Virus record (IMG/VR): IMGVR_UViG_3300047274_000223
DNA from: a virus
DNA length: 64,000 nucleotides
Direction: 5' to 3' (one strand)
The notes under the pieces were generated by a model. The model was not told the DNA's origin. It saw nothing but the letters and a program-made list of their open reading frames with translations, and searched no databases. Shown piece after piece: positions 1 through 64,000 of this stretch (the stretch's first letter is position 1; the number at the start of each line of letters is the position of its first letter). A program made the translations under genes and the position numbers.

Positions 1-633
1 AAGGCAAAGCAAAGACAGAATTATGCGAAAGCACAAAGAGGTGATTTCCGTAAGACTGCTTCATCGAATCCTGGTCTCCATGGATATGCTCACAAGTCCG
101 ATGATCCTAAGGTGAAAGCAAAGCAAGCAGCAAGAGGAGCACAAAGAGGTGCTTTAACTCCTAAAGAGAGAAAGGATCTCAACATGGGTTATGAAATGAT
201 CGGCAACTCTTTAGAAGAGGGTGGTTTAGAAGTACAGAACATCCATGAGATCTCTGCTGATCTTGGTCTTCGTGCATCAAAAGCAGCAGATAAAAAGAGA
301 GCCGAACTAGCTCGTGCTGGTGATAGGGAAGGTGCAGCAGCAAAGGCAGCACAAGCAAAGAGACTTTATGGTAAGCAAGCTGCTAGGAGATTGGGTAGAG
401 AAGAACAAACTGAAATGATTGGTAATTCTCTAGAGGAAGGTGGTCTTGAAGTTCGTAATTACTCTTGGGAAGAAGTAAATGAAGCACAAGAGGCTCGTAA
501 CAATCCCGAGAAGTACGAAGCAGGACAAAAGAAAAAGTATGCTCCTGTCCGTGGAGAGAAAACTCCTATGCCACCTAGAGGTGACAAGCGTAGAGAGGAT
601 TTTGAGAAGTGGTATGCTGCTAACGTTCGCTGA
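1..633 (+). CDS. 5'-partial Lys/Arg-rich hypothetical protein, putative internal head protein
   Basis: Frame 1 is open from base 1 (KAKQRQNYAKAQRGDF...) to TGA at 631-633; basic blocks are separated by a duplicated acidic motif EMIGNSLEEGGLEV. Confidence 0.7.
   Translation, partial: KAKQRQNYAKAQRGDFRKTASSNPGLHGYAHKSDDPKVKAKQAARGAQRGALTPKERKDLNMGYEMIGNSLEEGGLEVQNIHEISADLGLRASKAADKKRAELARAGDREGAAAKAAQAKRLYGKQAARRLGREEQTEMIGNSLEEGGLEVRNYSWEEVNEAQEARNNPEKYEAGQKKKYAPVRGEKTPMPPRGDKRREDFEKWYAANVR
193..453 (+). repeat. Two copies of a 14-codon repeat (EMIGNSLEEGGLEV) at 193-234 and 412-453
   Basis: Identical peptide with synonymous nucleotide differences. Confidence 0.9.
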
Positions 634-643
634 GGTTAAATAA

Positions 644-1726
644 ATGAAAACATTCCAATCATTCATCTCCGAAGAAGGGGAAAAAGTAAAAAGAGGTAAG
701 GAAATCTCTGTTGGTAAGAACACTGTTAAGATCAATCCTGACAGTGAAGAATTGAAGGAAGTCGCTCCTCCAACTGCAAAGGCGGAGCGTATGGTTAAGC
801 ATATTAAGAAGTCTTATTCTAAGGATGGTAAATTAACCGACAAGGAAAAAGAAATTGCATATGCAACTGCGTGGAAACATCATAATACTGAATCTGCTGT
901 TCCTGGTAAACCTGCAGAAAAACTCGGTGCTGTAACTGCCATCCCTAAGGATGAGCGTGATGCTGCAAGAGAAAGAACTCTTGCTAAAGCAAAAGCAGCA
1001 CGAGCAGCAAGAGAAAAGGGAATGAAGGAAGAGATTGAAATTGAAGAAGGCATGACCATGAAGGATTTCAAAGCAAACCGCAGAAAACTCAAGCGTAGAG
1101 AAGCTTCTGCCGATGCCAAGAAGAGAGGTCATGTAGGTAAAGAATGGTATAACAGTGGTAGGACCTATTCTCCTGATGAAGCGAAGAGTGGTCGTGCAAA
1201 TATGCCTGATCATGAAAGACAAACAAGACATCGTAGTGCTGTAGATCCTGATAATGATAATGATGATATGTACTCAGCAGATAAGACGAAGAATCCTAAG
1301 AAACTTCGCAAGCAGAAGGCAATGGGAGAAATTGGTGAATCACTTCTTTCGTTCTCTAACTTCATGGAAGCACGTAGAATGGATCGTGAAGGTGTAGATC
1401 GTGGTGATGCTGGTCGTGAACAACGTGCTGCTAAAGCAAAAGCATCTTTAGCAGCAAAGGCAAAGAGAGATACTGCAATCGACAAGTATGAGAAATCTTC
1501 TGGTCGCACTGTAGATCGTTCTAAGTCTGTAGAGTACAAAGCACACGCTAAGAATCATCCTGGTTCTCGTCAAGAACCTAAAGTAAAGGGTGCAAAAGAA
1601 ACTCCTGCTGAAACTCACAGCAGAAGAGTTAATCGTCAGGTTGCTAGAGTTTTGAAGCACGGTCCAACATCTAAAGAAAAGCGTGAGAACGAGGCAATGT
1701 CAAAACACACATCTCGTTTTGACTAA
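644..1726 (+). CDS. Highly charged hypothetical protein, putative internal head protein
   Basis: 360-aa ORF after TAAATA (637-642); starts MKTFQSFISEE, internal LLSFSNFMEA; Lys/Arg-rich blocks. Confidence 0.75.
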   Translation: MKTFQSFISEEGEKVKRGKEISVGKNTVKINPDSEELKEVAPPTAKAERMVKHIKKSYSKDGKLTDKEKEIAYATAWKHHNTESAVPGKPAEKLGAVTAIPKDERDAARERTLAKAKAARAAREKGMKEEIEIEEGMTMKDFKANRRKLKRREASADAKKRGHVGKEWYNSGRTYSPDEAKSGRANMPDHERQTRHRSAVDPDNDNDDMYSADKTKNPKKLRKQKAMGEIGESLLSFSNFMEARRMDREGVDRGDAGREQRAAKAKASLAAKAKRDTAIDKYEKSSGRTVDRSKSVEYKAHAKNHPGSRQEPKVKGAKETPAETHSRRVNRQVARVLKHGPTSKEKRENEAMSKHTSRFD

Positions 1727-1772
1727 ATAACTGGGGAGACCCATACGTTAAGTAAACATTAAGGAGGTTATT

Positions 1773-1991
1773 ATGGGAGGAATCGTAGCAGTAGTTAAGC
1801 CACTACTAATGCAAATTGCAACCCATCCTGCTGTTAAGAAACTCGTTATTGATCTTCTTGAGAAGTATGTGAAATCAACCGACAACAGCATCGATGACAT
1901 GATCCTAACAACTGTTAAGGCAGCAATGTTCAAGGATCAAGTTACTGGTGAGGTTGCTGGAGTTGCTTCAAAACTCGGCATTAAACTATGA
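1773..1991 (+). CDS. Small hypothetical protein
   Basis: 72-aa ORF with strong RBS (AAGGAGG). Confidence 0.75.
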   Translation: MGGIVAVVKPLLMQIATHPAVKKLVIDLLEKYVKSTDNSIDDMILTTVKAAMFKDQVTGEVAGVASKLGIKL

Positions 1992-2140
1992 TCACTTGTT
2001 TTCTAACAAACTGGGGAGTAACCATTGTCTTAGGGTTACTCCTTTCTTTATCTGAATACTTGGCAAAGACCAATAAGACTAAGGCAAATGGTATTCTCGA
2101 TTTCGTATCGGATACACTAAAAACGATATTAAATAAATAA
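1988..2140 (+). CDS. Small membrane protein, possibly holin-like
   Basis: Hand-translated MITCFLTNWGVTIVLGLLLSLSEYLAKTNKTKANGILDFVSDTLKTILNK; ATGA overlap with previous stop; one hydrophobic helix. Confidence 0.6.
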   Translation: MITCFLTNWGVTIVLGLLLSLSEYLAKTNKTKANGILDFVSDTLKTILNK

Positions 2141-2176
2141 TATACAGGATAATTAAAGTTTATTGGAGAATAGCAA

Positions 2177-2803
2177 ATGTCTCTTTACGATAGAGTAGAC
2201 TCAAACGCAGCGAAGACTGCAATTGAAAATCTTCGCAACGCAGTTCCTAACACTGCAACAGAAACAATCGTTTTCGTAGATGGTACAGAAGCATCACTAA
2301 ACGAAAATGCTTCTCGTGGTATCACTGGCCCAGGTTGGTGGTCATATCGCACCTATACTGATGTATCTGGTAAAACTCGTCATAAGGCAGAGCACCTAGT
2401 ATTCATCAGCAATCCTGAGGCAAACGCAGACGAAACTCAGTCTGATGACACTATCGCAGCAGACGTAGCATCGGCAGTAACCATCAGTGGTCAACCAGCA
2501 GCATCGACTTCTTCCTCTGGTGCTGGAACCTTTGCGGTTACTACTTCGACTACAGGAACTCCTGGAGCACTTTCATATCAGTGGCAGCGTCAGACTGCAA
2601 CCGCAACTACTCGTTGGGTTGACATCACTGCATCACTCGATAGTGGAATCACCTATGCAGACTTCACAACTGCAACTCTCGCATACAGCGGTCTTGCAGA
2701 TGATAACCTAGATGGTTATAAGTATCGCGTCAAGATCACTTCTGCTGGTGGTACTGAGGAAGTTATTTCTAATGGTACTGCAACTCTAACATTCGGAGAC
2801 TGA
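2177..2803 (+). CDS. Virion structural protein with C-terminal Ig-like domain
   Basis: RBS GGAG; C-terminal VTISGQP...FAVT...LSYQWQ...YRVKIT...ATLT pattern typical of I-set Ig folds. Confidence 0.65.
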   Translation: MSLYDRVDSNAAKTAIENLRNAVPNTATETIVFVDGTEASLNENASRGITGPGWWSYRTYTDVSGKTRHKAEHLVFISNPEANADETQSDDTIAADVASAVTISGQPAASTSSSGAGTFAVTTSTTGTPGALSYQWQRQTATATTRWVDITASLDSGITYADFTTATLAYSGLADDNLDGYKYRVKITSAGGTEEVISNGTATLTFGD

Positions 2804-2817
2804 TGAATAGGTAGATT

Positions 2818-3180
2818 ATGCATTTTGATGAATTAAATGAGGATAATTTTTTGTTATTTGCTATCAAGCATTACGAAAATCCTCAGTCCGTCACATATGA
2901 AGACTTTGAGGAGGATCTTAAGAGATTTAAATACCTTAAGAGACTCCTGAAAAGATATCAAAAGGGTGGTGAACTGAGAACTCATTTAATTTTAAATCAT
3001 ATTATCATCCTATACAATGTATTTGGTGAAGCAGCAACTCCACTTATTCTTTATAAACTAGAACCAGAATATTGGTCATCGATTAAAACTTTTTTGATAT
3101 TTCTCAATCGGTGGCCAATTGGTCTGTTAGAACAAATTGAGATTGATATAGAAATTGACATTATACTTCAGGACCTATGA
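2818..3180 (+). CDS. Conserved T4-like phage hypothetical protein
   Basis: FDELNEDNFLLFAIKHYENPQ...DLKRFKYLKRLL...LILNHIIILYNVFG resembles a conserved cyanomyovirus ORF found upstream of primase. Confidence 0.75.
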   Translation: MHFDELNEDNFLLFAIKHYENPQSVTYEDFEEDLKRFKYLKRLLKRYQKGGELRTHLILNHIIILYNVFGEAATPLILYKLEPEYWSSIKTFLIFLNRWPIGLLEQIEIDIEIDIILQDL

Positions 3181-3716
3181 AAGAAGAAACTAATATATCT
3201 GCTGGAACCCCACCTACGAATTCTGTTGGTACTGGGGTTGAAACGTCTTTACCTCCTGCAGTAGAACCTCCTGGTATTCCTAGGGGATCTAAAGTAATTA
3301 AGAGGAAGAAGAGGAAAAAGATATATGAAGCAGCAATGGTTTATGCTTTTAGAGTAACAATTGCCGATCTTGGGGATATTGTCATCTATGCTAAAACCGA
3401 AACACAAGTTAGAACAAAACTTAGAGATTATCTTCGCAACTCAGGACAAATTATAAATATTCAAAGAATCTTTGCCACTGATGTTATAGATTTTTATACT
3501 CAGAAAAGAGCAAAGGCGATGAAAAGATTACCAGATGTGGTGTTAGAACAAATGGAACAAGATAAGGAACAAGCTAAAGACCAGCAGCAAGTAGCAAAAC
3601 AAAATGCTACGCAAAGACTTGCGTTAGTAAAGAAGCAAGCAGCACAAAATTTAGCTCTTAAGAAGAAAGAACTGCAGAAGTCTGCCGCTACTGGCACAAC
3701 TCCCCCAGCAATGTGA
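3177..3716 (+). CDS. Hypothetical protein
   Basis: 179-aa ORF, ATGA-coupled; Pro-rich N-terminus, Gln/Lys coiled-coil C-terminus. Confidence 0.7.
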   Translation: MKEETNISAGTPPTNSVGTGVETSLPPAVEPPGIPRGSKVIKRKKRKKIYEAAMVYAFRVTIADLGDIVIYAKTETQVRTKLRDYLRNSGQIINIQRIFATDVIDFYTQKRAKAMKRLPDVVLEQMEQDKEQAKDQQQVAKQNATQRLALVKKQAAQNLALKKKELQKSAATGTTPPAM

Positions 3717-3724
3717 GGTGAGAA

Positions 3725-4153
3725 ATGGCATTTGGTCTCCAGAAGTTAGCGGTCCTTGAAAGCAAACTCGATATTTATGAAGACCTATCAAAAGAAATGC
3801 TTGATAAACTTGAGCGAGCAGTTGCTACGATTAGTGAAAACAGCAATAGAGTTGCTGTCATTCTAGAGCGTCATGAAAATCGCTTAAATGAAAGTGATAA
3901 GAATGACCAACTCATCATTAAAATGCTAGAAGATGTGAAGACTGCTAATACTAAAGAGCATAAAGCAGTAATTGACAGACTTGATAAACTAGAAACAAGG
4001 GTAAACGACCTTGCTACCTTTCGCTGGATCGCCACTGGCATCGGCACTGCTGCTGTGATCGTCATTGGATCTGCAACATTCTTTGGCAATCTCTTGACAG
4101 TCGGTAGGACCCCTGGTAATATAGGTGGAGCGATCCCATCCCAATCTAGATGA
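3725..4153 (+). CDS. Coiled-coil protein with C-terminal transmembrane segment
   Basis: 142 aa; heptad-rich body then WIATGIGTAAVIVIGSATFF. Confidence 0.75.
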   Translation: MAFGLQKLAVLESKLDIYEDLSKEMLDKLERAVATISENSNRVAVILERHENRLNESDKNDQLIIKMLEDVKTANTKEHKAVIDRLDKLETRVNDLATFRWIATGIGTAAVIVIGSATFFGNLLTVGRTPGNIGGAIPSQSR

Positions 4154-5145
4154 GTTACATTGACATTGAATATGTGAATCTGGTTTCATCCAGACTGGAT
4201 AAATTCTCACGTAAAAAAGATAATCTATATAACTTTCGATGCCCCTATTGTGGTGACTCTCAAAAGAAGCAGTCAAAGACACGGGGGTATTTGTATCTGA
4301 AAAAGAACGACATCCTGTTTAAGTGTCATAACTGTGGAGTTGGAAGGACTCTTGCAAACTTCTTAAAGGACAATGCAAACGATTTATATGACGAATACGT
4401 ACTAGCAAGATACAAAGAGGGCCTGACTGGAAAGGCAACAAACACCCCCAACCCAAAACTAGAATTCGAGAAACCGAAATTCCAAAGTAATAAGAAAGGT
4501 GTGGTTCCTATTTCCATTCTTGATGAGGTACATCCCGCAAAAAAGTATCTACTGGATCGAAAGATCCCCAAAGATAAACTAAATAAACTTTACTACTGCC
4601 CCAAATATAAAGCGTGGGTAAATTCTCAAAAGGAAACATTCAATAACATAGACGACGATCATGGTCGTATTATTATTCCACTGATTTCTAACGGTCAGTG
4701 GTTTGGTTTTCAAGGCCGATCCTTGACAAACAACACCCAATTAAGGTATATTACTACCATACTAGACGACTCTCATCCTAAGATCTATAATCTTGATGGA
4801 GTAGACTACACCAAAAATGTCTTTATTACCGAAGGTCCTATTGACAGTCTGTTCTTAACTAATGCTATTGCTATGGTTGGTGCCGACGTAGATTGGGAAT
4901 TCCTTTCCAGCAAAACTAATTTCGTATTTGTTTACGATAATGAACCACGAAATCCTCAGATTGTTGCTAGGATGCAAAAGGTAATAGATAGAAAACTACC
5001 AATCGTTCTCTTCCCATCAGATATTCATGAAAAGGATCTAAACGATATGGTTCTTGCTGGACATGATGTTCAGCAAATCGTAGAGTCAAACATCTACGAA
5101 GGTCTAGAAGCACAACTTAAATTTAACACTTGGAAAAAAGTATGA
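4150..5145 (+). CDS. gp61: DNA primase (T4 gp61)
   Basis: Zn-binding CPYCGDS...FKCHNCG; TOPRIM TEGPIDS and YDNEPRN, KDLND motifs. Confidence 0.95.
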   Translation: MSYIDIEYVNLVSSRLDKFSRKKDNLYNFRCPYCGDSQKKQSKTRGYLYLKKNDILFKCHNCGVGRTLANFLKDNANDLYDEYVLARYKEGLTGKATNTPNPKLEFEKPKFQSNKKGVVPISILDEVHPAKKYLLDRKIPKDKLNKLYYCPKYKAWVNSQKETFNNIDDDHGRIIIPLISNGQWFGFQGRSLTNNTQLRYITTILDDSHPKIYNLDGVDYTKNVFITEGPIDSLFLTNAIAMVGADVDWEFLSSKTNFVFVYDNEPRNPQIVARMQKVIDRKLPIVLFPSDIHEKDLNDMVLAGHDVQQIVESNIYEGLEAQLKFNTWKKV

Positions 5146-7445
5146 GCAACGGCATCAAAGTAGAAAAAAGAAATGGTTCAATCGAGTCTATTGACATTGA
5201 AAAGATTCATGTCATGGTTGAACATGCTTGTGATGGACTGAGTGGTGTGTCTGCTTCACAAGTAGAAATGAACGCAAACATTCAGTTTTATGATGGCATC
5301 AAAACTTCCGAAATCCAAGAGATCTTGGTACGATCAGCTAGTGATCTTATCTCTCTTGATAATCCAAATTATCAGTATGTTGCTGCTCGTCTTCTCCTTT
5401 TCGGTCTACGCAAGCATGTCTTTGGACAGAATTGGAAGGTAGAGTTCCCAAATATTCATGATCATCTTGTCGGTGGAGTTTCCCTAAACATCTATGATGC
5501 TGATCTTCTTTGGAAATACTCCATGGAAGAGTGGGATAAGATCAACACCTGGATTGATCATGATCGTGACTTTCTGTTTACATATGCTGGATTGAGACAG
5601 GTTGTAGATAAATATCTTGTACAAGATCGCAGTAACAGTCAACTGTTTGAGACTCCTCAATACATGTATATGTTGATTGCTGCTACTTTGTTTGCTACTT
5701 ATCCCCAAGAAACTCGTCTATCTTATGTCAAACGATACTACGACGCAATCAGCAAACACAAAATCAACATTCCCACACCTATCATGGCGGGAGTGCGAAC
5801 TCCACTTCGACAATTTGCTAGCTGTGTGCTTGTTGACAGCGATGACACCCTCGATAGTATCTTTACTAGTGATATGGCTATTGGCAGATACGTTGCACAA
5901 AGGGCGGGCATCGGTATCAACGCGGGTCGCATCCGTGGCATCAACAGCAAAATCAGAGGCGGAGAAGTTCAGCACACAGGCGTTGTCCCTTTCCTCAAAA
6001 AGTTTGAAGCAACTGTCAGATGCTGCACTCAAAATGGCATCCGAGGTGGATCAGCGACTGTCCACTTCCCCATCTGGCACCAAGAAATCGAAGACATCCT
6101 AGTACTAAAAAATAATAAAGGAACCGAAGATAACCGAGTTCGTAAGTTAGACTACAGCATCCAGATCAGCAAACTCTTCTATGAACGATTCATCAAGAAC
6201 GAGACCATTTCACTCTTCAGTCCACATGACGTTCCTCAGCTTAGTGCTAATTTTGGGCTTGATGGATTTGACGATTTATATCTGGCTGCAGAACGAGATC
6301 AGTCTATTCCAAGAAAAACTATTGCTGCTCAAGAACTCCTTCTGGACCTCTTGAAAGAACGTGCAGAGACTGGTCGTTTGTATATTATGAACATTGACCA
6401 TTGTAACTCACACTCTTCCTTTAAAGATAAGGTATGGATGAGTAACCTCTGTCAGGAGATTACCCTTCCCACCAAACCACTTCAGCATATCGACGACCCT
6501 ATGGGTGAGATTGCTCTGTGTATTTTGTCTGCTATTAACGTAGGTAAGCTTCATAAACTAGATGAACTGGAAGAACTTTGTGATCTTGCTGTTCGTGGAT
6601 TGGATGAATTGATTGATTATCAAGAATATCCTGTTCTTGCTGCAGAACTTTCTACTCTTAATCGTCGTTCACTTGGCATTGGTTTTATTGGCCTTGCTCA
6701 CTATCTTGCTCGTCATGGTGAGCACTATGATGATCCTGGTGCATGGAAACTAGTTCATGATCTTACTGAGGCATTCCAATACTATCTCCTGAAGGCATCT
6801 AATCAACTTGCTAAAGAGTATGGTCCTTGTGGATACTTTGATCGTACTAAGTATGCAGATGGAATTCTTCCAATCGATACATACAAGAAGGAGGTTGATG
6901 AAATTGTTCCTAACGAATTAAATTATGATTGGGATAGTCTCAGGGAGTCTATTAAACAGTTCGGTCTCAGGAACTCAACATTGTCCGCACAAATGCCATC
7001 GGAGAGCAGTTCCGTTGTGTCAAATGAAACAAACGGAATTGAACCACCTAGAGATTACTTGTCCGTTAAGAAATCGAAGAAGGGTCCGCTTAAGCAAATT
7101 GTTCCCCAGTACCAATCACTTAAGAACAATTACACGCTTCTGTGGGATATGCCTAGCAATACTGGTTATATTAACATTGTTGCAGTTATGCAGAAGTTCT
7201 TCGATCAAGCGATTTCTGGAAACTGGAGTTACAACCCAGAGAATTATGAAAATTCTGAAGTTCCTGTGTCAGTGATGGCAACTGACTTCCTCAATACATA
7301 TAAGTACGGTTGGAAGACCAGCTATTATCAAAATACATATGATGCTAAACGTGATCCCGATGAAGAAGTAAAGCAGAATGTTGACGACTTGGTGAATGAT
7401 CTGCTACAATCGGATGAAGAGGATTGTGATTCCTGCAAAATTTAA
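5142..7445 (+). CDS. nrdA: Ribonucleotide reductase class Ia alpha subunit
   Basis: N-terminal ATP cone (VEKRNG), PTPIMAGVRT, FASCVL, SNLCQEI, MPSESSS, C-terminal CDSCKI; start taken at ATG 5142 coupled to primase stop. Confidence 0.97.
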   Translation: MSNGIKVEKRNGSIESIDIEKIHVMVEHACDGLSGVSASQVEMNANIQFYDGIKTSEIQEILVRSASDLISLDNPNYQYVAARLLLFGLRKHVFGQNWKVEFPNIHDHLVGGVSLNIYDADLLWKYSMEEWDKINTWIDHDRDFLFTYAGLRQVVDKYLVQDRSNSQLFETPQYMYMLIAATLFATYPQETRLSYVKRYYDAISKHKINIPTPIMAGVRTPLRQFASCVLVDSDDTLDSIFTSDMAIGRYVAQRAGIGINAGRIRGINSKIRGGEVQHTGVVPFLKKFEATVRCCTQNGIRGGSATVHFPIWHQEIEDILVLKNNKGTEDNRVRKLDYSIQISKLFYERFIKNETISLFSPHDVPQLSANFGLDGFDDLYLAAERDQSIPRKTIAAQELLLDLLKERAETGRLYIMNIDHCNSHSSFKDKVWMSNLCQEITLPTKPLQHIDDPMGEIALCILSAINVGKLHKLDELEELCDLAVRGLDELIDYQEYPVLAAELSTLNRRSLGIGFIGLAHYLARHGEHYDDPGAWKLVHDLTEAFQYYLLKASNQLAKEYGPCGYFDRTKYADGILPIDTYKKEVDEIVPNELNYDWDSLRESIKQFGLRNSTLSAQMPSESSSVVSNETNGIEPPRDYLSVKKSKKGPLKQIVPQYQSLKNNYTLLWDMPSNTGYINIVAVMQKFFDQAISGNWSYNPENYENSEVPVSVMATDFLNTYKYGWKTSYYQNTYDAKRDPDEEVKQNVDDLVNDLLQSDEEDCDSCKI

Positions 7446-7455
7446 GGAGAAGTAA

Positions 7456-8598
7456 ATGGTAGAAGGTATGACAGTTTTTAACCCAGTTAAAACAGACACT
7501 AAAAAACAACCGATGTTCTTCGGTGCTCCTCTAGGAGTTCAAAGATACGATTCATACAAATACCCAGACTTCGATAAACTTACACAAGCACAATTAGGAT
7601 ACTTCTGGAGACCCGAGGAGGTCTCCCTTCAGAAGGATCGTGCCGACTATGCCACTCTTCGCCCTGAGCAAAAGCATATCTTTACTTCTAATCTGAAGTA
7701 CCAGATCCTTTTGGATTCTGTGCAGGGTCGTGGGCCTGGTATGGCATTTATTCCTTATTGCTCACTTCCTGAGTTAGAAGCATGTATGGAAGTGTGGGGA
7801 TTTATGGAGATGATTCATTCACGTTCGTACACTTATATTATTAAGAATGTGTACTCGGATCCTACTGAGGTATTCGATACTATTTTAGATGATGAAAAGA
7901 TTTTAGAACGTGCTAAGAGTGTAACTGCTGCTTATGATGAGTTTATTCAAGCAGCACAACAGTATGGCAATTCAAATGACTGGATTCTTGCTCAAGAAGG
8001 TGCAGGAACTTTTAGGGAGCAAAGGTATGAACTCAAGAGAAAACTATATCGAGCGATTGCTAACGTTAATATCCTCGAAGGAATTCGGTTCTACGTATCG
8101 TTTGCCTGCTCTTTCGCTTTTGGTGAACTTAAACTCATGGAAGGAAGTGCCAAAATCATTTCCCTCATCGCCAGAGACGAATCCCAACATTTAGTTTTGA
8201 CACAAAAAATCCTAAATAAATGGGCAGCTGGTGATGATCCAGATATGGTTCGTATTGCTGAGGAAGAGAAAGAAAATATTATTCGGATGTTTAAAGAGAC
8301 TGTAGAACAAGAAAAGTCTTGGGCAGAGTATCTGTTTAAAGATGGTTCTATGATTGGTTTGAATACAAAACTTCTTTCGCAATATGTGGAGTGGGTCGCT
8401 AATCGTCGCCTAAAATCGATTGGTCTGAATCCAATCTATGATATTCCAGCAAAAAATAATCCTCTTCCCTGGACTGAGCACTGGTTGAATTCTAAGTCAA
8501 TGCAGAATGCTCCCCAGGAAACCGAAATTGAATCATATGTTATCGGAGGAATTAAACAAGACGTAACTAAAAACACATTCGCAGGTTTTCAATTATGA
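7456..8598 (+). CDS. nrdB: Ribonucleotide reductase class Ia beta subunit
   Basis: FWRPEEV, DSVQGRG, EMIHSRSYT, LEGIRFYVSF, RDESQH, APQETEIESY. Confidence 0.97.
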   Translation: MVEGMTVFNPVKTDTKKQPMFFGAPLGVQRYDSYKYPDFDKLTQAQLGYFWRPEEVSLQKDRADYATLRPEQKHIFTSNLKYQILLDSVQGRGPGMAFIPYCSLPELEACMEVWGFMEMIHSRSYTYIIKNVYSDPTEVFDTILDDEKILERAKSVTAAYDEFIQAAQQYGNSNDWILAQEGAGTFREQRYELKRKLYRAIANVNILEGIRFYVSFACSFAFGELKLMEGSAKIISLIARDESQHLVLTQKILNKWAAGDDPDMVRIAEEEKENIIRMFKETVEQEKSWAEYLFKDGSMIGLNTKLLSQYVEWVANRRLKSIGLNPIYDIPAKNNPLPWTEHWLNSKSMQNAPQETEIESYVIGGIKQDVTKNTFAGFQL

Positions 8599-9989
8599 CT
8601 TTACCAGCATCAGGATTAAAATTAATCAAAGAGTTTGAAGGGTGCAGATTAACTGCTTATCCCGATCCTCTTTCTGGAGGTAAACCATATACATGTGGTT
8701 GGGGTTCCACTCGTAAGAGGGATGGATCCCCTTTTTCCTTAGGTGAAACTATCTCTCAGGTAGAGGCTGACTCACTCTTAGAGGAAGAATGCGAAAAGCA
8801 TTTCCTTCCATCACTCACTAAAGTTCCATATTGGAACGAGATGTCTCCTGAGCAACAGGGGGCACTTTTGTCGTTTGCATATAACCTAGGAGCAGGATTC
8901 GTTGGAGATCGTTCTAACTTCAACTCAATCAACACTGCTCTAGAGTCAAAAGCAAACTGGGTCAATGTACCAGCAGCACTCTATAAGTACCGCAACCCAG
9001 GATCGTCCGTAGAGGCAGGTCTAGCACGTCGTAGGACTGCTGAGGGTGATCTATGGAAGAAGGGCATGGCAGGTGGTTCTGCTGCCCCTGCAGCTGCTCC
9101 TGCTGCCCCTGCAGCACCAGTACAGACTGTTCCACCATCCAAGGTTCTTATCAACTTCTTTAAGTTCTATGATGAGAACAACGACAACCATGTTGCAGCA
9201 GTAGAACTACTTGAGGCATCGATTCCTGAGCACCTCAATCAGGATTCACCTTGGGTTGTAACCTATCGTGGTGGTAATGCTACTGGTGGCAAGCCCGATC
9301 TACACAAGTTCTTTGAGTTCTTCTCCGAGAGAAATTCAAATCATCTAACTGCTGTTGCTCAACTAGAAGCAGCAATGAAAGTTACTGATCCAGATTGTCT
9401 CGTTGATGACGGCGCTGGTGGTGCTATTGATTCTGCCTGGATTGAAAAGTATCGTAGCAAACCACCCATTCCACCTGTTCTTCCTGTACCATACTTCAAT
9501 CAGGTGGACAACTACAGAGACGCACATAGAACTTGCAACAGTTCCTCTTGTGCTATGTGTCTAGAGTTCCTCAAGCCTGGTACTCTATCAGGTCCTAAGG
9601 GAGACGATGCATATGTTACGAAGGTATTCCAGATCGGTGATACAACTGATCACGCAGTTCAGACGAAGGTTCTTGCGTCATATGGAGTCAAGTCCCATTT
9701 CTCATATAATCTATCCTTTGCTGATCTGGATAAGTCCCTTGCTCGTGGTAAGCCCGTGGTTATTGGCATTCTCCACAGGGGTTCTCTTAGTGCTCCTACT
9801 GGTGGACACATGTGTGTAGTCATCGGTAAGAAGGGTGATGGATATGTCGTAAATGATCCATATGGTTCATGTAACGATAACTATACTGGTCCTGTAACCA
9901 ACGGTAAGGGCACAGTATACAGCAGAGCAATGCTCAAGGCACGTTGGTGTCCTGGTGGCAATGATGGTTGGGGTCGTATTTTTGATTAA
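8595..9989 (+). CDS. Modular endolysin: GH24 lysozyme plus C39-like cysteine peptidase
   Basis: N-terminal LIKEFEGCRLTAYPD...TCGWGST and GLARRRTAE (GH24); C-terminal VPYFNQ...TCNSSSCAM...GHMCVVIG...VNDPYG (C39-like). Confidence 0.85.
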   Translation: MTLPASGLKLIKEFEGCRLTAYPDPLSGGKPYTCGWGSTRKRDGSPFSLGETISQVEADSLLEEECEKHFLPSLTKVPYWNEMSPEQQGALLSFAYNLGAGFVGDRSNFNSINTALESKANWVNVPAALYKYRNPGSSVEAGLARRRTAEGDLWKKGMAGGSAAPAAAPAAPAAPVQTVPPSKVLINFFKFYDENNDNHVAAVELLEASIPEHLNQDSPWVVTYRGGNATGGKPDLHKFFEFFSERNSNHLTAVAQLEAAMKVTDPDCLVDDGAGGAIDSAWIEKYRSKPPIPPVLPVPYFNQVDNYRDAHRTCNSSSCAMCLEFLKPGTLSGPKGDDAYVTKVFQIGDTTDHAVQTKVLASYGVKSHFSYNLSFADLDKSLARGKPVVIGILHRGSLSAPTGGHMCVVIGKKGDGYVVNDPYGSCNDNYTGPVTNGKGTVYSRAMLKARWCPGGNDGWGRIFD

Positions 9990-9995
9990 TTTACT

Positions 9996-10391
9996 ATGAA
10001 AAACTTTATTTTGGTTACATTATTATTTCTACCGTTACCTGCATTTTCCCAGCAGGTAACAGATTTTGATGTTTGTACAAGGAACCGAGAGGTATATGTA
10101 CCTGGACATTATGATCGCTACGGTCGTTATGTTCAAGGTCATGTGAAAACTGATACCTATCGTGTTCCTTGTGGATCTGTAAGTACTTGGCCACCAGAAC
10201 CTGTTGGGTCTGCAGAACCTCATCCAGTACCCCCTAGGACCCGTTCTAGGGTTTATTGTGATCCTGCTAGGACACTCTTGGGGATGACAGCCGGAGGCGG
10301 TGCGGCCGCCGCTATGAGCAGGGGTGATGGATACAAGTGGTCTGTTCCACTTGGAGCTGTCATTGGTGGCGTTGCATTTGGATGTAACTAA
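9996..10391 (+). CDS. Putative exported protein with C-terminal glycine-zipper
   Basis: Signal-peptide-like N-terminus; LLGMTAGGGAAAAMSRGDGYKWSVPLGAVIGG. Confidence 0.65.
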   Translation: MKNFILVTLLFLPLPAFSQQVTDFDVCTRNREVYVPGHYDRYGRYVQGHVKTDTYRVPCGSVSTWPPEPVGSAEPHPVPPRTRSRVYCDPARTLLGMTAGGGAAAAMSRGDGYKWSVPLGAVIGGVAFGCN

Positions 10392-10453
10392 ATAGTTTAT
10401 ATCGTCGGCGCAGGTTGTCAGGTGACAAAGACCACTTGACAACCCCTTTTTTT
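10389..10453 (+). ncRNA. Candidate small RNA: late promoter, short ATCGTCGGCGC segment, terminator hairpin
   Basis: TAAATA at 10389-10394; stem GGTTGTCAGGTG/CACTTGACAACC followed by a T7 run; no ORF between. Confidence 0.4.
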
Positions 10454-10464
10454 GCCTGTACAAT
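10436..10464 (+). promoter_or_regulatory. Sigma70-type early promoter
   Basis: TTGACA-N17-TACAAT. Confidence 0.8.
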
Positions 10465-10485
10465 AACTCTGTAAGGGTTCAAGAC

Positions 10486-10668
10486 ATGCTCTATAGAATT
10501 ACTAAAGGACTTAAGGACAAATTGTATGCAAGACTGGAAAGAACTTTGTTTATCGAGAGAGAAACTGACAGACAAATACAAAGATGTATTGATCAACGGG
10601 CCAAAGAGTCTCAGTCAAGCATGGTTTCTTCAAGCAATGAAACTAAAATACCAGACCCATGGTTCTAA
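10486..10668 (+). CDS. Hypothetical protein
   Basis: 60-aa ORF directly downstream of early promoter. Confidence 0.55.
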   Translation: MLYRITKGLKDKLYARLERTLFIERETDRQIQRCIDQRAKESQSSMVSSSNETKIPDPWF

Positions 10669-10696
10669 TAAATAACAACGGTTCACAAGGAGGCAT

Positions 10697-10855
10697 ATGA
10701 GTAAAGAACCAGTTCATCATGTATACGATTCTGCTAATCATGTACTAGCACATAATTTAACAACAGAAGAATTAGAAGATAAATTAAAAGATATTAATCA
10801 GGAATACGAAGTACTAACATTAGATCCTCCCAATTATAAGGATGCTAGTTACTAA
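10697..10855 (+). CDS. Small hypothetical protein
   Basis: Hand-translated MSKEPVHHVYDSANHVLAHNLTTEELEDKLKDINQEYEVLTLDPPNYKDASY; RBS AGGAGG; TAAATA at 10669-10674. Confidence 0.7.
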   Translation: MSKEPVHHVYDSANHVLAHNLTTEELEDKLKDINQEYEVLTLDPPNYKDASY

Positions 10856-10886
10856 CTAAATACCTCCATGACGGAGGTTTTTTATT

Positions 10887-11225
10887 ATGCGTCCACAATC
10901 GGCAAAAGCAAAAGGTCGTAGATTACAGCAATGGGTAAGGGATCAACTTATCGAACATCTTGAGGTTCATCCTGAAGATATTGAATCTAGAAGCATGGGT
11001 GCTGGAGGAGAAGATCTAATCATGGCTCGTGCTGCTAGACAAAAGTTCCCACATAGTATAGAATGCAAGAACGTTGAAAAACTAAACGTATGGGATGCAT
11101 ACGATCAAGCAGCAACAAACTGCGGTGACTATGAACCCATTGTCGTTATGAAAAAGAACGGCAAAAAACCCCTGGTAGTTGTAGACGCAGAGTACTACAT
11201 TAAATTGCATTCTCAGGGGGGTTGA
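10887..11225 (+). CDS. PD-(D/E)XK nuclease-like protein (Holliday-junction-resolvase-like)
   Basis: SAKAKGRRLQ, GEDL, SIECKNVE pattern of restriction-endonuclease-like fold; RBS GGAGG. Confidence 0.6.
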   Translation: MRPQSAKAKGRRLQQWVRDQLIEHLEVHPEDIESRSMGAGGEDLIMARAARQKFPHSIECKNVEKLNVWDAYDQAATNCGDYEPIVVMKKNGKKPLVVVDAEYYIKLHSQGG

Positions 11226-11255
11226 CAGGGCAGGGTCGTCCTGCTATACTAAATA
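11222..11255 (+). promoter_or_regulatory. Overlapping early and late promoter
   Basis: TTGACA-N17-TATACT with TAAATA at 11250-11255. Confidence 0.85.
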
Positions 11256-11276
11256 AGTCAAGCAAAGGAGGTTCCG

Positions 11277-11432
11277 ATGATCGCTTACGATTCCTATGAC
11301 GATTCTAACGTTGTAGATATGACGGTTGAAGCACTCATCGATCAACTTCATTCACTTGCGAGTGAAGGCAAGATTGTTGAGGCAAAGAAAATTGCAGATC
11401 AAATTAAGGTCTTGCAAAAATCTGCCGCTTGA
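11277..11432 (+). CDS. Small hypothetical protein
   Basis: Hand-translated 51 aa MIAYDSYDDSNVVDMTVEALIDQLHSLASEGK...; RBS AAGGAGG. Confidence 0.7.
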   Translation: MIAYDSYDDSNVVDMTVEALIDQLHSLASEGKIVEAKKIADQIKVLQKSAA

Positions 11433-11440
11433 TGTAGAAT

Positions 11441-11514
11441 GTCTCAGTAGCTCAGATGGATAGAGCATCTGCCTTCTAAGCAGTTGGTCGGGGGTTCGAG
11501 TCCCTCCTGAGACG
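11441..11514 (+). tRNA. tRNA-Arg(TCT)
   Basis: Acceptor GTCTCAG/CTGAGAC, D-arm GCTC..GAGC, loop CT-TCT-AA, T-loop GTTCGAGTC. Confidence 0.93.
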
Positions 11515-11533
11515 CCTTATTGAACTATTCGTT

Positions 11534-11779
11534 ATGAAAAAACCTACTGTTATTATGGAGCGGTTTCCTTACCGCTATATTCAAGTTGGAATGCTTGAGA
11601 TCAATGGCAAACCCGATTGCCGTATTCAAAAAGTTGATTCCTACACTGGACGTTACCGAGATATGTATCTCTGTGACAATGAATCTCAAATGCTCCTAGC
11701 AATAGAAGACTTTGAGTATACTAAATGGTTGGATCCAGACACGGTTCCATGTTATGTAAAAGGAGACGACGATGATTGA
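11534..11779 (+). CDS. Conserved cyanophage hypothetical protein
   Basis: ERFPYRYIQVGMLEINGKPDCRIQK...MYLCDN resembles a recurrent cyanomyovirus ORF. Confidence 0.75.
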   Translation: MKKPTVIMERFPYRYIQVGMLEINGKPDCRIQKVDSYTGRYRDMYLCDNESQMLLAIEDFEYTKWLDPDTVPCYVKGDDDD

Positions 11780-12065
11780 CACAGTGAAATATCAATTAGA
11801 ACGTGCTGAAGATGCACTTCGAACAGCAATGAAACTGGGAGCAGAAACAGAAGATCCTTATCTTCTTAAAAATATTGCAGAAGTAATTAATACAATTAGT
11901 GGGTGGCAAAATAGTTATAGATATAATGTAACTAAATTAACTACAGATGAGGGAATTAAATTTGATTTCACTTCCACTCAATATGGACTAGATGAGCTGC
12001 CTTACAGTTATATTTCTAGTGGAGTAAGAGGTGGAATGAGTGATGATATCATCACTTTCAGTTAG
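11772..12065 (+). CDS. Hypothetical protein
   Basis: 97-aa ORF overlapping previous stop; RBS AGGAG. Confidence 0.7.
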   Translation: MIDTVKYQLERAEDALRTAMKLGAETEDPYLLKNIAEVINTISGWQNSYRYNVTKLTTDEGIKFDFTSTQYGLDELPYSYISSGVRGGMSDDIITFS

Positions 12066-12280
12066 TCACGGAAAGACTTAAAAAGTACTGGTGGAGTCAA
12101 TGACCCAAACTGTCTCGGGATGACATTAAAAGCGCCCTGGTCGGGTGATCCCCCTTCACGAGTTTCCAGTTTCTCTCAAAAACTGGTGGTGCGGATGGGG
12201 TAACTCCCGCCGAGATTCCTATTTACTCGATAATTAAATAGGTGGCGTGCATGTGCTCGGGAGGATTGACCTCCTCCCAC
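12064..12280 (+). ncRNA. Multi-hairpin structured RNA, manA-motif-like candidate
   Basis: Hairpins CCAGTTT/AAACTGG (12165-12186), CCTATTTA/TAAATAGG (12218-12242), GGGAGGA/TCCTCCC; next to a tRNA as reported for manA RNAs; family identity not verified. Confidence 0.5.
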
Positions 12281-12282
12281 AA

Positions 12283-12364
12283 GTCGGTATGGCGGAATTG
12301 GTAGACGCGCTGGGTTTAGGTTCCAGTGAAGTAATTCGTGGAGGTTCAAGTCCTCTTACCGACA
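12283..12364 (+). tRNA. tRNA-Leu(TAG)
   Basis: Acceptor GTCGGTA/TACCGAC, loop TT-TAG-GT, long variable arm, GTTCAAGTC. Confidence 0.93.
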
Positions 12365-12491
12365 TTGGTAGTCCTTAGCGATTAACTAAGTAGACGCCAA
12401 ATGTAGGTGCCAAAACCGCTCCTCATCCCTAGTATTCTGTGGGTGAGTGAATGTAAAGAGTGGGGACATAGGTAAAGTCCCCAACACCTAC
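12365..12491 (+). ncRNA. Multi-branched structured RNA candidate
   Basis: CTTAG/CTAAG hairpin; closing stem GTAGGTG/CACCTAC enclosing CCGCTC/GAGTGG, CTCATCC/GGGTGAG and GGGGAC/GTCCCC. Confidence 0.45.
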
Positions 12492-12497
12492 CACAAT

Positions 12498-12569
12498 CCT
12501 CTGTTAGTCTATTGGTAAAGACGGGTGGACAACACACATAGAAACTGGGTTCGATTCCCAGCCAGAGGT
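12498..12569 (+). ncRNA. tRNA-like element with non-canonical anticodon arm
   Basis: CCTCTG/CAGAGG acceptor, D-arm GTCT-ATTGGTAA-AGAC, perfect T-arm CTGGG-TTCGATT-CCCAG; anticodon arm lacks U33 and a purine at 37. Confidence 0.6.
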
Positions 12570-12618
12570 AAATAACACCCCCTATGCCTCTCAACGATGC
12601 ACAAACCTGGGGGTCACT

Positions 12619-12690
12619 GCGGAGTTAGTTCAGCGGTAGAACGCTATCCTTCCAAGTTAGATGTCGTCGGTTCGATTCCGATACTCCGCT
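12619..12690 (+). tRNA. tRNA-Gly(TCC)
   Basis: Acceptor GCGGAGT/ACTCCGC, loop CT-TCC-AA, GTTCGATTC. Confidence 0.93.
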
Positions 12691-12712
12691 CTTATCCATT
12701 GAGGATAAATTT

Positions 12713-12868
12713 ATGTCACTTATTTCAAAAGCAGACAGAGACTTGGCACTGGAAGCACTTGATTTTTATCTTTTTAATAAACAGCATGATCTCACTGACG
12801 AAAAAAGAATGGAACTCAATGCCCTTGCCAACTGGATCAGATTGGAAAATTTCAAACATGAAAATTAA
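12713..12868 (+). CDS. Small conserved cyanophage hypothetical protein
   Basis: Hand-translated MSLISKADRDLALEALDFYLFNKQHDLTDEKRMELNALANWIRLENFKHEN; RBS GAGG. Confidence 0.7.
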   Translation: MSLISKADRDLALEALDFYLFNKQHDLTDEKRMELNALANWIRLENFKHEN

Positions 12869-13028
12869 TCTATGGTATTGTACTCATATGCAACAGTGGA
12901 GATGGACACTTATAGATGATCATCGCCCTGTAGTTCGTCAAGAAAGTGGTCAACAACCACACTTGCGTGATGCTATGAATGATATTGCTAATACTGTAGA
13001 ATACATGATGGACTGTAGACAGTCCTGA
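12858..13028 (+). CDS. Small conserved cyanophage hypothetical protein
   Basis: MKINLWYCTHMQQWRWTL...RDAMNDIANTVEY; 3' part of track ORF 12597..13028, whose 5' extension crosses tRNA-Gly. Confidence 0.7.
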   Translation: MKINLWYCTHMQQWRWTLIDDHRPVVRQESGQQPHLRDAMNDIANTVEYMMDCRQS

Positions 13029-13034
13029 TTTTAT

Positions 13035-13106
13035 TGCCTAGTAGCTCAGCGGTAGAGCTATCGACTGTTAATCGATTGGTCCCTGGTTCGATCCCAGGCT
13101 GGGCAG
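13035..13106 (+). tRNA. tRNA-Asn(GTT)
   Basis: Acceptor TGCCTAG/CTGGGCA, ATCGA-CT-GTT-AA-TCGAT, GTTCGATCC. Confidence 0.93.
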
Positions 13107-13126
13107 TTTTTATAGAGGAGGTCAGC

Positions 13127-13321
13127 ATGTACGAACATCAAACGGATTTTGAGGTTGTTCTGCTTGACTTCGGTAAGAAAGTCGAGTATATTCTTGCTGC
13201 AGAGATGGCAGGCAAGACCAATGCTGATGATGCTTACAAACAAATCAAAGAATTATTTGAGCATGTTAAGAAGTTTCGTAAGAAAGAAAAGAAACAAGAC
13301 CATCCCCTTGACTTTGATTAG
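13127..13321 (+). CDS. Small helical protein resembling a cyanobacterial conserved hypothetical
   Basis: RBS GAGGAGG before ATG 13127; FGKKVEYILAAEMAGK...AYKQIKELF. Confidence 0.7.
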   Translation: MYEHQTDFEVVLLDFGKKVEYILAAEMAGKTNADDAYKQIKELFEHVKKFRKKEKKQDHPLDFD

Positions 13322-13445
13322 ACAATGTTCCAAGTGTGAGATCGAGAAACCTCTTGACAGCGACCACTACCAGGTGGTAAGATCGTTCCGTAGTGGGTTT
13401 TCCTACTATTGTAATGAGTGTAACAAACCCAAACCCAGAGACTAA
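13308..13445 (+). CDS. Small CxxC...CxxC zinc-finger protein
   Basis: RQCSKCEIEKPL...YYCNECNKPK; probable TTG start. Confidence 0.55.
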   Translation: MTLIRQCSKCEIEKPLDSDHYQVVRSFRSGFSYYCNECNKPKPRD

Positions 13446-13447
13446 CT

Positions 13448-13702
13448 ATGATTCGCGTGAAAATTGATCTTGAACCATATGGTATGACCATTGGTGGTAA
13501 ACAACTTGCAGAGATTCGTATTTGGAATTCTACTGGTAGAGGATATACCAGCAAGCATAATTATGAATATGAAATGATGGAACCAAATCCTCTTGCAGGC
13601 GATCCTGTCATGTGCCGTGGTAGTATTAGCGGATACGATAGAAAGCAACCAGTTTTAAATCTTGTCATGGAAGCCTTACAGGATGCACTTGACAAACCGT
13701 AA
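13448..13702 (+). CDS. Hypothetical protein
   Basis: 84-aa ORF filling the gap before the next promoter. Confidence 0.7.
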   Translation: MIRVKIDLEPYGMTIGGKQLAEIRIWNSTGRGYTSKHNYEYEMMEPNPLAGDPVMCRGSISGYDRKQPVLNLVMEALQDALDKP

Positions 13703-13717
13703 TATTTCCTATATACT
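13689..13717 (+). promoter_or_regulatory. Sigma70-type early promoter for the hli-petF-prx block
   Basis: TTGACA-N17-TATACT. Confidence 0.8.
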
Positions 13718-13743
13718 ATTGTTGTAATTCTTTACAAATCTAG

Positions 13744-13947
13744 ATGACTGTTACAAGCAACGAATTTGGTCAACAAAATATGTGGGCGAAAGAGCCTGAA
13801 ATGGTTTACCAAGAATACTCACGCAAGGGTCTATTGACTCCTATGCAAATGACGGAGATGTACAATGGACGCTGGGCTATGGTCGGCATTATTGCTGGGC
13901 TCGTTTCTTATCTTGGCACTGGTAAACTCTTCTTCGGAATCTTCTGA
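13744..13947 (+). CDS. hli: High-light inducible protein (long form)
   Basis: TEMYNGRWAMVGIIAG chlorophyll-binding motif; N-terminal extension TSNEFGQQNMWAKEP. Confidence 0.9.
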   Translation: MTVTSNEFGQQNMWAKEPEMVYQEYSRKGLLTPMQMTEMYNGRWAMVGIIAGLVSYLGTGKLFFGIF

Positions 13948-13975
13948 TTAACTTATTACTTAAAGGAGAACTATT

Positions 13976-14095
13976 ATGAAATTCGGATTCACCCCTGAGG
14001 CAGAGATCCTCAACGCACGTCTGGCAATGCTTGGTTTCATTGCTGGTGTAGGTGCTTATCTCACCACTGGCCAGATTATTCCTGGCATTCTCTGA
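13976..14095 (+). CDS. hli: High-light inducible protein (short form)
   Basis: Hand-translated MKFGFTPEAEILNARLAMLGFIAGVGAYLTTGQIIPGIL; RBS AAGGAG. Confidence 0.93.
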   Translation: MKFGFTPEAEILNARLAMLGFIAGVGAYLTTGQIIPGIL

Positions 14096-14108
14096 CAATT
14101 AATTGACA

Positions 14109-14195
14109 ATGGTAGAACTTACGTTTACAATCACTAGTGTTGCCTTCTTTGTTTTGTTGGCAATTTCAGTAGAAAAACTTTGCGAAACTTACTAA
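14109..14195 (+). CDS. 28-aa single-helix membrane micro-protein
   Basis: Hand-translated [28 protein letters not shown]; TAATG-coupled to petF. Confidence 0.6.
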
Positions 14196-14488
14196 TGACT
14201 ACTTACAATGTTACTCTCCAGTCTCCTGACGGCACCGAAACTACTTTCGAATGTACAGAGGATCAATATATTCTCGAAGCAGCCGAGGAGGCAGGTATTG
14301 ATCTCCCTTCGTCGTGTCGTGCGGGTGCTTGCTCGGCTTGTGCGGGAAAACTCCTCTCTGGTACAGTAGATAACGAGGAGCAATCGTTCCTTGATGATGA
14401 TCAAATTGCTGATGGGTGGGTGCTCACTTGTGTTGCTTATCCTACCAGTGATGTTAAGATCTTGACTGAGCAAGAGGAAAATCTGTGA
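14195..14488 (+). CDS. petF: Plant-type [2Fe-2S] ferredoxin
   Basis: [13 protein letters not shown]...VLTCVAYP. Confidence 0.96.
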
Positions 14489-14679
14489 GTGCTAATATGC
14501 TAGGGCAATTTAATCTTGCCCTTCAAGAACTGGTTGATAGTGGTGCCTGGGATCGAGATGTAGAACTAGAAGTCAAGATTGCTGGCACTCTCAAGAATGA
14601 CAAATTCATTGTCATCAAACCAATTAAAGAAAGACTAATTTGTAATCCTAATCCTGAACTGAAACAAAAACATGGTTGA
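14485..14679 (+). CDS. Conserved hypothetical protein
   Basis: GTGA-coupled to petF; [18 protein letters not shown]...KFIVIKP (alternative ATG at 14494). Confidence 0.7.
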
Positions 14680-15190
14680 AACAATTCCTGAAGTAACTCT
14701 TATCTTTCGAGAAGATGGAGAATTTATTTACACAAAGTCCACAGAATTATTTGCTGGTAAGCGAGTTGTTCTATTTGGTCTTCCTGGTGCTTTTACTCCC
14801 ACATGTTCTGCATTTCAACTTCCTGGATATGATGCAGAATTTGAAAAATTTAAAACATATGGTGTAGAAGAAATCTATTGTGTAAGTGTTAATGATGCAT
14901 TTGTGATGAATGCATGGGCCAAAGATCAAAATATCAAGAATGTAAAACTGATTCCTGATGGTAATGGAGATTTTACTGATGGTATGGGTATGCTAGTACA
15001 GAAAGAAAATCTTGGATTTGGATTCCGATCCTGGAGGTATTCTGCTCTAGTGGATGATGGTAAGATCACTAAGATCTTCATTGAAGATGGTCAAGAAGAT
15101 AATGCCCCATCTGATCCCTATGCCATCTCAGATCCGTATACGATGCTGAGTCATCTGGCACACACCACAGGGATTCCGATCCCAGCCTGA
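14672..15190 (+). CDS. Peroxiredoxin (PRX5/type II-like)
   Basis: LPGAFTPTCS, VSVNDAFVMNAW, DGNGDFT, RSWRYSALV. Confidence 0.93.
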   Translation: MVETIPEVTLIFREDGEFIYTKSTELFAGKRVVLFGLPGAFTPTCSAFQLPGYDAEFEKFKTYGVEEIYCVSVNDAFVMNAWAKDQNIKNVKLIPDGNGDFTDGMGMLVQKENLGFGFRSWRYSALVDDGKITKIFIEDGQEDNAPSDPYAISDPYTMLSHLAHTTGIPIPA

Positions 15191-15196
15191 TCTCAA

Positions 15197-15220
15197 GGAG
15201 TCTTACGAGACTCCTTTTTT
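15197..15220 (+). terminator. Rho-independent terminator
   Basis: GGAGTCT-TACG-AGACTCC then T6. Confidence 0.85.
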
Positions 15221-15234
15221 ATTCTCAAAACCCC

Positions 15235-15268
15235 TTGACAGGCCAGGGCATTCGTAGTACTATAAATA
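15235..15268 (+). promoter_or_regulatory. psbA early plus late promoter
   Basis: TTGACA-N17-TACTAT overlapping TAAATA (15263-15268). Confidence 0.8.
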
Positions 15269-15299
15269 AGTGTTAAGGGATGGAAACAAATCTTAACAT

Positions 15300-15405
15300 T
15301 CCAACACCCGCTAACCGAGACCTATGGGTGTCTAAATTACGTCTCTCATATCCCCGCTGAGGGTGCGGGGAGCATAGTAATAACCACCATTTCCCTGATG
15401 GTCTT
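15300..15405 (+). ncRNA. Structured psbA leader, PhotoRC-II-like RNA
   Basis: Crossed helices ACACCC/GGGTGT and GAGAC/GTCTC, hairpins CCCCGC/GCGGGG and ACCAT/ATGGT; position matches known PhotoRC-II motifs. Confidence 0.65.
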
Positions 15406-15422
15406 ACTACTCGAAAATCACA

Positions 15423-16502
15423 ATGACTGCTTCAATTGCTCAACAACGCTCTACTAACTCCTGGGAACAATTCTGCCAGTGGGTTACTTCAACGAACAAC
15501 CGCCTTTATGTAGGTTGGTTTGGTGTGCTGATGATCCCTTGCTTGCTCGCTGCAGCAACGTGTTTCATCATCGCATTCATCGGTGCTCCTCCTGTGGACA
15601 TCGACGGCATCCGTGAACCTGTATCTGGTTCACTCATGTACGGAAACAACATCATCTCTGGTGCTGTAGTTCCTTCAAGCAACGCTATTGGTCTTCACTT
15701 TTATCCCATCTGGGAAGCTGCTTCTCTCGATGAGTGGCTATATAATGGTGGACCATTTCAACTGGTTGTCTTCCACTTTCTGATTGGTATCTATGCCTAC
15801 ATGGGTCGTGAATGGGAACTTTCTTACCGTCTCGGTATGCGTCCTTGGATCATGGTTGCTTACTCTGCTCCTGTTGCCGCTGCTTCTGCAGTGTTCCTTG
15901 TCTATCCTTTCGGTCAAGGTTCCTTCTCTGATGCAATGCCTCTCGGAATCTCGGGCACGTTCAACTACATGCTCGTCTTCCAAGCAGAACACAATATCCT
16001 TATGCATCCTTTCCATATGCTCGGTGTGGCTGGGGTATTTGGTGGCAGCCTCTTTAGTGCTATGCACGGAAGTCTGGTTACGTCTTCTCTCGTTCGTGAA
16101 ACGACTGAAGTAGAGTCCCAGAATTATGGTTACAAGTTTGGTCAAGAAGAAGAGACCTACAACATTGTTGCTGCACACGGTTACTTTGGTCGTCTTATCT
16201 TCCAATATGCTTCGTTCAACAACTCTCGTTCGCTACACTTTTTCCTTGCTGCTTGGCCTGTTGTCGGTATCTGGTTTGCTGCCCTGGGCGTTTCAACAAT
16301 GGCGTTCAACCTCAACGGTTTCAACTTCAACCAGTCGCTGCTTGACAACAACGGTCGTGTCATCAATACTTGGGCAGACATCCTCAACCGTGCTAACCTC
16401 GGTTTTGAAGTGATGCATGAACGTAACGCCCACAATTTTCCTCTGGACCTGGCTGCTGTTGAAGCAACTCCTGTTGCTCTCACTGCTCCTTCCATTGGTT
16501 GA
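15423..16502 (+). CDS. psbA: Photosystem II D1 protein
   Basis: [50 protein letters not shown]; uninterrupted 359 aa. Confidence 0.99.
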
Positions 16503-16521
16503 TACAAACTCAATAATCTCT

Positions 16522-16547
16522 GAGAGACCCGAAAGGGTCTCTTTTTT
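16522..16547 (+). terminator. Rho-independent terminator after psbA
   Basis: GAGAGACCC-GAAA-GGGTCTCTT plus T run. Confidence 0.9.
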
Positions 16548-16580
16548 ATGGCTAAATAAATTGTAAGGTACTTATATACG

Positions 16581-19500
16581 ATGACCATTTACTTTCCCAA
16601 TGGAAATTACGGACCTATCTGTGACATAATTCCCGAGGTAACTCCAGAACCAATTGTCACTGTAATTGAGATTGAGGATCCAACTGAACGTGCAGCTCCA
16701 GATGATAAAGTACCAACTGTTTTAAAGAAGGCAGCAAAGTGTAGAACAGTTCGTACCATTCAAAGATATTCTCCAAATGGTCCATACGGTCCAATTTGTG
16801 ATATTGAATCTGGTGGTGATGGGGATGGAGGTACTGGAAGTTACTATGATTGTCCAGATGAACCAACTGATGTACCAACGAGAACTATTTACAAACCAGA
16901 ACCAGAACTGTTAGATGCGATTGGGGATCCTGGTAATAATGGTGGACTTGTTTGCATTGAACTGGATGATGGATCTGAATTCTGTTATGATCCAAACATC
17001 CACAATGGTTGTGTAGGAACAGATTTCAATGATATTATTGATGATCTTAAAGTTCTTTCTGATAGATGTGCTGGTTTTAGGAGCATTGCAGATACTACAG
17101 TTATACCAAATCAATTTATTGCGCCAACATTAATTTGTGGTTCTATTCAACGCTATAGTTCCCATGGAATCTATGAGCACACCACACCAACTGGAATTAC
17201 TTACATGAATGTTATTCTCATTGGAGCAGGTGGTGGAGCAGGTGGTGGAGACGGGCAAAGGAATAAAACAAATGGAAATGTAACTGCTTCTGGTAGAGGA
17301 AATAATTCTGGAGGATGTGGTTCAATTGTCAGACTAACACTTACACTTAATCCGAATAAGGCTAATAAGATTACTGCTATTGTTGGTGAAGGTGGTAAGG
17401 GAGGAATTCATTTCTCTAATACTAGAAAGAGATTAAGAAATTCATTTAATGGTGGGGCTCCAGGTGGAATACCAGGACCAGATGGTAAGTCTGGAGGAGG
17501 TGGTGGAGGTGGAGGAGCATCTTCTCTTTATGTTAATGGTCAATTAGTTGCTCACGTTGCTGGTGGCGGCGGAGGAGGAGGATCAGGATGTAATGCATTT
17601 GTTGATGATCCATCAAAATATATTAAAAATATTTTATGTTTCGCTACTGGCGGTAAAGGAGGATTTGATAATGTTCCAATAGGAGTACCTGGTCGAGTAC
17701 ATGTTGGTGTTGGCCGCCGAGGTGGTATTGGTGCTGATGATGATCCAATTACAGGTAAGTATGGTGGCGGAGCAGGTGGTCGTTTTACGAATGGTGATCG
17801 TAGGAATGCTGCTACTCAATCTGGGAAGGGTGGCGGAGGAGGACATGGAGTTGATCTGGATGGCAACAGACTGACCAATGGAGCGACTACTAGCACTGCC
17901 AACGGAGGCGCAGGGGGGGATTTTGGTGGTGGCGGCGGCGGTAATGCTCCTGGAGGTTCTGGCGGTGCTGGTGGCAAGGGTGCTGTACGTATCAAGTATG
18001 GATCTACAACCCTAACCTATACAACACCAGGAACTTATACTCATACTGTACCTGGAGGTGTTACTAAACTAGATGAGATTGTGTGCATCAGTGGCGGCGG
18101 TTCTGGTCATAAAGATGTAAATGGTGATGATGAAGGGGGCGGCGGAGGAGGAGGGGCATATGCATATGACAATAATGTTCCTGTAACTCCTGGAGCAACT
18201 TTAACCGTTAAGGTAGGTGCTGGCGGAGCCACGAGAACTACCCAGGGATCTAATAATGGAGATCATAGTTATGTAATTAGTAGTAATGATGCTGATGGTT
18301 ATGATCCTGCACCTTGGGGTAATTGGCAAAATCATAGAATAGAAGGGACTCCAACAAACCCAGTCACATATGAAGACAATACTGATAATGTTCATTATGG
18401 TCTTTTAGTGCAGGAGTTTCCTAAGTTCACTAATCCACCATTACTTCCTGTTCAAGATGGTCATGAACTCTGGAGTTACTACATGAGAAGAAACGCTGCA
18501 TGGGTAAACGATGGGGAACCAAATTACAATGGTTCTATACGAGATATTCGATTGAATCTGCAGTTTACTAGTTCTGGTACTCATTCCATGGATATTATGG
18601 TTGATGATATTGTTGCGGTTTATATTGCACCTTGGTATGAGATTGAAGAAACTGCATATATTGATGGTGGTAGACTTTATAATGGAGAACCGACAGCAGT
18701 TAATGGTATTAATATTGAAGAATTGAGTTCATGGCCTTCTACAATAGATGCTGATATTTCTGGTGCTGCTAATTGGACACGAATTGCAGTGCAAGATTTC
18801 AATGCTAATAATAATACTCCAGCAACTAAGACTTTTAGTATTTCTTCTCCTGGTAGATATGTCCTTAGATTTTTACTTTATAATGACTATGCTGGAGGTG
18901 GTGAATGGAAATCTAATCCAGCAGGTCTTGCTCTATCAATCTTCAGACCAGATGGTAAAAAAATTTGGGATACTAGAGGGTTTAATGGTAATTGGGGATC
19001 CCCTTTATTGGAATACGATGGAGGCGGAGGCGGTGGAGGAGGTGGACTTCGCGGCCGCGGCGGGGTAAATTCTTTTGATTTGGGATACTCCATGGGTTCT
19101 TGTGAGTTTGGAGACTCAACTGCCTGCGGCGGCTCTGCGGGAAAGACATATATTCTTCAGAGTCCTGGTGTAGAGATTACATATTTCAATCAAGCACCAG
19201 GAGGGCACATTAATGGATATCAGAGACCTGGAACTGGTGATGCTTCTTATCGTCATGGTACAGGTGGTTATGGTGGATCTAGACCAACTAATTTCAGTAT
19301 AATTTTTAATGGAAATGAATACCCCCTTTACAATTCATCTGGTTCGTATTATGATGTATTGATACCTGGAATGGGTAATGGTGTTTGGACAGACTTTGCT
19401 AGCGGTAAAGAATTTCCATACCATTATTTCTGGGGTGAGTCTGGGTCCAACCCAACCAATGCTGCTGCACTTCAAAGATTATCCAGAGGTACTTACGAGG

Positions 19501-20027
19501 GTGCTGTTAATAACAACATCAATAGAACTGGTTTTTATAAACCAAAATCTTTAGAACTTGCTTTGTGGTGGAATCCAGTTAAGGCTGGAAATAGTTGGAA
19601 TACATATGTTAGACTGCGTGGAATTCCTAAATGGGGATTAGGTGCAGGATGGGCAGTGAATGATACTGTAATAGGAAGATTTCCTCCATCAAAAGATGAT
19701 GGAACTCAACCATGGTTGGATACCACAGTTAGTGATAGTTGGTGGCAGAATGGAGTCCGAACTCAGTTTTGGATGGGTGAAAATATGACTATTCCTGGAA
19801 CTTCGTTTAGTTTCCAAATTAAAGTAACTGAAGTTACCGATAATATTCTTGGAACCAAAGGAGATGCAGGTCATATTAGATATCAATATGGATATTCTTT
19901 AGCAGCAGCAACTCCAGGCCAGGTTCCTGGTGATCTCACTACAGGAACAACTTCAATTCCAAATACTTATCCATCTCCAAACCAAGATGCAGATGATCCT
20001 ACAAGCGACGATAACACAGGAACTTAA
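16581..20027 (+). CDS. Large Gly-rich protein, probably virion/tail-associated
   Basis: 1148 aa; two Gly-rich modules opening with YxxxGxYxHTxPxGxT..V...GAGGG; late promoter upstream. Confidence 0.7.
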   Translation: MTIYFPNGNYGPICDIIPEVTPEPIVTVIEIEDPTERAAPDDKVPTVLKKAAKCRTVRTIQRYSPNGPYGPICDIESGGDGDGGTGSYYDCPDEPTDVPTRTIYKPEPELLDAIGDPGNNGGLVCIELDDGSEFCYDPNIHNGCVGTDFNDIIDDLKVLSDRCAGFRSIADTTVIPNQFIAPTLICGSIQRYSSHGIYEHTTPTGITYMNVILIGAGGGAGGGDGQRNKTNGNVTASGRGNNSGGCGSIVRLTLTLNPNKANKITAIVGEGGKGGIHFSNTRKRLRNSFNGGAPGGIPGPDGKSGGGGGGGGASSLYVNGQLVAHVAGGGGGGGSGCNAFVDDPSKYIKNILCFATGGKGGFDNVPIGVPGRVHVGVGRRGGIGADDDPITGKYGGGAGGRFTNGDRRNAATQSGKGGGGGHGVDLDGNRLTNGATTSTANGGAGGDFGGGGGGNAPGGSGGAGGKGAVRIKYGSTTLTYTTPGTYTHTVPGGVTKLDEIVCISGGGSGHKDVNGDDEGGGGGGGAYAYDNNVPVTPGATLTVKVGAGGATRTTQGSNNGDHSYVISSNDADGYDPAPWGNWQNHRIEGTPTNPVTYEDNTDNVHYGLLVQEFPKFTNPPLLPVQDGHELWSYYMRRNAAWVNDGEPNYNGSIRDIRLNLQFTSSGTHSMDIMVDDIVAVYIAPWYEIEETAYIDGGRLYNGEPTAVNGINIEELSSWPSTIDADISGAANWTRIAVQDFNANNNTPATKTFSISSPGRYVLRFLLYNDYAGGGEWKSNPAGLALSIFRPDGKKIWDTRGFNGNWGSPLLEYDGGGGGGGGGLRGRGGVNSFDLGYSMGSCEFGDSTACGGSAGKTYILQSPGVEITYFNQAPGGHINGYQRPGTGDASYRHGTGGYGGSRPTNFSIIFNGNEYPLYNSSGSYYDVLIPGMGNGVWTDFASGKEFPYHYFWGESGSNPTNAAALQRLSRGTYEGAVNNNINRTGFYKPKSLELALWWNPVKAGNSWNTYVRLRGIPKWGLGAGWAVNDTVIGRFPPSKDDGTQPWLDTTVSDSWWQNGVRTQFWMGENMTIPGTSFSFQIKVTEVTDNILGTKGDAGHIRYQYGYSLAAATPGQVPGDLTTGTTSIPNTYPSPNQDADDPTSDDNTGT

Positions 20028-20029
20028 AT

Positions 20030-20392
20030 ATGGAACTACCTGATTTTAAATACGAAGATCTCCCAGAGGACATGAAAGAGAAACTGGGGCCTGGTGAATT
20101 TGTGATTGAACCACTAACACCACAAGATAATTATGAACCAAAAGAATATGATGCTGGTCGAGATGCATATACGAATAGGAAGATTATTAGAACCTTAGAC
20201 GAATATGCTTCTCTGCAAAAAATTTATGCAGATAAGAAGACCAACAAAAAACAGAAGTGGAAAAAAGTGAAGGCAGTTTCAAGATACTATAAGTCTGCCT
20301 TATATGCGATCAAGGACCTTGACAGGGATCCCACAACGTACTATAATAATGATTCCCCTGAAGGGGAAATCTTAAATGATTCTGAGGAATAA
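20030..20392 (+). CDS. Hypothetical protein
   Basis: 120-aa ORF in tight series. Confidence 0.7.
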   Translation: MELPDFKYEDLPEDMKEKLGPGEFVIEPLTPQDNYEPKEYDAGRDAYTNRKIIRTLDEYASLQKIYADKKTNKKQKWKKVKAVSRYYKSALYAIKDLDRDPTTYYNNDSPEGEILNDSEE

Positions 20393-20398
20393 ATTTCT

Positions 20399-20770
20399 AT
20401 GAAACAACTGATTGCTCTTGCTGCTCTCCCCCTGATGGCAGCACCTGCTATGGCTGCTCCTTACGTGGAGTCGAAGACTACTGCTGCTGGTGTTATTACC
20501 GAAGGTGGTGAGTTCTCTGGTGCTCAAACCGAACTTCGTGTTGGTTATCAACAAGAAGTTGGAACTGGTGTAACCGTGTTCGGTGAAATCGGTCCTGGTT
20601 ATGAGTGGAACAACGGTGGCACCAATGAGGGTGTTGCTGTTGGTGAAGTTGGTGTTAACTTCCCTATCGCTGAAAACCTGACTGGCAAATTCAAAGTTGC
20701 TGGTGAGTATGGTTTTGATAGCGAAGTGTTCGCTCTTGGTGGTGAACTGAAAGTTCGTTACTCGTTCTGA
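20399..20770 (+). CDS. Outer-membrane beta-barrel-like protein
   Basis: Signal peptide (MKQLIALAALPLMAAPAMA), alternating amphipathic strands, C-terminal LKVRYSF. Confidence 0.75.
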   Translation: MKQLIALAALPLMAAPAMAAPYVESKTTAAGVITEGGEFSGAQTELRVGYQQEVGTGVTVFGEIGPGYEWNNGGTNEGVAVGEVGVNFPIAENLTGKFKVAGEYGFDSEVFALGGELKVRYSF

Positions 20771-20799
20771 TATATAATGTGGGGGGTAACCCCCTTTAT

Positions 20800-20887
20800 G
20801 GAAAGGTGGTCGAGTGGTTGAAGGCTCTAGTCTTGAAAACTAGCGATGTGAAAGCATCCGTGGGTTCGAATCCCACCCTTTCCGCCA
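20800..20887 (+). tRNA. tRNA-Ser(TGA)
   Basis: GGAAAGG/CCTTTCC, CTAGT-CT-TGA-AA-ACTAG, long variable arm, encoded CCA. Confidence 0.95.
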
Positions 20888-20961
20888 CGGGATGTAGCTC
20901 AGTTTGGTAGAGCACTCGCTTTGGGAGCGAGGGGCCGTAGGTTCGAATCCTATCATCCCGA
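20888..20961 (+). tRNA. tRNA-Pro(TGG)
   Basis: CGGGATG/CATCCCG, CTCGC-TT-TGG-GA-GCGAG. Confidence 0.95.
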
Positions 20962-20977
20962 TTATGAATTGGAGAAC

Positions 20978-21142
20978 ATGGAAGAAGAAGATCTGTTAAA
21001 GCCAACAAAAGACTTGATGAGGGAAACTTTAATGGGTATTTTTGATATTATCGATAAAACGGTTGATGATCCTGAATTAAAACGACAAGCACTTGAAGAT
21101 ATGAAGAGACAACTTGAGGGAAATTTAGGAGATTTTATGTGA
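20978..21142 (+). CDS. Small hypothetical protein
   Basis: RBS GGAG before ATG 20978 (MEEEDLLKPTK...); longer track ORF overlaps tRNA-Pro. Confidence 0.6.
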   Translation: MEEEDLLKPTKDLMRETLMGIFDIIDKTVDDPELKRQALEDMKRQLEGNLGDFM

Positions 21143-21651
21143 TGATTGATTATATTGATAATGTATTTGATCAGTTCTCTTACAATGCTATAGTTGAATA
21201 TTGTTTAAGTTCACCATACTTCTTTGGGGAAACTGATAATCCAAGTACACCTCCGTGTGGAATGGTATCCGACTTCGATCCCCAGAGTGAAATCTGTGCA
21301 ATGATGAACAATCATGTGTATAATGTTGTTCCAAGTATTCGCAATTTGAATTTGTATGCATCATACATAAATCTTTTTACCCCATCAGAGAACCCAAGGT
21401 TCCATACCGATTGCGAAATCGGAATAACTTGTTTATACTATGTTGGATTAATTGAAACTCGGGTCCAACAGTGGAGACAATTGGAATATCATCCAAATGA
21501 AGGAGGAGAAACTCAATTTCTTCAAGGAGAAAGTTCCATAAATATTCTGCCAATCGCAAATAGATTGGCCTTCTTCGATGCTAATATACTGCATCGAGCA
21601 ACATCATTTAGAAATCACTACAGATTTACAATCGCACTCAAGTATCGCTAG
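21139..21651 (+). CDS. 2OG-Fe(II) oxygenase
   Basis: FHTD...GGETQF...FFDANILHRA...RFTIA. Confidence 0.85.
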   Translation: MMIDYIDNVFDQFSYNAIVEYCLSSPYFFGETDNPSTPPCGMVSDFDPQSEICAMMNNHVYNVVPSIRNLNLYASYINLFTPSENPRFHTDCEIGITCLYYVGLIETRVQQWRQLEYHPNEGGETQFLQGESSINILPIANRLAFFDANILHRATSFRNHYRFTIALKYR

Positions 21652-21660
21652 GAGATTAAA

Positions 21661-21897
21661 ATGAAATTAGCAGTTTACACAAAACCAGGTTGTCCATACT
21701 GTGATAAGATCAAGCAAGTATTTGATATGAAAGGATGGTCTTATGCTGAGTATACATTAGACAAACACTTCAATAGAGAACAATTTTATAGTCAGTTTGG
21801 ATATGGTGCTACATTCCCCAGAGTTCTTAAAGATGATCTTCAACTCGGTGGATGTACCGAGTCAATTCAATATTTTCGGTCACAAGGACTACTGTAA
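21661..21897 (+). CDS. nrdC: Glutaredoxin (NrdC-like)
   Basis: CPYC active site, TFPRV, LGGCTE. Confidence 0.9.
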   Translation: MKLAVYTKPGCPYCDKIKQVFDMKGWSYAEYTLDKHFNREQFYSQFGYGATFPRVLKDDLQLGGCTESIQYFRSQGLL

Positions 21898-21964
21898 TAA
21901 ATACTTAAGTGTTCAAATATAGGAGGTTGGGCCCTTTATAATTGTTTGTATCTAAGGAGGACCC

Positions 21965-22204
21965 ATGGGAAGTTTAGAGTTTATTTACATTGCTTTTTTC
22001 CTAACAGTAGGAACGTTTATTGTCGCCTTTATGGCAGGTTGGTTTGCCAACAATTTATTTGATGCCTGGTACGACAAGGCTGGATATGCAAAACATATCC
22101 TACATCCAGAGATGTACGATGAAGATGGTGAAATCTTACGAGATGAACTGACGTACTTGACACTCCTGGATGAAGATGATATGATCGATGAGGAAGATGA
22201 ATAA
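21965..22204 (+). CDS. Small membrane protein
   Basis: RBS AAGGAGG; N-terminal TM helix; HPEMYDEDGE acidic tail. Confidence 0.75.
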   Translation: MGSLEFIYIAFFLTVGTFIVAFMAGWFANNLFDAWYDKAGYAKHILHPEMYDEDGEILRDELTYLTLLDEDDMIDEEDE

Positions 22205-22212
22205 AATCTACT

Positions 22213-23091
22213 ATGATCCTTATCGATATGAACCAAGTGATGATTTCCAATCTCATGGTTCAAACCAGAATCTCGGATGGAATCGATAAAGGACTAGTTC
22301 GCCACATGGTACTTAACTCACTTCGGATGTATGTCCAGAAGTTTTGTGGGGAGTACGGTCGTGAACTAGTCCTTTGTTATGACTCCAAACGCTATTGGCG
22401 ACGAGAGTTTTTCCCTTACTACAAAGGGACCCGCAAGAAAGATCGAGAAAAGTCCAACTTTAATTGGAGCCAGATCTTTGAAGTTTTGAATGAAATTCGT
22501 GATGAAATCCGTGAGCACATGCCATACACAGTTATGGAAGTAGATGGTGCTGAAGCAGATGACATCATCTCTGTCATGACAAAACAAATGGCAATGAAGA
22601 ACATTCGTTTACAGAAAGATATGCAACCTGTTGAAAAGGTTCTGATTCTTTCTGGAGATAAAGATTTCATTCAGTTGCAGAAGTATCCTTGGTTGAAGCA
22701 GTACAATCCTGTAATGAAAAAGTTTGTTTCTGGTATGGATCCGAAGCAATATATCATTCAGCACGTACTCAAAGGGGATAAGTCTGATGGTATTCCTAAC
22801 TACCTTTCTCCAGACGATACTTTTGTTGAGGGTAAACGGCAACGTCCTTTGATTAAGAAGACTCTTGATAAGATTATTAATCTGTCACCAGAGCAGTTCT
22901 GTAATGCAGAACAGATGGAATACTACAAACGAAATTTGACCCTCATCGATTTCTCCTATATACCTGTAGAGGTCGAAGAAAAAATTATTGAATCATATGA
23001 TTCCGTGACCCCTCCTCCTAGAAGTAAAATGTATACTTATTTCATGGAGAAGCAACTTATTAGTTTACTTGAAAAGATTGAGGAATTTTGA
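22213..23091 (+). CDS. rnh: T4-type RNase H / 5'-3' exonuclease
   Basis: ILIDMNQ, YKGTRK, EADDII, SGDKDFIQL, GDKSDGIPN. Confidence 0.93.
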   Translation: MILIDMNQVMISNLMVQTRISDGIDKGLVRHMVLNSLRMYVQKFCGEYGRELVLCYDSKRYWRREFFPYYKGTRKKDREKSNFNWSQIFEVLNEIRDEIREHMPYTVMEVDGAEADDIISVMTKQMAMKNIRLQKDMQPVEKVLILSGDKDFIQLQKYPWLKQYNPVMKKFVSGMDPKQYIIQHVLKGDKSDGIPNYLSPDDTFVEGKRQRPLIKKTLDKIINLSPEQFCNAEQMEYYKRNLTLIDFSYIPVEVEEKIIESYDSVTPPPRSKMYTYFMEKQLISLLEKIEEF

Positions 23092-23092
23092 A

Positions 23093-23545
23093 ATGTCCAT
23101 GAATACCAGTAATCGACTACTTATTTCTGAGGTGCTTCAGAAAGTATCGAATGCCAAAACCAAAACAGAGAAGATCAAGATTCTGCAAGAGAACAACACT
23201 CAAGCACTTCGTAGCCTTCTTATTTGGAATTATGATGACAGTGTAGTTTCTATGATCCCTGAGGGAGATGTACCTTTTACTCCTAATGATGCACCTGCAG
23301 GAACAGAGCATACTGTTTTAGAAAAGGAGTACGCTAAACTCTACTACTTTATTAAAGGTGGTAAAGATGATCTCAAGCAATTCAAACGCGAGGAGATGTT
23401 CATCCGAATGCTGGAAGGACTTCATGTTTCTGAAGCACAACTTCTTGTTCTAGTGAAGGATGGTAAACTTCAGGACAAGTATCGAATAACCAAAGCAGTA
23501 GTACAAGAGGCATTTCCCCAAATTAAATGGGGAGGCCGTTCCTGA
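23093..23545 (+). CDS. Conserved cyanophage hypothetical protein
   Basis: LLISEVLQKV...LPEGDVP-like IPEGDVPF...REEMFIRMLEGLH; start at ATG 23093. Confidence 0.75.
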   Translation: MSMNTSNRLLISEVLQKVSNAKTKTEKIKILQENNTQALRSLLIWNYDDSVVSMIPEGDVPFTPNDAPAGTEHTVLEKEYAKLYYFIKGGKDDLKQFKREEMFIRMLEGLHVSEAQLLVLVKDGKLQDKYRITKAVVQEAFPQIKWGGRS

Positions 23546-23799
23546 TGAAGATTATATATAAAGATTGTGCTCCTGATATTGCTAATGACAGAACACTACC
23601 ATACAATTCATACTTAGTTGAATATAAAATGGACGGTTCTATTTGTTATGACCTTGTAATCACAGATAAAAAAGTTGATATCTTTGATTATTATTGGGAC
23701 CGTTATCGTGAAGATCTTATTTCATTTAAACAATCTGAAGGTAGGACTAATCCTAAATTATGGGACATGCCTAAAAAACAAGAAAAGAAAAAGAAATGA
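23545..23799 (+). CDS. Conserved hypothetical protein
   Basis: MKIIYKDC...LPYNSYLVEY...IFDYYWD...GRTNPKLW. Confidence 0.75.
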   Translation: MKIIYKDCAPDIANDRTLPYNSYLVEYKMDGSICYDLVITDKKVDIFDYYWDRYREDLISFKQSEGRTNPKLWDMPKKQEKKKK

Positions 23800-24245
23800 A
23801 CTTCAATTTCAACTTTGGAAAGAAGAAACCAGATAAGAAACAACTATTAATTTTAGGTGTAGTTGTTTCTACAATCATCGCAACTCTATCACAATGTACG
23901 GGGGTATCTGAGAATGGACTTTGGGATTTACTGGATGAGGTTCAAAGAAAGTATTTCCCGCAAAGTGTTCTTAATGACCTTCTACTACAAGATCCTGACA
24001 AAGTAAAGCGCAGGGTAGAAAGAGACGTTGATAAAGCCTTATTAGATTATCAACGTCTCACTGGTGATACTGGAGAAGTCAAACTTCCACCACCACTTTA
24101 TTCTGAAGTTGATGGTGTTATGAGATTGTGTTCTCCTTGGATGGATGGATGTACTGGAGAACCTTTAGAGAAGTTGGAAGAACAAAAATTAAATTTTGAG
24201 TATGGGAAACCAGAAGACTATAAGATTAAATTTTTTGGATTTTGA
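23796..24245 (+). CDS. Hypothetical protein with N-terminal membrane anchor
   Basis: LLILGVVVSTIIATLSQC. Confidence 0.7.
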   Translation: MNFNFNFGKKKPDKKQLLILGVVVSTIIATLSQCTGVSENGLWDLLDEVQRKYFPQSVLNDLLLQDPDKVKRRVERDVDKALLDYQRLTGDTGEVKLPPPLYSEVDGVMRLCSPWMDGCTGEPLEKLEEQKLNFEYGKPEDYKIKFFGF

Positions 24246-24248
24246 TAA

Positions 24249-24530
24249 ATGACTAACAAAATGACAGTGTATCTGGATCCTAGAGGTCCAGCTAAAGATG
24301 AAGAGGAAGAACTGCAACAGCAACTTGAAGAGCAGGAAAAACAAGAAAATATCGAGAAAGGAATGGCAATCATCAATGGATTGATTGCTTACATAGTAAT
24401 CCTTCCCCTGCTGTTCATGTTTGCCTTCAACGTATCCTTGACAAAAATGTTCAGTCTTGATAGGATAGGTTACGTTGAATCCCTAGGGATTGTAATCGTT
24501 GCAAGAATTTTGAGAGGAGCAAAGAAATGA
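24249..24530 (+). CDS. Hypothetical membrane protein
   Basis: Acidic N-terminus and two hydrophobic segments. Confidence 0.7.
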   Translation: MTNKMTVYLDPRGPAKDEEEELQQQLEEQEKQENIEKGMAIINGLIAYIVILPLLFMFAFNVSLTKMFSLDRIGYVESLGIVIVARILRGAKK

Positions 24531-25213
24531 GTAAAGTTTGTCTAGTATCTGTCACCCCCGATGCAGAAAAGACAATGGCATACATCGCACGGGTTAGTAA
24601 TCCTGCGAACCAGGAGAACCCTAACTATGCTAAACTTCTAAAGTATTGCATCGAACATAATCACTGGAGCGTGTTTGAACAGTCTACTATGACCCTGGAA
24701 ATTGAAACCAATCGTGGCATCGCAGCACAAATTCTTCGTCATCGTTCGTTTACTTTTCAAGAGTTTTCGCAACGATATGCAGATGCTTCTCTTTTGACTG
24801 AAGAGATTCCTGTTCCTGAACTTCGTAAGCAGGATACCAAGAATCGTCAGAACTCTACTGATGATCTTGACCCAGAACTCAAGAGGAGTTTTGAACGTCG
24901 TGTGAAGCATGTCTTTGCAGATATTATGGATCTGTATGATGATATGCTTTCTGCAGGAGTGGCAAAAGAGTCTGCTCGTTTTGTACTCCCTCTGGCAACT
25001 CCGACTCGTATCTATATGACTGGCTCATGCCGCTCATGGATCCATTATATTAATCTTCGCTCTGCGAATGGCACTCAGAAAGAGCATATGGAAATTGCTG
25101 AAGCAGCAAAGAAGATCTTTATCTGTCAGTTTCCTAGTGTTTCCGAAGCACTTGGATGGTGTCCTGGAGAATGCGAATGTGAAGATGTACAACCTTGTAT
25201 TAGGATCGATTAA
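24527..25213 (+). CDS. thyX: Flavin-dependent thymidylate synthase
   Basis: HWSVFEQ, QILRHRSFTFQEFSQRY, AKESARFVLP, HYINLR. Confidence 0.97.
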   Translation: MSKVCLVSVTPDAEKTMAYIARVSNPANQENPNYAKLLKYCIEHNHWSVFEQSTMTLEIETNRGIAAQILRHRSFTFQEFSQRYADASLLTEEIPVPELRKQDTKNRQNSTDDLDPELKRSFERRVKHVFADIMDLYDDMLSAGVAKESARFVLPLATPTRIYMTGSCRSWIHYINLRSANGTQKEHMEIAEAAKKIFICQFPSVSEALGWCPGECECEDVQPCIRID

Positions 25214-25214
25214 A

Positions 25215-25361
25215 ATGAACAATCAAGAAGTAATTAGTATCGCAAAAGAATGCGGACTAGTCTATAATAACAATCATGATATTTTAGAGTTCTATCAAAA
25301 GATTCGTAAAGAATTGAAGAGAGAATTTACTGAACTGTCAGAGGTTCATAACACTAAATAA
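25215..25361 (+). CDS. Small hypothetical protein
   Basis: MNNQEVISIAKECGLVY...; fills gap between thyX and next gene. Confidence 0.5.
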   Translation: MNNQEVISIAKECGLVYNNNHDILEFYQKIRKELKREFTELSEVHNTK

Positions 25362-25374
25362 GAGGAGGTGCATC

Positions 25375-25605
25375 TTGCCAACATATCCCGTTAAAAACAC
25401 CAAGACTGGGGAAACACAAGAACTCTACATGTCTATGGCTGACTATGACCAGTGGCGGAAAGATAATCCTGACTGGGAAAAAGATTGGTCTGCTGGAATC
25501 GGTGGAGTTACATATGGTAAACCCAAACAATCTGATGGTTTTAAAGAGGCGATGTCTAGAGTACAGTCGCACCACCCAAGAGCAAACCTATCTCGTTTCA
25601 CCTAG
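25375..25605 (+). CDS. Conserved small protein (MPTY-type, FmdB-like N-terminus)
   Basis: TTG start with RBS GAGGAGG; PTYPVKNTKTGE...WRKDNPDW. Confidence 0.75.
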   Translation: MPTYPVKNTKTGETQELYMSMADYDQWRKDNPDWEKDWSAGIGGVTYGKPKQSDGFKEAMSRVQSHHPRANLSRFT

Positions 25606-25606
25606 T

Positions 25607-26362
25607 ATGCCAGTAAAAAAGAGGAACAATAATGCAGTAGTACCTGCAGGAATGAGTGCAAAGCAAATGAGAAGAAAGAAGCCCATTAACAATGAGCATC
25701 TTCTTAACATTGAACCATTAACAGACAGTCAAAAGTCTGTGTTTGATTGTTGGGCAGAAGACAAACATTTAGTTCTTCACGGTTGTGCTGGTACAGGTAA
25801 GACCTTTATCAGTCTCTATCTGGCTTTAAGAGAGGTATTGAATCCCAATACTCCTTACGATAAAATTTATATCGTTCGCTCTCTTGTTCCTACCAGAGAA
25901 ATTGGTTTCCTTCCTGGAGACCATGAAGATAAATCAGCACTGTATCAGATTCCTTACAAGAACATGGTCAAGTTCATGTTCGAAATGCCAGATGATAATG
26001 CATTCGAAATGCTGTATAATAACCTGAGAACACAGGAAACTATTTCATTCTGGAGTACATCCTACATTCGTGGTGTTACTCTTGATAATTGCATCATCAT
26101 CGTTGATGAATTTGCAAACCTCAACTTCCACGAACTTGATTCTATGATCACTCGTGTTGGCCAGGATGCTAAAATTGTTTTCTCTGGGGATGTTTCTCAG
26201 TCTGACCTGGTGAAGCAAAACGAAAAGAACGGTGTTCTTGACTTTATGAAAATTCTTGAGACGATGGAAGAGTTCTGTTGTATTGAGTTCGGTGTTGATG
26301 ACATTGTTCGTTCTGGACTTGTACGCAACTACATTATTAGTAAATTGAATTTAGGTTTCTGA
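25607..26362 (+). CDS. phoH: PhoH family ATPase
   Basis: GCAGTGKT, RSLVPTREIGFLPG, YIRGVTL, VDEFAN, SGDVSQSD, VRSGLV; start at ATG 25607. Confidence 0.95.
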   Translation: MPVKKRNNNAVVPAGMSAKQMRRKKPINNEHLLNIEPLTDSQKSVFDCWAEDKHLVLHGCAGTGKTFISLYLALREVLNPNTPYDKIYIVRSLVPTREIGFLPGDHEDKSALYQIPYKNMVKFMFEMPDDNAFEMLYNNLRTQETISFWSTSYIRGVTLDNCIIIVDEFANLNFHELDSMITRVGQDAKIVFSGDVSQSDLVKQNEKNGVLDFMKILETMEEFCCIEFGVDDIVRSGLVRNYIISKLNLGF

Positions 26363-27036
26363 TGTTTAATTTTGTTGATCTTCCTGTAACACTTTCCGAT
26401 ATTGAGTCTATTGATAGAGACGGACAACGATTCTATCCTGTACCAAACGGAAAGTTTTATCCTTCTATCACCACTGTCACCTCATTTAACAAAGCAGCAT
26501 TCTTTAAGGAGTGGAGACAAAGAGTTGGTGCTGAATTTGCAGACAGGAAGACAGCAAGAGCAACAGGAAGAGGTACTGAATTCCATAGTATTGTTGAACA
26601 TTATTTGAAAAATGAGCACTTTTCTTCTGATACTTTTAGGCCTCTTCCTTACACGCTATTTCAAGTTGCGAAACCTATTCTTGATCGCATTAATAATATT
26701 CATCTGCTTGAAGGGGCTCTATATTCCGATTATCTGGGTGTTGCTGGTAGGGTTGATTGTATTGCTGAGTTTGATGGGGATTTAGCAGTCATTGACTTCA
26801 AGACATCTGACAAGGAAAAGAAAGAAGAATGGATTGAAAACTATTTTGTACAGGCAACTGCTTATGCAGTTATGTTTTATGAATTGACTGGTATTCAACC
26901 AAAGAAGATTGTAATTATCATTGCAACTGAAGAAGGTCATTGTCAGGTGATTGAAAAAACAAACCTAGATTATTATTTTACATTATTAAAGGAGTATATT
27001 GATGCTTTTACTAGGAGTACCGTTGATGCAGAATGA
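26362..27036 (+). CDS. PD-(D/E)XK exonuclease (Cas4/RecB-like)
   Basis: YPSITTV, RGTEFH, AGRVDCI, IDFKTS, QATAYA. Confidence 0.88.
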   Translation: MFNFVDLPVTLSDIESIDRDGQRFYPVPNGKFYPSITTVTSFNKAAFFKEWRQRVGAEFADRKTARATGRGTEFHSIVEHYLKNEHFSSDTFRPLPYTLFQVAKPILDRINNIHLLEGALYSDYLGVAGRVDCIAEFDGDLAVIDFKTSDKEKKEEWIENYFVQATAYAVMFYELTGIQPKKIVIIIATEEGHCQVIEKTNLDYYFTLLKEYIDAFTRSTVDAE

Positions 27037-27277
27037 ATCCACAGAAGATAAATTTTTGACCGCGGCCAAGTTCTCTGAAAAGATTGAACGATTGGTCAAA
27101 GAATCTGGTGGATTAGTTAATTACATTGAGGCAATAGTTACATATTGCGATGAGAATCAAATTGAATACGAAACCGTATCCAAATTAATCTCTAAACCAT
27201 TAAAAGAAAAATTAAAGTATCAGGCACAGAGTCTGAACTATATGAAGAAAACCTCTAGAGGAATCTTACCGTTATGA
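27026..27277 (+). CDS. gp33: Late transcription coactivator (T4 gp33)
   Basis: FSEKIE...NYIEAIV.YC...ISKPLKEKL; position between exonuclease and gp59. Confidence 0.88.
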   Translation: MQNESTEDKFLTAAKFSEKIERLVKESGGLVNYIEAIVTYCDENQIEYETVSKLISKPLKEKLKYQAQSLNYMKKTSRGILPL

Positions 27278-27885
27278 CTGGGTTTGAAGTTTATCAGATG
27301 TATCTGTCTCTTAAACTTCACTTCACTAAAGATGACTACGATTACTTTAGATTCAATGGAAAAACTAGAGCAAGTCAAGCGTCATTCGAGAAACGGAATG
27401 ACGCTTATTTTTTTAAGAAGCTTGCATCTAAGTATGACCATGCTAGAATTGAAGAGTATTTCGTGTCGAACTTTGTAAGTGACAACAAGGGATACATCAA
27501 GGACATCATTCGTCCTTCGGGTGAAACCATCTATGCTGAATGGAAAAAGAAACAAGAGAGTTTCCTATATAATTTTAGGGAAGAAATTAGTAGTCTATTA
27601 GACAATATTGAAAGTCCCTATGAGGAAAACTTTGATCAGTTATTTGCCTGTTCAAAGGGTCGTCATCCAATCATCCTTACGTCCTATTTGAGGAAAGAGA
27701 TAAGTGTAGAGACCTTAATTATTTTTGAGAATTGTCTGGGATATGTTAAAAGAATCGATAAAACGTTAACAGATCCAGTTTGGAAACAAGTTAGAACTCA
27801 AGTAATAAAGTATGCTCCCTTTCTAAAGATTGATTGTAAGCGATATAAGTCAATCATATTAAGAATAGTTAGAGAGAAAGTATGA
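27274..27885 (+). CDS. gp59: Helicase loader (T4 gp59)
   Basis: YLSLKLHF...YDYF...YFFKKLA...ISVETL. Confidence 0.88.
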   Translation: MTGFEVYQMYLSLKLHFTKDDYDYFRFNGKTRASQASFEKRNDAYFFKKLASKYDHARIEEYFVSNFVSDNKGYIKDIIRPSGETIYAEWKKKQESFLYNFREEISSLLDNIESPYEENFDQLFACSKGRHPIILTSYLRKEISVETLIIFENCLGYVKRIDKTLTDPVWKQVRTQVIKYAPFLKIDCKRYKSIILRIVREKV

Positions 27886-28214
27886 GCTTTTTTAATTCTG
27901 AAATCGTTCAGGAACAACTACAATCAATCTACGACACCTATGTAGATTTACAAAAAGCAGCAGAAGCAATCGGAGATATGCCTAAGGATAAGGCTATCAA
28001 ACATATCAACAAGACTAAACAACTTATCGAAAAGCAGAAACTCTTTTATACAAGACTTCAACTATCTTCCATGGAAGATGAGGATGCTGCTGATATGAAG
28101 CATCGCATCGATTTAATTACAAATATGTTCGGGTACAACACCCTGTCCGAGTCCCTGGACTCCATGACGGTCTACCTGGACAACGTGCTGGCCTCCCTTG
28201 ACAGGGGCGACTAA
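27882..28214 (+). CDS. Conserved hypothetical protein (DUF1825-like)
   Basis: MSFFNSEIVQE...LIEKQKLFYTRLQLS. Confidence 0.7.
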   Translation: MSFFNSEIVQEQLQSIYDTYVDLQKAAEAIGDMPKDKAIKHINKTKQLIEKQKLFYTRLQLSSMEDEDAADMKHRIDLITNMFGYNTLSESLDSMTVYLDNVLASLDRGD

Positions 28215-28226
28215 ATAGGTTATGAT
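28198..28226 (+). promoter_or_regulatory. gp32 early promoter with embedded late promoter
   Basis: TTGACA-N17-TATGAT; TAAATA within the spacer. Confidence 0.8.
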
Positions 28227-28294
28227 ATGATGGTTCGGGTGAGGGGGTAACGCCCCACCAATCCAAACAAATACAACAAATACGGAGAATACAA

Positions 28295-29245
28295 ATGTCT
28301 TTTGCAACCCTCAAGAAGCAGTCTAACTCTGTCTTCGAGAAACTGACTAAGGAAGTCGAGAAGATTTCCAATCCTGAATCTGGTTCTAGTGGAGATGAAC
28401 GTCTCTGGAAACCTGAAATGGATAAGTCGGGTAATGGTTATGCAGTTATTCGATTCCTACCTGCACCTGAAGGTGAAGATCTGCCCTGGGCAAAGGTTTG
28501 GAGTCATGCGTTCCAAGGTCCTGGTGGATGGTATATTGAGAACAGTCTGACTACTCTCAATAAGAAGGACCCTGTTGGTGAAATGAATCGCCAACTGTGG
28601 AACAGTGGAAGTGATGCCGATAAAGAAATTGCTCGTAAACAAAAGCGTAAACTGAGCTACTATGCTAACATCTATGTTGTGGAAGATCCAGCACATCCCG
28701 AGAATGAAGGACGAGTCTTCCTCTATAAGTTTGGCAAGAAAATCTTTGATAAAATTATGGCAGCAATGCAACCAGAATTCAAAGATGAAACTCCCATCAA
28801 CCCCTTCGACTTCTGGCAAGGAGCAGACTTCAAAGTAAAGATCCGCAAGGTTGATGGTTACTGGAACTACGACAAGTCCGAGTTCTCTCGCCCTGGTACT
28901 CTTGGTAACATGAGTGATGATGAACTGGAAGCAGTGTGGAAGAAGCAGTATTCTCTGACTGAGTTTACTGATGAGAAAAACTTCAAGACCTTTGAGGAAC
29001 TTGAAGCACGTCTGAACACTGTACTCAATACCCGTGCTCCTGCTCGTCGTGTTGATCAGGAGACTGAAGAGGATGAGATCGTGTCCCGTCCTGCTGCTGC
29101 TCCTTCTAGTTGGAATGAAGAGGTTAGTTCCTTCCGTTCCTCTATGAGTTCTTCTGCTCCTGCTCCCGCACCTTCTCTTCCTACCTTCAGTGAAGATGAG
29201 GATGATGACCTGAGTTATTTCGCTCGTCTGGCCGAAGAAGACTGA
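28295..29245 (+). CDS. gp32: Single-stranded DNA-binding protein (T4 gp32)
   Basis: DERLWKP...GNGYAVIRFLP...GWYIENSLTT...KFGKKIFDKI...NYDKSEF; acidic tail DDDLSYFARLAEED. Confidence 0.96.
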   Translation: MSFATLKKQSNSVFEKLTKEVEKISNPESGSSGDERLWKPEMDKSGNGYAVIRFLPAPEGEDLPWAKVWSHAFQGPGGWYIENSLTTLNKKDPVGEMNRQLWNSGSDADKEIARKQKRKLSYYANIYVVEDPAHPENEGRVFLYKFGKKIFDKIMAAMQPEFKDETPINPFDFWQGADFKVKIRKVDGYWNYDKSEFSRPGTLGNMSDDELEAVWKKQYSLTEFTDEKNFKTFEELEARLNTVLNTRAPARRVDQETEEDEIVSRPAAAPSSWNEEVSSFRSSMSSSAPAPAPSLPTFSEDEDDDLSYFARLAEED

Positions 29246-29292
29246 CAAAAAATCGCCCAGTAAAATAGGCGAAGGAATTGTTAAGAATTGTT

Positions 29293-29317
29293 AAAGAGGG
29301 TTAACGCCCTCTTTTTT
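29293..29317. terminator. Bidirectional terminator between convergent genes
   Basis: AAAGAGGG-TTAACG-CCCTCTTT plus T run. Confidence 0.8.
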
Positions 29318-30005
29318 ATTCTAGTTGTGGATCTCCTTCTATATCTAGAACTTTAACATAGTAGAACTCATCATCGTCACCACTCTTCTTGGTATCATCA
29401 TTGATGGAATCTTCACTAAATTTGTATGATAAGAGTTTCTCCATCTCATTAATGAAACGATTTACCACGGCTGGATCTAGTAGATAGATTTGTCTCTTTG
29501 CTTCATTCTTTTCGTATTCATACTCATAGTTGGATACTGGTCTTACTAATTGATTACCCGAAATTCTCTGTCCATCTGGCCTTAGAACTGAGTAGGTTCT
29601 TTCAACAATTAAACCAGGTTTTACAATCTTCACACCATTAAAAATGACTTCTTTTGTTTCCCAATGGTGATTATCGGATAGTCTAGTTCCGTACTTTCTT
29701 CTGAGCAAATCTTGGAACTCTGACTGCGATAGAGGCCAGTCGGTATATACATTTGTGATATTATTTACTAGTAAAATTATCCACTCATATTCTGGAGTTT
29801 TATAAATTCTCTGTGATACTTGATATGGTTTCTCATCTCCTGGAACAGTATACCTTTCAAAAGACATGAATGATTTGATCTTTGTAAAGTCTGCTTTAAT
29901 TCGCCTAAAGAAATTTTTCATCAGGACGTATTCCTGATCAAAAGTGTCTTTTGAACCAGGGAATCCAACTCTTACGTTTGGTACGATTGAAAAATAGTTT
30001 GCCAT
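29316..30005 (-). CDS. gp53: Baseplate wedge subunit (T4 gp53)
   Basis: MANYFS...KNFFRRI...EKPYQVSQRIY...WIILLVNNI...WPLSQ; start at 30005. Confidence 0.85.
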   Translation of the reverse strand: MANYFSIVPNVRVGFPGSKDTFDQEYVLMKNFFRRIKADFTKIKSFMSFERYTVPGDEKPYQVSQRIYKTPEYEWIILLVNNITNVYTDWPLSQSEFQDLLRRKYGTRLSDNHHWETKEVIFNGVKIVKPGLIVERTYSVLRPDGQRISGNQLVRPVSNYEYEYEKNEAKRQIYLLDPAVVNRFINEMEKLLSYKFSEDSINDDTKKSGDDDEFYYVKVLDIEGDPQLE

Positions 30006-30006
30006 A

Positions 30007-31032
30007 TTAGTAACCGTTAGCTGCGTCTTCTGCTGTAATATATGATGTTTCTTTGAATGAACAGTCAATTTGAACTGCAGGGACCAGTCCATCACTAGTT
30101 GAAACATACTGACCATCTGGTGTATAACTTACGTTTAATGATTCCAAAATGCAATCTTTAAACTTGTAGATGTTATTACCAAGAGTTCCTCCACTAGTAA
30201 AACCATTATTATTATAGTTTACTCTCACAATATCAATTCTAAATCTATTTGGGACAGTGAGATAACGTGCTCCGCTACCATTTCCAAATGGTACAGCACC
30301 CGCTGCTTGAGCATTTGTCGCTGGTGCAGCAGCTGCTTGCCCTGCTGCATTTTCTGGGGTGAGTGAACTATCACTATAGTTTGGAAGCATATTCACTTTG
30401 AAGAACTTAATGATGTTGTTAATGTTCTGCGCTTCAATTCTATTTCTTGCCACCATCTTCCACTGGAATGGGTGAGATCTAAAACCAATACCTTGGAAGA
30501 TCATTTCCTCAAATGGGTTGAAAATTTTTCCTTGTGCAGCTGCAGATAGTTGACTTCCAGTTGCTCCTCCAGCAAGACCAATTGTGTTACCTAAATCAGA
30601 AGCACCTTTGGCAATAGTGTTAAACAATGCTTCTGGCGTAGCATCTCCAGCAGCTGCTTGAATTTCACCAACAACTGCTGTACCAGATTTCCCCAACCCT
30701 TCTGCTGCTAGTTTACCAGTTACTCCAAATGCAACGTTGCTGTAGGTTACGCCATAACTTGAAGCAACATTTTGAGGCATGTATAAAAATACACTATCAC
30801 CTAGTTTAACTTTATCTTCAATTCCCTTTGCACCTGCTGCACCTACAGATTGACCTGCATTTGATAAGACTGCTCCTTTATTGTAGTTAATGCTAACAGC
30901 AGTGATCTTTAAAAAATCAATGTACTCCGTTGGGAATGCTGATCCAGTATTAAAAAGAGTACCCAATCCCATCAATCCTGCATCAGAGGATCCTGTTACT
31001 GGTGGTTGTGATGGATAGTAAAAATTTGCCAT
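30007..31032 (-). CDS. gp48: Baseplate tail-tube cap (T4 gp48)
   Basis: LYMPQ, IFNPFEEMIFQGIGFRSHPF.WKM, CILESLNVSYTPDG. Confidence 0.85.
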   Translation of the reverse strand: MANFYYPSQPPVTGSSDAGLMGLGTLFNTGSAFPTEYIDFLKITAVSINYNKGAVLSNAGQSVGAAGAKGIEDKVKLGDSVFLYMPQNVASSYGVTYSNVAFGVTGKLAAEGLGKSGTAVVGEIQAAAGDATPEALFNTIAKGASDLGNTIGLAGGATGSQLSAAAQGKIFNPFEEMIFQGIGFRSHPFQWKMVARNRIEAQNINNIIKFFKVNMLPNYSDSSLTPENAAGQAAAAPATNAQAAGAVPFGNGSGARYLTVPNRFRIDIVRVNYNNNGFTSGGTLGNNIYKFKDCILESLNVSYTPDGQYVSTSDGLVPAVQIDCSFKETSYITAEDAANGY

Positions 31033-31033
31033 C

Positions 31034-31468
31034 TTATACCTTTAATTCGTTTTCTGTGAGTATAATGAATTCCCATTGTCTATCATGACAAAATTCTCTT
31101 GCTGCCTCCCATTTTGCTTGGTTGACTGCATAGGTCATAACCTCAGTGATGTAACGTTTCGTCTTACGCTGTTGTGGTTTAGGGCCATCAACTTGATATT
31201 TTGGTTTCACTTCAACTAAGAACTTTTTCACTTGGTTAGTTTTTGTTCTTACCTTAATGAAGAAGTCTGGAAAGTAACGATGACGTTTCCCATCGACGGG
31301 AGAGATGTATGGTATAATTAATTCTTCACTACCCCACTGCAAAACATTATCATTGGCATCACAGTATTTCATAAATTTTAGTTCCCAGGATGATCTAAAA
31401 ACTATATTATTTGGATCACCTAAATATTTTTTCGGTTTCTGTGGGGTATACTTACCTTTATAGGTCAT
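31034..31468 (-). CDS. gp4: Head completion nuclease (T4 gp4)
   Basis: YKGKY.P..PKKY.GDP..I.FRSSWE, WGSEE, RYFPDF, EVKP, NQAKW. Confidence 0.92.
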   Translation of the reverse strand: MTYKGKYTPQKPKKYLGDPNNIVFRSSWELKFMKYCDANDNVLQWGSEELIIPYISPVDGKRHRYFPDFFIKVRTKTNQVKKFLVEVKPKYQVDGPKPQQRKTKRYITEVMTYAVNQAKWEAAREFCHDRQWEFIILTENELKV

Positions 31469-31495
31469 AAATAATCATGAGCATACTTTTATTTA
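31468..31495. promoter_or_regulatory. Back-to-back late promoters
   Basis: TAAATA on + at 31468-31473 and on - at 31490-31495 between divergent structural operons. Confidence 0.75.
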
Positions 31496-31504
31496 TCTAA
31501 AAAC

Positions 31505-32347
31505 ATGCCAGTTTCAGTAACAGGACTATCTGGTGCTAATAGCTATCAAGGATTCAGAAGCCTTGCTGGAAGAGAAACACCATCATTTAATAACCTATAT
31601 TGGATAAGGTTTAGAACTAAACCAAATGCATTACCCGCAGGTTATTTTAATGACTTTTTTGTGAATGGAAATACTTCTGGACCTGGACATGATAAGTCTA
31701 GATTACTGACATACTATGCTACTGATGTAACAATTCCTAGCAGACAGATTACAACTGGAGAGATTAAATCTGTTGGATCTATGTGGAGATATCCAACCTC
31801 AACCACCTTCAGTGAGATTAGTATTCAGTTCATTGTATCGAGAACATACAAGACTAGAACTTTGTTTGAGAGATGGATGAACTATGCTGCCAACGATGCT
31901 AGTCAGAGAGTATCATGGTACGATGATATCGTTACTTCTTATATCGATATCTTTAAGTATGAAAGGGGTGGACAGATTCCGTATGATGCGAATGCAATAA
32001 CTTCATTAGTAAATCCATCTCAATTTAATGTATCAACTACCAGTTGGAACAAGATGGTGGGATGCTGGACAATGAAGAATGCATTCCCATTTAACATTAG
32101 TAACATGCAACTTCAGGCTGGGCCCGCAAACTATATGACGATGGAAGTGTCCTTCTATTTTGAAAGGTATAGATTCTTTAAACCTACAAATGAAGGTAAG
32201 GAATACACTGCTGTCAATCTTGGTTCTGTGGGAACTAATGCTTCTCAGGCTGCACAAGCACAAGCAAATACTCAGCAACCTGGTCCAGGGGGACAGACTC
32301 AAACCATCACAGCCAACTCAAATGGAAACGTCACAACTGGTCCATAA
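31505..32347 (+). CDS. Tail-tube initiator-like protein (gp54/gp19 fold)
   Basis: DVTIPSRQI...YPTSTTFSEISIQF...FERWMN...NAFPFNISNMQL; position before gp26. Confidence 0.6.
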   Translation: MPVSVTGLSGANSYQGFRSLAGRETPSFNNLYWIRFRTKPNALPAGYFNDFFVNGNTSGPGHDKSRLLTYYATDVTIPSRQITTGEIKSVGSMWRYPTSTTFSEISIQFIVSRTYKTRTLFERWMNYAANDASQRVSWYDDIVTSYIDIFKYERGGQIPYDANAITSLVNPSQFNVSTTSWNKMVGCWTMKNAFPFNISNMQLQAGPANYMTMEVSFYFERYRFFKPTNEGKEYTAVNLGSVGTNASQAAQAQANTQQPGPGGQTQTITANSNGNVTTGP

Positions 32348-32391
32348 ACATAGATAAATAATTTTATCGATATTATTACTTTGGAGTAATT

Positions 32392-33105
32392 ATGCCTTTA
32401 CCTAAATTAGTGGTTCCTGAATATGAATTGGAATTACCATCTTCAAAAGAAACTGTCAAGTATCGTCCCTTTCTAGTTAAGGAAGAGAAACTTCTTCTTA
32501 CTGCCATGCAACTCGGTGAAGAGAAGGATATGATGAATGCAGTTAAAACTATTATTAAAAACTGTACCAATCTCAAGTCTAGAGTTGAAGAACTTTCGAC
32601 CTTTGATATTGAATATGTGTTCCTAAAGATTCGTTCGAAGTCTGTCGGTGAAGTTTCTAAGGTTATGGTAACTTGCCCTGATGATGGTGAGACTGAGGTT
32701 GAAGTTGAAATTGATCTGGAAGAAATTGAAGTTAAGTTCCCAGCAGATCATACCAACAAGATTGAATTGACCGATGATGTTGGTGTGATTATGAAGTATC
32801 CCTCTCTTGATACTTTCATTAAACTCAATTTTGCTGGTGAAGATATTACTGTAGAGAATATGTTTGACCTTTCTGTTCAATGTATGAGTCAGATTTATGA
32901 AGGTGAAGACATTCATGACTGCCGTACATATTCCAAGAAAGAACTGATGGACTTCTTGGAGAGTCTAAAGAGCGATCAGTTCCAGAAACTACAGAACTTC
33001 TTTATGACGATGCCAAAACTAGAGCATGATATTGAGATTGAGAATCCTAAGACCAAAGTGAAGTCTACTGTTAAATTAGAAGGATTAGGAAGTTTTTTCG
33101 CGTAG
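32392..33105 (+). CDS. gp26: Baseplate hub assembly protein (T4 gp26)
   Basis: MPLPKL..P.YELELPS...YRPFLVKEEK...FDIEYVFLKIRSKSVGE...LEGLGSFFA. Confidence 0.88.
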   Translation: MPLPKLVVPEYELELPSSKETVKYRPFLVKEEKLLLTAMQLGEEKDMMNAVKTIIKNCTNLKSRVEELSTFDIEYVFLKIRSKSVGEVSKVMVTCPDDGETEVEVEIDLEEIEVKFPADHTNKIELTDDVGVIMKYPSLDTFIKLNFAGEDITVENMFDLSVQCMSQIYEGEDIHDCRTYSKKELMDFLESLKSDQFQKLQNFFMTMPKLEHDIEIENPKTKVKSTVKLEGLGSFFA

Positions 33106-33308
33106 CCCTTCTACATTCGACACTAGAGAATCACCTGGAGACTAACTTTGCATTAATGCATTATCATAAGTGGTCTTATTCGGATTTAGAAAATATGGTG
33201 CCTTGGGAAAAACAATTTTATGTTGATAAACTTCTTGGACATCTTAAACAAGAGGAAGAGAGGTATAAGAAACAACAACAGACAACACAAGGTAGGACAA
33301 GTCTATAA
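33093..33308 (+). CDS. gp51: Baseplate hub assembly catalyst (gp51-like); -1 frame ORF, first ATG at 33156
   Basis: Hand-translated FFRVALLHSTLENHLETNFALMHYHKWSYSDLENMVPWEKQFYVDKLL...; not in ORF track; TAATG-coupled to next gene. Confidence 0.7.
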   Translation, partial: FFRVALLHSTLENHLETNFALMHYHKWSYSDLENMVPWEKQFYVDKLLGHLKQEEERYKKQQQTTQGRTSL

Positions 33309-36300
33309 TGTCTATTAGTGCCATTAAACCATATAAGTTTGTAAATCCAAATATGATCACTGGTGGGTTGTCTGCCAGAGTGAAAAAGGATGGCGAGAAG
33401 GGTGGTGCTACAATCATTGCTGCTGGTAAGAAGATTACTGGTCCAAAAGAAGAGGGCCCAGCAGCAGTAAAGGCTGGACGTACCACCCTTTTAGCATTCA
33501 ATAGAATAGGTTTTACACTATATTCAATCGGCAAGGCACAAAGTTCTTGGGCAAAACTGGTTGTCGGTGAAGGCAAACTAATCAAAGAAAATACAGCATT
33601 TCGTAGAAGAAAGAAGCAATATCTAAGAGATCAAGAAGCAGAAGCAAAACAAGAATCTTCTCCTGGTTTAAAACCAATCAAGGAAGAAGGTAAGAAGGCT
33701 GTTGATAAGAAGGAAAAGAAAGAACAGTCTTGGTTAGAAAAATTATTTGCTCCCTTTAGGGGACTGATTGAATTTGCTCTGAGGATAGCAATCACTCAGG
33801 GAGTTTTGAGATGGGTTGCAGATCCAAAGAATTACGATAAGATACAGGTATTTGTTGATAACGCTGCAAAAGTATTCAACTTCCTGTTTAATATTGCATA
33901 CAAGTCTATTGACTTTTTCCTGACAGGTGTATCTAACGTTTTAGGTAACGGGGAAGCGCAGGGATTTGATAGATTCAAACAGGTGATGACTGGTTTAGGC
34001 CAGATCTTAATTGGTATTGCGGGATTTAAAGCACTAAGTTATCTCAATCCATTTAATCTGGTTGGGGATCTTTTAAAATTAATTGATTGGTTCTCTGGTA
34101 ATACTGGTGCTCAGGAGGTACTACCTCAGGGTGATATTTCAGATGGCAAACCAGATGCTCCTGGAGCAAAACCAAAACCAAGAGCAGCAACACAAAAGAT
34201 TGCCGAGAAGTATGGTGATGATGCTGCAAAGTATTATGATGATCTTATCAGCAGAGGTAAGTCTCCTGTACAAGCACTCCAAACAGTAAGAGGCAAGTTT
34301 AAACCAATTCCACCTAAACCAAAAGGTGCTTTAGCAAAGATTGGTGATAAGTTCGCTGACATGAAGAAAGGATTCATGGGAGGACTTGAATCTGGAAAGA
34401 AAGGATTGCTTGCTGGGTGGGAGAATGTAAAGAAGATTGGTGGTAGTATTAGTAAGAGCGTTAGAGATAAACTGGCAAGGTCTGCTGAGTGGGCTAAGAA
34501 AGGAGTTACAGATAAACTAAAACCAATTGCTAAGGGTGCTTACGACATCCTAGAGAAGAAAGGTATTGTTAAGAATGTCAAGAAACTTGGTGTCGTAGCA
34601 AAGGAAAGTATCCAAAAAGTTCCTGGATACAGCAAGGTAATGAAGAAGGTGTCCGAGGAAGGCGGACAGGCCATGCTGAAGAAGATAGGTGGGAAAGCAA
34701 TTCCAGTTATCGGTGGACTTGTAAATCTATACTTTGCTTATGATAGACTTAAGAGTGGTGATAAGTCTGGTGCTGCACTAGAAGCACTGTCTGCTATCTT
34801 AGATCTATCTGGATTGTTTGGATTTGCACCAGGACCAGCACTCTCGATGGCACTGGATGCGTATCTATTTGGTAGAGATTTCTTCCCTGATGTTGTCAAG
34901 AAAGAGAATGAATACCTTGATAAGATGATCAACGGAATTCTTGCTCCTATCAAGTCTATTCAGGACATGCTACCTAAGATTCCTATGCTTGCTGAAGGTG
35001 GCATTATCAAAAAACCAACTTTAGCAGTCTTGGGTGAAAGAGGTCCTGAAGCAGTTGTACCTTTGGATGGAAGTCGATCTTCCTCAGATCAACTTGCGGC
35101 AACAATAATATCATCTATCCAAGGATCTATGGATAGGATGGGCCCAGGAGGAGAGGTTGCTAAGCAACTTCTTGCTGGACAATTGGGTGGTATTAAGAAT
35201 TCTCTTGGTGTTGGTAATGTATTATCTGTTGGCGGCGGAGAATCTATTTCGAAAACAGTTTCTATTGCACAACAGAGATCTGGTAAGGATACTACTATAG
35301 ATCCAGCAGAAATTCTAGTTGGAACTAAAAATCCTTCCTTTGGTATTGGTCAGACTAGTAACACCATGGATAATCTTCGTGGAGCACTTGCAAATGTTCT
35401 TGGTGTCTTTGCAGCAATAACAACAAAGAACTTTGATGTTGGTGGTAGTTCGACTATTTCTGGACCTCCTGGCGAAAATGATTCTAATACTGGTGGAGAC
35501 GTTGATACTTCTGGAGTAGAGGCAGCATCTGGTTCTGTAGTAGATAAAGGTGTAGCAATTGCCAAAAAGTTCATGTCTAATCTTAGCATGACAAAAGAGG
35601 CCGCTGCTGCTATTGCGGGTAACTTTGCACATGAATCTGGTGGATTTATTCCTGGTATTCGTGAAGGTGGTCCCTTTGGTAGAAGTTCTAAACCTTGGCC
35701 AAAAGGTACTGTTAGAAGGGGATATGGATGGGCTCAATGGACTAACTCAGTTCCTGGTGATAGGTATGATAAGTTTATTGAAAGTTATGGCGGCGATTAT
35801 AATAAAATACCTACAAATGAGGATAATTTGAAATTTGCAGTCCAAGAGATGAGGACTACAAATAAACTACCAGATAGATTTAAGAAGATGACTGATACTG
35901 CGAAAGCAGCAGTATGGTTTAGAGCAAACTGGGAAAGAGCGGGTGTCCATCACGATGGTCCAAGAATTTCATATGCTAAGGGAATCTTGGCTAAGATGGC
36001 TCAAGGTGGAAGTATCAATTCACCAGAAAAGGACAGGAAGAAACCAGGAAGAGATACCGATGCTGGTGTTGGTAATAAAATTTATCAAAGAACTACCTCT
36101 CAATTAAAAGGAGAAGCAATCGGTGGTGTTGTTAAACTATATGCTAATGGTGGAAAATTTCAAAATGGAAAAATACCAGAATCTCAACTGACTAATATTG
36201 GACGAGGCCATAAGGTTAGATCTGGTGAAGTTGCCGATTCTGTTAAGTCTATGATCGACGCGGCAAAGAAAGACAAGGTTGATCTTGTTTCTGGAATAAC

Positions 36301-37285
36301 ATCATCATATAGAAGTTATGCTGATCAAGAAAGAGTTAAGAGGGAGTTACCGCATCTTGCTGCACAACCAGGAACATCAAAGCACGGTTGGGGAATTGCT
36401 TTAGATATTGGTGTTGCAAAGCAACAAGATTGGATGCACAAAAATAGTAAAAAATATGGATGGGTTAATCCTGCATGGGCAAAATCTTCTCCATATGAAC
36501 CATGGCACTTTGAAAAAACTGGAGTACCAACGGGATCCACAACTTCATCACCTTCTGGTAATGGAACAGAACCAACTGGTTCTGGTGATGATACTTCAAG
36601 TGGAGCAGATACTGAAGAAAAATCCAAAGAACAGATTCTTGCCGAAATGGCAGCTGCTATTGATAAAGTAAATAATATGCTTTATGGAACTCCGATTCCG
36701 AACTCATCGGAGAATGCACAACTACCAGATAAGGTATGGATCAACAAGAAGACGGGAGAAGTATCTCTAAAAGAACCTCCAGCAGATAAAAAATCCGAGT
36801 ATGAGGAGAAGAAGACTGCAGAACTGAGTGCAGAACAAAAGGAAAAGGCACAAAAGTTACTACCAAAAACTCCACCAAAAACAACTCCTTCTGGAACTAA
36901 ACCAACTCCAACACCAGGACAGCAAACACCACCAACACCAGGAATGCCACCAGGAGCATTAGTTGCTGGACAGAGACCAGATAAAGCACTTACTAGAGAA
37001 CAGTTCAGAGCAGTTCAACAAGCGAGAGCAGCAGCTTCTCAGATGGGTCTTACTGGAATGGATAAAGAGAGATTCATTGCTAAAGCAGCAATGAATGCTG
37101 GTTCTTCTGGAGCATCTCTTTCGCAAGCATCTCAGTCTGCTCAAGTAAGTCAGACTATTGAAGACTCGGCCGTAACCACTGTACCTGTACCAATAAATAC
37201 TGGTAGTAGTGTTACTATGGTTGGTGGACATACTCAGACTCAGGTGATCAGACCCCAATCTCAAATCACCCGTGGTTTTGGATAA
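33308..37285 (+). CDS. Tape-measure-like protein 1 with phage tail lysozyme and M15B peptidase domains
   Basis: Helical Ala/Gly/Lys-rich body; AIAGNFAHES...GWAQWT; SYRSYADQ...SKHGWGIALD...EPWH. Confidence 0.75.
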   Translation: MSISAIKPYKFVNPNMITGGLSARVKKDGEKGGATIIAAGKKITGPKEEGPAAVKAGRTTLLAFNRIGFTLYSIGKAQSSWAKLVVGEGKLIKENTAFRRRKKQYLRDQEAEAKQESSPGLKPIKEEGKKAVDKKEKKEQSWLEKLFAPFRGLIEFALRIAITQGVLRWVADPKNYDKIQVFVDNAAKVFNFLFNIAYKSIDFFLTGVSNVLGNGEAQGFDRFKQVMTGLGQILIGIAGFKALSYLNPFNLVGDLLKLIDWFSGNTGAQEVLPQGDISDGKPDAPGAKPKPRAATQKIAEKYGDDAAKYYDDLISRGKSPVQALQTVRGKFKPIPPKPKGALAKIGDKFADMKKGFMGGLESGKKGLLAGWENVKKIGGSISKSVRDKLARSAEWAKKGVTDKLKPIAKGAYDILEKKGIVKNVKKLGVVAKESIQKVPGYSKVMKKVSEEGGQAMLKKIGGKAIPVIGGLVNLYFAYDRLKSGDKSGAALEALSAILDLSGLFGFAPGPALSMALDAYLFGRDFFPDVVKKENEYLDKMINGILAPIKSIQDMLPKIPMLAEGGIIKKPTLAVLGERGPEAVVPLDGSRSSSDQLAATIISSIQGSMDRMGPGGEVAKQLLAGQLGGIKNSLGVGNVLSVGGGESISKTVSIAQQRSGKDTTIDPAEILVGTKNPSFGIGQTSNTMDNLRGALANVLGVFAAITTKNFDVGGSSTISGPPGENDSNTGGDVDTSGVEAASGSVVDKGVAIAKKFMSNLSMTKEAAAAIAGNFAHESGGFIPGIREGGPFGRSSKPWPKGTVRRGYGWAQWTNSVPGDRYDKFIESYGGDYNKIPTNEDNLKFAVQEMRTTNKLPDRFKKMTDTAKAAVWFRANWERAGVHHDGPRISYAKGILAKMAQGGSINSPEKDRKKPGRDTDAGVGNKIYQRTTSQLKGEAIGGVVKLYANGGKFQNGKIPESQLTNIGRGHKVRSGEVADSVKSMIDAAKKDKVDLVSGITSSYRSYADQERVKRELPHLAAQPGTSKHGWGIALDIGVAKQQDWMHKNSKKYGWVNPAWAKSSPYEPWHFEKTGVPTGSTTSSPSGNGTEPTGSGDDTSSGADTEEKSKEQILAEMAAAIDKVNNMLYGTPIPNSSENAQLPDKVWINKKTGEVSLKEPPADKKSEYEEKKTAELSAEQKEKAQKLLPKTPPKTTPSGTKPTPTPGQQTPPTPGMPPGALVAGQRPDKALTREQFRAVQQARAAASQMGLTGMDKERFIAKAAMNAGSSGASLSQASQSAQVSQTIEDSAVTTVPVPINTGSSVTMVGGHTQTQVIRPQSQITRGFG

Positions 37286-37349
37286 TGGCGTTTCTGAACC
37301 GCGCCAAAAAATCATGAAAAAAGAATGTTAAGAAATGTTACAAAAATAA

Positions 37350-40300
37350 ATGGCAGTCACCGTACCAACTTCTAAACCAAAAACCATCTTCTATAAGATG
37401 GTCACCGTACCTAAGGTAAAGACTACACCGCAGAATGCTGCTACGGTGACATCTTATAAAGCCTTTACTACGGGTCTTAATAGATTAGGTGCTACATTAA
37501 ATTCTATGCTTGTGGTAAACAAGCAACTATACGAAAATCTTTCACAAAACCTAAAATTAAAGATTAAGCAAAACGAGGAAGAAAGGAAGGATTTAGACGA
37601 AGAGAAGGCAAAGAAAGGTAAAGGTGGAAAGTTAGATAAATTAGCATCTAACTTTATGTCAACTATGGTCCCAGTGTTGGGAGATTTCTTCGAATCTCTT
37701 ATGGGACTCTTTGGCACCATTATGAGGGCCATATTCACACAAGCAATATTACGATGGATAGCAAATCCAGCAAATCAGGAGAAGTTAACAGTAATATGGA
37801 ATGCTCTGGTTAATTTCTTTAAATTCCTGTGGAACTTCGTAAGTACAAATATCGCAAAAACCTTAAGTGGTCTTTCCGATATGCTCAACAGCAATTTGAG
37901 CTTCTGGGACAGACTTAAGGGTTTTGGAACATTCTTGAGTGGTTTTGGTGCATTACTGCTTGGATTTGTTTTCCTCAAAAAACCAAAATTACTCTTAGAT
38001 GGTGTTAAGTTTGTTCTTAAGACTATTTGGGATTCCGTAACTGGACTGATTAAAGTCCTTAAGGGTAGAAAAGGTAAAGGTAATCTTCCATCTTCGTCAG
38101 GAAAACCAGGAGCTCCTGCTGCTGGAAAACCAGGTGCTGCCCCCGCCTCCCCTGCAGGCAAACCTAGAGGACGTGCAGGAGCACTTCTAAAGGGTATTGC
38201 TGGTGTATCCATGATCGCTGCTCCCATCGTCGTGGGGGGGATGCTAGGCGGCGGAGAAAGTGAGTTCCAAAAGAGTGTTACTGGAGATACTTCTGGTGGA
38301 CAATCGGGCCCAACACCTGCTGCGCCAACTGATGATGCACCTAGACTGAAAGACGGTGGTATTGTAACCAGACCAACGAGAGCAGTTGTTGGTGAAAGAG
38401 GACCAGAGGCAAGAATTCCCTTAACTGGTCCTACCCCAGGTGATAATGCCAAGAGAATGGTATCCGCTGGTATTCAACCACTTCCTTCGGGAATGGGTGG
38501 CTCTGGTGGAGTAGATAGGAAGAAAGCGAAAAGTCTATCCGATCTATATCTAGCACCGTTCCAAGGTATTGGTGCAGGTATCCTTGCAAATATTTCTAAC
38601 GTTGTTGGAAGTATGCCAGGAGCACAACAAATTACACCAGTTATCGGTGATATTGTTGCTCCAATTGCTAATAGTTTTGGTGTTCCGCCATCTCTAGTCA
38701 AGAAACTCACTGGACAAAGTAAGTCAAAAGCAGGCGGAACCAAGAAAGACGAAAGAACATCTAAACTTGCATCCCAATTTGGTAAAGGAAGAGTATCAAA
38801 TGTAACTGGAACTAAATTTGTTCGAAAGGGTGATAATAGTGTTCTTGGTTTACTAACTGATTTGGTTGGCGCTGGCCAAGTTATAGTAAATAAACTTGGA
38901 GGAGAAAAGAAAACAGATACTCCAATACCAGGACCAGCAGGTACTGGTCCTGCAGGAACTAAGACTGAATCTTTAGATCCAACTTCAGCATCTGCTCAAG
39001 CAGCTGCTGCAGCGGGTGCTGGAAGTGTTGACTTGAAAGCCAAAGGTGCTACTAAAGCAATGGAGGCAGGTCAAAGTTCTGAAAATAGACAACAATTTAG
39101 TTCTAAGGCGGGAGATGCAAAGAGAAGGCATCTATCGTTGAAGAAAATTGATGGTAAGGAATATGAAGCTCTTTTAAATACGACAAATGGAGATTATGAG
39201 GTATTTGAAAAAGGATTTTTAGGAATAAAAGGCAAGCAAATTGACATTAAAGCGGATAAAAATAATAAAATCCAACAAGAAGCATTGAATCAAGTTAGAG
39301 CATATTATATTAATAATGATAAATCCCGAGGAGTTGCTCTAAATTACATCACGCAGCAAGATGTTGCTAATAAATTAGCACAAGATAAGAAAAATAATAA
39401 AAAAGCCGGTGGTGGATGGATTTCTGGTCCTATGTCTGGATATCCAGTTTCTTTAGATGGAGGTCAATCAACTTCATTTATTGGACATGGTACAGAATGG
39501 GTTGGTTTCAAAAAGGCAGCTGGTGGATTTAGTGATTCTAGTGCTTTTGTTATACCTTATGATACTCCAGCAACCAAGAACAATCATGGATTAACTAATT
39601 CTAGATTTAAACAAGCAAAATCTGGTGGATATGCTTTACCAACATTTTCTACTGGTGGAGAACTAGAGAAAGCAGAGAGACTTCAGGAAAAGTCTAGTGG
39701 AGATGGAAGACCATACTCTAAGTTTGCTGCTGGTGGTAAGGCTATCCTAGAAGGTGCCAAGAAAGTTGTAGGTATGGGCAAAGGTGAAGGTAATATGTGT
39801 GCATATACTACTAGAGCAGCACTGAAAGCAGCCGGTCATTCGGCAGCAGAAAAGAGAACATCCAAAGGTGACTTAGACTCTAAAGGAACAGCATACAATG
39901 GAAGAAATTATGCTGCATCTTTTGCTGGTAGTGATATGGGATCTGTTATTAAAAGTGCTGGTTCTCTAGAAGCAGGTGATATTGTTCTATGGAAAGGTGG
40001 CGGTGGATACGGTCCTGGTGAAATTACTCACGTTGGTATTAAAGGAGAAGGTAGCGATCTCTGGCACCATGGTAGATCTGCTGGATGGAGAAAAGCATCC
40101 ATGTACACTAACTATGGTGGTCAGCAATTTGCTGCAGGTATCAGATTAGATGGTAAAGCGGGAGAAACAGTTGGTTCTGGAGATACTACAACTGGTGGAG
40201 ACACTACAACTGGTGGAGACACTGAGGCAAAGACAGCGGCAGACATTGCTAAGTCTATGGCGGAAGCAATTGATAAACTCAATGTGCAGTTAGGTCTTAC

Positions 40301-40853
40301 TCCAGCACCTTCATTGCAGGCTCCACCAACTGAAGTCTATGTGAACAGTAAAACTGGAGAGGTCATGGTGAATGATCCATCCAAGACTGCTGGTGCCAAA
40401 CCCGATGAATGGGTCAAGAAGAAAGTTTCAGAACTGAAGCCAGAACAGAAGCAACAATTAGATAAGATCTTAACTAAGAATTCTGTCAATGCTGCTGGAA
40501 ATCAAGCAGGTGCTGAACTCAATAAGATTGGTGCTGGAACTGCAGCTGCTGGATTTGGAGCAGCTGCCTCTGGTGTGAATCTTGCTCCTGCGCCAAAAGG
40601 TACTGATGTCACAAGTGCCACAACTGCAGTCAATGCAGAGAAAGATAAGTTGAAGCAGACATCTAAAGCAGCTGCTGCAGTTGCAGCAGGATCTGTTGCA
40701 ACTACTGGAGCATCCACACAAAAAGTTGTGGCTCCAGCAACAAATGCTCCACCTGCACCGATTATCTTACCTGGACCACCTAGAAGCCTAGATATAGCAG
40801 CATTAAATCCAAGAACATCTATTGTCGCATACCAAATTGCAGGAGTTTATTGA
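37350..40853 (+). CDS. Tape-measure-like protein 2 with NlpC/P60-CHAP-like domain
   Basis: Paralogous motifs to protein 1; MCAYTTRAAL...AGDIVLW...THVGI. Confidence 0.7.
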   Translation: MAVTVPTSKPKTIFYKMVTVPKVKTTPQNAATVTSYKAFTTGLNRLGATLNSMLVVNKQLYENLSQNLKLKIKQNEEERKDLDEEKAKKGKGGKLDKLASNFMSTMVPVLGDFFESLMGLFGTIMRAIFTQAILRWIANPANQEKLTVIWNALVNFFKFLWNFVSTNIAKTLSGLSDMLNSNLSFWDRLKGFGTFLSGFGALLLGFVFLKKPKLLLDGVKFVLKTIWDSVTGLIKVLKGRKGKGNLPSSSGKPGAPAAGKPGAAPASPAGKPRGRAGALLKGIAGVSMIAAPIVVGGMLGGGESEFQKSVTGDTSGGQSGPTPAAPTDDAPRLKDGGIVTRPTRAVVGERGPEARIPLTGPTPGDNAKRMVSAGIQPLPSGMGGSGGVDRKKAKSLSDLYLAPFQGIGAGILANISNVVGSMPGAQQITPVIGDIVAPIANSFGVPPSLVKKLTGQSKSKAGGTKKDERTSKLASQFGKGRVSNVTGTKFVRKGDNSVLGLLTDLVGAGQVIVNKLGGEKKTDTPIPGPAGTGPAGTKTESLDPTSASAQAAAAAGAGSVDLKAKGATKAMEAGQSSENRQQFSSKAGDAKRRHLSLKKIDGKEYEALLNTTNGDYEVFEKGFLGIKGKQIDIKADKNNKIQQEALNQVRAYYINNDKSRGVALNYITQQDVANKLAQDKKNNKKAGGGWISGPMSGYPVSLDGGQSTSFIGHGTEWVGFKKAAGGFSDSSAFVIPYDTPATKNNHGLTNSRFKQAKSGGYALPTFSTGGELEKAERLQEKSSGDGRPYSKFAAGGKAILEGAKKVVGMGKGEGNMCAYTTRAALKAAGHSAAEKRTSKGDLDSKGTAYNGRNYAASFAGSDMGSVIKSAGSLEAGDIVLWKGGGGYGPGEITHVGIKGEGSDLWHHGRSAGWRKASMYTNYGGQQFAAGIRLDGKAGETVGSGDTTTGGDTTTGGDTEAKTAADIAKSMAEAIDKLNVQLGLTPAPSLQAPPTEVYVNSKTGEVMVNDPSKTAGAKPDEWVKKKVSELKPEQKQQLDKILTKNSVNAAGNQAGAELNKIGAGTAAAGFGAAASGVNLAPAPKGTDVTSATTAVNAEKDKLKQTSKAAAAVAAGSVATTGASTQKVVAPATNAPPAPIILPGPPRSLDIAALNPRTSIVAYQIAGVY
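40179..40223 (+). repeat. 18-nt tandem repeat (2.5 copies) encoding GDTTTG linker
   Basis: ggagatactacaactggt ggagacactacaactggt ggagacact. Confidence 0.85.
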
Positions 40854-40856
40854 TAA

Positions 40857-42182
40857 ATGTCTAACAAAACAGGATCTTCAGTACAAACAAAAATAAGATC
40901 AGCAAAATTCAAAACGGAAAATGCAACGTCTGACGATTTTCAGACCATGATTACGGAATTGAATATTATTGAGACTCTGGATTTTCCTTGCATGAGGATG
41001 ACAATTGCAATTAATGATTCTACGGGGATGATTAACCTCATGAGAGGTAATGAAATGGTTGAGATTGTATTGGAAGACGCAATCTCAAGTAAAGTTTACA
41101 CATATAATATGAGAATTTTCAGACTAGGACCAAGAATGCGATATGAGAAAAACGATCAGTACGTTTTGGAGTGTGTGTCTAATGAATTTATGGTGAATGA
41201 AATCATTAACTTATGCAAATCGTATAAAGATAAGAAAGCAAGTGCCATTGTTAAGGACTTACTCAAAGATACTATCTCAACACAAAAGAAACTTTTTATC
41301 GAGAAGACAAAGGATAATATAAAGTGTGTTGCTCCAAATTGGAGACCATTTGACTTTATTAATTGGCTTGGTTTAAGAGCAGTTCGTGACGCAAATGCTA
41401 GACAAGCAGGATTTCTTTTCTGGGAGAATATTAAAGGATTCCATTTTAAATCATTTGATAAAATTATTCAAGATGGTAAGAATCAGAGTAAGGTTTTCAA
41501 ATATAGTTACAATATGAAAAATGTCGGTGAAAGAAATAAAGGAAGGGACATTTTTACAATACAATCAATTAATTACCCAAATGTCTTTGATTCGTTACTT
41601 GGAGTTCGAAATGGTCATTGGGCTGGAGCATTTTGTGGTGTGTCATTGGACTACACAAACAATTCTAAATTGAATAATACAGGTGATGAAATTCCCTATA
41701 GCGGAAAGACTTGGGATATTGTTAAAGTCTACAGTAAGATGGAACATCTTGGAAATAAGAAACCCTTTTTAGATCAAGATCCTGCAATTAAAGCATTATT
41801 GGAGACACCAAGAAGAATTAGATACAGACCCAACCAGTTACACCTTTGGGATACTACTAATGCTGAGTCAAGTCCTCCAGATCAGGGTGAATATGAAGAA
41901 AGATCGGAGGATACTGCAATCTATGCACACTGCCGTAAAGTGTGCTTTGAGATTATTAAATTGAGTATAAAAGTTCCTGGAAATTTATCTCTAAATGCAG
42001 GTGAAGCAATTGATGTTGAGATTCCCAACCCGATAGCCAAAAAAGATAAGATTGAATTGGATAAAACTTATAGTGGTAGATATATTATTGCTGGAATTAG
42101 ACATAAGTATTCTGGTGGTGTTGCCCTAATCACAGAATTGGATTTAGTCAAAGATTCTTTGGGTGATGTAGTTCCCAACTAA
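40857..42182 (+). CDS. Putative baseplate hub protein (gp27-like)
   Basis: Position after tape-measure genes; C-terminal IKVPGNLSLNAGEAI...YSGRYIIAGIRHK typical of hub/late-control-D folds. Confidence 0.55.
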   Translation: MSNKTGSSVQTKIRSAKFKTENATSDDFQTMITELNIIETLDFPCMRMTIAINDSTGMINLMRGNEMVEIVLEDAISSKVYTYNMRIFRLGPRMRYEKNDQYVLECVSNEFMVNEIINLCKSYKDKKASAIVKDLLKDTISTQKKLFIEKTKDNIKCVAPNWRPFDFINWLGLRAVRDANARQAGFLFWENIKGFHFKSFDKIIQDGKNQSKVFKYSYNMKNVGERNKGRDIFTIQSINYPNVFDSLLGVRNGHWAGAFCGVSLDYTNNSKLNNTGDEIPYSGKTWDIVKVYSKMEHLGNKKPFLDQDPAIKALLETPRRIRYRPNQLHLWDTTNAESSPPDQGEYEERSEDTAIYAHCRKVCFEIIKLSIKVPGNLSLNAGEAIDVEIPNPIAKKDKIELDKTYSGRYIIAGIRHKYSGGVALITELDLVKDSLGDVVPN

Positions 42183-42208
42183 ATAGAACGTTCACTCGGA
42201 TACTTTCG

Positions 42209-42421
42209 ATGGAAAACATTGATAAGCACATTGAGCATGATAAAAGACTTCTTGATGATCCTCAGACATCTCCTCAGGCTAGGAGACATACTGAGCAGGA
42301 GTTATCTGCTCTAGAAGCATATAAAGCAAATCACCCTGAAGATACACACGATCCAACTCCCCTAGAGTTATACTGCGACACTCACCCAGACGCGGCAGAG
42401 TGCAGAGTCTACGAGGATTGA
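42209..42421 (+). CDS. cp12: CP12-like Calvin cycle inhibitor
   Basis: C-terminal PTPLELYCDTHPDAAECRVYED; TAAATA at 42180-42185. Confidence 0.9.
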   Translation: MENIDKHIEHDKRLLDDPQTSPQARRHTEQELSALEAYKANHPEDTHDPTPLELYCDTHPDAAECRVYED

Positions 42422-42441
42422 CAGAGTAAAAATTTTGTGTT

Positions 42442-42897
42442 ATGATTACTGAGTTCTTGAGTTGCCTGCTCGGTCGATGGTCAAACAAAGATCAAGCATT
42501 CAGCAATCCAACTAAATATGCATGGATTCTAACTTCTTGGCATGATGTCGGTGATGGTAAGTATTTTTCTAAGCAGTGGTATCACTACATGGGAGAGGAA
42601 AAACCTTACCGAGAAAAGATAAACACTTTTATTGAAACAGAATCTGGCATACTTTTACAAAATTGGAATGCTGATGGAACTAGGAACGAAAAATGTGATG
42701 TCTTAGTCACATTTTCTAAGGGTACATGGTTTGGTAAGAACATCGGAGATGACTGTATCGTTCGCGGTGCAGTCCTCCACTCTGAGTTTCAACTAAGCCC
42801 TGGAAAATTAGTAACCCGCGATGCGGGATACATAGATGATAAACTGATATGGGGTAGCAAAGACTACTATCATTTCGGGCGATTAACTCAGCGGTAG
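42442..42897 (+). CDS. cpeT: CpeT/CpcT-like phycobilin lyase
   Basis: GRWSNKDQAFSNP, SKQWYHY...PYR, RDAGY...IWGS...YHF. Confidence 0.85.
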   Translation: MITEFLSCLLGRWSNKDQAFSNPTKYAWILTSWHDVGDGKYFSKQWYHYMGEEKPYREKINTFIETESGILLQNWNADGTRNEKCDVLVTFSKGTWFGKNIGDDCIVRGAVLHSEFQLSPGKLVTRDAGYIDDKLIWGSKDYYHFGRLTQR

Positions 42898-42948
42898 AGT
42901 GCCTCGTTTACACCGAGTATGTCGGCGGTTCGAATCCGTCATCGCCCA
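42877..42948 (+). tRNA. tRNA-Val(TAC)
   Basis: GGGCGAT/ATCGCCC, loop TT-TAC-AC, GTTCGAATC. Confidence 0.93.
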
Positions 42949-42951
42949 TAT

Positions 42952-43023
42952 GGGAGCATAGCTCAGCGGTAGAGCAATGTGCTGATAACGCAGAGGTCGA
43001 TAGTTCAAATCTATCTGTTCCCA
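42952..43023 (+). tRNA. tRNA-Ile(GAT)
   Basis: GGGAGCA/TGTTCCC, loop CT-GAT-AA, GTTCAAATC. Confidence 0.9.
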
Positions 43024-43067
43024 TTGGTAGTACCAATTTTTATTATAAGAGTCTGAGTATTACCACA

Positions 43068-43135
43068 TAGAGCCGAGGAAGGTGCCCGCTGAGAAGTTGG
43101 GTATACCCCCCTTCTATTCGGATGTAGAGTTCAAT
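43068..43135 (+). ncRNA. Candidate structured leader RNA
   Basis: Nested helices CCGA/TCGG, GAAGG/CCTTC, GTGCCC/GGGTAT ending about 10 nt before ATG 43144. Confidence 0.4.
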
Positions 43136-43143
43136 CGGAGTTA

Positions 43144-43773
43144 ATGTTTAATCACTTTACAGTAGCCATGTCATTATTGGCATCGGTTACAACCAATATG
43201 GCAACACTGCCAGTATTTCCTCCTTTGACGACGCCACCAGCGCCGTTTTCTATTATGAAGGAGTTTGATACGACAGCGACCAAAGAGGTTGCACCTGAGA
43301 AGCCAAAAGAAGCAAGGCTAATTTGTAAAGGGTGTTCTATTAATGAGAGCATCGCTCTCGAATTTTTCCAAGATCTTGGAATTACTGACAGAAACGCCCT
43401 CGCCGTCCTCATGGGTAACATTAAGCAGGAATCTATGTTCGTGCCTAATATCTGTGAAGGTGGTGCAAGGACCAGTTGGAATAACTGCGGAGGCGGTTAT
43501 GGACTGATCCAATGGACATCTGCCAACCGTTACTATGGACTAGGCGATTTCGCCAGGAAATACGGTGGAAGTCCTTCTTCACTTCACACACAACTTCGTT
43601 ATCTAGTTAATGAAGTACAGTGGAAGCGAATTGAAGATAAGATGAAAACCCCAGGTCGTAGTGTATACGACTATATGAATACTACTTACAGTTGGATTGG
43701 GTGGGGTATTCACGGTGCTCGTACACATTACGCCAAAGATTATCTAAACAGATTTGACACGGTGTTAGTGTAA
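43144..43773 (+). CDS. Phage tail-lysozyme-family cell wall hydrolase with hydrophobic N-terminus
   Basis: LAVLMGNIKQES, GYGLIQWT, QLRYL, WIGWG. Confidence 0.8.
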   Translation: MFNHFTVAMSLLASVTTNMATLPVFPPLTTPPAPFSIMKEFDTTATKEVAPEKPKEARLICKGCSINESIALEFFQDLGITDRNALAVLMGNIKQESMFVPNICEGGARTSWNNCGGGYGLIQWTSANRYYGLGDFARKYGGSPSSLHTQLRYLVNEVQWKRIEDKMKTPGRSVYDYMNTTYSWIGWGIHGARTHYAKDYLNRFDTVLV

Positions 43774-43786
43774 AATACACGATGTA

Positions 43787-43813
43787 AGGGGGGTTTAACA
43801 CCCCCCTATTTTT
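43787..43813 (+). terminator. Rho-independent terminator
   Basis: AGGGGGGT-TTAAC-ACCCCCCT plus ATTTTT. Confidence 0.8.
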
Positions 43814-43845
43814 GTATAAATATTTTTGACGATATCTTAATTAAT

Positions 43846-46350
43846 ATGCCAGCCACGTTTGATGGAATTATCAATGAACCAACAGTAGACTTTTTAGGTA
43901 AGGATGGGTTTTACTGGTGGTTTGGTGAAGTAGTATTTACTGAGGATCCTCTTCAGATGGGAAGAGTGAAGGTCCGTATTATGGGTTGGTATACTGGATT
44001 AACAAAAGAGTTTAAGGATGATATGCCTGATGAGGATCTTCCTTGGGCAATCGTTTTACAACCAACAAATCAACCTGGTGTAGGAACTTCTGGTCAATCT
44101 ACAGGTCAACTGCAGCAAGGTGCAATGGTAATGGGGTTCTTCCTCGATGGACAGGAAGCACAATCCCCAGTTGTTATGGGTGTTGTTAGAGCAAGAAAGA
44201 ACGCTGATCAAAGTGATGCATCGGAAGGTATCAACTCTCTATTTTCTGACGATACATATGATGCTACTGCAAACTCAGCACTCAAGAATGATGCGACAAA
44301 TCAGGTTGACGGGCAAGGTAGTACAGGACCTCAAACTGGTGGACAACTTCCACCAGGACAGTCTGGAAGTTTAAACAGTGCTAACGTTCACACACCTGCT
44401 TCCGCAGGTGGTAGTAATGCAAATCCAGCAACACCTAATATTTCAGCAACAACCGCAGGTAATGCCGTAGCAGGATCCATCAATACTTTTGAAGGAACTC
44501 TTGCTCGAATGCTGGAGAATATTGCAGTTACTGGTTCGCAAGTTACTGCAGCTGCAGGTGGTGGATTTGTTAGTATTTTTAATGGAACTCCAGTAAATGT
44601 CGATGCTCTAGTTGGAACAGTTGTTAATTTAATTTCTTCTGTTGTTTCTGAGGCATTAGCAGCAGTAAAAGAAGTATTTTTAACAACTATTGCTAAAGGA
44701 CTTAAAGCAATCAAAATTGCTGGTATCTTTGGTATTCCATTTATTGTTACAGGAGCAATTCAAGCAATCATTCAACTCGTTCTTAGATTTCTTTGTGGTC
44801 TGGATGCATCTTGGTTAAATGGTATTCTTAATGCTTTATCTGGTACTGTAGAACAATTTGTTGATCAAGTTGTTGGTGCTGCATTTGATGCATTGGCAGC
44901 ACTAATCCAACAAGCATTTGATAATCTAATTAATCAAATTCTTTGTGCAATCTCTGGTGCTTTAAATGCAATTCAAAGTATAATTAATGCTATCGCGGCC
45001 GCGTGTGCTGTTGCTAGAACAGTCGCAGATGTTCTTAGACAAGGTACGGCATTCTTCCAGAACCTAGAACAAATAACAATTACTGACCTAACAAGTATTA
45101 CTAGTATTATTTCACTAATCCTTGGTCTCATCCCAACCCAATGTGATCGAAATGCTCCTGGTGGTGATACTCTTACCAACTTTGTTCCTTTCCTCGGTTC
45201 AACAACTTGTAGTGTTGGTAGTAGCAATCCTCTTGGTAATCTTGGTAATTGTGGATCATTTAGTAGTAGTACTGGAGGAGCGGCTGGAGGTGTTGCTAGT
45301 GCGGCAAACGCAGTGGAACGAATACTTAGACAGGCTGATGCATACTTAACGACAGCAGAGACCCAACTAAGTGGATACAATATGACCCACGGTGGAACTC
45401 CTGGAAGAAAGGCTACCATCGAAAGAAGAGCGAGTGGAATGTCTTGGTGGAGCATTAAATCAAACGATCAAGAATATTCAAACTGGAAAACTGCAGCAGA
45501 TGCAAGAAGAAGTGGTAGAAATGCTCCTTCCAATCCTACTGAACCAAAACCAAAGGATACAATCTTCGGTGATACTATCACATTTCCTGGTGCAACGCAA
45601 ATCGATGTACAGAAAGATTTTCTATTAAAGAATATTGGTCAATTTCAACATAATGTTGACGGTAGTTATACATTAAAGGTTGGTGGAAATCTTGACATTG
45701 AAGTTGGTGGAAGACTTGCCTTTAAAGTTAATGGAGCACCACAGAAGAAGAATCCAGATGGATCAAATGCTTCTGGAAATACATCAAATCAATCTAAGAA
45801 CGTTATCGTTTTTGATAGTGATACTGAGATTGTTGGTAAGGGTAAGGTTGAGATGCAGGGAATGGGAACAACCACATCATCAAAACCTGGCACTGACGTT
45901 AAGTTAAATACAGACAACTTAAACTTAAATGCACCATCATTAAATATCAACTGCAGTAACGACCTAAAACTCTGTGCAGGTAATGCAATTTATGTTGAGA
46001 CACCATCACTAATTAGAAATATCAACTTTCCTCCTGTACTTCCTAGGGCTAAGTCTGGTATTTTCACATTATGTCATGGTTCTTATGACATGATTCTCAA
46101 TCCTGCTTTAGGTGCTGATGCTGTTCCCCGCTATACGGTCAATAACACTGTTGGACCTATCTCCCTTCTGGTAGGGGCCGGAGGCATGTTCTTCACCGTT
46201 GCTGCTGGCGGACTGACCGCATCAGTTACCGCTGGTGCTATGGCGCTCAGCACTGCTGCTGGGGCAATCACGATTAACTCTGCCGCGGCCATGACCCTGA
46301 CAGCAGGGGCGATCATGACCTTGACGGCCACCACAATCAAATTGAACTGA
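43846..46350 (+). CDS. gp5: Baseplate central spike (T4 gp5-like)
   Basis: FYWWFGEV..EDPLQMGRVKVRI.G...LPWA...V.GFFLDG..AQ.PVVMG (OB fold); beta-rich C-terminus. Confidence 0.85.
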   Translation: MPATFDGIINEPTVDFLGKDGFYWWFGEVVFTEDPLQMGRVKVRIMGWYTGLTKEFKDDMPDEDLPWAIVLQPTNQPGVGTSGQSTGQLQQGAMVMGFFLDGQEAQSPVVMGVVRARKNADQSDASEGINSLFSDDTYDATANSALKNDATNQVDGQGSTGPQTGGQLPPGQSGSLNSANVHTPASAGGSNANPATPNISATTAGNAVAGSINTFEGTLARMLENIAVTGSQVTAAAGGGFVSIFNGTPVNVDALVGTVVNLISSVVSEALAAVKEVFLTTIAKGLKAIKIAGIFGIPFIVTGAIQAIIQLVLRFLCGLDASWLNGILNALSGTVEQFVDQVVGAAFDALAALIQQAFDNLINQILCAISGALNAIQSIINAIAAACAVARTVADVLRQGTAFFQNLEQITITDLTSITSIISLILGLIPTQCDRNAPGGDTLTNFVPFLGSTTCSVGSSNPLGNLGNCGSFSSSTGGAAGGVASAANAVERILRQADAYLTTAETQLSGYNMTHGGTPGRKATIERRASGMSWWSIKSNDQEYSNWKTAADARRSGRNAPSNPTEPKPKDTIFGDTITFPGATQIDVQKDFLLKNIGQFQHNVDGSYTLKVGGNLDIEVGGRLAFKVNGAPQKKNPDGSNASGNTSNQSKNVIVFDSDTEIVGKGKVEMQGMGTTTSSKPGTDVKLNTDNLNLNAPSLNINCSNDLKLCAGNAIYVETPSLIRNINFPPVLPRAKSGIFTLCHGSYDMILNPALGADAVPRYTVNNTVGPISLLVGAGGMFFTVAAGGLTASVTAGAMALSTAAGAITINSAAAMTLTAGAIMTLTATTIKLN

Positions 46351-46354
46351 CCCC

Positions 46355-46383
46355 TTGACAGGGGGCTCCCAGGGTGCTATGAT
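46355..46383 (+). promoter_or_regulatory. Sigma70-type early promoter
   Basis: TTGACA-N17-TATGAT. Confidence 0.8.
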
Positions 46384-46422
46384 AACTCTGCAAGGGTTCA
46401 AGGGACACTCTAAAAACAATCT

Positions 46423-46620
46423 ATGGAAATCAACGTTTTTTCTGAACTAGACCATGTGGTTCTAGATTTTACCAAGCGTACAGTTGAAATGTACGGTCAT
46501 GATGGTGAATTTATGTCTGAGTCTTGTCCTTTCACTGAGGAAGGATTGGTTCAATTTCAAAATATGGTAGAATTTTGTCAGAAAGTTCTTCCTGCAGAAC
46601 AACGCATTTATAAACTATGA
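46423..46620 (+). CDS. Small hypothetical protein
   Basis: 65-aa ORF after early promoter. Confidence 0.7.
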   Translation: MEINVFSELDHVVLDFTKRTVEMYGHDGEFMSESCPFTEEGLVQFQNMVEFCQKVLPAEQRIYKL

Positions 46621-46874
46621 ACACACAAGTACCTGTAATTAATCTCCAAGAACTAACTGAACATGCAGAGTTTATCTGTGAGGTTCTTGTTGGACGAAAT
46701 CGGATGTCTTTAAGGGTAACAACTGAAGATCACGGTGATTTTCTTCTTGTTCCTGTAATCGAAAAGTCTCCTGTACCTGAGTCTGTTCTGCAAGAACTTG
46801 CAGAAATGCAAAAAGCACTTGAGACTCCTGATATGGGTCTTGTTGGCCCTCCTCCTCTTGACATGCCTTTCTAA
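46617..46874 (+). CDS. Small hypothetical protein
   Basis: 85-aa ORF, ATGA-coupled. Confidence 0.7.
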   Translation: MNTQVPVINLQELTEHAEFICEVLVGRNRMSLRVTTEDHGDFLLVPVIEKSPVPESVLQELAEMQKALETPDMGLVGPPPLDMPF

Positions 46875-46886
46875 GTCTGCTATCAT
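46858..46886 (+). promoter_or_regulatory. Sigma70-type promoter upstream of tRNA-Leu
   Basis: TTGACA-N17-TATCAT. Confidence 0.65.
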
Positions 46887-46914
46887 ACATTCATGCGGTT
46901 GAGAGACCGCTCTC

Positions 46915-46997
46915 GGGGATGTGGTGGAATCGGTAGACACACCAGACTTAAAATCTGTTGGGCATTGCCCGTGGGGGTTCAAGTCCCCCTCTCCCTA
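46915..46997 (+). tRNA. tRNA-Leu(TAA)
   Basis: CAGA-CT-TAA-AA-TCTG, variable arm GGGC/GCCC, GGGGG-TTCAAGT-CCCCC; acceptor stem has one mismatch and two G-U pairs. Confidence 0.85.
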
Positions 46998-47034
46998 TTA
47001 CCACTAAATAAGTGGTATGTAAAGTGAATGGAGA

Positions 47035-47394
47035 ATGTATGCCTTGGAAAATTTAGGAAAACATTGCACCCTGGAAGTTTATGGCGTTAAAGATGACCTG
47101 TTAAATGATCTAGATTTCATTGACACAATTCTTCGTCAAGCAGCAATCGTATCTGGTGCCACTATTTTAGATAGTGTTTTTCATCAATTCCAACCACAAG
47201 GCATAACATTCATCCTTTTACTTGCAGAATCCCATATTTCAATCCATACTTGGCCTGAAAAGGGATGTGCTGCAATTGACATTTACACATGTGGTTTAAG
47301 CAATCCAGAATCTGCCATGTGGCATGTTATTGAACAGTTTAAACCCAAATCGCATTCTACTAAATCATTTCCCCGAGGAGGCTATGAGTTTTAA
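47035..47394 (+). CDS. speD: S-adenosylmethionine decarboxylase proenzyme
   Basis: GKHCTLE, FQPQGIT...LLAESHISIHTWPE..CAAIDIYTCG. Confidence 0.93.
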   Translation: MYALENLGKHCTLEVYGVKDDLLNDLDFIDTILRQAAIVSGATILDSVFHQFQPQGITFILLLAESHISIHTWPEKGCAAIDIYTCGLSNPESAMWHVIEQFKPKSHSTKSFPRGGYEF

Positions 47395-47593
47395 AGTCGG
47401 ATCCTATGTTGAATGGAAACACGTCAAGGGTTACATTCGATTTGTATCTGAAGAGTATATTACGATTTGTGTAAATGTACATAATGATAGCAGTAATCTG
47501 GATTGTTGTGTCCTTTGCTATCCTCCATATTGGAAAGAGGTTGTGGTACACAAAGAAGTGCCACCCATCTTTCCTGTTATGATGCCTCTGTAG
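47384..47593 (+). CDS. Small hypothetical protein
   Basis: RBS GAGGAGG before ATG 47384; MSFKVGSYVEW...ITICV...CCVLCYP. Confidence 0.7.
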   Translation: MSFKVGSYVEWKHVKGYIRFVSEEYITICVNVHNDSSNLDCCVLCYPPYWKEVVVHKEVPPIFPVMMPL

Positions 47594-47655
47594 CTCAGTG
47601 GTAGAGCAGCGGTTTTGTAAACCGCTGGTCGCAAGTTCGAATCTTGTCGGGGGCT
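47584..47655 (+). tRNA. tRNA-Thr(TGT)
   Basis: GCCTCTG/CGGGGGC, GCGGT-TT-TGT-AA-ACCGC. Confidence 0.93.
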
Positions 47656-47688
47656 TACATAAATAATAAGTAAATTGAGGTTTCTCCT

Positions 47689-47901
47689 GTGACGGAGAGA
47701 AGAACGTTTTTTGTTGACACTAGGAATGATTGGAACCCCTTCATCTATCAAATGTTAAAATACATCGATAAACTGCAGGAGTATTATATTCGCACGGGCG
47801 ATTATTTTTACGAAGAACAATCTCAAAAGATTAGAAAACTAATTAAAGAACACAAACAACAGATACACAAACTTGAAAGATTTGACGGTCCTCCATATTG
47901 A
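47689..47901 (+). CDS. Small hypothetical protein
   Basis: GTG start, RBS GAGG; WNPFIYQMLKYID. Confidence 0.6.
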   Translation: MTERRTFFVDTRNDWNPFIYQMLKYIDKLQEYYIRTGDYFYEEQSQKIRKLIKEHKQQIHKLERFDGPPY

Positions 47902-47910
47902 TGCTATAAT
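47882..47910 (+). promoter_or_regulatory. Sigma70-type early promoter
   Basis: TTGACG-N17-TATAAT. Confidence 0.75.
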
Positions 47911-47935
47911 AAGTTGTCCGTGTGAAGGAAGTATC

Positions 47936-47962
47936 AAGGATCAGGAGACCCTGATCCTTTTC
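47936..47962 (+). terminator. Rho-independent terminator closing a very short non-coding unit
   Basis: AAGGATCAGG-AGAC-CCTGATCCTT plus TTCTT. Confidence 0.75.
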
Positions 47963-48002
47963 TTGTATAAATAAATCTGAAGAATATACAGAAGGTTTAC
48001 TT

Positions 48003-49313
48003 GTGGCAGGAACAAAAAAAATATCACAATTAGAAAACCTTGCAGACAATTTGTTGACTGGGGAAGCCATTCTCCCTGTTGTCATTGCCGATCCACTTAT
48101 ACCAAACAGAAAAACTAAAGTAAACCAGTTATTCCGTGGTGTAAAGGCAGGAACTAAATCTGAACCAGGTCTAGCCTTTGATCTTAATAGAAGTACAGGA
48201 TTGTACCAGGATCAGTATAATGAATTGGGTCTTTCTTTTGGAACTGCAGGTTTATATCTTTCTAAAATTGCAGACTCTGGTGCAAACACAGTAACGACAA
48301 AAATTCAAGCATTAGATAATAATGCTAATAATGTTAATATTTTATTTCAACCAAAAGGATCTGGGACTGTAGGTGTCCAGTCTGGTTCTACTTTCAGATT
48401 ACAAGATACTCAGTTTGAGATCGCTGACGACGTTTCATCTTCGAAAAGAGCTAGATTTGAAGTCAGTAATATTGGTACTGGTCTTAGAATCTTTGCACTA
48501 CCTCTTGTTGATGTTGGCAACACAACAACTCTTGTTGGTACAGATACCTCACAAACTTTATCCAATAAAACCATTAGAATTAATGAGAATGACTTATTCC
48601 TAACTGATGGTACAAAAGAAGCAAAATTTGGTATCGACTGGATTCTAACTGAGTCTGGAACCAAAACATATTTCTTACCAGACCCTGGCCCAGGAACTGT
48701 ACAGTCAAATATTATTGATGATGTTAGTATACAAAACCTTTCAAACAAAACTTTAGTCCAACCAAGTTTTGCTTTCAGTTCCACATCTTCATTTAAAGCT
48801 TTATTTGATGCCTCATTGCTTACTGCATCACGCACAGTTACTTTCCCCGATCTCAGTATTACACTGGTTGGAACGGACTCAACTCAGATCTTAACATCTA
48901 AAGTATATCAAGTACCAGTATTTTCGGACTCGGCAGATATCACTAAAAAGGTAACTTTTGAACTGAGTAATCTACTTACTCAGACCAACACATCATTTAC
49001 TTTCCCAATTTCGACATCGCTAAATACTAATGGCACTTCCACCTTAGTAACAGAGATTGCATCTCAAACACTGAAAAATAAATTATACGATAAACCCGTA
49101 TTTTCTGATGTAACTTCTTCCGCAAGAAGAATTGTGTTTGATCTATCTAACATTAGTGCATCTAGAACAATTAGTTTCCCAGATGGCGATGCTACGTTAC
49201 TATCAACAAACAATGCTGGATCTCTTTCTAACATTGACTTTGGTGGACAAATTACAGCACAGTCCCTAGGGGGTAGACTTAGACTTCAACAACACTTTAC
49301 AGCAGGATGGTAA
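48003..49313 (+). CDS. Virion structural protein, tail-fibre-like repeats
   Basis: GTG start after TAAATA (47968-47973); repeated RT.TFPD...LV.T...Q.L.NK units. Confidence 0.7.
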   Translation: MAGTKKISQLENLADNLLTGEAILPVVIADPLIPNRKTKVNQLFRGVKAGTKSEPGLAFDLNRSTGLYQDQYNELGLSFGTAGLYLSKIADSGANTVTTKIQALDNNANNVNILFQPKGSGTVGVQSGSTFRLQDTQFEIADDVSSSKRARFEVSNIGTGLRIFALPLVDVGNTTTLVGTDTSQTLSNKTIRINENDLFLTDGTKEAKFGIDWILTESGTKTYFLPDPGPGTVQSNIIDDVSIQNLSNKTLVQPSFAFSSTSSFKALFDASLLTASRTVTFPDLSITLVGTDSTQILTSKVYQVPVFSDSADITKKVTFELSNLLTQTNTSFTFPISTSLNTNGTSTLVTEIASQTLKNKLYDKPVFSDVTSSARRIVFDLSNISASRTISFPDGDATLLSTNNAGSLSNIDFGGQITAQSLGGRLRLQQHFTAGW

Positions 49314-49320
49314 TTAACAA

Positions 49321-51336
49321 ATGACCGCAGGAAAATTAGGCTCGGTAAAACCAGCAGCAACCACAAATACTTTTTTATATCGTTGCCCAATCACAAGTGC
49401 GGCTAGCACTGTATTGAATGTTGTTGAGCAGGGTGGATCTGCTGCAACTTATAGAGCTGCTCTAAGAGATTATGATCAGATCTTAACCCTAGATTCAGCA
49501 AATTATCAATTCAGAAAAGGAAATATTGCATCATCGTATGTGATATCATTGATTCCTGGAGTCTCGAAGAGTTCACTAACTGCTGGTGATATTGTTGCAT
49601 CAGTTAGTGGAGAATCTGTATTTAGATATCTTGATGTTTACGTTGATGCTTCGATCAAGAATATCTCAACCAAAGTTGCTTGTGTTGGTACTACAACTTT
49701 GGGATCTGCTCCTACTGGAGGTAATATTGTTGCTGGTAATACAATTACTGGAGAAAAGGGACTTACTGCATCAGTTCTAACCTACAGTACTACATTTGCT
49801 GGATTTACAGCATCTATTCCTAAAGTCACTGCAGCTGCAACGGGAATCTATTTTGCTAATACTGATACTCTTGTTGCCAATGATTTTGCTGTTGTGTATG
49901 AAGATATGGGTGCTGGTCAATTTACTTATGAAGTAATGCGAGCAACCTCAATTAATACAACAACCAACATTGTTACCGTTCAAAGAGCACAATTGAGCAC
50001 TCTTGCTGCTCCAATTATGCCAGGTACTAGATATAGGAATCTTAGACCAACTGCAACTACAACTACTCTTGCTGCTGGAATTGCTGATACTGATTTAACT
50101 ATTGTGGTTACAGATGCATCTGCATTTACTATTGGTAATTATCTACGAATTGGTAACGAATTACTTGGCATTCAGGCAATTAATGGTAATGATATTACTG
50201 TACTTCGTGCGGAATTTGGTACAACTGCTGCCGCAGCAAATGGTGGAGACACTGTTACCTATGTTACTGATGAAGGATTTGGAATTCTTCAATACTTTGA
50301 TTCCGAGGAAGTAATTACTGTTGGCGCAGTATCAGCAACTCTTCAATCATATTCTACCACTGGTAATCCTTTTGGACCAGAAGAAAGATTCATCTTTGAT
50401 ACTGATGTTGATGGTATTTACGAAGATCCAGCAGATCTAACTCTAGATATTGGCAGAACATATAGATTCCTCCAATCTGATGCATCAAACTTAACTCATA
50501 CAATTCGTTTTAGGGAAGTTGGAAGCACAGATGAATACACAACTGGAGTTACTGTTATTGGTACTGCTGGATCTGCAGGAGCATATACAGAAATTGTTGT
50601 CAGTTCATTGACTGCTACAACATTAGAAATTTATTCTGATACTGATGATACTATCAGTCTTGGTGTTTCTATTGATGCTGATCCAATTTATAGTAAAATT
50701 TATGTGTATGATGTGGACGGTACTTTAGCCACAGGTCAGAGTTTCTCTACTCAAACTGGTACTAACGAAATTGATGAAGTTTATCCTGGTCCTTATGGTT
50801 ATATTCATAGTTGGGTAGGAACATCTTTAAAAGTTTCTCTTGGTAGAAATTCTGCAGTATATGCACAATATACAACTACAATTACAGCATCTTCTGGTGC
50901 TACTGATATTACAGTTGGATCCAGTGCAAACCTAATTCCTGGAATGTCTATTTCTGGAACTGGAATTGCTGCTGGGTCTAGAATTGTTGAAATTGTAGAT
51001 GCTACTACAATTACTATCGACCTTGCTGCGACTGGAGCAGTTTCTGGAACAGGAACTTTCAAGCATATGTTCTACGATTCTCCAAGACAACTTGGATCTT
51101 CTAGATCTAACGTAACTGTTTCCTCATTTACGGCTCTTACTGATGTAAATGCTGAGGATTATCTGTATTATGGTTCTGCAGTTGGCGCCAATTCAACTGT
51201 TAAGAATAGCGGAATTGTTGTTGGTCCTGGCCAGTCTGTAGTTGTCTATGCCAGCACCGCAGACGTTAGTTTCTCAATCAATGGTTTTGAGGATTCCACT
51301 TCGGACTTCGTTATTAATCAGTATAACAGAGTATAA
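49321..51336 (+). CDS. Virion structural protein
   Basis: Thr/Ala/Gly-rich beta protein; N- and C-termini complementary in cyanophage style (PAATTNT.LY...GIVVGPGQSVVVYAS). Confidence 0.7.
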   Translation: MTAGKLGSVKPAATTNTFLYRCPITSAASTVLNVVEQGGSAATYRAALRDYDQILTLDSANYQFRKGNIASSYVISLIPGVSKSSLTAGDIVASVSGESVFRYLDVYVDASIKNISTKVACVGTTTLGSAPTGGNIVAGNTITGEKGLTASVLTYSTTFAGFTASIPKVTAAATGIYFANTDTLVANDFAVVYEDMGAGQFTYEVMRATSINTTTNIVTVQRAQLSTLAAPIMPGTRYRNLRPTATTTTLAAGIADTDLTIVVTDASAFTIGNYLRIGNELLGIQAINGNDITVLRAEFGTTAAAANGGDTVTYVTDEGFGILQYFDSEEVITVGAVSATLQSYSTTGNPFGPEERFIFDTDVDGIYEDPADLTLDIGRTYRFLQSDASNLTHTIRFREVGSTDEYTTGVTVIGTAGSAGAYTEIVVSSLTATTLEIYSDTDDTISLGVSIDADPIYSKIYVYDVDGTLATGQSFSTQTGTNEIDEVYPGPYGYIHSWVGTSLKVSLGRNSAVYAQYTTTITASSGATDITVGSSANLIPGMSISGTGIAAGSRIVEIVDATTITIDLAATGAVSGTGTFKHMFYDSPRQLGSSRSNVTVSSFTALTDVNAEDYLYYGSAVGANSTVKNSGIVVGPGQSVVVYASTADVSFSINGFEDSTSDFVINQYNRV

Positions 51337-51353
51337 TACAAGGACAGTAAACT

Positions 51354-54300
51354 ATGTCATTAACTAGACTCAAGAATATTATTACGTCCAGAACTGGACG
51401 TATTATCTACGTCAACCCAGATGACTTTGATGCATCTGATGCAATTGACAACAGAGGTAACTCAGCACTGAGACCTTTTAAAACACTACAGAGAGCTCTT
51501 CTCGAAGTATCACGTTTCTCATATCGTGTAGGTCTATCTAATGACGAGTTTGATGCCTTCAGTATTTACTTGTATCCGTCAGAATATATTATTGATAATC
51601 GTCCTGGTGAGATTCTTTATACTGAGATTCCACCTCTGGATGAAAACTCAAACTTCGATGTAACTTCACCAAACAACGTTCTTTATAAGTTTAACTCTGT
51701 TGAAGGTGGAGTAATTGTTCCTAGAGGTTGTTCTATTGTTGGATCTGACCTTAGAAGAACTAAAATTATTCCTAAGTATATTCCATATCCAACTACAAGA
51801 GCTTCTCTTGGTATTACATCAATTAACGAACCATCACCAACGGATATTTTTAAAGTAACTGGCGGTTGCTATTTTTGGCAGTTTTCATTCTTTGATGGTG
51901 ACTCTACTGGTGTTTATTATAAAGAGAATGATGCAACAACTCTTCAACCAAACTTCTCACACCATAAACTAACAGCATATGGATTTGCTGATGGTGTAAA
52001 TCAGTTAAGAGATCTTATTGCCGAAGGAAGAGTAAAGCCTAACTTTGATATTAATTCCACGATCATTCCTGATCTTCAGTCTAGAACTGACCTGGAAATT
52101 TACTATCAGAAGATCTCTAGAGCATTTACATCAATTCCTGATACTTCTGGTACTCCATCTCAAGACCAGATTCAACCAAGAATTGAAGAAAATAGAATCG
52201 TTGGACCTATTGCAGACGAATTCCAAGTCCTTCAGATTACTAGAAATGGACAAACTGCTACCGCTCTTACTGTTGACGAACTAGGAAACCCCAAGAACCA
52301 TGGATTCTCTGTCGGTGTTAATATTAATATTTCTGGTGTTACTGGTTCTACTGGCACGCAAAGTGAACTAGATGCATCTCTGTATAATGGATCCTTCCAG
52401 GTAACATCTGCACAGGGTAACGTATTTACCTATCAGATGTCTGATGAACCAACTGGTAATGCTGTTGGATCTAATATCCTTGTTAAAGTTGAGATTGATA
52501 CCGTTGACTCCGCATCTCCATATGTGTTCAACATCTCACTACGTTCTGTGTGGGGTATGAACGGTATGCACGCTGATGGTAGCAAGGCAACTGGTTTCAA
52601 ATCGATGGTTGTGGCACAGTTTACTGGTCTGTCACTGCAGAAAGATGACCGTGCATTTGTACGCTATAACACTGCTACTGGATCTTACGATGAAGGTGGC
52701 CAAGGTGCTCACCTAGATGGTGCTTGTAGGTATAAGAAGGGATGGAGACACTGCCACATTAAAGCATCTAACGACGCATTTATTCAGGTCGTTTCGGTGT
52801 TCGCGGTTGGATATGGTGATCACTTCTTTGCTGATTCTGGTGCTGACATGTCAATCACCAACTCAAACTCCAACTTTGGTAACACTGCTCTTCGCTGTAA
52901 GGGATTTAAAGCAGCATCATTTACAAAGGATAAATTTGGAACCTTAACCCATGTTATTCCCCCCAAATCTCTTTCTGATGTAAATGAGATCTCTGTTAAC
53001 TATGTGAATATTGATATTCAAAGAACACGAACTGTAGCAAATGCTCAGAGATTGTATCTATATGGATACACTGTGGAAACAGCACCCCCTCCACTAAAAG
53101 TTCAGGGTTACACTGTTGGCGCTAGACAAGACGGAACTGGTGTAAGTGCAGTTGCAGATAAAATCTATTGCTTATTGTTCTCTTCTGGTGCAACTACAGC
53201 AACTATTAAATCTGCACCAATTAATCCTTATGGTCCATCTGTAAATGGAGCCACTGTAAATACTGCAGAAAGTCCATTTAAGTTTGATTCAAATACTTAT
53301 ACGATTGGCGGTCAGCAAGTAGTTGGTGGATGGTATTTGCAAGTATCTAATACTGGTAATGCTAACCAGATCTTTACTGCATTAACCACCAATACTCTGT
53401 ATAATAACCTTGCATTTACTCCAACTTCATTCATCAAGAGAGTACCCGATGCTCGTGTTCTAAAGGATAGAATCTATAGATTACGTTATGTTGTTCCTAA
53501 GGATTCATTCCCAATCCCCAGAGATCCTATTACTGGTTATGTAATTCAACCAAGATCAAGTGAATCTAGTTCACCCGCATATGATAAGGTGTACTACATC
53601 TATGAGATTGAAGAAGTTCAGGCATTTGATAGAGGTATTGCAGATGGCATCTACTATCTAACAGTTCTTTGTGCATCTATTACTCCTTCAACATCAAACT
53701 TTAATGACTTTAAGTTCTCTCAGAACGTAAACGAAGTATACCCTGCTTTTGATAGAGACAATCCAAACTCTGACCCAGTAGCTACTGTATCTGTTGCAGA
53801 CAACGTGACTATTGGACTAGTTTATGGTACTGATGGTGCAGTTCCAACACCAAATAAAGATACTAAGAGAAGTATTACTAAAGAAGCAACTCAATTCTTC
53901 CTTGCTGAAGGACAGAATAATATCGCATGGAACTCATCTGCAGGAACTCTTGGTTCGTTCTCACTAACTTCACGTCTTGGTGAGGCGGAAACTAGAATGA
54001 TTCCATTGAAGGTTGACACCGAAAATGTAATGATTCCAATTCCAGTTGAGTTACGTCGTCACTCAATTCAGAGATCTGGTAACCATACATTTGAATACAC
54101 TGGTTTCGGTCCTGGTAACTACTCAACCGCATTCCCACAGACTCAGGTTGAAGTATTAACTTCAGATCAGATCAAACTATCTCAGTCACTCAAAGAGGCT
54201 GCTGGTGTTTCATTCTACTCAGGTCTAAACTCTAATGGCGACCTGTTCATTGGTAACCAGGTAATTAACCCAGTTACGGGTCAGATTACTTCAGATGATA

Positions 54301-55049
54301 TTGCACAGTTGAACATTGTTGGTGAGGAGAATACAACTATTCAGACATTCTCTGAAGTTATTCTTACTGATAAATTGACAGTTCTTGGTGGTGCATCCAA
54401 CCAGTTGGAATCACTATTTGCTGGTCCAGTTACATTCCAAGGTAAGATTACTTCTGATAGTAACATTCAAGTTAAGAAACTTACCTATGCCAACCCAGAT
54501 GGTACGATTCTTAAGTCAACTTTAATGGCTCCTGATAATGGATCTGGTGCTCCAAACCTAACAGCACTAACCTATTATACAACTCCTATTGATGGAGATA
54601 TTGTATACAATACATCATGGACTCCTGGTAAGAATCTTGGTTGGATTTATTATTCATCAACCTGGTATAAGTTTGGTCTAACTAATACTGGATTTATTGA
54701 TATTGCCACATTTGGGTCAAATACCAATATGGCCTTAGGTGGAACAGCAAATACCACTTATAGACTAGATGTTACTGGTAATCAGCACATTAGTGGAGAT
54801 TTAGTTGTTGACGGTCGAGGTGGTGTTTCTGCATCTAAATATATTTTGAGAACGTATACTGGAAACGGTACTACCCAATCATTTGCTATTACTACTGGTC
54901 ATACCTCTAAGAGTGTGATGGTGTTTATTAATGGTGTATGCCAAGTTCCCGACACTAACTATACAGTTTCTGGAACTAACGTACAATTTGCATCTGGTGA
55001 TGCACCTAAGAATGGAGATATTATTCAGATTAGAGAGTTCCCCATCTAA
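51354..55049 (+). CDS. Large virion structural / tail-fibre protein with beta-helix-like region
   Basis: MSLTRLKNII...IYVNPDDFDASD...RPFKTLQRAL; C-terminal YTGNGTTQSF...VFINGVCQ. Confidence 0.75.
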   Translation: MSLTRLKNIITSRTGRIIYVNPDDFDASDAIDNRGNSALRPFKTLQRALLEVSRFSYRVGLSNDEFDAFSIYLYPSEYIIDNRPGEILYTEIPPLDENSNFDVTSPNNVLYKFNSVEGGVIVPRGCSIVGSDLRRTKIIPKYIPYPTTRASLGITSINEPSPTDIFKVTGGCYFWQFSFFDGDSTGVYYKENDATTLQPNFSHHKLTAYGFADGVNQLRDLIAEGRVKPNFDINSTIIPDLQSRTDLEIYYQKISRAFTSIPDTSGTPSQDQIQPRIEENRIVGPIADEFQVLQITRNGQTATALTVDELGNPKNHGFSVGVNINISGVTGSTGTQSELDASLYNGSFQVTSAQGNVFTYQMSDEPTGNAVGSNILVKVEIDTVDSASPYVFNISLRSVWGMNGMHADGSKATGFKSMVVAQFTGLSLQKDDRAFVRYNTATGSYDEGGQGAHLDGACRYKKGWRHCHIKASNDAFIQVVSVFAVGYGDHFFADSGADMSITNSNSNFGNTALRCKGFKAASFTKDKFGTLTHVIPPKSLSDVNEISVNYVNIDIQRTRTVANAQRLYLYGYTVETAPPPLKVQGYTVGARQDGTGVSAVADKIYCLLFSSGATTATIKSAPINPYGPSVNGATVNTAESPFKFDSNTYTIGGQQVVGGWYLQVSNTGNANQIFTALTTNTLYNNLAFTPTSFIKRVPDARVLKDRIYRLRYVVPKDSFPIPRDPITGYVIQPRSSESSSPAYDKVYYIYEIEEVQAFDRGIADGIYYLTVLCASITPSTSNFNDFKFSQNVNEVYPAFDRDNPNSDPVATVSVADNVTIGLVYGTDGAVPTPNKDTKRSITKEATQFFLAEGQNNIAWNSSAGTLGSFSLTSRLGEAETRMIPLKVDTENVMIPIPVELRRHSIQRSGNHTFEYTGFGPGNYSTAFPQTQVEVLTSDQIKLSQSLKEAAGVSFYSGLNSNGDLFIGNQVINPVTGQITSDDIAQLNIVGEENTTIQTFSEVILTDKLTVLGGASNQLESLFAGPVTFQGKITSDSNIQVKKLTYANPDGTILKSTLMAPDNGSGAPNLTALTYYTTPIDGDIVYNTSWTPGKNLGWIYYSSTWYKFGLTNTGFIDIATFGSNTNMALGGTANTTYRLDVTGNQHISGDLVVDGRGGVSASKYILRTYTGNGTTQSFAITTGHTSKSVMVFINGVCQVPDTNYTVSGTNVQFASGDAPKNGDIIQIREFPI

Positions 55050-55077
55050 TAAATACTAAAGGAGCAGTCATAGAACT

Positions 55078-56007
55078 ATGGCATTACAACAGATTAACGG
55101 TAATCAGATATCTGATTTAACCGATGCCACTATTACATCGTTGAGGTTTAAGAATACTAATAGTGTTCTACAACTCCCTACAGGAACTGAGGCTCAAAGA
55201 CCTAGTGGTGTTGCTTACGGTACAATGCGTTTCAACACTACTCAGGATAAAGTTGAAGTTTATGTGACCAACTCTAACGGACAGGGTGCCGATGGATGGA
55301 CACTTGTGGGTGCTGGGGGACCTCACGTTGGTAATAAAGATACTTCATATATTAGAACCAATAGTGCCAGCATTGATGAAAACATTACTATTGGTCCAGT
55401 TGCTAATGGTGGTAACCAGTTCACAAATGCTATGGTTGCTGGCCCAGTTGAAATTGCCAGTGGATACACGGTAACAGTTGAGAGTGGAGCGGCTTTTTAT
55501 GTTATTGGTGAAGATGCTGACAATGCTGCATATGAAAATGTTAATGTATATGGAATTTTATCTGTTCCTGGTAGATTAGATATTACCTCAACCAGAGAGC
55601 ACATGCACACCTACAGAGTAGGTTTACAAGATACTATGCTGAATATTGATTACAATAATCATAATATTATCTACGTCAATAACGTATCCCAAAATTTTAA
55701 TATTAATGTTCTGAACTTGCCAACAGCATCTATTGGTACTGGTGGAACTGATGCTAATAAAGCATATGGTTTTACTATTATGTACTACAATAGTAACCCA
55801 GCATATAGACCAACTGGAACAATCTACGTGAATGGAAGTTCTATTGGAAATGCCAGATGGTCTGGAGGATCTCCCCCATCTACACTCGCAACTTCTAGAG
55901 AAGTAACAGTGGGTCTTTCTATTGTTAGAGTAACGGAAGTCACAAACGATACTGGAGGAACTAGTACAGTTTGGAAAGCGTATATACAATTTACTGAGTT
56001 TGCATAA
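55078..56007 (+). CDS. Tail-fibre-associated protein
   Basis: LQLPTGTEAQRP...GTMRFNTT motif; TAAATA at 55050-55055. Confidence 0.65.
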   Translation: MALQQINGNQISDLTDATITSLRFKNTNSVLQLPTGTEAQRPSGVAYGTMRFNTTQDKVEVYVTNSNGQGADGWTLVGAGGPHVGNKDTSYIRTNSASIDENITIGPVANGGNQFTNAMVAGPVEIASGYTVTVESGAAFYVIGEDADNAAYENVNVYGILSVPGRLDITSTREHMHTYRVGLQDTMLNIDYNNHNIIYVNNVSQNFNINVLNLPTASIGTGGTDANKAYGFTIMYYNSNPAYRPTGTIYVNGSSIGNARWSGGSPPSTLATSREVTVGLSIVRVTEVTNDTGGTSTVWKAYIQFTEFA

Positions 56008-56011
56008 AACT

Positions 56012-56941
56012 ATGGCTCTTATTTCTAGATTAATCTCTAAATTTACTCCTATTGTTGGACCACTCGGAGGCAAAGCGAAGGCATTTGTTCCAACTTCTGC
56101 CTCTGGTGGATCTGTATTCGATCAAACTGATGGTGGAATTAATTACAGACACCATGCATTTGGATATACTGGAGGTAATCAAACTTTCAGTATATCTACA
56201 ATGGGTACTTACAATCAGATTGAAATTTTCTGTTGGGGTGCTGCAGGTGGAGCAGGTGGACAAAGTGGAAATACTGGCGGCGCTGGTGGATATGCTTATA
56301 AATCCATTACCTTAACTGAAGGAGCATCGTATTCATATACTGTCTCTGTCGGTGGCGGTGGAGGAAATGGTGCGGGATGCTATGGATGTTGGGGTGGCGG
56401 AGGAAGAGGAACCGGCCCTAATGGTGGATATGGGGGTAATGGTACACACGCATCTTGCTCGGGATGTTCTGCTGGTGGCGGTGGTGGTGGTGCCGCTAGT
56501 GGTTTCTTTGGTGGAGGTCCTGGTCAAAGCGGTGCTTGGTGCATGGCTGGAGGTGGCGGCGGTGGCGGCGGTGCCGAAGGTGGCGGTGCTGGCCATGGCG
56601 GTGCAGGTGGTCAAGGTGGTTATGGTGGTTCTTGTGGTGCTGGTGGCGGCGGCATGGGCAATAGAACTAATGATATGAACGGATCCGAATGTGGTAGAAA
56701 TGGTAATGATTGCTCTGGCGGCGGAGGTGGCGGCGGAGGTTATTGGGCTGGCAGTTGTGGGGGCAATCCTGGATGCGATCAGCAGGGCGCTGGAGGAGGA
56801 GGAGGAGGAGATAACTATGGTGATGTAACTGCTGCAGGAAGTGCTCAGCAACCTGGAAATTCTGGACATTACCTAAGATCTGGGGCTGGACAACCTAATG
56901 GTGGATCTGGTAGAATAGTTGTACGTTATAGGTGGTCGTAA
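56012..56941 (+). CDS. Gly/Cys-rich protein, probably virion-associated
   Basis: IFCWGAAGGAGG start of Gly-rich domain; ends GGSGRIVVRY. Confidence 0.7.
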   Translation: MALISRLISKFTPIVGPLGGKAKAFVPTSASGGSVFDQTDGGINYRHHAFGYTGGNQTFSISTMGTYNQIEIFCWGAAGGAGGQSGNTGGAGGYAYKSITLTEGASYSYTVSVGGGGGNGAGCYGCWGGGGRGTGPNGGYGGNGTHASCSGCSAGGGGGGAASGFFGGGPGQSGAWCMAGGGGGGGGAEGGGAGHGGAGGQGGYGGSCGAGGGGMGNRTNDMNGSECGRNGNDCSGGGGGGGGYWAGSCGGNPGCDQQGAGGGGGGDNYGDVTAAGSAQQPGNSGHYLRSGAGQPNGGSGRIVVRYRWS

Positions 56942-57423
56942 TGGCAATAGATAGTAGAGAAGGATTAGAACTTCCTATTCCCTTAGGAAATCTACAATGT
57001 GTTATTGATATTGGTCGAAAGACAGTTACTTTCGATACAAATGATCTGTATGTTCCAGATATCCATTTGTTTTTTGGATTTAGGAATAATGGTGAACAAA
57101 AGACAACATTTACCGATATGAAGTTTGGGTATGATCTTTCAATTCTTCTTGGTGATGGTGTGTCTCAATTTGTAACTTCGGATACTCTTCCTGGTTATAT
57201 TGAGACTGATGCTGAATACTCTGAGCACAAAACTCTACAATTACAACCAGAAAAATCTTACGGTCTTTCTGTGTGGTGCATTAATAATGGAGAAAGATTT
57301 GCTGCACAAACTACATTTAGAGTTGATAAGTGGCAAAAATATTATCCAGAAGGAATTGATGTTCCTAAGCCTGGGACTCCTGAGTATGGTAGAATTAATG
57401 TTGCAGATCCTTGGTGGATCTAA
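56941..57423 (+). CDS. Hypothetical protein
   Basis: TAATG-coupled start MAIDSREG. Confidence 0.7.
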   Translation: MAIDSREGLELPIPLGNLQCVIDIGRKTVTFDTNDLYVPDIHLFFGFRNNGEQKTTFTDMKFGYDLSILLGDGVSQFVTSDTLPGYIETDAEYSEHKTLQLQPEKSYGLSVWCINNGERFAAQTTFRVDKWQKYYPEGIDVPKPGTPEYGRINVADPWWI

Positions 57424-57466
57424 GTATATAAATAGAAAGAGAAAATAATCACCTAAGAAGAATCTC

Positions 57467-58267
57467 ATGAGTACTTTAAAAGTCGCTGCTATTAAAGATT
57501 TAGGTAATGCTGGAGGTTTTACTCTTAGTTCTGGTGCTGTAACTGCTAATGGTACTTTAACTGTTTCAAATATTGTTATTAACGGCACTGTAACTGGAAA
57601 CAGCAAACAGTATTTACCATCGCAATCTGGCCAGGCAGGAAAAATTTTATATTCCAATGGCACAGATGCTTATTGGGGTACTGCTCCATCAACAGATAAC
57701 ATTACTAGTATGCAAGTTTTCACTGGAAGTGGAACTTGGACAAAACCAACTGGCGTTAGATTTATTAAAGTTCAAGTAGTTGGTGGAGGTGGTGGTGGAT
57801 CTGGGCACGGTGAATCGGGCGGCGCTGGAGGATATTCCGAAAGAGTAATCGATGTGCAATCGGTTACATCTGTTTCAGTCACTATTGCTGGTGAAGTAAA
57901 TGGAACTTATTATTCTGGTGCTGGTGATAATGGAAATGGTAGTTCTTTTGGATCATATTGTTCTGCCTCTGGTGGATATGGTGCAAATAGAAATAACCAA
58001 CACTCTGGTGGACTAGGTGGTGTTGGATCTGGTGGAAATCTAAATATCTATGGCGGCGGTGGTCAATCACACCACAACTATTCTTCTGTTGGTGGATCTT
58101 CTTTCTTTGGAGGTGCTGTAGCAGCAGGACACCCACAAGGCGGTAATTTCAGTCACAACCACCAATCCCACTCAGCTCCTGGATCTGGTGGATCTGGTGG
58201 ATATTTTAACAGTCACAGAGGATCAAATGGTCGTCCTGGAATGGTTGTCGTAACACATTATAAGTAA
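57467..58267 (+). CDS. Gly-rich tail-fibre-like protein, paralog A
   Basis: MSTLKV; LPSQSGQAGKIL; FTGSGTWTKPTGV..IKVQVVGGGGGG; TAAATA at 57429-57434. Confidence 0.75.
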   Translation: MSTLKVAAIKDLGNAGGFTLSSGAVTANGTLTVSNIVINGTVTGNSKQYLPSQSGQAGKILYSNGTDAYWGTAPSTDNITSMQVFTGSGTWTKPTGVRFIKVQVVGGGGGGSGHGESGGAGGYSERVIDVQSVTSVSVTIAGEVNGTYYSGAGDNGNGSSFGSYCSASGGYGANRNNQHSGGLGGVGSGGNLNIYGGGGQSHHNYSSVGGSSFFGGAVAAGHPQGGNFSHNHQSHSAPGSGGSGGYFNSHRGSNGRPGMVVVTHYK

Positions 58268-58815
58268 AGAAATATGAGTACTTTAAAAGTAACAAACGTA
58301 AGAGATTTTACAGGAACTTCAGGATTCACTCTATCTTCTGGTTCAATTACTGGTACTGGAAGATTAGTTGTTAATAATCTTGTGGTCAATGGTACAATTA
58401 GTGGATCTACAACTTCATTCCTTCCCAGTCAATCTGGTCAAAACGGTAGGGTTTTGGGTACTAATGGAACATCTCCTCTTTGGCAAAACGCTGCACAAGT
58501 TGGAAACTTGCAGAGTATGAATGTCTTCACTTCTAGTGGAACCTGGACAAAACCAACTGGTGTTAGATATGTTCATGTCCAAGTAATTGGAGGCGGCGGG
58601 GGAGGATCTGGACATGGTGAATCAGGCGGATCTGGGGGATATTCCGAAAGAGTAATTGATGTTTCTGGAGTATCATCAGTCTCTGTATCTGTTTCTGGAG
58701 AAGTAAACGGAACTTATTACAGATCTGCTGGTGATAATGGTGGTTCTTCCTCTTTTGGATCATATTGTTCTGCCTCTGGTGGATATGGTGCAAATAGAAA
58801 TAACCAACACTCTGG
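57944..58815 (+). repeat. 65-nt exact direct repeat at 57944-58008 and 58751-58815
   Basis: tcttttggatcatattgttctgcctctggtggatatggtgcaaatagaaataaccaacactctgg in both paralogs. Confidence 0.9.
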
Positions 58816-59077
58816 AGGTCTTGCAGGTGTTGGATCTGGTGGAAACCTAAACATTTATGGCGGCGGTGGAGAATCTCACCATGCTAGAGGTGGGAATAAC
58901 GGTTCTAATTCATTTTTAGGTGGTGGCGTTGCTGGAGGATGGCCTCAGGGAGGAAACTTTAGTCATAACCACCAAACACATTCTCCACCAGGAACAGGCG
59001 GAGGAGGAGCACATTATCATAACTTCCGTGGTTCCAATGGTCGCCCAGGAATGGTTATCGTCACTAATTATCTTTAA
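58274..59077 (+). CDS. Gly-rich tail-fibre-like protein, paralog B
   Basis: Colinear with paralog A throughout. Confidence 0.75.
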   Translation: MSTLKVTNVRDFTGTSGFTLSSGSITGTGRLVVNNLVVNGTISGSTTSFLPSQSGQNGRVLGTNGTSPLWQNAAQVGNLQSMNVFTSSGTWTKPTGVRYVHVQVIGGGGGGSGHGESGGSGGYSERVIDVSGVSSVSVSVSGEVNGTYYRSAGDNGGSSSFGSYCSASGGYGANRNNQHSGGLAGVGSGGNLNIYGGGGESHHARGGNNGSNSFLGGGVAGGWPQGGNFSHNHQTHSPPGTGGGGAHYHNFRGSNGRPGMVIVTNYL

Positions 59078-59113
59078 ACTTATAAATACATTTTGTAGGG
59101 AGATTTTCAAGCA

Positions 59114-59602
59114 ATGAAAAAAGTTTTGATGTCAATTCAAGGTTATATTCACCAGATTGTAGATCCTGGTGAAGACTTTGAAATCTATGATGGACCTGAT
59201 GCTACTATTCAATGGGTAGACGCTCCAGATGACGTTCAATTAGAATGGACTTTGGAATGGTCTCCTGAAGCCAATCAGATGGTTTGGGTAAAGAGAGAGC
59301 AAACATATACAGATCCTGGTATGGCAAGGAAAGTTGCTTATGGTGATGTTGGTGAGCAACTTGATATGATGTATAAAGATGCTCTAGATGGTGGAACTCG
59401 CTGGGTTGATCACATTCGATCAGTAAAAGAATCTCTTCCTCCCCCACCACCACAGGAAGAACCAATGACTCTCGAACAGTTAATGGATTTCTCTGCTAAT
59501 GCTGAACCAGCCGTTGATAAACCAGTAGGTATTTCCACTCCAGATCTTCCTGCTTGGAAGCGTTATCCTGGTTGGAAAGGTTACGAAACTCCTACAGTCT
59601 AA
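59114..59602 (+). CDS. Hypothetical protein, possibly fibre-associated chaperone
   Basis: RKVAYGDVGEQLDMMY...WVDHI..VK; TAAATA at 59083-59088. Confidence 0.65.
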   Translation: MKKVLMSIQGYIHQIVDPGEDFEIYDGPDATIQWVDAPDDVQLEWTLEWSPEANQMVWVKREQTYTDPGMARKVAYGDVGEQLDMMYKDALDGGTRWVDHIRSVKESLPPPPPQEEPMTLEQLMDFSANAEPAVDKPVGISTPDLPAWKRYPGWKGYETPTV

Positions 59603-59642
59603 AACAATTGTCCCTAAACTCTAAATTTATTTTATACCGATT

Positions 59643-61262
59643 ATGAGTAAAATTGAAAGTGTGATCATTATTGGCGGCGGATCGTCTGGTTGGATGACCG
59701 CCGCTGCACTTAGTAAACTTTGTCCACATTTGGAAATTGGACTAATTGAATCCAAAAATGTTAAGACTGTTGGTGTCGGAGAATCTACATTAGGACACAT
59801 CAATAGATATCTTGAACTTTTGGAATTGAAAGATGAAGATTGGATGGCTGCATGTAATGCAACCTATAAGAATTCGATTCGATTTACTAATTTTCGGGAA
59901 AATGATGGTACTCATTTTGAGTATCCTTTCGGTCCTAGGTTTGATTTAACGGATAAATCAAACGGATTGGATACTTGGTCTCTAATTAAACTTCTGGATG
60001 ATTCATATGGACCAGAAACTTTTGCTGAGATGTACAATAGTAACACTTTCTTAGCAAAATATAATAAGCAAAGTCGTAATCTTGATGGTAAGATTAGAAA
60101 TTATAGTTTTACATATGATACTGCATATCATATGGATGCGGAACTATTTGGGCAGTACTTGAAAGAAAATATTGCACTACCAAATGGCGTAAAGCATTAT
60201 TATGGAGATATTACTGGATTTAAGCATATATCTGCTAATGATCTAACGATTGAATATCTCGTCATGGATGAAGTTAATATGGTCTCTGCGGATCTTTATA
60301 TTGATTGTACTGGATTCAAATCTTTGTTACTTGAGCAATATCAAGGGGTTCCTTTTATTCCTTTCGGAAATAAACTTGCTAATGATAGTGCGTGGGCTTG
60401 TAGAATTCCTTATGTTGATCGTGAAAAAGAAATGCATAATGTTACAGACTGTCATGCACTAGATAATGGTTGGGTATGGAATATTCCACTTTGGAATCGT
60501 ATTGGTACTGGTTATGTTTATTCTTCTAGATTTATTAATAAAGAAGATGCACAGAAAGAGTTTAGAGCGCATCTATCAAAGACTGATCCCGAGAGGGCAG
60601 AAAATGCTGAAATGTTTCACATCAATATCCGACATGGAAAACATGAAAAGGCCTGGGTAAGAAATGTTTGTGCTGTTGGATTATCATATGGTTTTGTTGA
60701 ACCTTTAGAGTCAACTGGACTCTTGACAACTCACGAGAATATCATTAAACTGGTAGAGGTTCTAAATCGAAGAGAAGGGTACGTATGTAGGTCGGAAATT
60801 GACGCATTTAATTATGCGGTAGATTATGAAGTTCAATCTTTTGTCGATTTTGTTTCCATGCACTATGCATTTTCAATGAGAGAAGATACTCCATATTGGA
60901 GATGGTGTACACAAATTAATGAATATGATCCATTAATGTCTAGAGATACATTAAATAAACATTCGACCTATCAAACATTTTTATGCTCATCTACCGTAAA
61001 TAATACCTGGTTACCTGAATACCAAGGAGTTCTTTATATTGCTGCTGGTATGGGAATGTCATCAATTTCATCTTTACCTGTAATGAAACAAAATACAGAA
61101 CGATTTGACATTGATCTCATTCAAGATTCCAAGAAAAAATATGAACAGTATCGAGATTGGATTATTGATTATGTAAAAACTCTGCCATCACATTATGAGT
61201 TTTTACGCGACGAAATTTATGGAGGAGTTGACGAGTATGTTCAAGAAGAAAAGCTGGATTAG
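59643..61262 (+). CDS. Flavin-dependent (tryptophan-type) halogenase
   Basis: GGGSSG, GVGEST, ATYK, DCTGF, WVWNIP, FVEPLESTG. Confidence 0.92.
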   Translation: MSKIESVIIIGGGSSGWMTAAALSKLCPHLEIGLIESKNVKTVGVGESTLGHINRYLELLELKDEDWMAACNATYKNSIRFTNFRENDGTHFEYPFGPRFDLTDKSNGLDTWSLIKLLDDSYGPETFAEMYNSNTFLAKYNKQSRNLDGKIRNYSFTYDTAYHMDAELFGQYLKENIALPNGVKHYYGDITGFKHISANDLTIEYLVMDEVNMVSADLYIDCTGFKSLLLEQYQGVPFIPFGNKLANDSAWACRIPYVDREKEMHNVTDCHALDNGWVWNIPLWNRIGTGYVYSSRFINKEDAQKEFRAHLSKTDPERAENAEMFHINIRHGKHEKAWVRNVCAVGLSYGFVEPLESTGLLTTHENIIKLVEVLNRREGYVCRSEIDAFNYAVDYEVQSFVDFVSMHYAFSMREDTPYWRWCTQINEYDPLMSRDTLNKHSTYQTFLCSSTVNNTWLPEYQGVLYIAAGMGMSSISSLPVMKQNTERFDIDLIQDSKKKYEQYRDWIIDYVKTLPSHYEFLRDEIYGGVDEYVQEEKLD

Positions 61263-62022
61263 ATTCTATTCTTTAGAACCAGCAGTTACTGATATTTATC
61301 CAGTTATTCCCGCATCAAAGTTAAATCGAGATTGGGTACAAAAAGAAAAGAAAAAATCAAAATGTCCTGTAAGTGGATTTTTATCCTCCTCAAATTGCCC
61401 AGGAATAACTAATATAATGTCTGCTGGATATATTGTAACTGCTCCAGCAGATTTTATTATCAGAACAAATGGAGATGGATTAAATTTTTCATGGGAAACT
61501 CCATACTTGTTTAATTTCACTCAAGATGGAACTCAGAGATCATACATCAATAAACATGACGAATCACAGGTCAAACCATTGCTAGATAATCAATCGAAGA
61601 CCTTAAAAGAAGTTGTTAAAATTGAAACTCCATGGAGAGTTAAATCTTCTGATGATGTGGTTCTACTACAACTTCCAGTTACTTACAACAACGAAAGTAG
61701 ATTTACTGCTGCTACAGGTATTTTAGATCCTAAGTATGGACATGTTGTAAATTGTCAATTGTTTTGGCATGTATTAGAAGGAGAAACCTATGTTAAAGCT
61801 GGAACTCCTCTTGTTCAGTATATTCCAATGAGCAGAAGATATTTACATCTAAATAATTTTGATACTATTATCGATAGTGCTGGCCAGATTGAATGGGATC
61901 TTGAACATTCCTTTGACTATGCAAATCGGTGTAATATTATCAGAGAAGACTCTGTTCAGTCACGTCTAAATAGAGTCATGCAAGTTTTTAATCGCTACAA
62001 AAATAAAGGAGCAAAGTTATGA
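61237..62022 (+). CDS. Hypothetical protein
   Basis: Start at MFKKKSWIRF; CPGI...GYIV.AP, VKIETPW, AGTPLVQYIP. Confidence 0.7.
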   Translation: MFKKKSWIRFYSLEPAVTDIYPVIPASKLNRDWVQKEKKKSKCPVSGFLSSSNCPGITNIMSAGYIVTAPADFIIRTNGDGLNFSWETPYLFNFTQDGTQRSYINKHDESQVKPLLDNQSKTLKEVVKIETPWRVKSSDDVVLLQLPVTYNNESRFTAATGILDPKYGHVVNCQLFWHVLEGETYVKAGTPLVQYIPMSRRYLHLNNFDTIIDSAGQIEWDLEHSFDYANRCNIIREDSVQSRLNRVMQVFNRYKNKGAKL

Positions 62023-62240
62023 CTATTGATGAATTGATTGAGAATTTTAAGGGACAGCAAGCAATGGCTGAAGAAGAAAAGCAAAAACTAGAAGAAGAAT
62101 TTGCTGATACTAAAATGAATCCTTATGGTATTACTACCATTGACTTCAGTAAAAGACAAGAAAAGTATGAATTGATTATCAAACTTCAAGGAGCGATTGA
62201 AGGTCTTGAATTGGCAAAACAGGAGTGTGGTCTTGGATGA
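62019..62240 (+). CDS. Small coiled-coil hypothetical protein
   Basis: KLQGAIEGLEL motif. Confidence 0.7.
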   Translation: MTIDELIENFKGQQAMAEEEKQKLEEEFADTKMNPYGITTIDFSKRQEKYELIIKLQGAIEGLELAKQECGLG

Positions 62241-62893
62241 ATTTGTTTGACTTTGATGGTGAAGGTATTAATCCCTGGCACCCATTCATTTATAAGTTTC
62301 ATTATGATTTCACACCAATCTTACCTGAAATACGAGAGTGTTATGATAAATTGATGAATCACTGGGCTACTGATACTGATCTCAGTCCAGTTGAGTCTGG
62401 TGATGGACATTCTACAGTTAGGGTTGGTGTTTATGATGCAAATATGCAACCACATTTGCAACCATTTATGGATCCGTTTCATGCTTGGTTAGGACCTAGA
62501 ATTGGAATGGTATGGGAGAAAATGGGATGGATGGGTGCAAATAGTGAAGTATCTAAATCCTGGTTCAATCGACACAATAAGGGAGCAAAAACACTAGAAC
62601 ATACTCATAATGGTGCTGAACTAATAGTTGCATCTTATATTAGTATTCAACCCAAGCAAGGATACATTCAATTTAGAGATCCGTTGGAGTACCATAAAAC
62701 TTGTTTTCCATACAATGTTGAAAAAGAACTTTGGAAAACTATAGAAACTGTTACTGGGGATGTTCTAATGTTTCCTGGTTGGTTAAATCATAGAACTGAA
62801 GAGAATGAAGTTGGTGGAGAACGTATATGTATGACTTACAATATTAACGTTAGATTATTTAAAGCTGATGTCGAAAACAAATTTCGAATTTAA
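62237..62893 (+). CDS. 2OG-Fe(II) oxygenase superfamily protein
   Basis: SWFN...LEHTH...GDVLMFPGWLNHRT...RICMTYN. Confidence 0.8.
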   Translation: MNLFDFDGEGINPWHPFIYKFHYDFTPILPEIRECYDKLMNHWATDTDLSPVESGDGHSTVRVGVYDANMQPHLQPFMDPFHAWLGPRIGMVWEKMGWMGANSEVSKSWFNRHNKGAKTLEHTHNGAELIVASYISIQPKQGYIQFRDPLEYHKTCFPYNVEKELWKTIETVTGDVLMFPGWLNHRTEENEVGGERICMTYNINVRLFKADVENKFRI

Positions 62894-63665
62894 ACGTTGT
62901 TATCCAGATGCAAATGAGTTTAAAGATGTAATAAAAGTTAAATCTTTAGATGATTGGGGCATTGAGTATATACAACTCTCCGATACGATTGGGTACTGGA
63001 TGGCAGAGAATCCATTCTATGAGAATGGGTTTGAGTTATATAAACAATTAGTATCGAATTTTCCAATTGTTAAAGATACAAATAAACCTAATTGTACTGA
63101 TGCCAATCCATTTGCATCTATACATCTACCAGAATGGTGTTGTATAGATGTTTTTCTTTTAATGAAATCTTATTTTGATAGGATATTTCCATCATATATG
63201 CATATACAGTTTAGTGAATGGGGCAATTTATATTTTAAAGATGAAGCAAGGCCGTACGACTATTTTAGATTACCCCATTGTGATGGTCCAAACGGAGTAG
63301 TTTCTAATCTATGGTTTACCGATCACCCAGAAGATGAATCTGGAACTATTCTATATCAATACCATGGAAAGATTATTAAAGGTCCAGATAAAAAATTATA
63401 CTTTGATTATCAGTGTGATAAAGATCATCCACTATTTGAAGAATGTAAGAATTTGTCATTAAACAAGAAACGATTAGAACACTGGAATCCTTTAACTATT
63501 GAAGAGGAAGAGTACTGGGGATTTGAGAGGCTTGGTATCGCACCAAGTAAAAATGGTATGATGACCCTGTATAATACAGAAGTTCCACATTCTCCTTTTA
63601 TTTCTACTCAATGTGAGTTTAGGTGGTCTCATGCATATTCAATTAATTACGAACCATTTTTATGA
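62868..63665 (+). CDS. Putative 2OG-Fe(II) oxygenase-like protein
   Basis: LPHCDG, SGTILY, LYNTEVPHSP. Confidence 0.6.
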   Translation: MSKTNFEFKRCYPDANEFKDVIKVKSLDDWGIEYIQLSDTIGYWMAENPFYENGFELYKQLVSNFPIVKDTNKPNCTDANPFASIHLPEWCCIDVFLLMKSYFDRIFPSYMHIQFSEWGNLYFKDEARPYDYFRLPHCDGPNGVVSNLWFTDHPEDESGTILYQYHGKIIKGPDKKLYFDYQCDKDHPLFEECKNLSLNKKRLEHWNPLTIEEEEYWGFERLGIAPSKNGMMTLYNTEVPHSPFISTQCEFRWSHAYSINYEPFL

Positions 63666-64000
63666 ACGATTATAATGACTTCAGTTTATATCAACTGGAC
63701 ACTAGTAAAATAGATCTTGATGATTTAATTTACTATGTTAAAGTCTCCCGAGATAAGTTTAATCACCTGTATGGTGGGATGGAACATGCAACTAAGTATT
63801 ATTACTTGTATAATTTTTTCACTATTGCTTCTTGCAATTCAAATGTGTACATGCTATACTTGGAAGTAGTGAAGGCAGTTAAAAATTTCTTTCAATTGCA
63901 TAATATTTCCTCTGATAGTGTATGGCTTCAGACATGGATGAATATCCACAAAGAAACTGAGGTTTTAAAATCACACTCGCATGATTACCCTATCCATGGA
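63662..64000 (+). CDS. 3'-partial 2OG-Fe(II) oxygenase-like protein
   Basis: Hand-translated MNDYNDFSLYQL...QTWMNIHKETEVLKSHSHDYPIHG; runs off the window. Confidence 0.6.
   Translation, partial: MNDYNDFSLYQLDTSKIDLDDLIYYVKVSRDKFNHLYGGMEHATKYYYLYNFFTIASCNSNVYMLYLEVVKAVKNFFQLHNISSDSVWLQTWMNIHKETEVLKSHSHDYPIHG

Follow-up and report, generated by a model that had tools for sequence, protein, structure and literature searches.

The gp26-type gene and its neighbours

The analyzed DNA (the window) is a stretch of 64,000 nt from a virus. A gp26-type gene is located on its plus strand at positions 32392-33105 and encodes a protein of 237 aa with the C-terminus ...LEGLGSFFA, designated here as the short chaperone form (TAC-N). 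According to the Pfam analysis, residues 9-237 of this protein match PF12322 (T4_baseplate) with an E value of 1.2e-69, which assigns it to this family; similarity with the phrog_150 baseplate hub family was also found (E 2e-77).

The 3' end of the gene reads AGT TTT TTC GCG TAG. It contains a slippery heptamer, T_TTT_TTC (33093-33099, plus strand), in the X_XXY_YYZ phase, which is read directly from the sequence and is kept in related phages. The heptamer is followed by one codon and then by the zero-frame TAG stop (33103-33105, plus strand). The -1 frame, which opens at 33075 behind a TAA, contains no further stop until the TAA at 33306-33308. No ATG, GTG or TTG occurs in it earlier than the ATG at 33156, 21 codons past the start of the heptamer, and the GGAG nearest to this ATG is located at 33136-33139, 16 nt upstream. 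The C-terminal extension encoded in the -1 frame (33099-33308, plus strand) is gp51-like, has a length of 69 aa (RVALLHSTLENHLETNFALMHYHKW...) and lacks a conserved start of its own. An in-silico fusion was composed of 236 aa of frame 0, through the TTC at 33097-33099, and 69 aa from 33099 onward. The resulting predicted trans-frame product (32392-33308, plus strand) is 305 aa long and is designated as the long chaperone form (TAC-NC).

A weak Shine-Dalgarno-like element, GAAGGA (33079-33084, plus strand), is located 8-10 nt 5' of the slip site within conserved Glu-Gly codons; its AAGGA part (33080-33084) ends 8 nt before the heptamer. The stop codon of the extension overlaps the start of the next ORF in the sequence TAATG (33306-33310). 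All these features, namely the end of gp26, the heptamer, the open -1 frame, the spacing of GGAG and AAGGA and the TAATG coupling, had been read in the same way in the preliminary description and were confirmed on the sequence.

The ORF that follows (33308-37285, plus strand) encodes a tape-measure-like protein, 1325 aa in length, in which Pfam recognizes tail-lysozyme and VanY/M15 domains (PF18013, PF02557). Its product shows weak matches with several PHROG tape-measure families, and no PHROG family common to this protein and T4 gp29 was found. The homologous protein of phage S-CREM1, whose tail measures 165 nm, contains 1016 aa. The product presumably has a tape-measure role. Upstream of gp26 is a tube-like gene (31505-32347, phrog_45), and the order of the tube-like, chaperone and tape-measure-like genes is that of the G/GT-type arrangement.

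Conservation of the proposed frameshift signal

The heptamer was found in phase in all 88 distinct related loci, whose gp26 proteins are 26-85% identical to that of the window: 86 loci contain T_TTT_TTC and two contain T_TTT_TTT. The set spans Kyanoviridae, Melnitz, S-CREM2, the Stenotrophomonas phages DLP_6 and Mendera, Acidovorax phage ACP17 and Vibrio phage Va3. KVP40-like Vibrio phages are present among the heptamer-bearing loci. The codon 5' of the heptamer is AGT, TCT, GCT, GAT, AAT or GGT (Ser, Ala, Asp, Asn or Gly), and its third position is T in 88/88 loci against a background of 40%. All loci use TTT for the first Phe, as compared with 64% in the background. Since the residue encoded 5' of the heptamer varies and yet its codon always ends in T, and since TTT is invariant, the comparison of these sequences indicates that selection at the heptamer acts on nucleotides and not on the protein alone. 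Nucleotide-level conservation had been proposed in the preliminary description as a check of the frameshift, and the check gave a positive result. The zero-frame stop is located one codon past the heptamer in 83 of the 88 loci and immediately after it in three; the distance is two codons in one locus and eight codons in another (L029).

TTTTTTC by itself is an ordinary sequence: on both strands of the whole window it occurs 17 times, with ~25 occurrences expected from shuffles. Its significance comes from the combination of position, phase and conservation in relatives.

As for the upstream element, GAG is used for its Glu in 56 of 79 loci, compared with 33% GAG in the rest of the gene (naive binomial P ~4e-12; the loci share phylogeny, and naive P values overstate significance). 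At the Gly codon, GGA and GGG are enriched in relatives. Judging from this codon usage, GAAGGA is a possible frameshift stimulator. Downstream RNA folding was not significant in the window (z +0.6), nor in S-CREM1, S-H38 and ACG-2014d, and a stimulatory hairpin common to all loci was therefore no longer considered. RNAalifold found no consensus pairs in the 85 nt that extend from the heptamer (66 sequences). Clade-specific hairpins located 5-10 nt downstream were detected in two loci, L027 and L067 (z about -2.5).

The same long form would be produced by normal translation if RNA polymerase added one U at the six-T run. The signal is indeed a homopolymer extended by the conserved T in front of TTT TTC, and the window lacks a downstream RNA structure; these features agree with such transcriptional slippage. 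Slippage sites of this kind in bacteria usually consist of eight or more A or T. The run is six T in 86/88 loci and seven in 2/88, which is not a long homopolymer, and it always stands in the canonical X_XXY_YYZ phase. Moreover, the GAGG enriched ~10 nt upstream in relatives and the hairpins of L027 and L067 are stimulators of ribosomes and not of polymerase. In PMC10885494, the title of the 2022 paper by Vladimirov, Gautam and Davidson (Virology) is taken to mean separate short and long genes. Slippage of the polymerase is consequently considered quite improbable, and the run is treated below as a probable site of ribosomal frameshifting.

The -1 frame extension, T4 gp51 and the chaperone-like fold

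Conservation of the protein in the -1 frame starts exactly at the two Phe codons, from Phe-Phe-Arg onward. The mean majority fraction is 0.70 for columns 1-21 and 0.73 for columns 22-50; in this alignment, the 21 codons 5' of ATG 33156 are as conserved as those 3' of it. The extension taken together with its Phe-Phe codons (33093-33305) matches positions 56-119 of the phrog_634 profile with E 1.2e-22, and the match is weaker (E 6.3e-14) when the extension begins at ATG 33156. The position of Met22 of the window is occupied in relatives by Met, Ile, Val, Ala or Leu, and the first possible start codon of the -1 frame varies from codon 4 to codon 36 (86 loci). Constraint thus extends upstream of the annotated ATG to the slip site, as anticipated in the preliminary description. 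The -1 frame ORF overlaps the 3' end of gp26 and lacks a conserved start, which is the organization of the lambda G/GT type. According to the AF2 model, the extension is helical (pLDDT 71).

Comparison with T4 gives the identity of both forms. T4 gp26 (208 aa) and gp51 (249 aa) both carry PF12322, as does gp26 of the window. In T4 gp51, the PF12322 domain is complete (residues 1-201) and precedes a tail with a match to phrog_634; residues 147-246 of the protein match positions 2-103 of this profile. A profile constructed from 80 in-silico fusions aligns T4 gp51 residues 63-244 in one stretch across the junction, and T4 gp26 ends, in the same profile, at the fusion junction (...GLKEFFELL). The fusion and T4 gp51 are therefore collinear, and the predicted long form includes the gp51-type C-terminal tail found with both phrog_634 and the junction-spanning profile. 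Pairwise BLASTP comparison of the in-silico fusion with T4 gp51 gave no significant similarity (E 0.047), and the relation is visible by profiles only. Since T4 gp51 consists of a gp26 paralogue and a tail, the profile data identify it as the counterpart of the entire predicted fusion encoded by a single ORF, and gp26 of the window corresponds to T4 gp26. The small ORF had previously been taken for gp51 as such. This assignment holds for roughly the last 50 residues of T4 gp51 (the extension aligns with residues about 200-244) and does not hold for the rest of gp51.

T4 has separate, divergently transcribed genes for the short and long forms, whereas in the window both are predicted to come from one gene. 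No separate long-form gene, and hence no T4-like pair of genes, was found beside gp26 in the region read. In seven phages that have 26 and 51 as separate genes, gp26 contains no heptamer. The Phe-Phe pair is retained in gp26 of T4, RB69 and Bp7, where its codons are TTC TTT and the third position of the preceding codon is G or A. Among the compared sequences, every gp26 lacking the heptamer belongs to a phage with a separate full-length gene for the long form. T4-type phages, in which the heptamer is broken after the gain of a separate long-form gene, thus represent a clean natural control for the signal.

The fold of gp26 was assessed with an AF2 model (pLDDT 87). When the model was compared with 48,161 chains using VIA-align, the top three chains, which match its residues 1-95, were solved tail assembly chaperones: 3FGX (Z 7.5, rmsd 4.2, 85 aligned residues), 2OB9 (Z 7.1, 4.0, 84) and 3KLU (Z 7.0, 4.1, 85). 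The top Z values are moderate; the next rows have Z 5.2 and 4.8, and the first clearly unrelated chain is at 4.8. 2OB9 is HK97 gp13, 3KLU is YqbN and 3FGX is Rbstp2171, which represent the tail assembly chaperone fold of Pell et al. 2013. The Foldseek search of the PDB with the gp26 model gave no match at E <= 0.001, and the row for 2OB9 was present but weak. No relevant hit was obtained when PDB sequences were searched with a profile. According to the structural model, the N-terminal domain of gp26 has a tail-assembly-chaperone-like fold. The analogy with lambda G/GT drawn in the preliminary description holds at this level, as the three solved chaperones are the best structural matches.

These data bear on the possibility that two independent genes are present, the small ORF being translated from ATG 33156 or by reinitiation after gp26 without any fusion. 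An ATG does exist at 33156, and S-CREM1 is annotated from the equivalent ATG. GenBank records give a separate small CDS or nothing: the joined product is annotated in 0/9 inspected records of the frameshift type, and the tail ORF is called from differing internal start codons or omitted. In addition, an ATG stands at codon 6-7 of the -1 frame in about half of the relatives, where the extension may therefore be initiated independently. Against this stands the conservation of the 21 codons located 5' of 33156. Relatives have Ile, Val, Ala or Leu in place of Met 33156, S-H38 and ACG-2014d have no start codon there, and the closest GGAG is 16 nt away from this ATG. Two separate genes also leave unexplained the nucleotide conservation of the heptamer and the invariant third-position T, and in T4 the fused form is one ORF. 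Such independent translation is therefore hardly probable. Finally, although sequencing errors are common in homopolymer runs, a single in-frame gp51-like ORF with a miscounted or recently mutated T run is for practical purposes refuted by the same frame arrangement in 88 independent assemblies and cultured isolates from different sequencing groups and by a zero-frame stop adjacent to the heptamer in nearly all loci.

Proposed mechanism and its significance

It is highly likely that a programmed -1 ribosomal frameshift operates in the tail assembly chaperone gene of this T4-like cyanophage. The heptamer, the conservation of the -1 frame, the comparison with T4 and the fold strongly support this suggestion, which was already made in the preliminary description. 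Most ribosomes would translate gp26 to TAG 33103 and produce the 237-aa short form. On U_UUU_UUC (33093-33099), a minority would move back by one base while both tRNA-Phe re-pair, and would continue in the -1 frame to 33308, yielding the 305-aa long form with a helical extension of ~70 aa. Following the lambda G/GT model, the tape-measure protein, whose putative gene comes next, would be coated by the N-terminal chaperone domain common to both forms. The extension, carried by only a minority of the molecules, would recruit a hub or tube component, with the tube, the tube initiator and a hub protein as candidate partners. We infer the ribosomal nature of the slippage, its efficiency and the binding partners.

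The frameshift in lambda G/GT needs no downstream structure, and none is evident in the window. The window resembles the lambda gpG/gpGT system (Levin et al. 1993; Xu, Hendrix and Duda 2004) in having a second ORF that uses the -1 frame and lacks its own start. The lambda pair is located directly upstream of the tape-measure gene, as is the pair of the window relative to its putative tape-measure gene, and the chaperone-like fold of the N-terminal domain, as modeled for gp26, is common to both. No sequence similarity with lambda is detectable, and the heptamer is U_UUU_UUC in the window and G_GGA_AAG in lambda. Unlike lambda, the window has a zero-frame stop just one codon past the heptamer, and its gp26 is larger than the lambda counterpart, as the chaperone-like domain is followed by a second one (about residues 96-237). 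The dnaX gene of E. coli combines a heptamer with a Shine-Dalgarno-like element ~10 nt upstream, and GAGG is enriched at this distance in relatives of the window. However, dnaX needs a strong downstream hairpin and yields a truncated protein, whereas in the window the predicted protein is extended and the upstream GAAGGA is weak.

In the papers citing it, the work of Vladimirov et al. 2022 is credited with identifying the gp26/gp51 genes as tail assembly chaperones of T4-like phages (PMC12846349, PMC10885494), with poly-T -1 signals in the short-form genes (PMC12846349), and with the observation that some T4-like phages carry separate short and fused long genes (PMC10885494). As cited there, the tail chaperone frameshift of T4-like phages has been known since 2022, and the supposition in the preliminary description that it had not been described for these phages was wrong. 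The other phages returned by literature searches on gp26, gp51 and frameshifting are unrelated and have only the gene numbers in common. Both states, the frameshift gene and the separate short and long genes, were reproduced in the present comparison. If the 2022 paper details only T4 and its close relatives, the presumably ancestral frameshift form of the non-T4-type lineages, the choice of GAGG codons and the clade-specific hairpins might be additions to the literature, although this seems unlikely.

The frameshift reading explains the identity of T4 gp26 and gp51. Since the joined product is missing from the inspected GenBank records and the starts of the tail ORF are inconsistent, annotation pipelines could be corrected. 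The frameshift form was found in every non-T4-type lineage sampled, namely Kyanoviridae, KVP40-like vibriophages and the Stenotrophomonas and Acidovorax phages; this suggests that it is the ancestral state and that the two genes of T4 are derived. In relatives, codon choice favours a Shine-Dalgarno-like GAGG ~10 nt upstream, and downstream hairpins have evolved differently by clade. The frameshift would bring T4-like phages under the rule of long-tailed phages, in which a short and a long chaperone are encoded just before the tape-measure gene.

Slip site and −1 frame at the end of gp26

The window originates from a T4-like cyanophage (Kyanoviridae), whose closest cultured relative is the Synechococcus phage S-CREM1 (81% nucleotide identity over the query). 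The gp26-type ORF (32392..33105, plus strand, 237 aa) matches the Pfam family T4_baseplate (PF12322, E-value 1.2e-69) and phrog_150 ("baseplate hub"). Its 3′ end, AGT TTT TTC GCG TAG, contains the slippery heptamer T_TTT_TTC (33093–33099, plus strand) in the X_XXY_YYZ phase, with the stop one codon beyond. On the same strand, the −1 frame stays open between 33075 and the TAA at 33306–33308, and the first ATG, GTG or TTG in it is the ATG at 33156. The −1 frame stop overlaps, as TAATG, the start of a 1325-aa tape-measure-like protein (33308–37285, plus strand) that has tail-lysozyme and VanY/M15 domains and shows weak similarity to several tape-measure families in PHROG. The preliminary description, which proposed a lambda G/GT-like −1 frameshift fusing gp26 to gp51, had read the heptamer, the open −1 frame, the start-less stretch and the TAATG correctly. 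The heptamer by itself is not informative; the window contains 17 copies of TTTTTTC, where approximately 25 are expected.

The small ORF beginning with the ATG at 33156 shows similarity to phrog_634 ("baseplate hub assembly catalyst", E-value 6.3e-14). Translation of the same stretch from 33093 gives a better match (E-value 1.2e-22, profile positions 56–119), indicating that the 21 start-less codons belong to the homologous protein.

Conservation of the slip site and of the −1 frame

The comparison comprised 80 loci from viral contigs, three annotated cyanophages and six distant named phages (Methylophilales phage Melnitz, S-CREM2, Stenotrophomonas phages DLP_6 and Mendera, Acidovorax phage ACP17 and the KVP40-like Vibrio phage Va3), with 88 distinct loci in total. 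Their gp26 proteins are 26–85% identical to that of the window, and the heptamer is conserved at the nucleotide level and in phase at the gp26 end in all 88 (TTTTTTC in 86, TTTTTTT in two). The codon 5′ of the heptamer is AGT, TCT, GCT, GAT, AAT or GGT, i.e., it encodes five different amino acids; its third position is T in all loci, versus 40% elsewhere in the gene, and all loci have TTT for the first Phe (64% background). Naive probabilities of about 1e-35 for this codon bias are too strong, since the loci are related. The repeated replacement of the codon with retention of the T nevertheless shows selection on the nucleotide sequence at the slip site. The zero-frame stop lies at most one codon past the heptamer in 86 of the 88 loci. 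In one viral contig (L029, 3199–3230) the stop TAG is changed to TCG and gp26 is seven codons longer, with the heptamer and the −1 frame intact.

The aligned extensions start with FFR, and the invariant or nearly invariant residues ahead of the window's Met22 are F1, F2, R3, H8, L11, N18 and F19. The mean majority fraction is 0.70 in columns 1–21 and 0.73 in columns 22–50, so that conservation does extend upstream of the annotated gp51 ATG. Many relatives have Ile, Val, Ala or Leu in place of Met22, and the position of the first possible start codon varies between codons 4 and 36. By these alignments, the −1 frame is under protein constraint from the heptamer onward. In GenBank, the tail ORF starts at the Met22-equivalent ATG in the S-CREM1 and Melnitz records and at a later ATG in the S-H38 record, and the ACG-2014d and ACP17 records have no annotated gene matching the −1 frame ORF. 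A CDS joined with gp26 is present in none of the nine frameshift-type records (L001, L002, L003 and L085–L090).

No downstream structure common to the family was detected. In the window and its near relatives, folding downstream of the heptamer is no better than that of shuffled sequence (z +0.6), whereas a significant hairpin is present 5–10 nt downstream in some clades of cyanophages (z approximately −2.5 each), with an 11-bp stem in viral contig L027 (3215–3275) and a GGTCC/GGACC stem in viral contig L067 (3215–3275). Any stimulatory structure thus appears to be clade-specific, with none in the window's own clade. Conserved Glu-Gly codons are located 10–14 nt 5′ of the heptamer. GAG is used for Glu in 56 of 79 loci (71%, versus 33% elsewhere in the gene) and GGA or GGG is favoured for Gly, which together form a Shine-Dalgarno-like GAGG; the window has only GAAGGA at the equivalent site (33079–33084, plus strand). 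In dnaX, an element of this type at the same spacing stimulates frameshifting, and the upstream elements here are putatively stimulatory.

The in-phase heptamer in all 88 loci and the protein-level conservation of the −1 frame from the slip site uphold the programmed −1 frameshift, for which ribosomal slippage on U_UUU_UUC is very probably the explanation. Transcriptional slippage on the T run is improbable, as the run is short and the flanking features are of the ribosome type. Independent initiation of the small ORF is slightly less probable still, as it leaves unexplained both the conserved start-less codons and the conservation at the nucleotide level. The 88 concordant assemblies exclude sequencing error.

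Phages with separate genes 26 and 51

Genes 26 and 51 of T4 are divergently transcribed. In the 249 aa of T4 gp51, a complete PF12322 domain (residues 1–201, E-value 3.9e-52) precedes a tail, and the tail together with the domain end matches phrog_634 positions 2–103. On a profile of 80 in silico frameshift products, gp51 residues 63–244 aligned in one stretch over the junction, whereas T4 gp26 covered the short part only and ended at the junction (...GLKEFFELL). By this collinearity, T4 gp51 is the single-ORF counterpart of the predicted trans-frame product: T4 makes two proteins from separate genes, while the window would make the short and the predicted long form from one gene. The long-form gene was found in approximately 1,380 phage records, most of them from Straboviridae that infect enterobacteria, Acinetobacter and Aeromonas; in the record of phage Berthold it is already called "tape measure protein assembly chaperone".

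None of seven two-gene phages carries the heptamer in gp26. T4 (L084:3803–3840, minus strand), RB69 and Bp7 keep Phe-Phe, but with the codons TTC TTT, and the codon before these has G or A in its third position; in Ac42, avDM1, GAP161 and Makalu003 Phe-Phe is gone altogether. Synonymous codons breaking the heptamer, the pattern expected to count against the frameshift, are confined to phages that no longer need it, which strengthens the case; these phages are a natural negative control for the slip signal.

Fold, neighbouring genes and earlier reports

The AlphaFold2 model of gp26 has a mean pLDDT of 87. Among 48,161 PDB representatives, its best three matches were 3FGX (Z 7.5), 2OB9 (HK97 gp13, Z 7.1) and 3KLU (YqbN, Z 7.0), all aligned to residues 1–95 and followed by Z of 5.2 and 4.8. 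These are the three tail assembly chaperones of known structure that, according to the summary in PMC9603447, Pell et al. 2013 described. The Z-scores are moderate, but the top three are exactly that family, and the modelled N-terminal part has a fold like theirs. Foldseek alone found nothing significant with the gp26 model. The −1 frame extension is predicted to be helical (pLDDT 71).

The 1325-aa protein is followed by a second large protein (37350–40853, 1167 aa), and both share the N-terminal families phrog_790, 1200, 2588 and 17500. Both resemble tape-measure proteins, of which each tail may have two. Their equivalents in S-CREM2, a phage with a 418-nm tail, have 1565 and 1456 aa and are annotated as "endolysin" but found in virions; the first equivalent in S-CREM1 (tail 165 nm) has 1016 aa. 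On the minus strand, a gp4-type head completion protein (31034–31468) matches Pfam Tn7_TnsA-like_N (E-value 3e-25), consistent with the label "head completion nuclease" on the S-CREM2 homologue.

The preliminary description named no earlier account of the frameshift in T4-like phages. One exists: it is credited to Vladimirov, Gautam and Davidson (Virology 2022) by the citing papers PMC10885494 and PMC12846349. As PMC12846349 relates that work, short-form genes of T4-like phages carry poly-T signals for a −1 frameshift; as PMC10885494 relates it, some T4-like phages have one short and one longer fused gene instead of frameshifting. Both states were also found independently here. The feature is real and well supported but already known; how broadly it is conserved, the T at the third codon position, the codon bias toward GAGG and the control from T4-type phages may go beyond the earlier work.
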